Assembly (NCBI RefSeq): GCF_000016385.1
Contig: NC_009376.1
Coordinates: 1,621,076-1,653,075 of the forward strand
Length of the DNA: 32,000 nucleotides
From: Pyrobaculum arsenaticum DSM 13514
Lineage (GTDB): Archaea > Thermoproteota > Thermoprotei > Thermoproteales > Thermoproteaceae
Reading direction: 5' to 3'
In this document: positions 1 through 32,000 of the stretch, one piece after another
Position numbering within the stretch: position 1 is the first letter of the stretch
Layout: each line of letters begins with the position of its first letter
Program-made: the position numbers and the translations under genes
The notes under the pieces: generated by a model
The model's input: only the letters and a program-made list of their open reading frames with translations
The model's database searches: none
What the model was told of the DNA's origin: nothing

Positions 1-414
1 AGAGTGCCCTATGCAGAACTCGAGGGAGTGTTAATACAGAAGATGGTGCCAAAAGGCGTCGAGCTCATAGTAGGGGCTGTCTATGACGAAATATTTGGCC
101 ACGTTGTGGCTTTTGGCCTCGGCGGAATCTACACCGAGCTTTACAAGGATATTTCCATGAGGGTGGTGCCGGTTGATGTCGAGGATGTATGGGAAATGGT
201 ACGTGAGGTCAAGGCCTACCGCCTCTTAACGGGGTTCAGGGGGATGCCGCCTCGCGACATACCCGCCGTCGTGGACATAGTGTACAAATTCTCACGCCTC
301 ATAGAGGATAACCCAGAGATATCAGAAGCTGATCTAAACCCTGTTATAGCCCTCGAGGAGGGGAAGGGAGCCTACGTTGTGGATGCACGCTTTATACTAC
401 GTATTAGCTATTAA
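1..414 (+). CDS. ADP-forming acetyl-CoA (acyl-CoA) synthetase, C-terminal ATP-grasp part; 5' end lies outside the window
   Basis: The frame is open from base 1. VELIVGAVYDEIFGHVVAFGLGGIYTELYKDISMRVVPV ... EADLNPV resembles the beta/ATP-grasp region of NDP-forming acyl-CoA synthetases. Confidence 0.6.
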   Translation, partial: RVPYAELEGVLIQKMVPKGVELIVGAVYDEIFGHVVAFGLGGIYTELYKDISMRVVPVDVEDVWEMVREVKAYRLLTGFRGMPPRDIPAVVDIVYKFSRLIEDNPEISEADLNPVIALEEGKGAYVVDARFILRISY

Positions 415-434
415 TAGGGGGTCAAGTCGATACT

Positions 435-1253
435 GTGAAAAGAAGTTGTTTTAAAAGAGTAGGATGTGTGCCGTCAATTGGCCTAGGCACGTGGGGCATC
501 GGCGGGGGCTTCTGGTCGCCGGATAGTAGCAGAGACGAGGAATGGACCGCGGCTATTGAATACGCAGTTGAAAAAGGGCTGAGGCTAATAGACACCGCGG
601 AGATGTACGGCGGAGGACATGCAGAGGAGCTAGTGGGGAGGGCCATAAAGAGGTACAAGAGAGATGAGCTTTTCATCGTGACAAAGGTATGGCCCACCAA
701 CGCCCGATACGAGGACGTGCTCAAGTCTGCCCAGGCCAGCTCGGTGCGGCTGGGCACCTACATCGATCTCTACCTCCTCCACTGGCCCTCCGATACTGTG
801 CCTATATGCGAGACTGTGAGGGCCTTCGAGACGCTTGTCGACCGCGGCATAATTCGTCACTTTGGAGTGAGCAATTTCTCCCTGCGCCAGATACAAGAGG
901 CGGAGGCTTGTGCCAAGAAGTACGAGCTCGCCGCCGTAGAGAACCACTATTCGCTGTACAACAGGAGGGACGAGGCTGACGTCATTCCCTACGCCCTTTC
1001 AAACGGGATTATGTACATTGCTTACACCCCCCTGGAAAAAGGCGCATTGGCAAAAGACCCACTTCTTGCTGAAATCGCCAAGAGCTACGGTGCAACACCT
1101 ATACAGATCGCCCTCGCGTGGTACGTCAAGCGTGGAGTTGTCCCCATTCCAAAAGCCGGGAGGCGGGAGCATATAGATGAAATAGCTGGCGCATTGCATG
1201 TGGAGCTAAGCGATGAGGACTTCGTCAGGATCTCTGGAGTTCAGAGAAGATAA
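435..1253 (+). CDS. Aldo/keto reductase
   Basis: GLGTWGIGG, IDTAEMYGGGHAEELVG, LYLLHWP and AAVENHYSL are AKR signatures. GTG start. Confidence 0.85.
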   Translation: MKRSCFKRVGCVPSIGLGTWGIGGGFWSPDSSRDEEWTAAIEYAVEKGLRLIDTAEMYGGGHAEELVGRAIKRYKRDELFIVTKVWPTNARYEDVLKSAQASSVRLGTYIDLYLLHWPSDTVPICETVRAFETLVDRGIIRHFGVSNFSLRQIQEAEACAKKYELAAVENHYSLYNRRDEADVIPYALSNGIMYIAYTPLEKGALAKDPLLAEIAKSYGATPIQIALAWYVKRGVVPIPKAGRREHIDEIAGALHVELSDEDFVRISGVQRR

Positions 1254-1761
1254 GCAAAAGGCCCTGGAGATAATAGGCCTATACTACAAGGGGCCTGTAA
1301 AATACGCAAAGGCGATTCTGGAGAGGTGGCCACGCTCAGGCGGTATCGTTGCGTATATGAACGGCGAGACAGCAGGCGCTGAGATCGTCTACAGTGTGGA
1401 TCTAGCCCTGACTGTCTGTGTCCACTACTACATCGCGGTGGTGCCTGAGCACCGGAGAAAAGGCGTGGCGACTCAACTCATCAAGAAGGTAGAGGAGATC
1501 TGCAAAGCTGGCGTGTACATGGCTACCACTACTGATGATAACCACGCGACCATAATGCTCTTCATGAAGCTTGGATATAAGCTATACAGGTGGACTAGTA
1601 TAAGCAAAAGGGCGAGAAACATCTTGCTCAAAGCGACATGCGGCTACGACGACGATGTACTTCTTATTAAAGGCGGTGATCCCGAGGAGGTGGTCAAAGA
1701 AAGCGGAGATGTCGAAAAGCTGTGGCGGGAGACGTGTCTTAAGCCCTATATAGGCCTATAG
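1213..1761 (+). CDS. GNAT-family N-acetyltransferase
   Basis: YYIAVVPEHRRKGVATQLIKKVEEICK is an acetyl-CoA binding motif A (R-x-x-G-x-A type). The start is uncertain because the ORF overlaps the upstream gene by 41 nt. Confidence 0.6.
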   Translation: MRTSSGSLEFREDKQKALEIIGLYYKGPVKYAKAILERWPRSGGIVAYMNGETAGAEIVYSVDLALTVCVHYYIAVVPEHRRKGVATQLIKKVEEICKAGVYMATTTDDNHATIMLFMKLGYKLYRWTSISKRARNILLKATCGYDDDVLLIKGGDPEEVVKESGDVEKLWRETCLKPYIGL

Positions 1762-1782
1762 CGCTACGTATAATTTTTTAAG

Positions 1783-2022
1783 GTGGATGTAAAGGCACAT
1801 GTGGAGGTCTATATAGTTTTTAATAAAGAGCCTCCTGAGGAGTGGATGAGGTTGCCCGGGGTGAGGGCGATAAAAGCCGAAGAACTTGTTTCTATCGACA
1901 AAAAGATCGTCCTCGTCGTCGGCGATAGGGAGCTCGCTAAGCAACTCGGCGTAGGCTACCTAGACGAAGAGGAAGCTAGCGAGTTATTACAATACTTGAA
2001 AAGACTGCTGGGAGGTCGGTGA
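1783..2022 (+). CDS. Small hypothetical protein (79 aa; may instead start at GTG 1801)
   Basis: ORF only, with no recognised motif. A TATA-like GTATAATTTTTTA lies immediately upstream, which favours a later, leaderless start. Confidence 0.3.
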   Translation: MDVKAHVEVYIVFNKEPPEEWMRLPGVRAIKAEELVSIDKKIVLVVGDRELAKQLGVGYLDEEEASELLQYLKRLLGGR

Positions 2023-2112
2023 AGGGCGTTGTGCAGACCTCTCGCCTACCGTGAGGCTCATCACACGCAACATCGGTGCTATGACTTATAAACCAAAGCG
2101 CCGTGGAGGACT

Positions 2113-2164
2113 GTGATGAAGTCTCGGGGAGTAAAGATGAGTGACTTGGCGGTTATCACGCTGA
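2113..2164 (+). ncRNA. Weak box C/D sRNA candidate
   Basis: C box GTGATGA (2113-2119) and D box CTGA (2161-2164) are 52 nt end to end. TTATAAA at 2084-2090 lies about 26 nt upstream. The internal D'/C' boxes are degenerate and the spacing is off. Confidence 0.3.
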
Positions 2165-2213
2165 TTAAACCAGCAGTTTTCTACCAAAACTCTCTGTGTT
2201 TAGGAAGATAAGT

Positions 2214-2290
2214 TGGTGGGCCCGGAGGGATTTGAACCCCCGCCCTACGGGTCTGGAGCCCGCCGCTCTGCCTGGCTGAGCTACGGGCCC
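2214..2290 (-). tRNA. tRNA-Trp (anticodon CCA), intronless, 3' CCA encoded
   Basis: The reverse complement reads GGGCCCG-TA-GCTC-AGCCAGGCA-GAGC-G-GCGGG-CTCCAGA-CCCGT-AGGGC-GGGGG-TTCAAAT-CCCTC-CGGGCCC-A-CCA. All four stems pair, and the 7-nt anticodon loop is C-T-CCA-G-A. Confidence 0.92.
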
Positions 2291-2312
2291 GTGCAAGATT
2301 GTGGTTGTTGTG

Positions 2313-2319
2313 TATTTAT
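2313..2319 (-). promoter_or_regulatory. TATA box for tRNA-Trp
   Basis: ATAAATA on the minus strand is centred about 26 nt upstream of tRNA position 1 (2290). Confidence 0.45.
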
Positions 2320-2407
2320 GTTTTTTGCTATCTGTCCTTGCCGATAGGACACTCTTTCATATTGGTATCACTAATGAGAGTAGGATAAGATATTTGCGAG
2401 AAAAATC

Positions 2408-4144
2408 CTATTTAAATTCGGCGAATTTTTGCTTGTTCCAGCCTGTTAGCGAGAGTCCTGTGACTTTAACCCAGGTTTTCGGATCTACTTTGAATGAGCT
2501 TTCTACCTTCTCGCGGTGGCCTACTACATTATATGTACAGAATGGGAATACTCTGCCGTCGGGCGTGGCGTAGTGTATGTCACAGCGCTGTACTCTCTCT
2601 ACGTCGTAGTTCATGGTATCCATGAAGTGCATTATTCCGATGCCTACAACGTTGAAGAAGAAGCGGCCTAGGGAGTCGTAGTCCTTCCTCACCAAGAAGT
2701 CGTATATCAAGTCTTTCACCTTCTTGTGCTTAACTGCTTTTAACAACTTCAGGGCTTTTACCTTGGCTGTCTGTTTGTGGATGCCGCCCTTCACTGCGGT
2801 GTAGTATATGTCCCAGGCGCCTTTTTCGAAAGCGTCTACGTCCACCAGCTTGGTGATGGGGTATATCCGCTTCTCGTCTTCGTCGTAGTAGATAAAGGTG
2901 GCGGCGCCGCACATGGGGTTCATTGAGAAGAGCGGTTTGGGCGAATCGGTCAGCGCCTCTACCATTTTGGCTAGTGCCACTGGCCAATTGGTGGGGCGCC
3001 AGTCCCACCTGCTAATGACGCCGCCTGTCTGCTTCTCTATCTCTATTATGGTGTCAGGTATTGTTATTCTGTACTTTCTAAGCTCTTCCTTGCTGTATAG
3101 CTTGGCCCTGCCTGAAAAGCTCACTGGCTGTATGTTTACCCACCTCACCACGTCTCTGTTCTGAACGGCGAAGTCGACTATTTTGCCTAGGTCTTGGTCG
3201 TTGTAGTTCTTAGCGAGGGTGACCACTAGGACGATGGAGCGGTGGCCTAGCTTCCTGGCGTTTTCGATGACCTTCTCCTTTATGATCCTGTAGGCCTTGG
3301 GGTGGTAGAGCCTGTGCCTCCAGACGCCCTCGTTCTTCTCGTCTATTGTGTCGAACTGCAGGTACAGAGTAGAGATCCCAGCGTCAAGAAGCGCCTTGTA
3401 GTACTCAATATCATTAGCAAGTCTTATGCCGTTGGTGTTTATCTCTATGTGGGTGAAGCCGAGCTTCTTGGCCATCCTCACTATTTCGGGCAGGTCGTCT
3501 CTGAGAGTGGGCTCCCCTCCCGATATCTGAATGGCGTTGGGCGGCCACGGCTTCTGCGCTCTCAGTGTCCTGAGCATATACTCGATCTGCTCTAGCGTGG
3601 GCTCGTAGACATAGCCTGCGGCACCGGCGTTTGCGAAGCAGACGGGACAGGCCATATTGCACCTATTAGTGACGTCTATGATGGCGAGTACTGTGTTGGA
3701 CTTGTGGACTGGGCAGAGGCCACAGCCCTCGGGGCATGAGCCCATGTCTTTGTAAAACTCCAGGTCCGTGTATGGGTTGGCGAGGCCCTTGGCGATGTAC
3801 TCAGGGCGGTCCCACTGGAGGAAGTAGTAGTACATCTCTGCGTCGCCCCAGTAGAGGTCTTCAAAGACGCCGTGGTGTGGACAGCTCTTCTTCAGCCATA
3901 TCGCGCCGTTTTCTTCATACACTACGGCGGGTATTCTGGCGTTGCAGACTGGGCAAAGGGAGAGAGTTGCTTTAACCACCCTGGTGTGGGCTGGCAGTCC
4001 GTACTGCCTCTTCAACGTAGACTGCCACTTCTCGTTGAGGAGAGTGGTCTTGTACCTTTCAGGTAGGTTGTACTTAGACAAATCCACAAGTCTGGCTGGC
4101 TTCTCTTCTCGGACTGTAGCCAGCTCGGCAACTTGCTTGCTCAT
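2408..4144 (-). CDS. Radical SAM enzyme with N-terminal zinc ribbon; probable tetraether lipid synthase (Tes / GDGT-MAS family)
   Basis: CNMACPVC is a CxxxCxxC radical SAM site. GSCPEGCGLCPVH is an auxiliary Cys cluster, and CPVC...CPHHG is an N-terminal ribbon. QISGGEPTLR is also present. The 578-aa architecture matches what I recall for the MJ0619/Tes family. Confidence 0.7.
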   Translation of the reverse strand: MSKQVAELATVREEKPARLVDLSKYNLPERYKTTLLNEKWQSTLKRQYGLPAHTRVVKATLSLCPVCNARIPAVVYEENGAIWLKKSCPHHGVFEDLYWGDAEMYYYFLQWDRPEYIAKGLANPYTDLEFYKDMGSCPEGCGLCPVHKSNTVLAIIDVTNRCNMACPVCFANAGAAGYVYEPTLEQIEYMLRTLRAQKPWPPNAIQISGGEPTLRDDLPEIVRMAKKLGFTHIEINTNGIRLANDIEYYKALLDAGISTLYLQFDTIDEKNEGVWRHRLYHPKAYRIIKEKVIENARKLGHRSIVLVVTLAKNYNDQDLGKIVDFAVQNRDVVRWVNIQPVSFSGRAKLYSKEELRKYRITIPDTIIEIEKQTGGVISRWDWRPTNWPVALAKMVEALTDSPKPLFSMNPMCGAATFIYYDEDEKRIYPITKLVDVDAFEKGAWDIYYTAVKGGIHKQTAKVKALKLLKAVKHKKVKDLIYDFLVRKDYDSLGRFFFNVVGIGIMHFMDTMNYDVERVQRCDIHYATPDGRVFPFCTYNVVGHREKVESSFKVDPKTWVKVTGLSLTGWNKQKFAEFK

Positions 4145-4161
4145 GGTCTCGGCATGGTGGC

Positions 4162-4171
4162 TTTTTTTAAA
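4162..4171 (-). promoter_or_regulatory. TATA box for the radical SAM gene
   Basis: TTTAAAAAAA on the minus strand lies about 23 nt upstream of the ATG at 4144. Confidence 0.4.
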
Positions 4172-4196
4172 CTTTTTAACTGTTTTATGTGAAAAG

Positions 4197-4204
4197 AATT
4201 AAAG
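4197..4204 (+). promoter_or_regulatory. TATA box for the TrmB-like regulator gene
   Basis: AATTAAAG lies about 23 nt upstream of the GTG at 4223. Confidence 0.4.
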
Positions 4205-4222
4205 ATAAGTTCTTACACAGCT

Positions 4223-4942
4223 GTGGATCAGCTGGGCAAAGTGCTGGCGTCTTTTGGCATTGGGAAGAGGGAGGTGGACATATACCTAGCGCTAGTGGAG
4301 AGGGGGGAGATGACTGCTAGGGAGCTATCCGACCTGCTGGGCATACCCTACACCAAGATATATGCACATCTTGAAAGGCTGGAGAGACTTGGCTTAATCA
4401 CACCGACAGGCGGTGTGCGGCCGGCTAAATTCAGAGCTACACCCCCCGTGGAGGTATACAGAATATTAGTGAGGCAGACTTCCGAAGTTCTAAAGACTTT
4501 GAAGCCGTTTTTTGACAGCCTGCAGATAGTCTATGAGTCCAGATACGCGGCGGCAACGTCGACATTTCTCACACTAATACGCGGCGCCGAGAGGGTCTCC
4601 GACTTGATCAACGAGGTGTTGTCCGAAGCTGAGACTGAGGCATATCTAGCTCTACCTTTCGAAGAACTTATCTCCTACAAGCTGTTCGCCACGATAGTAG
4701 AGGAGTCTAAGCGTATTTCAATTAAGGTGCTCACTACAGTGCGGCTAAGGGTGAAGTTTGACCTGCCCCCCCGGGTGGAGGTAAGGGCCGTCCCCGAGAT
4801 GTTCGGCGGGGGCGCCATAGGGGGTTCGGTATTGATATTTGTCAAGCACGGCGGCGAAATCTCTGGTGTTTACTCCAACGAGCGTTTTATAGCGGAAATC
4901 GCCAAGACATACTTCTATAACGTATGGCAACGGGCAAAATAG
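4223..4942 (+). CDS. TrmB-family winged-helix transcriptional regulator
   Basis: The N-terminus FGIGKREVDIYLALVERGEMTARELSDLLGIPYTKIYAHLERLERLGLI is a typical TrmB wHTH. Confidence 0.7.
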   Translation: MDQLGKVLASFGIGKREVDIYLALVERGEMTARELSDLLGIPYTKIYAHLERLERLGLITPTGGVRPAKFRATPPVEVYRILVRQTSEVLKTLKPFFDSLQIVYESRYAAATSTFLTLIRGAERVSDLINEVLSEAETEAYLALPFEELISYKLFATIVEESKRISIKVLTTVRLRVKFDLPPRVEVRAVPEMFGGGAIGGSVLIFVKHGGEISGVYSNERFIAEIAKTYFYNVWQRAK

Positions 4943-4969
4943 CTATATAATATAGGTGTAGCCATTTCC

Positions 4970-5023
4970 GTGATGACTTTTTAGTGGGTCCTCTGAATTG
5001 GTGAAGATGGTCTGGAGCTCTGA
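4970..5023 (+). ncRNA. Box C/D sRNA guiding 2'-O-methylation of tRNA-Trp C34 (and probably C39)
   Basis: The boxes are C GTGATGA (4970-4976), D' CTGA (4993-4996), C' GTGAAGA (5001-5007) and D CTGA (5020-5023). The 12-nt D guide TGGTCTGGAGCT is complementary to tRNA-Trp nt 31-40 (GCUCCAGACC). Confidence 0.75.
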
Positions 5024-5024
5024 T

Positions 5025-7409
5025 CTAGGACTCCACTACTGCCTCGGAGCTCTCTTTTTTATCCACCTTGAAGAGGAGCGCGTTGGGAACCGCTTCTTTT
5101 ATCATCTCCGCGAATTCCCTCGACTGGGTAGCGACAACTATCTGGAAACGGCTCGCCAGCGCCTTGACCACTTCGGCAAAGGCTCTTCTTATGTTCACAT
5201 CCACGTAGGGGATCGGCTCGTCGAAGATTACAAATCCCAAGTTTATTCTTGCGATGTCCCGGAGCGCCAGCGCGAGGGCAAGGGCTATGGAGAGTCGCTG
5301 ACCGTCGCTGAGCTTAGAGATTCCATATCTATCCCCGGTGGGAGTTATGGCGTGGAAGTCGTAGAAGCCTCTGCGCTGTTCTAAGTCGGCATCAACCCTT
5401 ACGATGTCGCCATATCTGTACAGAGAGGTGAATACCTCGTTGAATCTGCTCCTAGCCACCTCAAGGAGCCGCGCCCTCGCGTTGATCTTGGCAAGCTCCA
5501 GCTTAGCCTTAACCTCCTGCAACTTGCCATAGGCGTACAGGGTGTTGTCCAGTTTCTTTTTTAACGCCTCGGCGTCTTCGCCGACTTCTCTCACAACTTC
5601 TTCTAGGAGGGCTTTCTCTCTATATGCCTCGGCGAGTTTGCGCGAGGTTTTTTCAAGCTCCTCTACGACCTCTCTCCAGTTTACATCAATGTTTATGACA
5701 TCGCTCGTGATCCCGATCTTTTTCAACGAGTCCTCGATTTCTCTTAAACGCTTACGCAACTCTCTAATCCTTACAGCCCTTCCATACTTGGCGAGGGTAT
5801 CGGATATAGTTCTTCTATCAACTCTAGCCAGCAACAAGCGTAGTCTTTCTGTCTTCTTCTCAAGCTGTTTCCAGGATTTCTCTGCTTGCAACGCCTTCTT
5901 TGCTGCCTCTTCCCTCTCGGTTTCAAGCTCCTCTAATCTAGTCTTCACGGCTAGATACTCCGCGACCTCGCCGCTTAGCGCCTCCGCCTCTTCCACGGCT
6001 TTTTCCAGCTGAGAAGCCCTCTCCTTCAGCTCCTCCACCTCCTTGATGAGAGTTCCGTGTCTAGCCTCCACCTCCTCCACACGGCGAAGGAGATCCTCTT
6101 TCCGCACAGGAGCGCCGCATATGGGGCACTTTTCTGCCCCAGTCTCCGCGGCGTAGAGCGCCACTACTCTCAACGCGGAGGAGTAAGAAACCTCTCTTTC
6201 CAACGTCTGAATCTGTCTTCTAAGCTCCGCCAGCGAGGCGCGAGCCGAATCCACTGACTGGATAGTCTTCTGTAACTCCTTGAAACGAGCGTAGTACTTC
6301 TCAAGTCTTTTTAGCCTTTCCCGTGCCTCGGCTATCTCCTCATCAATTTTCCTAACTCTTGCCGAGTATTGTTCGTAGAGTTTTTTCGCTTCTGCAATCT
6401 GCGCTTCTAGTTCGTTTTGCAACCTCGACAAGGCGTTGTACGCCTCCATCATGGCAATAGACAGCGACTCCACATCGCCGGCTTTTGAGAGCTTCTCGGC
6501 AAGCTCCTCGCCCACGACATGTTCAAATTCCTCTACGGCTTCTCTGAGCGCATCTCTCAGCCTCTCCACTGTTGACTGGTCAAAAGTCCCCCCCTCTGTA
6601 GCGCTTTCTAAAACCTCTAGTTCCGATCTTGTCTTGTAGTACTCAAGGAGCATAGACTCGTGCTCCCTCAGCTTGGCTAAGTGCTCCGCTCTTTTTCTTG
6701 CTAAGTCCTCTGCGTCTCTAGACAGCGCCGCTTCCCTCTCCTTCAGGGTTTCTACCTCTTTTGTTAAGTCTTCTAGGCGCTTCTTGACGCTGGCGAAACC
6801 GCCGTATCTTCTGATCACCTCCTTATACTTCTCATACGCCGCAAGCCTCCCCCTTAGTTCCTCGGCCTTGGCCAAAAGGGACTTCTCAACAGACGAAACA
6901 ACCCGGACAACGCTATCTATCACATCGATACCGAAGAGCCTATCTACTGTTAGCGACCTCTTCTGCGAAGTGCCGTAGATAAAGCCCTCTAGGGTCCTAT
7001 GCGATATGTAGATGAGTCTTTCGTAGATATCCTCGTCGGCGCCTAACAGCTCCTCCAGCCTCCTTTCCGCCTCTCTCCCCCGGAGCTCTTCCCCGTTGAT
7101 TCTCACCACTATCTTTTCGTCGCCGCGCCTCCCTAGGCGCCTTTCTATCTCGAGCAATCTCCCACCATCGCTTAGGACGAGGGAGACTCGCATCTCGTGA
7201 GCTTCGACGTTGATTAGGTCTAGCAACTTGGCGACTCTTTCCTTGACCTCCAATTGCCTCCCGTAGAGGGCGTACTCAACTGCGTATAGGAGAGATGTCT
7301 TACCAGCCCCTATTCTCCCCCACAGTATGTTCACATCGCCTAGGCTCACAACATGCCTCCCCTTGTAGGAGCGGAAGTTTTCCAGCTCAATCCTCTCTAT
7401 CCTCCACAT
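5025..7409 (-). CDS. Rad50/SMC-like coiled-coil ABC ATPase; arcadin-4 of the crenactin cluster
   Basis: Walker A is GRIGAGKTS, the signature motif is LSDGQR, and the Walker B/D-loop is FVIFDEPIPYVD. About 550 aa of heptad-rich E/K/L/R sequence carry CPICG at residues 428-431. It is the last gene of the crenactin operon. Confidence 0.85.
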   Translation of the reverse strand: MWRIERIELENFRSYKGRHVVSLGDVNILWGRIGAGKTSLLYAVEYALYGRQLEVKERVAKLLDLINVEAHEMRVSLVLSDGGRLLEIERRLGRRGDEKIVVRINGEELRGREAERRLEELLGADEDIYERLIYISHRTLEGFIYGTSQKRSLTVDRLFGIDVIDSVVRVVSSVEKSLLAKAEELRGRLAAYEKYKEVIRRYGGFASVKKRLEDLTKEVETLKEREAALSRDAEDLARKRAEHLAKLREHESMLLEYYKTRSELEVLESATEGGTFDQSTVERLRDALREAVEEFEHVVGEELAEKLSKAGDVESLSIAMMEAYNALSRLQNELEAQIAEAKKLYEQYSARVRKIDEEIAEARERLKRLEKYYARFKELQKTIQSVDSARASLAELRRQIQTLEREVSYSSALRVVALYAAETGAEKCPICGAPVRKEDLLRRVEEVEARHGTLIKEVEELKERASQLEKAVEEAEALSGEVAEYLAVKTRLEELETEREEAAKKALQAEKSWKQLEKKTERLRLLLARVDRRTISDTLAKYGRAVRIRELRKRLREIEDSLKKIGITSDVINIDVNWREVVEELEKTSRKLAEAYREKALLEEVVREVGEDAEALKKKLDNTLYAYGKLQEVKAKLELAKINARARLLEVARSRFNEVFTSLYRYGDIVRVDADLEQRRGFYDFHAITPTGDRYGISKLSDGQRLSIALALALALRDIARINLGFVIFDEPIPYVDVNIRRAFAEVVKALASRFQIVVATQSREFAEMIKEAVPNALLFKVDKKESSEAVVES

Positions 7410-7557
7410 CCACCCCCAGCGCCTTTAGGTATTCGAGTAGGGCTCTCCTCACTCCGCGGGGCCCACCCTCCCTATATGCCTGAATAAGACTCTCCGCCAA
7501 CTTGCTCTCGGCTGTGTTGCCAAAGGCCCTTCTGACCTCTTCGAGGAGAATGTCCAC
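7387..7557 (-). CDS. Unlisted 56-aa ORF between arcadin-2 and arcadin-4 (candidate arcadin-3)
   Basis: Hand translation from the GTG start gives VDILLEEVRRAFGNTAESKLAESLIQAYREGGPRGVRRALLEYLKALGVDVEDRED*. It fills the only gap in the operon, and its 3' end overlaps the arcadin-4 start by 23 nt. Confidence 0.4.
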   Translation of the reverse strand: MDILLEEVRRAFGNTAESKLAESLIQAYREGGPRGVRRALLEYLKALGVDVEDRED

Positions 7558-7582
7558 GCCTAGTATTGTCCCGGGGTTTATA

Positions 7583-8164
7583 TTATCTACTGCGGGATCT
7601 CAGAATTCTGACCCACTCGTTGTCCAACGCCGGCGCTTCTGTCTGTCTCTCTGGCTGAGTCGGCGCCTGAGACGCGGCTTGGCGTCTGAACTCCTCTAGT
7701 CTCTGATCTACGTACTTCTTAAGCTTATCTAGAAGAGCCGCTTCGAGACCTTTAATCTCGGCCTTCAAGGACTCAAGCACCGCTGCCTTTACCGCCTCCG
7801 CCACTTTGTTAACATCCACTACTGGGACTTGCGCCTGGCGGGCTTTTGCGTATATCTTTATCTCAACTCCACCAGCTGGATCGACCAGCACCAGCCCTAT
7901 CCCCTGGTTTTTGAAAAACCGAGGATCCACGAAGGCCGAGCCGTCTGGCAACACGGCCAGATACGTCTTCGCTGCGTTGAGCCCCGCCAGCGCTGCGACT
8001 CTTTTGTAGAGCTCTGTCTCTTCGTACACCTCTGAGAGGTATACGTCCACAGCCACTTTGTTCAGCCCATCTTCAAACCACAACACATCTCCTTCCTCAC
8101 CCACAAACTTCATACCGAGAGTCTCAGAGAAGTACCTAATTACCAGTAGTTTTGGAAACTCCAC
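7583..8164 (-). CDS. Probable arcadin-2 (crenactin-binding regulator)
   Basis: The GTG start lies 2 nt after the crenactin stop. The size and position match the gene downstream of crenactin. The disordered tail ends in an amphipathic C-terminal segment, LDNEWVRILRSRSR. Confidence 0.55.
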   Translation of the reverse strand: MEFPKLLVIRYFSETLGMKFVGEEGDVLWFEDGLNKVAVDVYLSEVYEETELYKRVAALAGLNAAKTYLAVLPDGSAFVDPRFFKNQGIGLVLVDPAGGVEIKIYAKARQAQVPVVDVNKVAEAVKAAVLESLKAEIKGLEAALLDKLKKYVDQRLEEFRRQAASQAPTQPERQTEAPALDNEWVRILRSRSR

Positions 8165-8166
8165 AG

Positions 8167-9480
<1,314 letters not shown>

Positions 9481-9488
9481 CTACTTTT

Positions 9489-9830
9489 TTAACTTTCTGG
9501 CTTGATAGTAACGGTCCCACCTTCTACTTGTATAGCTACGACATCTCCCACATCAATATCGCCGTATATCTCTAGCTCCTCATCAGTGAGCCAGAGAGTA
9601 ACTCGGGGCACTGTTATCTTGCCCCCACCGAATGGAAGAGAGCGCACTATCTGCGTCACTAGAGGCATAACCTCCCGCATTAACTGAGCCGCTTGTTCAT
9701 CTTGTGCAGAAAAGGCAGCTACGGGGCCTGGAAGCTCCTTCTCCTCAATTATGTCGATCTTCACATACCTCGTACCGGCAGGGTCGTAGACAAGTTGCTT
9801 TGAAACAACTACGCCCCTAATTGCAACCAT
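9489..9830 (-). CDS. Probable arcadin-1 (113 aa), first gene of the crenactin operon
   Basis: It lies 23 nt upstream of crenactin on the same strand, with a TATA box upstream. The assignment rests on position only; there is no enzymatic motif. Confidence 0.5.
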
Positions 9831-9852
9831 AGAGCCTAAACCCGGCCTATCT

Positions 9853-9858
9853 TTAAAT
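9853..9858 (-). promoter_or_regulatory. TATA box of the crenactin/arcadin operon
   Basis: ATATTTAAAGATA on the minus strand has its core TTTAAA about 23 nt upstream of the ATG at 9830. It abuts the stop of the upstream nitroreductase gene. Confidence 0.45.
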
Positions 9859-9860
9859 AT

Positions 9861-10577
9861 TTACGTAAATCCCGTCTTCCTCAAGAGCTCCACTAGGACT
9901 TGCCCTCTCTCGTTGAAATAGCCTTCAGCACCCGCGTAGCGCTCTAGTAGCCTTAGCCAGTCTCCCGACCTGGTAATCTTCCCCATTATTTGATATGCTT
10001 GGCCCAGCTGAATGTCGGAATATGGCCTATACTCCTCTTTGTGGAAAAGCATATCTAGAGGTAGTCTAGGCCGCTGTGGGGGATCCTCGTCGGGTATCCC
10101 TATGACAAGCCCAAAAAGTGGATAAGTCAGAGGAGGCAGTTTTAACATATCGATAAGCTCTGCTACGGCGTTCTGGACGGCGCCTATAAAACAACTGCCG
10201 TAGCCCAAGGCAGTTGCGGCCAAGGCCATATTCTCGGCCGCCAACGCGGCGTCGACCGCCGCGAATAACAACAGCGACATTTTGTTCCTAGCCATCTCGC
10301 GGTTTCTGAATTTGAGCAATTCTCTTAGGCGGTATAGATCTGCGACAAATACAAAGAAGTCAGACCCCTCATCTACATGCGGCTGATTTATGAGCCTCGC
10401 GATCTCAGCCTTCTTCACATCGTCTCTTATCCAAACCGCACTCCATAGGTGGAGCGTGGCATCTGTCGGCGCCGCCCTACCCGCCTCCATAATCTTCGTA
10501 ATGTCCTCCTCTGGGATTTTCGCCCGCTTAAACTTCCTCACAGAGCGCCTCCTATGTACCGCTTCGAAGAAATCCAC
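9861..10577 (-). CDS. Nitroreductase-family FMN oxidoreductase
   Basis: FFEAVHRRRSVRKF...EDITKIMEAGRAAPT is the canonical nitroreductase N-terminus. Confidence 0.8.
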   Translation of the reverse strand: MDFFEAVHRRRSVRKFKRAKIPEEDITKIMEAGRAAPTDATLHLWSAVWIRDDVKKAEIARLINQPHVDEGSDFFVFVADLYRLRELLKFRNREMARNKMSLLLFAAVDAALAAENMALAATALGYGSCFIGAVQNAVAELIDMLKLPPLTYPLFGLVIGIPDEDPPQRPRLPLDMLFHKEEYRPYSDIQLGQAYQIMGKITRSGDWLRLLERYAGAEGYFNERGQVLVELLRKTGFT

Positions 10578-10621
10578 GACTAAATAGCAAAGAATTTATA
10601 TTATTCGCATCCTGTGGGGGC

Positions 10622-10843
10622 ATGGTGGCGCAAGAATTCCCTGAAGACTGGGAATACTCAGGCGGCGAGCTAGAAAAAACGCTGAAGGTAAGAGCTACAT
10701 GCCCGTACTGCAAGCATACTTTCGACGTGGAGATCGGCGAGTCTTGGTACAACATTGGGTTCAGCATCACGTGCCCCAAGTGCGGGAGGTCGTTCCCGAT
10801 AAACATGTACGGCAAAGTAATAGGGGTAGCCGGGGGGAAGTAA
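10622..10843 (+). CDS. Small zinc-ribbon protein (hypothetical)
   Basis: CPYC...CPKCG forms a Cys4 ribbon. A TATA-like AATTTATATTA lies about 24 nt upstream. Confidence 0.45.
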   Translation: MVAQEFPEDWEYSGGELEKTLKVRATCPYCKHTFDVEIGESWYNIGFSITCPKCGRSFPINMYGKVIGVAGGK

Positions 10844-10896
10844 AACTACTCTTATAATACCGCCGCCAGTTTTTATTGTTTCAAGTCACGTTTTTC

Positions 10897-11283
10897 ATGG
10901 ACCCTGTCAAGAAATTAGAAGAGGGGCTTAAAGAGCTGTACGATTCCAACGCGGGCAAGGTAGAACGGCAACCAGACGTAGACATTTACGACTTGGGCGA
11001 AAACCTTGTCATATACGTCGATCTGCCGGGGGTGAGAAAAGACAGCATAAAGGTGAGAGTATACGACAGATCTGTCGAAGTGGTGGCGTCACCCGCCCAG
11101 TACGAGGGAGGCGGTAAACCGCTTAGGAGGGAGAGGATTTCCAACTTCCCCGTGGCGAGAAAGATAGAGCTTCCCTTCAGGCTTAGAGTCGACAGCGCCA
11201 AGGCCGTATACAGAGACGGGGTGTTGCAAATCGTAATTGCTAAAGCGGGCGAGTACGGAGTCGCCGAGCTTAAGATAGACTAA
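10897..11283 (+). CDS. Hsp20/alpha-crystallin small heat-shock protein
   Basis: [25 protein letters not shown] ... [14 protein letters not shown] matches the family. I prefer the ATG at 10897 to the TTG at 10876 used by the ORF track. Confidence 0.85.
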
Positions 11284-11831
11284 AGCCTAGCCCACGAGAA
11301 GCCGAGGAGGATCACCTCTCCCGTATTTTTCAACACTGTTGCCAGGGTGAAGGTCTTCTTGACGCTGTGGCCTAGTCGCCCTCCCCTAGTGATGTCAGTA
11401 GCCGATATGCCCTTATCCGGCTCGAGAAATACCACAACCATAGGAGCGTGGTCTATGCCGGGGCCTTTTTCGTAAACTGAGAATAGTGCTCCGAATTTTA
11501 GGCCGCTTTTCACGACATAGCCTAAGTCTCGGAAGTACTTGTAAATTTTGTAAATCTCGTCGAAATTTTTCAATTTCTCTCTGCCGAGCTCCACTAGCCT
11601 CGTCTGCGTTATTTTTTCCCCGCTATCGGTTACAACCTCTAGTACGCCCCTCTCGACGAGGTAAAGCGCCTCGTAAAGCGCAAGCACGAGCGGCGCATTT
11701 ATTCTGTCGACCTCCTCACGCTTAACTTTGTCATAGCCAAGAAAACGGCCATAGAATCCCTCTTTGTATAACCTCCTTCCAAACTCTACGTCTTCGACAA
11801 CTACGGCGAGTCCTCGTAAGACTCCTCTCAT
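11280..11831 (-). CDS. endA: tRNA-splicing endonuclease, catalytic subunit
   Basis: [11 protein letters not shown] and [31 protein letters not shown] carry the Tyr/His/Lys catalytic context of EndA. Confidence 0.85.
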
Positions 11832-12178
11832 TTCTTTCTTATAGTCACGACGGTGTTCTCCGCCACCCCGAGAGCTCTCAAATCCTCAGGAGATACGTGG
11901 ACCTCCCCCGAGGGAATTTTATCACTCATTACCGCCTTGAAGATCTTTTTCCTCTCGTGGGACGATCCACCAGGCGCTACCACCTCCACTTCAGACGGTT
12001 TGTCTAAAGCCTCGTAGAGATCTGGAGGAATTTTTGCAACCCCCTCGTCTATGCCGTCCTCGCCCCTAATCTTCACTCTACGCTCGGCTTTTTTCTGCTC
12101 CTTTTTCTCTTGTTGCGGTGTCAAGAACGGCGGTATCAACAGCTTACGCCCACGCTCTACTTCCTTATCCTCTGGCAT
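11828..12178 (-). CDS. Hypothetical 116-aa protein, Lys/Glu-rich N-terminus plus small beta-barrel-like C-terminus
   Basis: It overlaps endA in an ATGA start/stop junction. [13 protein letters not shown]...EVEVV and [25 protein letters not shown] resemble AbrB/VatN-type cradle-loop barrel half-repeats. This is a weak, by-eye call. Confidence 0.45.
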
Positions 12179-12207
12179 ATCTAAACATAAAGCACTACCT
12201 TATAAAC

Positions 12208-13965
12208 TTAGACAGGCGTGGCGCCGAGGGCCTTAGCCGCCTCGTCAAAAGAGGTGCCTTTCCTAACCGCCGCCAAGAATTTCGCCACGTCCCTCAGCCC
12301 TATCCGCACCTGCTTGCGGGTATCCCTGTCGCGTATGGTGACGGTGCCGTCTGTTGGGGTCCTCTCGTCAATCGTCACCGCAAGCGGCACACCGATTTCG
12401 TCACACGCCGCGTATCGACTGCCGATTGTTCCCTCGTCGTCGTACCATGCTAAAAAGCCCTCCGTCGCCAGTTCCTTCCGCAGAGACCGGCCTATCTCCA
12501 CGTAGTCCTGCCTTTTGACAATGGGCAGGATACACACGTTGATAGGCGCGACGTCTGCCGGGAGCCTCAAGTAGACGCGCCCACCCTCTTCCGCCACTGC
12601 GTATTCCAAAACCGCGTACATAATCCTATCGAGGCCAAAAGAAGGCTCCACCACATGCGGGATAAACTTCTCGAGGTCGGTTTTGCGCTTCTCTGTCTTT
12701 ATAAATACCATGTCACGAGTTACGATGTACTCGCCAACGGTCACCTCTTGCTTCCCCTCGCCGAATGTCTTAGCTACATACGCCTCGTTTTCTTTTATTG
12801 CCTTTATGACCTCTCCTATTCTATCCCCGTACTTCTCCCTTATGGCGTTGGGGTTGGGATAGATCCTCACCACTTCTACCTCCTTAGGGGCTGGAAGACG
12901 CCTCTCTAGGTACATCTCACGGCCGCTGTGCCTCATATGGCCGGAGAGGTCGTAGTCGGTGCGGTAGGCGTGGCCCGATACCTCCACCCAGCCGAAGCGC
13001 TCTGTCAACACCATCTGGTCGTAGGACTTAGCCGAGTAGTGGGCCCTCTCGTGTGGGAGCTTACCCAAGAACTTCTGCCTCTCCAGGGGAACTCCCAGCT
13101 CTTTGAGGAACTTGGCGGCTAGGGCCATGAAGAAGGCCATCCACTCGTTTGCGTATCCCCTCGCCGCTACTTCCCTCGCCGTTAGGAAAAGGGGCTCTGT
13201 CTGACCCTTAGCCACGAACTCCTCCGGCACGATAGGGATTTCAAGCCCCTCCACCTCGGCGAAGTAGGGACACTTGGGGTTCTGAGGGTCGAAGAAGAGC
13301 TCTATCTCCATCTGTGTGAATTCCCTCAGCCTCATGAGTCCGCCCCGAGGCGAGATCTCGTTGCGCGCCACCCTCCCTATCTGCGCAACGCCGAAGGGGT
13401 GGCGTCGCCCCACGTACTCCGCGAGGCGGGGAAAAGCTACGAATATTCCCTGAGCCGTTTCGGGTCTTAGATAGCCTGCGTTTTCGCTGTAGGGCCCAAT
13501 CGTCGTCTTGAAGAGGAGGTTAAAAGACTCAACCCTCCCGAGAGGGCCGCCGCAGTTGGGGCAGACAATTCTGTGCTCCACTATTAAGCGCTCCAGCTCA
13601 GCCGCCGAGAGACCCTCTGTGGATATCTTGAGGCCCCTCTTGGCCAGCTCCTCCTCCACAAGGTGGTCGGCTCTGTATTTCCTCCCGCACTTGGTGCACC
13701 CCACCACGTAGTCGGTGAAGTGGTCAAGGTGGCCCGACGCCTTGAAGACGGGCTCCGGCATAATTATGGGCGTCTCCACCTCAATTATGAGGTCTTGGAA
13801 GGGCAAGACGAAGGTTCGGCGCCACTTCTCCACTATGTTCCGCCTCAGCTGAACCCCCAGCGGGCCATAGTCGTAGAAGCCGCCCACGCCGCCGTAAATC
13901 TCAGATGAGGGCCAGTAGAGCAAGCGGCGTTTTATAATTTCTTCCAGTAGCTCAGCTCGGCGCAT
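12208..13965 (-). CDS. glyS: Glycyl-tRNA synthetase (archaeal/eukaryotic class II type)
   Basis: SSEIYGGVGGFYDYGPLG, RPETAQGIF and FRNEISPRGGLMRLREFTQ-like motifs are present. Confidence 0.95.
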   Translation of the reverse strand: MRRAELLEEIIKRRLLYWPSSEIYGGVGGFYDYGPLGVQLRRNIVEKWRRTFVLPFQDLIIEVETPIIMPEPVFKASGHLDHFTDYVVGCTKCGRKYRADHLVEEELAKRGLKISTEGLSAAELERLIVEHRIVCPNCGGPLGRVESFNLLFKTTIGPYSENAGYLRPETAQGIFVAFPRLAEYVGRRHPFGVAQIGRVARNEISPRGGLMRLREFTQMEIELFFDPQNPKCPYFAEVEGLEIPIVPEEFVAKGQTEPLFLTAREVAARGYANEWMAFFMALAAKFLKELGVPLERQKFLGKLPHERAHYSAKSYDQMVLTERFGWVEVSGHAYRTDYDLSGHMRHSGREMYLERRLPAPKEVEVVRIYPNPNAIREKYGDRIGEVIKAIKENEAYVAKTFGEGKQEVTVGEYIVTRDMVFIKTEKRKTDLEKFIPHVVEPSFGLDRIMYAVLEYAVAEEGGRVYLRLPADVAPINVCILPIVKRQDYVEIGRSLRKELATEGFLAWYDDEGTIGSRYAACDEIGVPLAVTIDERTPTDGTVTIRDRDTRKQVRIGLRDVAKFLAAVRKGTSFDEAAKALGATPV

Positions 13966-14011
13966 TGACGGCAGTCAGCCACAATATTTAAGTCTTTACC
14001 GTCTCGCAACC

Positions 14012-14902
14012 ATGCGCCCCTCTACGAGGCTGTGGCTTGCGTCTCTTTACTTGTTTATAATGGGCACAGTATCCCTTTCATACACCTTAGTAGAGCTTCT
14101 GCTCGGGTGGATGTACCAGAGTCTCTTGGTCATAAGCGATGCGTTCCACGGCTTTATGGATGCGGCGGTGGCGTATATAGCCGGTTTCGGCCTCTACTAC
14201 GCGTCGAGGAGGGGCAAGTCATTTCCCTGGGATCTTTACAGACTCGAAAGCCTCTTGACATTATTATTGGTGCTGGCAGTGGTAATCCTCTATACATATA
14301 TGGTTGCTACGTCTCCTGCGCCGAGCACTGAGCCGACTCCCCTCTGGATGGCCTTGCTACTGTTAGCCGGGGGCGCAATGACATATCTCATATATCTTTG
14401 GGAAAGACACAACTACAAGATTCTGCGTCTGGAGATCCTCAAGGCCGATGCTGTGCACGCTAAGGTGGACTCCATCCTCTCAGGTGCGTCCACCTTGGCA
14501 GTAGTAATGAGCAACTTATTACATGTAACTATAGCGGAGACTATTGCGGTATTTGCGATATATGCCTACGTGATTTTCGAATTTTCAAGACTCGCTAAAG
14601 AGGCTACATACGGCATCTTGGGCGCTCTCTACAAAGATACTGAACTAGAGGGAAAGATTAGAGACTCTTTAACAGAACTCGGCGTTCCGATAGACGTAAA
14701 GATAAGAAGAGCCGGTAGCTTCTTAGTAGTTCACGCACTAGTCGGCGTCTCACCAGAGATGACAGTGGGAAAACTCCACAGCGTCAGATCCAGGGCAATT
14801 AAAGCAATATCAAAGCTACATCCCCTAATAGTCCACGTAGACATTAAGGTAGTGCCGAGACGCAAAATCTTTAAGCGGGCGGAGAGGGGAGGGCGTGCTT
14901 AA
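14012..14902 (+). CDS. Cation diffusion facilitator (CDF) family metal transporter
   Basis: There are six hydrophobic segments, ISDAFHGFMDAAV in TM2, and a C-terminal cytoplasmic domain. Confidence 0.7.
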   Translation: MRPSTRLWLASLYLFIMGTVSLSYTLVELLLGWMYQSLLVISDAFHGFMDAAVAYIAGFGLYYASRRGKSFPWDLYRLESLLTLLLVLAVVILYTYMVATSPAPSTEPTPLWMALLLLAGGAMTYLIYLWERHNYKILRLEILKADAVHAKVDSILSGASTLAVVMSNLLHVTIAETIAVFAIYAYVIFEFSRLAKEATYGILGALYKDTELEGKIRDSLTELGVPIDVKIRRAGSFLVVHALVGVSPEMTVGKLHSVRSRAIKAISKLHPLIVHVDIKVVPRRKIFKRAERGGRA

Positions 14903-15701
14903 AGCAATCTGCCGCGAAAGCGACGTAAAGCTAATCGGGGCACCAATGGAGGACACAGTGAGCTTCAGGCCAGGGACGCGCTTTGCTCCCCAGAGGATAA
15001 GGCAGATTTTGCCGTATCTGGAATATACCACGCTGTTTGGCAACGTGGCGAAGCCCTTGTGCGACTTAGGCGACGTCGAGTTGCTACAAGGCAGGCCGGA
15101 GGAAAACGTGGAGATGATAAAAAAGGCGTTGCAGAAGGCAGAGCCGCCCTTTCTCATGCTCGGCGGGGAGCACACGGTGACATACGCCGCGTTGAAAGTC
15201 GTCAAGCCGGATACCTACGTGCATATAGACGCCCACTTCGACCTCCGCAACGAGTGGCCTCCCGGGCAGAGGCTCTCGCACGCCACCTTCGCCCGGAGAG
15301 CCCACGAGGAGCTCGGATTCTACGCCATATACATAGGCGTGAGGGCCTACGATGACGAGGAGCGGAAATATGCAGAGGAAGCAGGCTTCTTCGTAGTTAG
15401 GGGTAGCGACTTCACTAGAGAAGTGGTTTCCGATGCCGTGTCGACCGCCTCCGGGAGGGTATACCTAAGCCTAGACATAGACGTCCTTGACCCTTCCGAG
15501 GCGCCGGGCGTCGGCACCCCGGAAGCAGGGGGGCTCACTTTCAAAAAACTGGAATACCTATTAACGGACCTCATGCTGGCTCTTAAGCCCGTGGCCGTGG
15601 ACATCGTTGAATACTCCCCGCCTAACGACGTGTCGGACATAACAGCCACAAAGGTAGCTAGACTTCTCATGCACATGGCGTCGCTCCTACAAAAACAGTG
15701 A
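14895..15701 (+). CDS. speB: Agmatinase (arginase/ureohydrolase family)
   Basis: GGEHTVTY, HIDAHFDLR and SLDIDVLDPSEAPGVGTPEAGG are Mn-binding motifs. Confidence 0.85.
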   Translation: MLKAICRESDVKLIGAPMEDTVSFRPGTRFAPQRIRQILPYLEYTTLFGNVAKPLCDLGDVELLQGRPEENVEMIKKALQKAEPPFLMLGGEHTVTYAALKVVKPDTYVHIDAHFDLRNEWPPGQRLSHATFARRAHEELGFYAIYIGVRAYDDEERKYAEEAGFFVVRGSDFTREVVSDAVSTASGRVYLSLDIDVLDPSEAPGVGTPEAGGLTFKKLEYLLTDLMLALKPVAVDIVEYSPPNDVSDITATKVARLLMHMASLLQKQ

Positions 15702-15714
15702 CCCACCCAGTAAA

Positions 15715-15765
15715 TCAGCCAGTATGCCTCTCTTCATACTCAGCCGCGAGCTACCTCTTCATCAC
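15715..15765 (-). ncRNA. Box C/D sRNA candidate (target unknown)
   Basis: The minus strand reads GTGATGA-15 nt-CTGA-GT-ATGAAGA-12 nt-CTGA. It lies in the intergenic spacer between speB and the NMNAT gene. Confidence 0.55.
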
Positions 15766-15807
15766 TTGCCTAGAGACACAGTTTAAAAAAGATGCTCAGC
15801 AAAACCT

Positions 15808-16320
15808 GTGCGGGCGCTGTTAGTAGGGCGCTTCCAACCTCTCCACTGGGGCCACGTAAAGGTCGTAGAATGGCTACTTACACATTACGATGAGGTGGTG
15901 ATCGCGATAGGCTCTGCAGATAAGTCGCTGACGGCGGACAACCCCTTCACCCCAGGTGAGCGAATTGAGATGTTCAGGAGGCACTTTGGCGCCAACTGCC
16001 GCCTCCTCTATTGCGCCGTGCCGGACACAAACGGCCCCACGAGTCTCTGGGGTGCATATCTGCGCCACTGGTGCCCCCAGCACCACGTGGTCTATTCCAA
16101 CAACCCATGGGTGGCGGCCGCCCTCTCCTTTTGGGGGATAGAGGTCAGAACCCATCCCCGTTTCGGCGAGTACTCCGCCACCTCGATAAGGGCGTTAATT
16201 GCCCAGGGAAGTGATGAGTGGAGACAAATGGTCCCCCCCGCAGTGGCCGAGTACTTAGAGGAGATAGGTGCAGTGGAGAGGATCAGATCTCTATACGCCG
16301 CCGAAAAAACGTTTAAATAG
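15808..16320 (+). CDS. Nicotinamide-nucleotide adenylyltransferase (archaeal NMNAT)
   Basis: The N-terminus is LVGRFQPLHWGH. A TATA-like GTTTAAAAAAG lies about 22 nt upstream of the GTG start. Confidence 0.85.
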   Translation: MRALLVGRFQPLHWGHVKVVEWLLTHYDEVVIAIGSADKSLTADNPFTPGERIEMFRRHFGANCRLLYCAVPDTNGPTSLWGAYLRHWCPQHHVVYSNNPWVAAALSFWGIEVRTHPRFGEYSATSIRALIAQGSDEWRQMVPPAVAEYLEEIGAVERIRSLYAAEKTFK

Positions 16321-16338
16321 AGAGAAAAGGCGAGAGCC

Positions 16339-16497
16339 GTGGTCGAGGAGAGGAAGCTCTACATATGCATGCGCTGTGGCCGCACTTTCAGTAGATCGGA
16401 AATGGAGATCCTCCCAGGTATTAGATGTCCTTACTGTAACTTCAAGATCATAATGAAGGTGCGGTCACCAACGGTCAAGAGAATCCCGGCTGTCTAA
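16339..16497 (+). CDS. rpoP: DNA-directed RNA polymerase subunit P (Rpo12/RPABC4), 52 aa; not in the ORF track
   Basis: Hand translation gives [52 protein letters not shown]. The CxxC-x16-CxxC ribbon followed by a basic tail is typical of RpoP. Confidence 0.8.
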
Positions 16498-16730
16498 TGG
16501 CGGTCGATTTTTCCCAAATTGCTGAACAGTTCCGCAAGTCTAAGATTGCAGAGGCACTGCGCATCGACGTCGTGGGCAACAGACTTCTTGTAGATGTCGA
16601 AACAGGCAAGATCCGTGGTTTCTTTATCGCTGTTAGGAGAGGGAGGTTGCGTATGAAAGTAGACGGTTACACCGTAGTCTGGGACCCAGAAACAGATTCT
16701 GTTATATGGGCTGGAGGGAGGGGAACATAG
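16497..16730 (+). CDS. Hypothetical 77-aa protein, translationally coupled to rpoP (TAATG)
   Basis: ORF only. Its ATG overlaps the rpoP stop by one base. Confidence 0.4.
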   Translation: MAVDFSQIAEQFRKSKIAEALRIDVVGNRLLVDVETGKIRGFFIAVRRGRLRMKVDGYTVVWDPETDSVIWAGGRGT

Positions 16731-16830
16731 AGAAGAGGTGGCAGGAGCCTCACAGCCTCCTGGCTATGCTTCCTCTAATTGACTGACTAGACGTGTGGGG
16801 TTGCACCGGTATATGTCGCTACGTAAATCC

Positions 16831-18400
<1,570 letters not shown>

Positions 18401-18423
18401 GCCACGTCTCAACAAGAGGATAT

Positions 18424-19020
18424 TTAAGACTTCTGCTGCCTAGCCTTTAAGAAAAGGCTGACTATGTACTCCGCGGCTATCTCCGCATGTTCATACGGCC
18501 TGCTCTGCGGCTTCCCCCTAAAACTTAGTACATGCACTGTGCTCTCGCTTGCATTTGCAGCCGCGAAGGCGTAGTATCTGTTGGCTTGTTGGTGCATCTC
18601 AATGTCTTCTGGGGATTCCTCATCTCTAAACCTATCTGGGTCTTTCTTGCGTCTTTCGAGAATATCTTTGGGATCGTACTCGACTAGCAATATCACGTCG
18701 GGCTTTAGCTTAGAAACAACTCTGTCGGGGAGGCCTGGGTAGTAGCCGCCACCTATCTTAATGGAGGCGTGAGTGTCTATCAAGACATCGCCGGGCAGGG
18801 AGGCGATGTACTCTGCGGCTTCTTCTTGGATTTTCCTATACTCCTCTATTGGTATTTTCTTTCTCATCTCATCTCTGTGCTGTATCCCAAATTTCTTTTT
18901 GGAAATTTCTAACATTACATCTCCGTAGTTTACTATCTTGACATCTGGAAGTTTCTGCCTGACATAGTTCATTATAGTTGTCTTTCCGCTCCCAGGCACA
19001 GCTACTAGAACTACCTTCAT
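18424..19020 (-). CDS. adkA: Adenylate kinase, archaeal type
   Basis: The P-loop is VAVPGSGKTT. HRDEMRK and IDTHASIK are also present. Confidence 0.85.
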   Translation of the reverse strand: MKVVLVAVPGSGKTTIMNYVRQKLPDVKIVNYGDVMLEISKKKFGIQHRDEMRKKIPIEEYRKIQEEAAEYIASLPGDVLIDTHASIKIGGGYYPGLPDRVVSKLKPDVILLVEYDPKDILERRKKDPDRFRDEESPEDIEMHQQANRYYAFAAANASESTVHVLSFRGKPQSRPYEHAEIAAEYIVSLFLKARQQKS

Positions 19021-19682
19021 AAACTTCTGTGAATTCCTTCTTTTAAAGCTTTACTCAAATTTACATATCTCAGCTGAGGAGAAGCGTCGTTGACAATAGC
19101 CCTTCCGACTATAACCACATCTACATTGACCCCCCTTTTTAGTATGAGCTCGATCTCGCGCTCTGAGATACCCCCCGCTACCCCTACGCCGACTCCCAAG
19201 CCTTTAATTATAGTGGCAATATCCAGAAGATTTTCAAACGTAAGACCTGTTCTTTTCTGTACGTCTATCCCGAGGTGAACTACAAACATGTCAGGCCGTA
19301 CCACCTCTAGTATTTCTCTTGCCCTAGCTTCGGGGTTTTGGACACCTATGAGATCCACTATGCTTTTCAAACCAAGCCCTCTTCCCTCTTTTACGAATTC
19401 CTCTATTGTCTCGATATTCGTGGCGCCCATAACCGTAGCCCAGTCTGCGCCGAATTCCCAGGCAAGCCGCGCCTCAAGTGCGCCTACATCTGCAGTTTTT
19501 AAGTCGGCGACCACCTCGGCTTTGGGGCACGCTACTTTCACCGCGCTCACAGACGGTAATCCGTACGTCTTGATCAACGGGGTGCCTACCTCCACCACTT
19601 CAAGGCCAACTTTGCAGAGATCTTTTGTTAACTGTATCGCCTTTCTAATATCGGTTATGTCTAGCGCGACTTGTAGCCTCAC
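19017..19682 (-). CDS. 3-Hexulose-6-phosphate synthase (OMP-decarboxylase fold)
   Basis: LQVALDITD, VEVGTPLIKTYG, VVADLKTADVG, VAGGI and VIVGRAI align along the whole length with the recalled B. subtilis HxlA. Confidence 0.7.
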   Translation of the reverse strand: MRLQVALDITDIRKAIQLTKDLCKVGLEVVEVGTPLIKTYGLPSVSAVKVACPKAEVVADLKTADVGALEARLAWEFGADWATVMGATNIETIEEFVKEGRGLGLKSIVDLIGVQNPEARAREILEVVRPDMFVVHLGIDVQKRTGLTFENLLDIATIIKGLGVGVGVAGGISEREIELILKRGVNVDVVIVGRAIVNDASPQLRYVNLSKALKEGIHRSL

Positions 19683-19720
19683 AGGGCTAGAGAAGTAATA
19701 GTTTAAAACAGACCTCGCCT

Positions 19721-20173
19721 ATGGGCAACGTGGCGTGTGTCAAGCCTGCTGATTACAAATATGGAGAGCACACCGCAGACGTCCTTATAGAGGCGTACGG
19801 CTGCACTCTGGAAGAGGCGTTTAGAAACGCGGCTATTGCCTATGCAGATCTGACATACTATACTGAGAGAGTTGAGCCTAGGCTTGTAAAGAGCCTCGAT
19901 ATCGAGTACGACGACTTAGAAGGCTTATTGTTTAAGTGGATTGACGAGTTACTCTACCTATTTGATGCCGAGAAATTTGCCATAAGCCGCAAGATTGAGG
20001 TGATGATAGAACAGGACGGCGGATATAGACTGAGGGCAATAATATATGGCGAAACTTACGACATAAATAAACATGGCTTCACAGGTCTCATAGTCAAGGC
20101 CATGACATTTCATATGTTAGAAATTGCAAAAGTCGGCGATTACTGGAAGTTGCAGTTTGTAGTGGACATATGA
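19721..20173 (+). CDS. Archease
   Basis: [16 protein letters not shown] is the archease N-terminal signature, and [10 protein letters not shown] lies at the C-terminus. Confidence 0.85.
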
Positions 20174-20574
20174 CGAGGCCGTTGCTGGAGGAAATAGGCG
20201 AAATCCTCAGATTAGGGGAGCCTGTACGCACAGTTAGACAAGCCGCAAAGGCCGTCGGCGTAGACGAGAGGAAAATCGTCAAGACGCTAGTGGTGAAATG
20301 CGGCGACGAATACAGGGCGTACATCTTACGGGGCGTTAAAAGACTAGACCTTGAAGCGCTAGGCTGTCGGCTGGCGACGCCGGAAGAGGTACAAAGCGTA
20401 ACTGGTTATCAAATCGGCGGAGTGCCCCCAGTTCTGGCCATACCTGTCTTTATAGATGAGGAGCTTCTAGGAGAGGACTACGTCTACGGCGGAGGCGGCG
20501 ACGAATACAGCCTACTAAGATTCAAACCCAGAGATTTGGTGGAGAGGGGGTTCGCGAGACCCGTGAAGCTGTGA
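20170..20574 (+). CDS. YbaK/ProX-like aminoacyl-tRNA deacylase domain protein
   Basis: [11 protein letters not shown]...[12 protein letters not shown] fits the domain. It overlaps archease in an ATGA junction. Confidence 0.55.
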
Positions 20575-20846
20575 CCTTCTACGACTTTCTCTGGGAGTCC
20601 GTAAGAAACCCGCGTCTATTGGTAGAATACAGCCGGGAAATCGGCGTTGCTCTTCCCCATCCACCAGAGGATTTCTACGGCAGGCTGGAATACGTGGCTA
20701 GGGCCGTAGTGCAGATCCTCAGCGCAGAGAAGGGGAATGACGTTTACTGGCACAGGAGATGTGCAGAGGCTAAGAGATTCTATTCAGAAGCCTCTACCGA
20801 CTTGAGAGAAGTAGGAGTAGTTCTCCCACCGTTCACTCTGTGCTAG
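20571..20846 (+). CDS. Hypothetical 91-aa protein
   Basis: ORF only. Its GTG start overlaps the preceding stop (GTGA). Confidence 0.35.
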   Translation: MTFYDFLWESVRNPRLLVEYSREIGVALPHPPEDFYGRLEYVARAVVQILSAEKGNDVYWHRRCAEAKRFYSEASTDLREVGVVLPPFTLC

Positions 20847-20971
20847 TTAAATAACCTCTATATCATCTCTCAGCTGTTCTAGCAACTTCCGCTTTTCTCC
20901 AGCCAGTAGATTTCGCAGGATCTTGAACATGTTAAACAACGGCGTGGCGTTTATTAAGGGAACTAGCTATT

Positions 20972-21235
20972 TTGTCTACAGCTAATTTAAGAGAAGCGGG
21001 GGCGGCTTATATGGATCTCACAACAGTAGAGGCCGGGACTAGGTGCCCCTTCTGTGGTGGGTTAATGGAAATAGTAGAAGACGAGAAATACCTCTGGTTT
21101 GGGTGCAGGAGTTGCATGAGGTACGTGAAAAGAGAGAAAAGAGATTTAGTAAGGCGTTATGTCAACTACGGGGCCCGTATATTTGACTGGAGGGGCTTAA
21201 TGGCTGAACTGTCCCGCCTATATGAAACAAGCTAG
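20972..21235 (+). CDS. Small zinc-ribbon protein (hypothetical); more likely starts at ATG 21011
   Basis: CPFCGG...GCRSC forms a Cys4 ribbon. Confidence 0.4.
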   Translation: MSTANLREAGAAYMDLTTVEAGTRCPFCGGLMEIVEDEKYLWFGCRSCMRYVKREKRDLVRRYVNYGARIFDWRGLMAELSRLYETS

Positions 21236-21594
21236 GACTCCCCCAGCTTGTACTCCCTTCCGTGTCTAACAATCTTTATCTCTGTTTTCACTGGGACTTT
21301 CATCCCAGCCCGTAGCAGTACTTGGTACAGCTCATAGTCGGCCAACTCATTAATTACGCCTTGCAAGTGAAGTTCGGCAAGTTTCTTGAACAGCGCCACG
21401 GCGTGTTGGCCGTACAGAGCCAAAGCGTTTTCAATAATTTCGCCAGCTCTATCTCCCTTAGTAATCCTCTTAATAATCTCCACCGCCTCCTCACCAGTTA
21501 GCGCTCTCTGCTTCGGAGCTTCTACCTCCTTCGTCTTCATCTTCGCAAGTTCCAGTGCCTTTTTCCTAAGCAGGACGTCGATGTCGTCACTCAT
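21232..21594 (-). CDS. PDCD5/TFAR19-like DNA-binding protein
   Basis: The N-terminal LLRKKALELAK helix and the C-terminal helical bundle followed by a basic strand (KTEIKIVRHGR) resemble the MTH1615 family. Confidence 0.5.
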   Translation of the reverse strand: MSDDIDVLLRKKALELAKMKTKEVEAPKQRALTGEEAVEIIKRITKGDRAGEIIENALALYGQHAVALFKKLAELHLQGVINELADYELYQVLLRAGMKVPVKTEIKIVRHGREYKLGES

Positions 21595-21625
21595 AGAACT
21601 GTTTTTCAGACCTTCTTTTTAAGGT

Positions 21626-23173
21626 TTAGCCAATGTACAGCTCCGCCACAACTGTAGGCATCCCGTATTTGAACTTGACTAGCAAGTCCGGCGATGTCTC
21701 CGCAACATAACCCTCTACGTCGCCCCTTATTTCAGCAACACGGCCGGGCAGGGCCCAGGCAGTTGACATCTCAGCGAAGTGGCAGTTAAGACCTAACCTG
21801 TGGCATAAGGCCTTCACTGCAGAGAGCCCATCTGTGAGCGTCACGCCGTCTCGGCTTATTAACAACGCCGCTACGCGTCTCGTTTTTCCGTCTCTCACAA
21901 CGTCGCCTATTTCGAAGAGCTTTATTTCCCTCCGCTTTACCAAAGTAGCAGTGGCGATAAGCTGTGTTATTATCGAGCACCTCACCACACTGTACAGCTC
22001 AGATATTGGATTAGCCACCCGCGCCGGCTTGCAGATCTCCTCAACCGCCTCATCGGCTAATATGTAGTTATTCATCTCCATGAAGCCCATCGATAGGAGG
22101 ATTTTACGCGCCTCCTGTGTAAGTATTTCCACACGGTGTCGCCTACCTGCCGACTGAATTCTCGGGGCCTCTCTTGGAAACTGGTTGTAGCCCATCATTA
22201 CGGCCACCTCCTCAGCCACGTCAACCCACGACAAGACATTTGGCCTATAAGGCGGGACTACAACCGCTCCTTCTTGGTATCCGAAACGCGCCATCGCGAC
22301 GTATTTTACGAAATCCTCTCTGGTAATGTCGACGCCAAGAAGGCTACCCACTTCTCGCTCATCTGTTCTAATTGTGACGTACCTGTGGACATATGTCAAG
22401 CCCCCTTCTACTACCTCTACCTCCCTTGTCTCGCTTCTCTCAAGCAATGAATATATCAGGATAGACAACGCGGAGGTGACAGCGTTGGGGTCTGTGCCCG
22501 TGACGTCTATCAAGACGTCTCTACTGCGATCGGTAATTTTACAACATTCTGACCCTAGCACAGGTATGACCACCATTATTTGATCTAAAGAGTCCACAAG
22601 AGCGGGCGGGCGCTCTCTGTTAATGAGGTGGCTGTACTTCCGGCCCTGTTCTGTGGCTTCGTACATCTCCCTGACCTTTATTGGTTTATCAAAGCCCAGA
22701 GGAGTGTACTCGTCGTCTTGGGAAATTCTGACGTAGCGTATGGGGGGTTTTATCTTGGAGACATCGTAGTAGCCAATGGCTATCTTCCTCCTGCCCCGGC
22801 CGTAGGTCTCGTGTAGCTTTTCCTGCAACTGGATCAATTGCCTCACGGCCTCGTCATCTAGTCTCACGCCTCTTACCACCGCCATAGAGATGTAGGGCCT
22901 CTCCTCTATGTGGCCAGCCTCTAGCCTTATACTAGAGGCGCCTAGCCTTATCTTGGGGAGGCCAACCTCCACGCCGGCGACGCCTTTAAGAGTCCTCGCA
23001 AGTCCTTCCGCAGAGAAGTGGTCTGGCCTGTCGTGGGTAACTTCAAGTTTCAACCTGTCGCCCAGATCCTCCTCTACCTCACATTTAACATGCTCCAGTA
23101 GCCTAATCACCTCGCCGAAATTCATGCGAGTTAGTCGCTCCAAGTCAAACTTGGCGACGTCTATAACGGGCAC
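21626..23173 (-). CDS. pheT: Phenylalanyl-tRNA synthetase beta subunit
   Basis: The N-terminus MPVIDVAKFDLERL and the B3/4- and B5-like regions fit the archaeal-type beta chain. Confidence 0.9.
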   Translation of the reverse strand: MPVIDVAKFDLERLTRMNFGEVIRLLEHVKCEVEEDLGDRLKLEVTHDRPDHFSAEGLARTLKGVAGVEVGLPKIRLGASSIRLEAGHIEERPYISMAVVRGVRLDDEAVRQLIQLQEKLHETYGRGRRKIAIGYYDVSKIKPPIRYVRISQDDEYTPLGFDKPIKVREMYEATEQGRKYSHLINRERPPALVDSLDQIMVVIPVLGSECCKITDRSRDVLIDVTGTDPNAVTSALSILIYSLLERSETREVEVVEGGLTYVHRYVTIRTDEREVGSLLGVDITREDFVKYVAMARFGYQEGAVVVPPYRPNVLSWVDVAEEVAVMMGYNQFPREAPRIQSAGRRHRVEILTQEARKILLSMGFMEMNNYILADEAVEEICKPARVANPISELYSVVRCSIITQLIATATLVKRREIKLFEIGDVVRDGKTRRVAALLISRDGVTLTDGLSAVKALCHRLGLNCHFAEMSTAWALPGRVAEIRGDVEGYVAETSPDLLVKFKYGMPTVVAELYIG

Positions 23174-23218
23174 AATTGGGGAAACGTCTAATATTTAAAG
23201 AGAAACACCAAGAAGCGT

Positions 23219-23524
23219 ATGAAACAGAGGGTTGAGCAGTATTTCAAAGAACTACATCAAGCAATAGATAAAGAGATAGAGGCATTTACTGTGGAATGGA
23301 GACAGTACGAGGCGCTGGCCCAGATACAGCTGAAAGAAGATCTCTACGTATTTATCATTTTCTCCTGGTCCGACGAAGAGGACTGCACAATTGAGTACAT
23401 GATAGGCGACGAGAACGCCGTCATTCAGACCAGGCATCTAGACAAGCTCGACTTGGCGGTATCTATAATAAAGACAGCACATCAAATGGCCAAGGAGAAA
23501 CTCGCCTGCCTCCAGCGATCTTAG
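23219..23524 (+). CDS. Hypothetical 101-aa protein
   Basis: ORF only, with no recognised motif. Confidence 0.4.
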   Translation: MKQRVEQYFKELHQAIDKEIEAFTVEWRQYEALAQIQLKEDLYVFIIFSWSDEEDCTIEYMIGDENAVIQTRHLDKLDLAVSIIKTAHQMAKEKLACLQRS

Positions 23525-23728
23525 ACCCTTTGACGCAAGGCCAGGCGGTTCGAAATTCAAGCCGTCTTCCTAGCAACGCCTTTCGCCCCTCTCCTAGGAG
23601 GCCCGCCGATCTCTTTTGAAATACTCAGAATCTCCTACGCTTATGGCGTTCTGTCGTCTGTGCTGGGTTCACGTATCGATGACTCTGCGCGGCTCTGGCG
23701 CGAGCAAGGACGCGGTGTTGACAGAAGG

Positions 23729-24316
23729 TTACTTGTTTGTGACTTTCTTTAGCCTTTCGCGGATTACGTTGATGAGCACCTCGTCGTCTTTGTCGTCTTT
23801 GGGGTATATGAACACCTCCTCCTCTGGCACCACGTTCTCTCCGTTTTCCACGAAGTAAATTAGGCGTAGCGGATAGTCGTACCCCGCTTTGCGGTAGAGC
23901 ATGCGCATGATTTTAGTGGCTAGGGACCACTCTGCCTTGGTTTTCCACTCGCCTTTCTTCAAGATGTGAGACTTCAGCTCTACGAGCTCTTTCTTTCCGT
24001 CGGCGTATTTCACCAAGAAATCCGCTTGTGCCGTGATGGTGACACCCTCTATTTGCAGAGTCACAGGCGGTGCGGGCGTAATCTCCACAATCTTCTTGGC
24101 CCACGGCGTCAGCTTTATGAGCTTACTAAACGCACCGGTGTGGGGTTCGCCGTAGTGCTCTATAAAGGTGCGTAGCGCCACGACTGCGTCTCTTGCCTTT
24201 ATCAGGGCTAAAACTGCCTTCTCAAACGCCTTTCCATAACGGGAGCTCAGAGCGTCGGGCTTCTCTAGCCTAATTAAATCGCTAAGGCGATACTTCAGCC
24301 TCTTAGCAATGCCCAT
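23729..24316 (-). CDS. PD-(D/E)xK-fold nuclease (candidate restriction or mismatch endonuclease)
   Basis: The spacing E53 ... D99 (ITAQADFLV) ... E113-L-K115 (ELVELKS) matches the E/D/ExK core. It is divergent from the C5 methyltransferase gene. Confidence 0.55.
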   Translation of the reverse strand: MGIAKRLKYRLSDLIRLEKPDALSSRYGKAFEKAVLALIKARDAVVALRTFIEHYGEPHTGAFSKLIKLTPWAKKIVEITPAPPVTLQIEGVTITAQADFLVKYADGKKELVELKSHILKKGEWKTKAEWSLATKIMRMLYRKAGYDYPLRLIYFVENGENVVPEEEVFIYPKDDKDDEVLINVIRERLKKVTNK

Positions 24317-24334
24317 GACGGCTTACGGGTTTGT

Positions 24335-24342
24335 ATTTAAAT
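24335..24342. promoter_or_regulatory. Palindromic TATA element ATTTAAAT shared by divergent nuclease and methyltransferase genes
   Basis: It is centred at 24338.5, which is 22.5 nt from the ATG at 24316 (minus) and 24.5 nt from the GTG at 24363 (plus). Confidence 0.5.
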
Positions 24343-24362
24343 AATTTGCTAACCTGCGGTAC

Positions 24363-25319
24363 GTGTATAACGTTATTGATATATTTTCAGGTGGCGGCGG
24401 ATTCGGGCTGGGTTTTAGACAGGCGGGTTTTAAAATAAGGGTGGCGCTTGATGTGGACAGAGACGCGGTCAGGACGTACAGCGCCAACCACGTAAACACG
24501 GTAGTGTTGCAGAGGGACATTAGGGAGGTGAGCTACGAGGATTTGGTCAAATACGGAGAGGCTGATGTGCTAATTGGGAGCCCTCCCTGCGAGCCGTTCA
24601 CATCGGCAAATCCTAACAGAATGGAAGACCCCGCCGACAGGCTTTACCTCGATCCTGCCGGTCAGCTGACACTTGAATTTATCAGGATTGTAGGCGAACT
24701 CAGACCGAAGATCTTCGTCATGGAGAACGTAGCGGCGTTGGCAGAGGAGCCACTGAGGTCGTACATTGAAAGGGAATTCAGAAGGGTGGGCTACGAGGTG
24801 TACTTCAATGTACTCCACGCAGAGGACTACGGAGTCCCCAGCAGGAGGCGGAGGGTCTTCGTCTCAAACGTAGAAATTAGGCCACCTAAAACACGCATCA
24901 TCACGGTCCGAGAGGCGTTGCGCGACCTGCCTCCCCCCGACAGCGGCCTAGTGCCTAACCACGACACGGTGACGATAAGCATGAAAAAACAGTATCAAAT
25001 TGCCCGGCTGAGGCCTGGCGAGGCTTTAATGAAATACAGAGGAGCTACCGGTTTCTATGAAAACTACATCCGGCTACGCTGGGACGAGGTGGCACCCACC
25101 GTAATGGGTACCCGGAGATTTGTCCACCCGGAGGAACACAGAGTCCTCACAGTACGCGAGCAGGCTAGACTAATGGGCTACCCAGACTCATACACCTTCT
25201 TCGGCTCTAAAGACTCACAGTATAACCAAGTTGGAGAAAGCGTGCCGCCCCCGCTGGCTTATGCAATTGCGCTTGAGATACGAAAATATATAGACGAGAA
25301 GGTTTATCGACGTGGCTAG
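24363..25319 (+). CDS. DNA (cytosine-5)-methyltransferase, Dcm/HhaI class
   Basis: Motif I is DIFSGGGGFGLG, IV is GSPPCEPFT, VI is VMENV, VIII is PSRRRRVFV, IX is RVLTVREQARLMGYPDSY, and X is GESVPPPLAYAI. Confidence 0.9.
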   Translation: MYNVIDIFSGGGGFGLGFRQAGFKIRVALDVDRDAVRTYSANHVNTVVLQRDIREVSYEDLVKYGEADVLIGSPPCEPFTSANPNRMEDPADRLYLDPAGQLTLEFIRIVGELRPKIFVMENVAALAEEPLRSYIEREFRRVGYEVYFNVLHAEDYGVPSRRRRVFVSNVEIRPPKTRIITVREALRDLPPPDSGLVPNHDTVTISMKKQYQIARLRPGEALMKYRGATGFYENYIRLRWDEVAPTVMGTRRFVHPEEHRVLTVREQARLMGYPDSYTFFGSKDSQYNQVGESVPPPLAYAIALEIRKYIDEKVYRRG

Positions 25320-26181
25320 AGTCTACTGCCCTCATTGTGGACGACTGGTTGATAAGCTAATTGAAGGAATGTGCGAAGATTGTTATATCGAGAAGTACCC
25401 TCTTATAACAGTAAAAGATAAGACACTGCTGAAGTGTAAGTACTGTGGCGCGGTGTATCTTAGAGGCAAGTGGGTGAGAGCACGAAAAACAGGCACGGAG
25501 GAATTGGTCAAAAGAATACTAGCCGAGAAGGCCACAGTGCGGGGAATAGTGGAAAAAATTGACGTACAAGAGATAGGTAATAAACTACATCTACACGTAA
25601 CGGTGAAGGGGTCGCCTCATCCCCTAATAGCTGAGAGGGCGCTGGCTTACCAAATCGAGTTTAGCTACGACAACGATATCTGTATAGACTGTAGAGAGAT
25701 GCTAAGCAAGAGAGAGTTTGCCTTGCTTCAAGTGAGGGGAACGCCGCGTGGGCTTGATGATGCTATGAAGAAAAAAATTTTCCAAATAGTTGAACAAGAG
25801 TTGTATAAACTTAAAGATAAGAGAATTGGATATATTAGCGATATAAAAAACACTGAAAATGGAGTAGATATATATACAACAAGTGCCGGTCTTGCAAGAC
25901 ATTTGGCATATGTAATTCATAAGCATTTTCCCAGCCAAATAGTAGAAACAGCCAAAAATATTGGAGTGAAGGATGGCAGGAGGTTGTACCACATGACATA
26001 TGCTGTTATTATTATTACATATAAACCAGGAGATATAATAGTACTAAAAGGAGAAAGAAAAAGCACAATTAGTATTAATAATAAATTTATTGTTTTATAT
26101 TCAATTGAAACAAAAAAATACGAACAGATAACTATTAGAGAATTGCTTAGTTCAAAACCGTTGTTGATTGGTAATTCCTAG
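25312..26181 (+). CDS. NMD3-family protein (archaeal homolog of the 60S export adaptor)
   Basis: YCPHCG, MCEDCY, CKYCG...KW and ICIDCRE...FALLQVRG fit the NMD3 N-terminal zinc-binding pattern. The GTG start lies inside the last 8 nt of the methyltransferase gene. Confidence 0.7.
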   Translation: MARVYCPHCGRLVDKLIEGMCEDCYIEKYPLITVKDKTLLKCKYCGAVYLRGKWVRARKTGTEELVKRILAEKATVRGIVEKIDVQEIGNKLHLHVTVKGSPHPLIAERALAYQIEFSYDNDICIDCREMLSKREFALLQVRGTPRGLDDAMKKKIFQIVEQELYKLKDKRIGYISDIKNTENGVDIYTTSAGLARHLAYVIHKHFPSQIVETAKNIGVKDGRRLYHMTYAVIIITYKPGDIIVLKGERKSTISINNKFIVLYSIETKKYEQITIRELLSSKPLLIGNS

Positions 26182-26313
26182 CTATATATTACAGTAACAA
26201 GAAATTTACTATTATACATATAGTTTATACCAAAGATTCTAGTTAAAAATATTTGTACATAATTAAAATGCTGAGCTTGGTAATACTTAAAAACATACTT
26301 ATCACTAGAACAT

Positions 26314-26787
26314 ATGTACCCAACTGTAGTAATTAGAACCGCAACAAAAGAAGATCTTGACCCCGCAGTTTCTCTAGTAGTGCGATTAAAGCGACTAAAC
26401 GCCGAATTCGATCCCATGCTACAAGTCACGCCCGAAATCGAGCAAGTAACTAAGCAATATCTCGAAGAAGCCTTAAACAATCCATCTTCTGTTCTTTTAG
26501 TTGCCGTAGAAGGCAACAAAGTGATCGGGGTACTAAAAGGCGACGTTGAAGATAGGAAATTCTACAAGCCGAGGTATGTAGGGGTAATTAAGGAATTTTA
26601 CATACTGCCGGAATATAGGCGAAAGGGCCTAGGTAAAAGGCTGATGGCCGAGGGAATTGACCAACTAAGGAAGAAAGGAGCAGAGGTAATTATGGCCTCT
26701 TTCCCAGCTCTTAACGACATCGCTATAAACTTTTACAAAAAGATGGGGTTCAGGCCTGTTGAGTATATATTTGCAAAAGAGGTTTAA
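26314..26787 (+). CDS. GNAT-family N-acetyltransferase
   Basis: FYILPEYRRKGLGKRLMAEGIDQLRKKG is motif A. Confidence 0.8.
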   Translation: MYPTVVIRTATKEDLDPAVSLVVRLKRLNAEFDPMLQVTPEIEQVTKQYLEEALNNPSSVLLVAVEGNKVIGVLKGDVEDRKFYKPRYVGVIKEFYILPEYRRKGLGKRLMAEGIDQLRKKGAEVIMASFPALNDIAINFYKKMGFRPVEYIFAKEV

Positions 26788-28103
26788 AGTCTTTTTATAA
26801 TCTCCACCACTTTGTCTGCGAACTCTTGCGTGCCGAGTACTTCTTTGACTCTCATTTTTCTCTCCTCATCTGTCATCTGCCTAGCCAGGTCGCCAGTGAA
26901 ATATCCTTCTCTGTATGCGGTCTCGACGCCTTTCATAATATACTCAGCAACCTCTCTCCATCCTAGGAAGCGGAACATCAGTTCCAGAGCTAGTATTGTG
27001 GCAGTTGGGTTTACGTAGTTCTTGCCCCTGTACTTAGGCGCTGTTCCATGTACAGGCTCTGCCATCATTCCCCAGTCGCCTACGTCTAGGCCAGGTGCGA
27101 CGCCAAGTCCTCCCACAAGGCCCGCGGCCTCGTCTGAGACGTAGTCGCCGTTTAGGTTGGGGGCAAGTATTACGTCGTACTCCCCCGTGCGCGTAAGTAG
27201 TTGCTGGAGCATGTTATCGGCAATTCTATCATTTACAAGCACCTTCCCTGGTGGTACAGAGCCGCCGTACTGAGCCAACTCGTCTTCAAATACCACATGT
27301 TCTCTGAACTCGTTTCTAGCCACTTCAAATGCCCACTCTTTGAAGGCCCCTTCTGTGTATTTCTGTATATTTCCCTTGTGCATAACGGTTACGACCCGTC
27401 TCTTGTTCTCAATGGCAAACTTTAGCGCAAGTCTGGCAATTCTCTGAGTACCGAATTTGCTAATAGGCTTTATCCCTATGCCGGCGTCATCTCTGATATT
27501 TACGCCGAATTCCCTGCGTAGAAATTCCCTAATTTTCGCCGCCTCTGGGCTGTTATAAGGCCACTCTATACCAGCGTAGACGTCTTCCGTGTTCTCTCTG
27601 AATATAACCAAGTCTACAAGTTCTGGGCGTCTAAGAGGCGATGGCAAGCCGGGGAAGTACTTCACAGGCCTAATGTTGGCATATAGGTCGAAGAGTTGGC
27701 GAAGCGTCACGTTTATGCTTCTAAACCCGCCCCCTACAGGGGTTTCGAGAGGGGCTTTGAGGAATACTCTAATCTTTCTCAACACCTCTATGCTTTGATC
27801 TGGCAACCTGTTGCCGAATAACTTTTCTGCCTTCTCCCCAACCACGATTTCGTACCACGTAATTTGCCTAGACTTTCCATAGGCCTTTTCCACCGCCTCG
27901 TTGGCGACCTTAATTGCGGCGTAAGCAACCTCTGGCCCAATTCCGTCACCCTCAATATAGCCTATAACTACTTTATCAGGCACCTTCAGCTGTCCCGGGC
28001 CTGTATACTTGACGTATTCTCCGCTCGGCGGATCTATATACTTTCCTGTGAAAGTTACGAGGTTTGGGATTTGCTGTTTTATCTTCTCTATATCAACTGA
28101 CAT
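26784..28103 (-). CDS. icd: Isocitrate dehydrogenase (NADP)
   Basis: GDGIGPEV, RENTEDVYAGIE, NLNGDYVSDEAAGLVGGLGVAPG and HGTAPKY are present. Confidence 0.95.
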   Translation of the reverse strand: MSVDIEKIKQQIPNLVTFTGKYIDPPSGEYVKYTGPGQLKVPDKVVIGYIEGDGIGPEVAYAAIKVANEAVEKAYGKSRQITWYEIVVGEKAEKLFGNRLPDQSIEVLRKIRVFLKAPLETPVGGGFRSINVTLRQLFDLYANIRPVKYFPGLPSPLRRPELVDLVIFRENTEDVYAGIEWPYNSPEAAKIREFLRREFGVNIRDDAGIGIKPISKFGTQRIARLALKFAIENKRRVVTVMHKGNIQKYTEGAFKEWAFEVARNEFREHVVFEDELAQYGGSVPPGKVLVNDRIADNMLQQLLTRTGEYDVILAPNLNGDYVSDEAAGLVGGLGVAPGLDVGDWGMMAEPVHGTAPKYRGKNYVNPTATILALELMFRFLGWREVAEYIMKGVETAYREGYFTGDLARQMTDEERKMRVKEVLGTQEFADKVVEIIKRL

Positions 28104-28149
28104 GATGGTTCCCGACTCTTAGTTTAAAAAACGTTAAATCAGCAGTAAT

Positions 28150-28824
28150 GTGATAAAGAGTGAGCCATTTGGCAAATACCACAAGATCGTACTTACGGGG
28201 GAGAAGAGAAACGCCTTTACGTGGAATGTCGTAAAACGACTTCTCGAAATTGGATGCGACAGAGATGTTCTGATCACCAACGAGGGCCCTGTCTTCTCCG
28301 CGGGCCTTGACTTATCGGTATTTCTAGAAAGTAAGGATAAGGTCTTAGAATACTTGTTTACAATTCACAGACTTGTAAAAAAGCTTCTCGGGTGTGGCGG
28401 ACGCACCGTGGTTTTGGTCAAGGGAGATGTCTACGGGTTCGGAGTTGAGGTTCTGTATTTTGTCGACTACGTGGTGGCTAGTGGCGATGCTTTCAGATTC
28501 TCCCTACAAGGGGTCAACTTCGGGGTTTTTCCCCCATACACAGTGGCTTTGGGCCGCCGCTTGTTTAGCCATGGGCACCTCAGAGTAATGCTCAACAGAG
28601 ATTTCACGGCCAGAGAAGCCGCAGTGTTTGGAATAGTGTCTGAAATCGGCGACTTCCAACCAAATAGGCTATTTCAGCCGCCGGATTATCTAGAACCGGT
28701 AAGGCCTCGTAGATGGTTATTGGAAGTTGTAGACGAGGCGGTTCCATTCTTATACAGACTCGCCGAGGTGGGCACCAGGGAGGAGACTAGGGAGAGGATT
28801 AGGAAGTTTCTGGGAAAAGCGTAA
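28150..28824 (+). CDS. Crotonase/enoyl-CoA hydratase-fold protein
   Basis: NAFTWNVV...GPVFSAGLDLSVF is an oxyanion-hole segment, and GDVYGFGVEV is also present. At 224 aa it is short for the family. Confidence 0.55.
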   Translation: MIKSEPFGKYHKIVLTGEKRNAFTWNVVKRLLEIGCDRDVLITNEGPVFSAGLDLSVFLESKDKVLEYLFTIHRLVKKLLGCGGRTVVLVKGDVYGFGVEVLYFVDYVVASGDAFRFSLQGVNFGVFPPYTVALGRRLFSHGHLRVMLNRDFTAREAAVFGIVSEIGDFQPNRLFQPPDYLEPVRPRRWLLEVVDEAVPFLYRLAEVGTREETRERIRKFLGKA

Positions 28825-28848
28825 AAATTCTTTTGGCTGATAAGATCG

Positions 28849-30018
28849 ATGCCCGCTAATCTTCCTGCTGAGGCCAAGGCTGCTTGGCTGAAGGTGATGG
28901 AGGCGAAGACTCCTGAAGAGAAGCTACGGGCCATGGAAGAGTTCTTATCCGCAGTGCCTAAGCACAAGGGTACTGAGAAGCTGATTAAGCACATTCGGAG
29001 GAGGATGGCCGAGCTTAGGAGAGAGCTCCAGGAGAGGCGTGAAAAGGCGCGTGCCGTGCGGGGCGGAGGGGGGGCGCGACTTTACGTTGCCAAAGAGGGG
29101 GATGTGCAAGTCGCTGTCGTGGGCCCGCCTATGTCTGGCAAAACGGCGTTGTTGAGATGCCTTACCAACACTCACCTCGAGCCTGACGAACTCCCCTTTT
29201 CCACTGTCGAGCCCATCCCGTCTATGTTTGTGGAGGACGGCGTATATGTACAGCTGGTGAAAACGCCTAGCTTAGTGCTGGACCAGAGTAGTGATCTTAA
29301 CACAGTGACGCTGGCGACTGTGAGAAATGCCGATGCGGTGATGTTGGTGGTAGACGCTAACAATAACGCAACGCTTCTGCACAGAATAATACAGTTTTTT
29401 GAAGACGAGGGGATCTACCTAACCCCTCCGACTAACTACGTAAAAATTGAGCGGAAGGGGCTGGGCGGCGTCCAGATAGTTGGTTCTGGCAAAATCGTAG
29501 GGGGGACGTTGAGCGATGTTAAGAAGCTTCTACACGAGTACGGCATATACCACGCAGTGGTGCACATAGAGGGGGTTGTATCTCTTGACGAAGTAGAGGA
29601 GGCTTTGTACTTAGACAAGATGTATAAGCCTACTATAGTAATAATGTCAAAAGTCGATTTATACCAAGTTAATAGAGAAGTAGAGGAGTTTTTTACGAAG
29701 GCCGGCGTTAAGTACTACAAGACCGATTTGAGGGTGTGTAATCTCGATAGGAGGAGACTACTTGAGGATATTCTACAAGCCACGGGGCGTATAAGAGTTT
29801 TTACAAAGCCGGTTCATTCCAAGTGGTACGTAGAGAAGCCAATTGTTGTGAAAGCAGGCTCAACAGTCGGCGACGTTGCCGCCATGATTCATTCATCGCT
29901 CGCCGAGACGTTTAAGTACGCTATTGTGTGGCGCAGAGATCAGTATCCCAACTGGCCTAAACGCGTGGGCCGCGACTACGTCTTGTCCGACAACGATGTA
30001 GTGGAAATACATGCATGA
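28849..30018 (+). CDS. DRG-family (Obg-like) GTPase with C-terminal TGS domain
   Basis: The helical N-terminus contains KGTEKLIKHIRRRMAELRREL. G1 is GPPMSGKT. The TGS-like segment is VFTKP...VKAGSTVGDVAAMIHSSL...VVEI. Confidence 0.8.
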   Translation: MPANLPAEAKAAWLKVMEAKTPEEKLRAMEEFLSAVPKHKGTEKLIKHIRRRMAELRRELQERREKARAVRGGGGARLYVAKEGDVQVAVVGPPMSGKTALLRCLTNTHLEPDELPFSTVEPIPSMFVEDGVYVQLVKTPSLVLDQSSDLNTVTLATVRNADAVMLVVDANNNATLLHRIIQFFEDEGIYLTPPTNYVKIERKGLGGVQIVGSGKIVGGTLSDVKKLLHEYGIYHAVVHIEGVVSLDEVEEALYLDKMYKPTIVIMSKVDLYQVNREVEEFFTKAGVKYYKTDLRVCNLDRRRLLEDILQATGRIRVFTKPVHSKWYVEKPIVVKAGSTVGDVAAMIHSSLAETFKYAIVWRRDQYPNWPKRVGRDYVLSDNDVVEIHA

Positions 30019-30466
30019 ACACATGACGTGTGATGAGGCAAAGCGCATCTTAGAACGGCTAGACGAGATAGAAATTTTGCTGAACACAATTCTAGAGGAG
30101 GTAAGAGAACTGAAAAGGGGGGGCGGCATTGCCGAGCAGAGACATGCCCCCCGTTCATTTATAGAACTTCTACGCGAGAGAAAGTTTATCCCACTGGGGG
30201 AGGTAAAGTCCAGGCAGGCTCTTAGACAGGCGCTAGAAAGAGGCCTCGTTGTAGTGCTTCGCGATGAGGGCGCCAACAGGGAGGTGGTAGTCTTAAAAGA
30301 GGCCGCGCGCGAGTTGCTAAACAAGCTCCCTATCTCGGTAAAAGACGCAGAGAAGCTTGGCGAGCGCGATTACGAACTCTTACAGATTTTGAACCGCCTT
30401 GGCTACGTTTTACTTAAAGGTGGCCAATACATTAAAACTGAGTTAGCTGAAGAGTTTTACATATGA
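30011..30466 (+). CDS. Hypothetical 151-aa protein (coiled-coil N-terminus, possible wHTH)
   Basis: ORF only. It overlaps the DRG stop by 8 nt and the rfcS start by 4 nt. Confidence 0.45.
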
Positions 30467-31431
30467 GCGAGCTTTTCTGGTTTGAGAAGTATAGGCCGAG
30501 GTCTTTTGATGAGGTGGTGGATCTTGAGGAGGTTAAGGCTCGGCTTAGGGAGTTTGTGAGGGGTGGGAATATGCCGCATCTGCTTTTCTACGGCCCTCCT
30601 GGCACTGGGAAGACTACCATGGCGCTTGTGTTGGCTAGGGAGTTGTATGGGGAGTATTGGCGGGAGAATACGCTGGAGCTAAACGCCTCAGACGAGAGGG
30701 GGATAAACGTAATTAGGGAGAGGGTGAAGGAATTCGCCAGGACAGCGCCTGTGGGCAAGGCGCCGTTTAAACTCGTAATACTAGACGAGGCAGACAACAT
30801 GACCTCAGACGCCCAACAAGCACTACGCAGAATAATGGAAATGTACGCCCAAAACACAAGATTCATACTACTAGCAAACTACATCAGCGGGATTATAGAG
30901 CCTATCCAGTCGCGCACTGTGATGATTAGGTTTTCGCCTCTGCCGAAGGAGGCTGTATTTGCCAGGCTCCGCTACATAGCGGATAACGAGGGCGTTAAGA
31001 TTTCAGACGACGCTCTTGAGGCCATTTACGAGTTCACACAGGGAGATATGCGGAGAGCAATTAATGCATTACAAATAGCAGCAACCACCGGCAAAGAGAT
31101 AACCGAGGAGACTGTGGCCAAAGCTCTTGGCATGGTTAGCCCTAGGCTTCTGAGAGAGACTCTCAACGATGCATTTAGGGGAAATTTCGGAAAAGCGGCG
31201 ACCCAGATTTATGGATTTGTAGTAGATGGGGGGATTGGAGAGTTGGAGATTGTGAAGCAACTACACCGCGAGGCGCTAAAGCTGGATGTTCCCGAGTATT
31301 TAAAGCCTGAAATAGCATATATCATAGCTGAGGCCCATTACGCAATCCTAAGAGGGGCGCATGGACTCACACAAATCTACGGAGCGCTTGCAAAAATCAG
31401 AAAACTTCTAAAATACACGGCAAGCATCTAA
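30463..31431 (+). CDS. rfcS: Replication factor C small subunit
   Basis: [25 protein letters not shown] and [12 protein letters not shown] are present. Confidence 0.95.
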
Positions 31432-31598
31432 TTATTCAGAACAATCAACCGACCACACTGTGTATCATCTGTAATATTAGTAACGATGTAGTAGAAAGTC
31501 TAGCGGATTCTTAGACTATATAAAAGGGTCTGTAAGTGGGAATGCCGTGTTTTATCTATTAACAACATCTCTCGGTCTTGGAACCAATTCTGTTGGTC

Positions 31599-31868
31599 CT
31601 AGTCTGTCTCTCTTTCGCTTTCTTGTAGGTTTTCGAGTAGTTGTCTTCTCAGCTCTTCCATTTCCTCTTGGTCGTATTCCATCCTTTTCTCCTCGGCGAT
31701 CATGATGCCCCTCTTTTTTTCTTCTGATACTTCTGCCCTTTGTCTATACGCATCTTTTGCTTTTTCCGTAAGCTTCACCTCATAGCCGCACTTTGGACAT
31801 TTTAATACTGTCACGCTGTCTTTTTTGTATGGCACCATTAAGGTACCGTCCTTGGGACAGAAGCGCAT
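31599..31868 (-). CDS. Zinc-ribbon protein resembling the N-terminal ribbon of TFS/RpoM, with a charged helical tail
   Basis: MRFCPKDGTLMVP...LKCPKCGYEV is the N-terminal ribbon. A C-terminal TFIIS-type ribbon is absent, and an E/K/R-rich tail takes its place. Confidence 0.45.
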   Translation of the reverse strand: MRFCPKDGTLMVPYKKDSVTVLKCPKCGYEVKLTEKAKDAYRQRAEVSEEKKRGIMIAEEKRMEYDQEEMEELRRQLLENLQESERETD

Positions 31869-31949
31869 TCACTACTACCCCGTGACCCTTTTTAAATATA
31901 ACGCCTCATAACTATGAAAAACCTTATATTCTATATACATCTAAATACT

Positions 31950-32000
31950 GTGAAAATCCTCCTTCTAGGCAACGAGGCAATTGCTTACGGTGCGCTGGCT
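31950..32000 (+). CDS. First 17 codons of a probable 2-oxoacid/indolepyruvate:ferredoxin oxidoreductase alpha subunit (truncated by the window end)
   Basis: The GTG start gives VKILLLGNEAIAYGALA, which resembles the IorA/POR-type N-terminus (LLGNEAIARGALEAG). Confidence 0.35.
   Translation, partial: MKILLLGNEAIAYGALA

Follow-up and report, generated by a model that had tools for sequence, protein, structure and literature searches.

The window analyzed here is a 32,000-nt stretch of the Pyrobaculum arsenaticum DSM 13514 genome (contig NC_009376.1, positions 1,621,076 to 1,653,075, forward strand), and all coordinates count from its first letter. Direct reading of the plus strand at 4970-5023 gives a complete C/D'/C'/D array, lying between a gene for a TrmB-family regulator and a convergent gene for an SMC/Rad50-like ATPase. 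A single tRNA, tRNA-Trp, was detected in the window by ARAGORN and Rfam. The features concerned are the following.

2214-2290, minus strand: tRNA-Trp(CCA), intronless, with CCA encoded (ARAGORN; 68.4 bits with the Rfam tRNA model).
4223-4942, plus strand: TrmB-family regulator gene (Pfam TrmB; exact match to P. arsenaticum DSM 13514 ABP51361.1), the upstream neighbor, ending 27 nt before the C box.
4943-4954, plus strand: A/T-rich, TATA-like element CTATATAATATA, 16-27 nt upstream of the C box and directly after the trmB-like stop, recognized from sequence only.
4970-4976, plus strand: C box GTGATGA, read directly; the same or a near variant in 15/15 aligned orthologues.
4977-4992, plus strand: D' spacer and guide CTTTTTAGTGGGTCCT, 16 nt, the conserved part being the 9-10 nt that adjoin the D' box.
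4993-4996, plus strand: D' box CTGA, read directly; terminal GA invariant among orthologues.
4997-5000, plus strand: ATTG, the short D'-C' loop, read directly.
5001-5007, plus strand: C' box GTGAAGA, read directly; UGA core kept and remainder degenerate in orthologues.
5008-5019, plus strand: D guide TGGTCTGGAGCT, 12 nt, antisense to tRNA-Trp nt 30-40, with G5015 (fifth nucleotide upstream of box D) pairing with C34.
5020-5023, plus strand: D box CTGA, read directly; invariant in orthologues.
5025-7409, minus strand: SMC/Rad50-like ATPase gene (arcadin-4), 794 aa (Pfam SMC_N; exact match to P. arsenaticum DSM 13514 ABP51362.1), the convergent neighbor.

With a C box near its 5' end, a D box near its 3' end and D' and C' boxes between them, the element has the layout by which archaeal box C/D sRNAs are recognized. 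Judged by these motifs, it is a canonical free-standing, trans-acting box C/D sRNA whose D guide has the predicted role of directing Cm34 formation in tRNA-Trp. A preliminary description of this stretch had placed the four boxes at these same positions and had pointed to a long C-to-D' spacer; both observations hold. Against a usual length of ~12 nt, the D spacer measures 12 nt and the D' spacer 16 nt, with 14-18 nt in orthologues. A strict four-box pattern matched at two places in the window and nowhere in 500 random windows that had the same first-order composition.

Two further candidates were noted in the window. A second complete box C/D sRNA may be encoded on the minus strand at 15715-15765 (GTGATGA, AGAGGTAGCTCGCGG, CTGA, GT, ATGAAGA, GAGGCATACTGG, CTGA); it has a TTTTTTAAAC element ~25 nt upstream and is convergent with an ORF ending at 15701. 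The third is a C/D-like sequence with degenerate internal boxes on the plus strand at 2113-2164 (GTGATGA ... GTGACTT, GGCGGTTATCACG, CTGA), which converges on tRNA-Trp, with 50 nt between its end and that gene. This candidate is conserved in P. oguniense and in loci L162/L163, and its C'/D-guide/D part is kept in a P. aerophilum-like genome (L148) and in Pyrobaculum sp. 3827-6 (L154).

The anticodon arm of tRNA-Trp reads GCGGG CUCCAGA CCCGU. In an exhaustive register scan, the best duplex of the D guide on this tRNA comprised 10 Watson-Crick (WC) pairs and one G:U pair over nt 30-40, with the N+5 position on C34. Both this duplex and the intronless tRNA-Trp gene had been put forward in the preliminary description, and the scan, ARAGORN and Rfam agree with it. 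At least 10 WC pairs to tRNA-Trp were reached by ~0.1% of shuffled D guides; the random-window and shuffled-guide controls rule out a chance origin of the four-box motif. Predicted energies of the P. arsenaticum D guide duplex were -22.0 kcal/mol at 37 C and -5.9 kcal/mol at 90 C. Lui et al. 2018 accept a target on the basis of at least nine contiguous WC pairs to a stable RNA and a WC pair at N+5; the D guide forms at least nine, and its N+5 pair is G:C34.

The sRNA would be ~55-60 nt long and transcribed from the gap between the trmB-like gene and arcadin-4, with the TATA-like element at 4943-4954 as a possible promoter of its own. L7Ae would be recruited to both the C/D and the C'/D' motif, followed by Nop5 and fibrillarin, and the 12-nt D guide would pair with tRNA-Trp nt 30/31-40, spanning the anticodon loop and the stem strand 3' of it. 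The wobble C34, which lies opposite the fifth guide base, would be 2'-O-methylated by fibrillarin to Cm34, a modification that limits decoding to UGG. We infer RNP assembly, expression and C34 methylation from established knowledge of archaeal C/D RNPs and from the published prediction for sR26, described below. A counterpoint to the guide pairing is that the anticodon stem has to melt first. Chemical analyses have detected Cm34 in the tRNA-Trp of S. acidocaldarius, H. volcanii and T. kodakarensis.

For Pyrobaculum, a C/D sRNA that acts in trans to direct Cm34 of tRNA-Trp is already in the literature and is not new. Lui et al. 2018 (NAR 46:5678; PMC6009581) curated 110 C/D sRNA families from six Pyrobaculum species, P. 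arsenaticum included. The paper gives 'sR26:C34Trp' as a single target, names the 'sR26 family D guide' in its Table 1, and does not include sR26 in its list of the rare sRNAs with two guides on one tRNA. Because sR26 was published with its D guide on C34 of tRNA-Trp, our main finding was known beforehand, and the trans-acting C34 guide claimed in the preliminary description coincides with this assignment. We infer that the locus is P. arsenaticum sR26 from species, target and guide position, not from a sequence match. The element is thus very probably the P. arsenaticum member of sR26, a predicted Cm34 guide for tRNA-Trp with a D' guide that is not a conserved guide for C39.

Using the TrmB-like protein as a handle, we collected 58 genome loci; the sRNA was present in 15 of them, and these were aligned. 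In all, more than 18 genomes of Pyrobaculum and Thermoproteus were found to have an orthologue at this position, between the trmB-like gene and arcadin-4 in the 15 loci, and further copies came from metagenome contigs. Pyrobaculum keeps the gene order radical-SAM gene, trmB, sRNA, arcadin-4. Thermoproteus has the same order, but its sRNA lies ~700 nt from arcadin-4. Arcadin-4 has been described as SMC/Rad50-like (PMC5173319). In the window, its ORF adjoins a 56-aa ORF, a 193-aa ORF and an actin-family ORF at 8167-9465, a neighborhood that matches the crenactin 'arcade' cluster; the syntenic locus L163 carries annotations for Arcadin_1 and Actin.

The stop codon of arcadin-4 occupies 5025-5027, 1 nt past the end of the D box, a proximity remarked on in the preliminary description and upheld here for what is an SMC-like gene. 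The transcript might accordingly be mainly an antisense or termination element for convergent arcadin-4, with an incidental complementarity to tRNA. Beyond the 1-nt distance, this reading draws on the convergent layout retained in Pyrobaculum and on the statement of Lui et al. 2018 (PMC6009581) that 3'-antisense placement of sRNAs is common in Pyrobaculum. However, the sRNA and the ORF do not overlap, the Thermoproteus sRNA has the same D guide ~700 nt away from arcadin-4, and conservation falls on the tRNA-complementary guide rather than on the flank. We consider such a role very improbable and rejected it as the main function, since adjacency is lost in Thermoproteus while the guide is retained.

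Guidance of C34 methylation fits the pattern of conservation. The alignment of 15 orthologues shows no variation in GTCTGGAGC-N-CTGA, in the UGA of C' or in the GA of D', and next to none in the C box. The first two bases of the D' box vary (CU, GU, UU, CC, GC, AC), and sequence divergence is seen in the flanks and in the 5' portion of the D' spacer. A P. aerophilum-like copy found after the alignment (L150, ~3735-3795) reads GTTTGGAGC, with a single C-to-T change that gives a G:U pair with G37. With this D guide, GGGUUUGGAGCG, nt 31-41 stay paired (10 WC + 1 G:U), and other lineages have C:G at G37. The guide is thereby kept in Pyrobaculum and Thermoproteus with at most one change, which preserves pairing as G:U, and GCUCCAGACC is kept in every tRNA-Trp recovered from these lineages. 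The preliminary description had proposed that orthologous loci be compared for retention of the boxes and for covariation of the guide with the anticodon arm. Boxes and D guide are indeed kept, but the D' guide varies while the anticodon arm of tRNA-Trp (nt 27-43) is identical everywhere.

A pattern scan of metagenomes returned many further identical or near-identical copies of the sRNA. Apparent chance matches were ignored, among them one identical sequence that recurs in soil metagenomes and has no D' box. Unrelated free-standing C/D sRNAs with the same C34-Trp D guide (e.g. ACGUCUGGAGC-N-CUGA) were also seen in marine-sediment, hydrothermal and other metagenomes (contigs L063, L119, L133, L069, L085, L102, L135, L127, L080, L093 and L122). 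Unrelated D' guides accompany it; GGTTCC/GGAACC terminal stems are present in several of these sRNAs, and one is located directly downstream of a tRNA gene. From these sequences, trans-acting guides for C34-Trp seem to be widespread beyond the Thermoproteaceae.

The D' guide was compared with tRNA-Trp of the same genomes. By ARAGORN and BLAST, the P. arsenaticum/oguniense clade and Thermoproteus are the only groups in which tRNA-Trp was found near the sRNA. For P. islandicum and the P. aerophilum-like, DRTY-8 and 21I_056 metagenome-assembled genomes (MAGs), tRNA-Trp was obtained through neighbors of the GNAT gene; that of Pyrobaculum sp. 3827-6 was not recovered by this route and stands outside the matched set. 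In P. islandicum (L149, 3700-3900), neither the sRNA nor arcadin-4 was found downstream of trmB. Its sR26 must lie at another locus and, as the locus is rearranged, P. islandicum yields no matched pair. The set of same-genome sRNA/tRNA pairs therefore numbers five: P. arsenaticum, P. aerophilum-like, 21I_056, DRTY-8 and Thermoproteus. The recovered tRNA-Trp sequences are identical throughout nt 27-43; their differences fall in the acceptor and T stems. In the P. aerophilum-like MAG (L148), tRNA-Trp (16945-17021) lies 356 nt from the divergent nop5-fibrillarin genes (17377-19577), which puts a substrate gene beside genes of the methylation machinery.

The conserved 3' part of the D' guide takes these forms, and in the alignment the Pyrobaculum guides read (G/A)UGGG(G/U)CC.

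P. arsenaticum/oguniense: GUGGGUCCU
Most Pyrobaculum: (G/A)UGGGGCC(U/A/G)
DRTY-8 and KC_015: CGUAGGGGU
Thermoproteus: GGUGAGCCC

According to the preliminary description, the D' guide targets C39, so that D and D' together would reproduce in trans both sites of the euryarchaeal intron guide. The register scan does find a duplex on nt 37-43 (5 WC + 2 G:U) with N+5 on C39. Matches exactly at position 39 occurred in just 0.2% of shuffled D' guides, and duplexes of at least 7 bp anywhere on the tRNA in ~20%. Furthermore, the consensus D' guide of the sR3 family, discussed below, is fully complementary to nt 35-43 and aligns with that of the window, and by the relaxed rule that Lui et al. 2018 apply to second guides, the D and D' duplexes together score 33, above the cut-off of 32. 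Several observations speak against a role at C39, however. The site is the third best for the D' guide on tRNA-Trp, after nt 67-74 (7 WC + 1 G:U, N+5 = C70) and nt 1-8, and its predicted energy in P. arsenaticum is -9.6 kcal/mol at 37 C and -1.5 at 90 C, versus -16.5 and -3.9 kcal/mol for the duplex with the acceptor strand. The C39 duplex has 7 bp in the P. arsenaticum/oguniense clade, the only lineage with the N4 U:A38 pair that completes it, and 5 bp in the P. aerophilum-like and 21I_056 sRNAs; in DRTY-8 and Thermoproteus, no contiguous C39 duplex is among the three best D' sites. These losses occur although nt 35-44 are identical everywhere: 71% of cells in the C39 helix are paired, and the target side never varies. 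Absence of sR26 from the dual-guide tRNA sRNAs of Lui et al. 2018 (PMC6009581) points the same way. A dual guide for C34 and C39 is therefore unlikely. The duplex at 37-43 is real in P. arsenaticum, but comparison of sequences across relatives does not support C39 as a second target, and the symmetry of '34 and 39 in trans' is not conserved.

A different site emerged from the best contiguous D' duplex in each matched pair.

P. arsenaticum: nt 67-74, 7 WC + 1 G:U, N+5 = C70
P. aerophilum-like: nt 67-74, 8 WC, N+5 = C70
21I_056: nt 67-73, 7 WC (8 with the first trailer base, U), N+5 = C70
DRTY-8: nt 61-68, 8 WC, N+5 = C64
Thermoproteus: nt 29-34, 6 bp, N+5 = C32

The D' guide may thus be a second element antisense to the 3' strand of tRNA-Trp or its precursor, serving as an anchor, as an unfolding aid or as a guide for methylation of C70/C64. 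In one lineage its site would be the T-stem/acceptor junction, and otherwise the acceptor strand with the discriminator and C74. In four pairs, the best duplex lies at 67-74, 67-73 or 61-68, and with one A:C mismatch allowed the Thermoproteus guide also maps to nt 67-75 with N+5 on C70. Each guide fits its own tRNA type best, with 7-8 WC pairs on the diagonal and 5-6 off it. When four pairs are aligned, pairing extends to 96.9% of the cells of the 67-74 helix, and two of its pairs change on both sides (N4:69 from G:C to C:G or U:G; N9:74 from G:C to A:U). This combination of pairing and covariation was reached in 13 of 500 shuffles, and slid registers showed no covariation. A third member of the P. 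arsenaticum clade retains G69 in the tRNA together with U in the guide. By the relaxed second-guide rule, the P. arsenaticum acceptor duplex scores 36 and the C39 duplex 33, so that both pass; in the P. aerophilum-like genome, only the acceptor duplex does.

Set against this are the small number of lineages, five matched with about three independent events, and duplexes that at 7-8 bp are short for ~90 C. The N+5 site shifts between lineages (C70 versus C64), and in Thermoproteus the A:C mismatch sits beside it. Acceptor stems with GGGCCC or GGGGCC also occur in other tRNAs, so that the pairing may not be specific to tRNA-Trp, and G+C-rich sequences inflate chance pairing. On balance, we regard pairing of the D' guide with the 3' strand as a tentative reading, somewhat less likely than not.

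Alternatively, the D' guide could be an orphan, its C'/D' k-turn being needed only for symmetric RNP assembly and its complementarity to tRNA-Trp arising by chance. Lui et al. 2018 (PMC6009581) state that ~80% of tRNA-targeting Pyrobaculum sRNAs have one targetless guide; orthologues have degenerate D' and C' boxes and a D' spacer of 14-18 nt, and the ~20% of shuffled guides that attain at least 7 bp on the tRNA bear on this reading too. Conservation within Pyrobaculum of the 9 nt adjoining the D' box, but not of the 5' part of the spacer, is harder to reconcile with an orphan, as is the covariation with the 3' strand of tRNA-Trp. We hold an orphan D' guide to be possible, while leaning away from it. 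From the sequences compared, the conserved 3' part of the D' guide most likely pairs with the 3' acceptor strand of tRNA-Trp or else has no target.

Pairing with the 3' strand can be extended, again tentatively and short of an even chance, to a single-tRNA guide that acts at two sites: D would make Cm34, and D' would pair and co-evolve with the 3' acceptor strand, discriminator and C74. The first trailer base would take the place of C74 where CCA is not encoded, and the single-stranded 3' end would act as a toehold. Instead of modifying C39, the second pairing would help to capture or unfold the tRNA, or direct an acceptor-stem methylation not yet described. Separately, we observed that in tRNA-Trp genes without encoded CCA (21I_056, L160; JAWBBP, L159) the trailer begins with U, and that the matched 21I_056 D' guide (L015) has A instead of G at N9, which would pair with this trailer U. 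The combination of N9 A and trailer U hints that the sRNA meets the precursor tRNA. If the two-site reading is true, the sRNA would act on precursor tRNA in lineages lacking an encoded CCA.

Co-evolution of the D' guide with the tRNA-Trp 3' strand is, by this comparative reading, a possibly new and modestly supported lead: a guide supposed to be targetless tracks lineage-specific changes in the 3' strand of its tRNA. If real, such pairing would be relevant to the way in which C/D RNPs reach tightly folded tRNAs at ~90 C, and would mean that some 'orphan' guides of tRNA-targeting sRNAs are not orphans. We also note that the order of the two guides in 4984-5019 is that of the antisense strand of tRNA-Trp, with the complement of nt 67-74 preceding that of nt 31-40. 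An origin of the sRNA from an antisense copy of tRNA-Trp is compatible with this order, but the spacing differs (25 nt versus 34 nt), and the idea is pure speculation.

Among known systems, the guide in the euryarchaeal pre-tRNA-Trp intron invites the closest comparison. Archaeoglobus fulgidus sR3 resides in the pre-tRNA-Trp intron and methylates tRNA-Trp. The intron system produces Cm34 and Um39/Cm39 and was later described as intron-encoded yet trans-acting. At permissive thresholds, RF01133 (sR3) was the sole non-tRNA Rfam match in the window, with 30.4 bits (E = 4e-4 for the whole window), a score below the gathering threshold of 41 bits. The alignment takes in both guides, and the sR3 consensus guides (D' AaCGGGUCUg, D CCGUUGGAGCa) both fit the tRNA-Trp anticodon arm. 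By its name and consensus guides, RF01133 is probably the tRNA-Trp intron guide family.

In relatives, tRNA-Trp carries short introns at non-canonical places (L013, 3387-3496; L060, 3741-3850; L012, 1-65; L158, ~10255-10348; L160, 12583-12676; L159). In Thermoproteus these lie near 30/31 and in the T-loop; a 20-nt intron interrupts the D arm in the DRTY-8 type and JAWBBP, and 21I_056 has an intron in the variable region. ARAGORN missed or mis-called several of these intron-bearing genes, for example as 'tRNA-Arg with a 74-nt intron'. A search of these relatives' tRNA-Trp introns for box C/D motifs found none.

The intron guides of Archaeoglobus (sR3), Pyrococcus (sR50) and Haloferax share with the P. 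arsenaticum sRNA the target tRNA, the wobble Cm34 and the L7Ae/Nop5/fibrillarin machinery, and the guides can be aligned (30.4 bits). They differ in residing inside the tRNA intron and in having a perfect D' guide for Um39/Cm39, whereas the P. arsenaticum sRNA is free-standing and intergenic, 2.7 kb from tRNA-Trp, and its pairing with C39 is not conserved. Euryarchaeota thus appear to obtain this wobble methylation from a guide within an intron, and Thermoproteaceae from a free-standing gene. The preliminary description took this as a rewiring from cis to trans. With sR3 as the closest Rfam model, that is a reasonable reading, but it is not new and the direction of change is not readable: as both RNAs are complementary to the same tRNA, their similarity cannot separate common descent from convergence.

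Other trans-acting guides for position 34 (those for Pyrococcus tRNA-Leu and tRNA-Met, and Pyrobaculum sR27, sR45 and sR46) are likewise free-standing and aimed at the wobble base of a single tRNA species; the tRNAs they target differ from tRNA-Trp. The same chemical outcome is reached by a different enzyme in bacteria, where TrmL is a reported protein-only route to Cm34. It is reached with different guides at human elongator tRNA-Met C34, on which a nucleolar and a Cajal-body-specific box C/D RNP reportedly act together. Nearest of all is sR26 of Lui et al. 2018, with the same species set, RNA class, D guide on C34 of tRNA-Trp and single tRNA target. As published, sR26 is not given as a dual guide, whereas the element described here has a second complementarity, to the 3' strand of tRNA-Trp.

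Follow-up and report, generated by a model that had tools for sequence, protein, structure and literature searches.

In Thermoproteaceae a supposed orphan m5C methyltransferase has a head-to-head neighbour, a nuclease that is uncharacterised but strongly conserved. We have analysed this arrangement in a 32,000-nucleotide stretch of DNA from Pyrobaculum arsenaticum DSM 13514, hereafter the window, and the features of the locus are collected in Table 1. The explanation that we favour, with about even confidence, is that the two genes form an ordinary pair on the chromosome, inherited vertically and made up of a methyltransferase of the crenarchaeal group HG2 and a nuclease resembling Cas4, RecB and RecE, and not a mobile defence module. 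The functions of the two proteins would then be independent of each other. The methyltransferase would methylate DNA using AdoMet and the cysteine of an invariant P-C-E motif. The nuclease would be a metal-dependent enzyme without an Fe-S cluster, which during repair or recombination processes the ends or single strands of DNA and does not cut at a specific unmethylated site. The locus should not carry a restriction-modification (R-M) annotation.

Table 1. Features of the divergent locus, in coordinates of the window.
Feature	Position	Strand	Details
PD-(D/E)xK nuclease gene	23729..24316	-	195 aa, ATG start; ORF read
Divergent promoter spacer	24317..24362		46 nt; read from sequence
TATA box TATTTAAATAA	24334..24344		contains palindrome ATTTAAAT
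Conserved block right of TATA	24343..24355	-	AATTTGCTAACCT here, TTTACTCACTA in most species; spacer alignment
C5-cytosine methyltransferase gene	24363..25319	+	318 aa, GTG start; PF00145 match
NMD3-family gene	25312..26181	+	PF04981, E 2.3e-45

The two reading frames diverge from the 46-nt spacer exactly as described in the first-pass annotation, an earlier reading of the same DNA. The motifs quoted there for the methyltransferase are also present in its translation: FSGGGGFGLG, PPCEPFT, ENV, RRRRVFV, TVREQARLMGYP and GESVPPPLA, and the order of motifs I (FxGxG), IV (PC), VI (ENV), VIII (RxR), IX and X is canonical. The C5-cytosine DNA class is borne out by a full-length match to PF00145 (residues 2-307 on profile positions 1-323 of 324, E 1.1e-58) and by the NCBIfam model TIGR00675, dcm (6.1e-50). 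Motif IV reads PCE, not PCQ, and motif X reads GE, not GN; both are invariant in the family. The resemblance to Dnmt2 that had been remarked upon is superficial. In a search of the PDB the best solved relative is M.HaeIII (1.4e-34, i.e. about 1e-34) against about 1e-10 for Dnmt2, and members of the family methylate DNA in vivo (PMC10609329). The variable region had been called very short, which is an overstatement: in the alignment it spans about 95 aa (residues 168-262) and is modestly shorter than that of M.HaeIII.

Identity between the methyltransferase and its relatives declines smoothly, as vertical descent would give: the closest are found in other Pyrobaculum (73-81% identity) and in Thermoproteus (60-66%), followed by Vulcanisaeta, Caldivirga and Thermocladium (58-60%) and by Ignicoccus, Ignisphaera and Desulfurococcales (54-57%). 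These include full-length matches to the enzymes of Vulcanisaeta souniana (58%, REBASE cluster 316) and Ignicoccus pacificus (56%, cluster 613). Clusters 316, 613 and 254 make up HG2, a "persistent orphan" group of m5C DNA methyltransferases present in 99/100 crenarchaeal genomes (Anton et al. 2023, PMC10609329). The same study gives P. arsenaticum DSM 13514 a single RM gene, of cluster 613 (PMC10609329). All of the aligned relatives, members of clusters 316 and 613 among them, have kept the variable region as well as the PCE and GE(S/A)VPP motifs. The HG2 enzymes M.SuaII and M.Asp7I belong to the same sequence family. The loop before the APTV motif is RLxWD[ED][VI] in Thermoproteaceae alone and RLxPxxx in the other relatives. 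Judged by its sequence, the methyltransferase is the Thermoproteaceae ortholog of the HG2 group. That group has been described as orphan, whereas its members in the cultured Pyrobaculum genomes examined and in Thermoproteus MAGs stand head-to-head with a conserved nuclease that is not recognisable as a restriction enzyme.

Two HG2 members, M.SuaII and M.Asp7I, have been found experimentally to methylate C(m5C)WGG, which is the Dcm site of Escherichia coli (PMC10609329). Because the variable region is conserved in the aligned relatives, the inner cytosine of CCWGG is probably the target in P. arsenaticum and, by homology, the most likely one. Two other specificities were considered. GGCC, suggested by the match to M.HaeIII, was set aside since the tested family members methylate CCWGG, and an M.ApeKI-like enzyme acting on GCWGC was ruled out, M.ApeKI being a 56-kDa protein in a different group.

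The genomic setting of the pair is highly conserved. The block IDH-GNAT-NMD3-methyltransferase, diverging from nuclease-orf101-PheT, is found in P. oguniense, WP30, P. neutrophilum, P. islandicum, P. calidifontis and MAGs, and Thermoproteus MAGs retain the part from IDH to the nuclease. A pattern-based scan of contigs gave 11 loci, to which those of P. neutrophilum, P. islandicum and P. calidifontis were added through NMD3 look-ups; with these recovered, the idea of a patchy distribution was dropped, as all cultured Pyrobaculum genomes examined contain the pair. The nuclease shows 74-84% identity among the Pyrobaculum genomes and most of the MAGs, compared with 63-70% for PheT, 40-55% for NMD3 and 82-92% for IDH. 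The methyltransferase and NMD3 genes are tightly linked in all Pyrobaculum loci, from an 8-nt overlap to a 46-nt gap. In the window the start of NMD3 overlaps the methyltransferase stop by 8 nt, and therefore the two genes are probably co-transcribed. The pair is vertically inherited within a housekeeping block and is not mobile, which sets it apart from a mobile type II R-M system. The 204-nt gap past the nuclease gene was also considered as a possible RNA locus and rejected, as a search of the window with Rfam returned just one tRNA, located elsewhere.

For the nuclease, a catalytic core of E53, D99, E113 and K115 had been proposed. The last three do not vary among 17 homologues, nor in the two that branch deepest, and the assignment to the PD-(D/E)xK superfamily stands. 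The first acidic residue is uncertain and may be E53 or E32, since E32, in the motif RYGKAFE, is conserved everywhere, whereas E53 is invariant in Thermoproteaceae and replaced by Q in the divergent homologue P0243. H117 and Y141 are likewise invariant. In an AF2 model (pLDDT 86.6, pTM 0.82) D99 lies at the edge of strand 100-104 and E113-L-K115 within strand 109-119, with helix 124-143 adjoining. The 195 residues include no cysteine, so an Fe-S cluster is absent.

Comparison of this model with solved structures using Foldseek gives, as the top PDB matches, Cas4 SSO0001, Exo5, ACE1, AddB/AdnA, RecE, RecB, MGME1 and lambda exonuclease (E 7e-6 to 1e-3). Among the viral models of BFVD there are 125 Cas4/RecE/RecB-like matches with E <= 1e-3 (best 3e-8, TM up to 0.65). 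The similarity is moderate, with TM 0.45-0.65; the restriction enzymes HincII and BsaXI score E about 0.02 and TM 0.17-0.37 in the PDB search. The invariant D99/E113-x-K115 together with these fold matches place the protein in the PD-(D/E)xK superfamily, marked by an alpha-beta-beta-beta-alpha-beta core with D...(D/E)xK on adjacent strands, and the model points to the Cas4/RecB/RecE/lambda-exonuclease structural class. Nucleases of the PDDEXK_1-like kind (Cas4, the RecB family, RecE, lambda exonuclease, Exo5 and MGME1) share the D...ExK core and a conserved tyrosine in the next helix; they differ in being mostly larger than the 195-aa Pyrobaculum protein, which is unlinked to CRISPR. The PD-(D/E)xK core is also common to restriction enzymes, an observation that, like the moderate fold similarity, counts against the explanation that we favour.

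At the sequence level the family is isolated. Searches of Pfam, NCBIfam, PADLOC, PHROGs and the PDB, with the single sequence and with a profile, gave nothing over threshold; the nearest approach is a 61%-identical relative that scores 21.8 bits against PF12705, where the cut-off is 22. The protein was also considered as the "solo-Cas4" of Thermoproteales, a candidate that was rejected, as the Cas4 profile (DUF83/PF01930) does not match it and the four cysteines of the Fe-S cluster are missing. An HMM search run exhaustively over 1.84 billion representatives returned just 22 matches, and relatives are absent from 50,697 phage records and from IMG/VR. The family is confined to Thermoproteaceae (Pyrobaculum and relatives of Thermoproteus) and two deep-branching metagenomic lineages.

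One reading offered by the first-pass annotation was a compact type II R-M system. The locus does resemble type II m5C systems (HaeIII, or EcoRII and PspGI for CCWGG) in its adjacent genes for a methyltransferase and a PD-(D/E)xK protein. It differs from them in that the pair is syntenic and belongs to the core genome, the methyltransferase is of an orphan group, the nuclease has an exonuclease-type fold unlike those of restriction enzymes, and CCWGG is not avoided; the reading is not supported. A variant of it, which we consider very unlikely, is a "persistent" type II system that has become fixed in the Thermoproteaceae core genome and whose nuclease cuts the unmethylated target of the methyltransferase. 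This would fit with two divergent neighbours both under strong purifying selection, with a nuclease beside the methyltransferase in every cultured Pyrobaculum genome examined, and with the classic R-M asymmetry, in that the methyltransferase is found elsewhere without the nuclease. There is also a precedent for a complete persistent system, SuaI of group HG15 (PMC10609329). However, the nuclease is unlike any known restriction enzyme, and its conservation above that of PheRS beta would be unusual for one. The REBASE-derived tables hold no restriction gene for P. arsenaticum and 0.07 type II restriction genes per Thermoproteales genome (PMC10609329). In Sulfolobus acidocaldarius the HG2 enzyme is apparently poorly expressed and no m5C was detected (PMC10609329), a state in which a cell with a cognate restriction enzyme would not survive. 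The 20 nuclease lineages without an adjacent methyltransferase, described below, also argue against a persistent system.

Site frequencies bear on the same question. A check for motif avoidance had been proposed, and in host DNA CCWGG has an observed/expected ratio (O/E) of 0.94-0.97, so avoidance is absent; GGCC is moderately depleted (O/E 0.68-0.74). The viruses PSV and TTSV1 do not avoid CCWGG either. The virus test is not decisive: if the system were present in every host, the viruses would always be pre-methylated.

The two genes also occur apart. When metagenomic nuclease lineages are clustered at 95%, 20 are unpaired, 18 are paired with the methyltransferase and none is mixed. The unpaired call was made on 28 metagenomic loci whose sequence reaches 1.2 kb or more upstream, which leaves room for a methyltransferase elsewhere in those genomes; one nuclease locus of 20.5 kb contains no methyltransferase anywhere in it. 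Conservation of the nuclease without a neighbouring methyltransferase, an outcome that the first-pass annotation had named as counting against its proposal, is thus what the sister clades present. P0243 and P0244, the deep homologues, come instead after a protein of about 250 aa (protein X) that is homologous between the two, and sit in a helicase/ATPase/exonuclease module that has no methyltransferase. In Vulcanisaeta and Ignicoccus the same methyltransferase family is present without this nuclease beside it. A 219-aa ORF overlapping the Ignicoccus methyltransferase was rejected as an alternative nuclease partner (hhalign probability 0.5%, no Pfam match).

In the unpaired lineages the nuclease is part of a same-strand cluster, a412-b121-c158(HTH)-nuclease-d592-e624. 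It is conceivable, although quite unlikely in our view, that the nuclease properly belongs to this cluster and that its place beside the methyltransferase in cultured Pyrobaculum is the remnant of a rearrangement. Many metagenomic loci contain the cluster, at 40-100% identity, and no separate TATA precedes the unpaired nucleases at the usual distance, pointing to transcription as an operon. Two loci also speak for it: L061 combines a methyltransferase upstream of the nuclease with d592-e624 downstream, and L060 joins the upstream genes of the cluster to the downstream genes TrxR-PrpD of Thermoproteus. However, tblastn found the partner genes neither in the window nor in any of the paired loci taken from cultured Pyrobaculum, where the nuclease is equally conserved. 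Furthermore, the partner proteins have no recognisable domains, so a mechanism cannot be proposed, and protein X, a412, d592 and e624 have no matches in the PDB by sequence. Since the whole neighbourhood is conserved, the adjacency of methyltransferase and nuclease is hard to read either way.

Adjacent genes for a methyltransferase and a nuclease usually signal a functional link, as in R-M or Dcm-Vsr. In P. arsenaticum the only recognised DNA methyltransferase of the genome lies head-to-head with a nuclease across 46 nt, an arrangement kept in two genera and one that runs counter to the idea of an ordinary pair; random placement would rarely give it, which hints at a functional link. The second reading in the first-pass annotation was such a link, with the nuclease as a Vsr-like T:G mismatch endonuclease. 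Homology does not bear this out, as Vsr is missing from the Pfam matches even at E <= 0.1 and from the best 50 Foldseek PDB matches. A Vsr-like function is still possible, and it has become more pertinent because the tested HG2 members methylate the Dcm site.

The nuclease could play the part of Vsr, or excise the patch in a pathway resembling very-short-patch repair. Its substrates would be T:G mismatches arising from rapid m5C deamination at the sites of the methyltransferase at 90-100 °C, or nicks or AP sites produced from such mismatches. With both genes expressed from one TATA, damage and repair would be coupled. We regard this as rather unlikely. In its favour, enzymes of the methyltransferase's family modify CCWGG, the Dcm site (PMC10609329), and Anton et al. 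call the persistent m5C methylase of hyperthermophiles an unsolved conundrum (PMC10609329), the puzzle being that m5C deaminates fast at high temperature. The head-to-head arrangement is conserved in both Pyrobaculum and Thermoproteus. CCWGG is undepleted and CTWGG/CCWAG slightly enriched (O/E 1.05-1.19), as would be expected from efficient repair or from low methylation. In bacteria, UvrD-Cas4-like fusions recur beside Dcm and Vsr genes (Hudaiberdiev et al. 2017, PMC5704561), so there is a precedent for cooperation between a Dcm-type methylase and a Cas4-like nuclease. Those loci are patchy and bacterial, whereas the Pyrobaculum locus has neither a helicase fusion nor Vsr and belongs to an archaeal core genome.

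Several findings weigh on the other side. The nuclease has no sequence or fold similarity to Vsr, about half of its lineages do not adjoin a methyltransferase, and the module around the deep homologues has none. The methyltransferases of Vulcanisaeta and Ignicoccus do without the nuclease, for which no homologue was found outside Thermoproteaceae-like sequences. In addition, a glycosylase for T:G mismatches, Pa-MIG, is already present in P. aerophilum. The E. coli Dcm-Vsr pair is alike in that a methyltransferase of probably equal specificity lies beside a small nuclease and in sharing the problem of m5C deamination. However, the dcm and vsr genes overlap and are co-directional, while the Pyrobaculum genes are divergent, and Vsr forms a separate family with a distinct set of catalytic residues, to which the Pyrobaculum nuclease, frequently found away from the methyltransferase, has no match.

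The more general proposal, that in Pyrobaculum and Thermoproteus the universal crenarchaeal Dcm-like methyltransferase has gained a dedicated Cas4/RecE-like partner, unrelated to Vsr and co-expressed from the one TATA, to deal with T:G damage at about 95 °C or with the methylated site, is in our opinion also improbable. If true, the pair would be the archaeal equivalent of Dcm-Vsr without being homologous to it, and would offer a first clue to why m5C methylases persist in hyperthermophiles. If the nuclease is unrelated to methylation, the finding shrinks to a new small PD-(D/E)xK family. The head-to-head nuclease is a concrete and cheap experimental lead on the m5C conundrum.

The last part of the locus to consider is the spacer. 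The first-pass annotation had proposed that one symmetric TATA element serves both genes, and its placement stands: the perfect 8-nt palindrome ATTTAAAT occupies 24335-24342, and, measured from its centre, the first base of the start codon lies 22.5 nt away for the nuclease and 24.5 nt away for the methyltransferase. This agrees with the local norm: in four Pyrobaculum loci with 40 gene starts, the distance from TATA centre to start has a median of 24.5 nt and a main mode of 22.5-25.5. Both genes would be leaderless, starting at these distances from the centre of one TATA. The symmetry carries less weight. An 8-nt palindrome is not rare in a 46-nt spacer (39 positions x 1/256, or about 0.15 expected), and the Thermoproteus element, ATATAAAA or TATATAAA, is non-palindromic with the same spacing. 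It is the conservation of the A/T block, not its palindromy, that goes beyond chance. Among 18 distinct Pyrobaculum spacers a 10-nt A/T block at fixed spacing has a majority fraction of 98%, compared with 69-74% in the flanks, and the geometry CAT-18 nt-ATTTAAAT-20 nt-GTG, apart from the differing Thermoproteus element, is kept in about 35 paired loci of two genera. One TATA at promoter distance from both starts, conserved across species, is thus positioned to serve two divergent genes, both of them leaderless as predicted from sequence.

On the minus strand, the conserved block to the right of the TATA box reads GCAAAT or GTAAAT (GYAAAT) immediately upstream of TATA. We take this to be a BRE-like, purine-rich element facing the nuclease gene, by comparison with the archaeal BRE consensus. 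The aligned spacers have no equivalent A-rich element on the methyltransferase side, and since the BRE-like element is on the nuclease side only, the methyltransferase side may be weakly transcribed. Shared-TATA bidirectional promoters are documented in Thermococcales, with the order BRE-TATA-BRE and transcription start sites 49-52 bp apart. The Pyrobaculum promoter is alike in its single TATA and in its conserved geometry, with divergent starts 47 bp apart; it differs in having the BRE-like element on one side and in being predicted from sequence, whereas the Thermococcales promoters have BRE on both sides and known start sites.

The same layout is found at other Pyrobaculum genes. The PheT (PheRS beta)/orf101 pair, 1.1 kb away, likewise has a 45-nt divergent spacer with a single TATA, and further single-TATA spacers of 45-48 nt separate OMP decarboxylase from archease and IDH from ECH. 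In the window such a spacer lies at 23174-23218. The shared TATA is therefore a generic layout for closely spaced divergent Pyrobaculum genes and no mark of a special pair, and its palindromic form here is part of normal Pyrobaculum promoter architecture.

Every methyltransferase motif quoted in the first-pass annotation was found in the translation. The protein matches PF00145 from end to end (E 1.1e-58), as well as TIGR00675 (dcm) and the PADLOC type II methyltransferase models. Its variable region had been called very short, yet at ~95 aa it is only modestly below that of M.HaeIII. M.HaeIII is also the closest solved structure (1.4e-34), and the suggested resemblance to Dnmt2 fades beside it, since the Dnmt2 match (~1e-10) is far weaker. 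Because of this difference, and because members of the family methylate DNA in vivo, a role on RNA only is unlikely.

The identity of homologues to the window enzyme falls smoothly across four lineage groups, from Pyrobaculum (73-81%) and Thermoproteus (60-66%) to Thermocladium, Vulcanisaeta and Caldivirga (58-60%) and to Ignisphaera, Ignicoccus and Desulfurococcales (54-57%). The variable region, the unusual PCE of motif IV and the GE(S/A)VPP of motif X are kept throughout. Anton et al. 2023 (PMC10609329) described HG2, a group of orphan m5C methyltransferases that 99 of 100 crenarchaeal genomes carry. In their tables P. arsenaticum DSM 13514 has a single RM-related gene, which falls in cluster 613, one of those combined to form HG2. 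Two HG2 enzymes expressed in E. coli, M.SuaII and M.Asp7I, both of cluster 316, methylated C(m5C)WGG (PMC10609329). Two relatives of the window methyltransferase fall in these clusters, the I. pacificus enzyme (56% identical) in 613 and the V. souniana enzyme (58%) in 316. The window methyltransferase is a persistent orphan of HG2, a family that is already known, and we infer CCWGG as its target. M.ApeKI (GCWGC) was considered as a relative and rejected, being a 56-kDa protein of another group. One loop of the variable region, just before APTV, reads RLxWD[ED][VI] in Pyrobaculum and Thermoproteus, and RLxPxxx or similar in other Crenarchaeota. It is a probable DNA-recognition loop that has changed in a lineage-specific manner, and the lineage with the change is the one with the adjacent nuclease.

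The gene pair is part of the core genome and is inherited vertically. A pattern scan of species-representative genomes gave 11 loci, in all of which the methyltransferase diverges from the nuclease, flanked by isocitrate dehydrogenase (IDH), a GNAT acetyltransferase and NMD3, as in the window. P. neutrophilum, P. islandicum and P. calidifontis, absent from the scan results, were found via their NMD3 genes; these and one more Pyrobaculum MAG share the arrangement. In P. oguniense TE7 the homologues of both proteins are 97-98% identical. The nuclease shows 74-84% identity in the Pyrobaculum genomes and most MAGs, compared with 63-70% for PheRS beta, 40-55% for NMD3 and 82-92% for IDH at the same loci, and it is therefore under strong purifying selection. 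In Vulcanisaeta and Ignicoccus the methyltransferase lies in other housekeeping contexts, with no nuclease relative beside it. The methyltransferase is probably co-transcribed with NMD3, a ribosome-biogenesis-type gene, because the two overlap by 8 nt in the window and lie at most 46 nt apart in every Pyrobaculum locus (including L015-L017 and L102). On the other side, the convergent ends of orf101 and the nuclease gene leave a non-coding gap of 204 nt in P. arsenaticum and P. oguniense, in which an Rfam search found no match; the 3' ends of these genes overlap in other species of the genus.

Features of the gene pair, its surroundings and related loci (L-numbers are genomic, metagenomic or viral loci)
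Feature	Sequence	Position	Strand	Remark
PheRS beta	window	21626-23173	-	neighbourhood gene
PheRS beta/orf101 spacer	window	23174-23218		45 nt
AATATTTAAA	window	23190-23199		single A/T element
orf101, conserved 101-aa ORF	window	23219-23524	+	neighbourhood gene
Non-coding gap	window	23525-23728		204 nt
Nuclease, 195 aa	window	23729..24316	-	ORF reading
Nuclease/methyltransferase spacer	window	24317-24362		46 nt
ATTTAAAT	window	24335-24342		TATA element
Methyltransferase, 318 aa	window	24363..25319	+	ORF reading; GTG start
Loop before APTV	window	~25068-25103		residues ~236-247
NMD3	window	25312-26181	+	neighbourhood gene; overlaps methyltransferase stop, 25312-25319
Cluster of unpaired 185-aa nuclease	L032	3765-10508	same strand	conserved; also L031, L044, L046, L103
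Protein X and deep nuclease homologue	L018	3547-4892
Protein X and deep nuclease homologue	L019	2-1232
Insertion before methyltransferase	L008	~4700-5000		Thermoproteus MAG
Insertion before methyltransferase	L075	~5720-5970		Pyrobaculum metagenome contig

The nuclease adds a small new member to the Cas4/RecB/RecE-like branch of PD-(D/E)xK proteins. The 195-aa protein passes no curated profile threshold and matches the PD-(D/E)xK families TnsA_N and DUF1064 weakly (E 0.03-0.05); a relative that is 61% identical scores 21.8 bits against PF12705, where the cut-off is 22. The nuclease family is very small: among 1.84 billion representative proteins, its profile found 22 matches, three of them full-length clusters. 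The proposed E53/D99/E113-x-K115 core stands for D99, E113 and K115, which are invariant in 17 homologues and the deepest relatives, but not for E53, which is Q in P0243, one of the two deepest homologues; E32 is invariant even there. A confident AlphaFold2 model (pLDDT 86.6, pTM 0.82) matches, in the PDB, Cas4 SSO0001, Exo5, the Argonaute-associated Cas4-like ACE1 and the nuclease domains of AddB, AdnA and RecB, as well as RecE, MGME1 and lambda exonuclease (E 7e-6 to 1e-2, TM 0.4-0.53), with classical restriction enzymes only marginal. Among predicted viral structures there are 125 matches at E <= 1e-3 (TM up to 0.65), and those with names are annotated as Cas4, PD-(D/E)XK superfamily, RecB-family exonuclease or exodeoxyribonuclease VIII. 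Unlike Cas4, the protein cannot hold an Fe-S cluster, as it lacks any cysteine. The fold class suggests an end-processing or single-stranded DNA nuclease.

The most interesting possibility left is that the nuclease is a partner for the repair of m5C damage, along the lines of the Vsr-like endonuclease that had been proposed. The Dcm-like specificity of the methyltransferase family, the head-to-head layout kept in two genera and a bacterial precedent, in which Cas4-like nucleases lie beside Dcm and Vsr genes, speak for this reading. Homology lends it no support, with Vsr absent from the PDB fold matches, and we regard it as unlikely.

The nuclease also occurs with no methyltransferase nearby. 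Scanning of metagenomes added 80 loci, and in these the members that align over residues 1-195 have a divergent methyltransferase upstream. A second type, of 185 aa, is 70-82% identical and begins with MVKLSD; no methyltransferase lies near it in up to 6 kb of flanking sequence to each side, as seen at 28 loci with 1.2 kb or more of upstream sequence. Nor is there one in a 20.5-kb unpaired locus from a 67-kb contig that carries the Pyrobaculum-specific PaREP1 family. Clustering at 95% separated 18 paired from 20 unpaired nuclease lineages, with none mixed, and in a neighbour-joining tree unpaired clades are sister to paired ones in both the Pyrobaculum-like and the Thermoproteus-like groups.

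The deepest homologues, P0243 and P0244, are 38-43% identical to the nuclease and are each preceded, with a stop/start overlap, by a protein of ~250 aa (protein X, 234-268 aa; the copies are 35% identical, E 2e-32). Protein X may be a single-strand annealing protein. Besides one of these gene pairs, the contig L018 has genes for a DUF87/FtsK-like ATPase, a ResIII helicase and a DnaQ-like exonuclease, everything on the same strand, and none for a methyltransferase; it resembles a replication/recombination module from a mobile element. Given the unpaired lineages and these contexts, the nuclease is therefore kept without a neighbouring methyltransferase in sister clades, a finding that the first-pass annotation had itself named as grounds for giving up the link between the two. 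The nuclease has no fixed tie to the methyltransferase, and we see about an even chance that it is an independent repair or recombination nuclease beside a persistent orphan methylase.

The unpaired nucleases lie in a cluster of genes on one strand, a412-b121-c158(HTH)-nuclease-d592-e624; the partner proteins have 412, 121, 158 (HTH-like), 592 and 624 aa. None has a recognised domain or a match in Pfam, PADLOC or NCBIfam, and the 592-aa protein, the only one compared with the PDB, gave no match there. At L061 the nuclease has the methyltransferase upstream and d592-e624 downstream, and at L060 the upstream genes of the cluster are joined to the downstream genes of Thermoproteus. That the nuclease belongs to an unrecognised system made up of a412 to e624 is quite unlikely. 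A GIY-YIG protein is encoded upstream of the cluster on the opposite strand, and several unpaired nuclease genes are preceded by imperfect inverted repeats such as CCCTACAGGGATAATTATCCCTGT.

The other reading of the pair, a type II restriction-modification system, is not supported. Motif-avoidance statistics had been proposed as a check, and with expectations from a maximal-order Markov model the host does not avoid CCWGG (O/E 0.97 in the window, 0.94-0.95 in 113-134 kb of Pyrobaculum DNA), which argues against an active CCWGG restriction enzyme. A persistent restriction-modification system is very unlikely. The viruses PSV and TTSV1 (O/E 0.57 and 1.39) make a weak test, because their DNA would already be methylated if every host carried the system. 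The deamination products CTWGG and CCWAG have an O/E of 1.05-1.19 in 134 kb of Pyrobaculum DNA.

The most under-represented of the 512 strand-symmetrised 5-mers in the 134 kb is GCWGC (GCAGC/GCTGC), with 83 observed and 215 expected (O/E 0.39); the window has 11 and 54 (0.20). GCSGC is not depleted (0.90). These counts drew on the whole window, L002-L007, L011 and L015-L017, and on the viruses PSV (L020, 28.3 kb) and TTSV1 (L021, first 20 kb), which avoid GCWGC too (0.25 and 0.16). A review citing REBASE places GCWGC m5C methylases in some Pyrobaculum strains, P. arsenaticum not among them. The depletion is most likely caused by GCWGC restriction that is patchy within the genus, although the Thermoproteaceae branch of HG2 may instead be specific for GCWGC. 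GATC is nearly missing from both globuloviruses (PSV 1 observed and 51 expected, TTSV1 4 and 38), and this implies that some hosts, at least, restrict DNA at GATC. The motif is only mildly low in the Pyrobaculum host loci (O/E 0.80-0.94).

The shared TATA element is as had been described: from its centre it is 22.5 nt to the nuclease start codon and 24.5 nt to the methyltransferase start codon, each measured to the first base. About 35 paired loci retain the layout CAT-18 nt-ATTTAAAT-20 nt-GTG, and the A/T block is conserved at a majority fraction of 98%, against 69-74% in its flanks. Thermoproteus retains the spacing with ATATAAAA or TATATAAA, neither of which is palindromic. To the right of the element is a conserved TTTACTCACTA (AATTTGCTAAC in the window), which on the minus strand gives GTAAAT or GCAAAT directly upstream of TATA. 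This block, which we take to be BRE-like from the consensus, faces the nuclease, and the spacers hold no comparable element on the methyltransferase side.

Such an arrangement is generic. For 40 gene starts from four Pyrobaculum loci, the median distance between the start codon and the centre of the best A/T 8-mer is 24.5 nt (main mode 22.5-25.5), and in related genomes the divergent pairs PheT/orf101, OMP decarboxylase/archease and IDH/ECH have spacers of 45-48 nt with a single TATA. The window has a like example 1.1 kb away, where AATATTTAAA is roughly equidistant from the starts of PheRS beta and orf101. A shared TATA is thus poor evidence that the two genes of the pair are functionally linked. 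Divergent archaeal promoters that share a TATA are documented; 52 bp separate the transcription starts in T. kodakarensis and 49 bp those in P. furiosus in vitro. Here the start codons are 47 bp apart. In L008 and L075 the methyltransferase start is separated from the shared TATA by insertions of ~250-300 nt, which break the 46-nt geometry, and both genes are intact.
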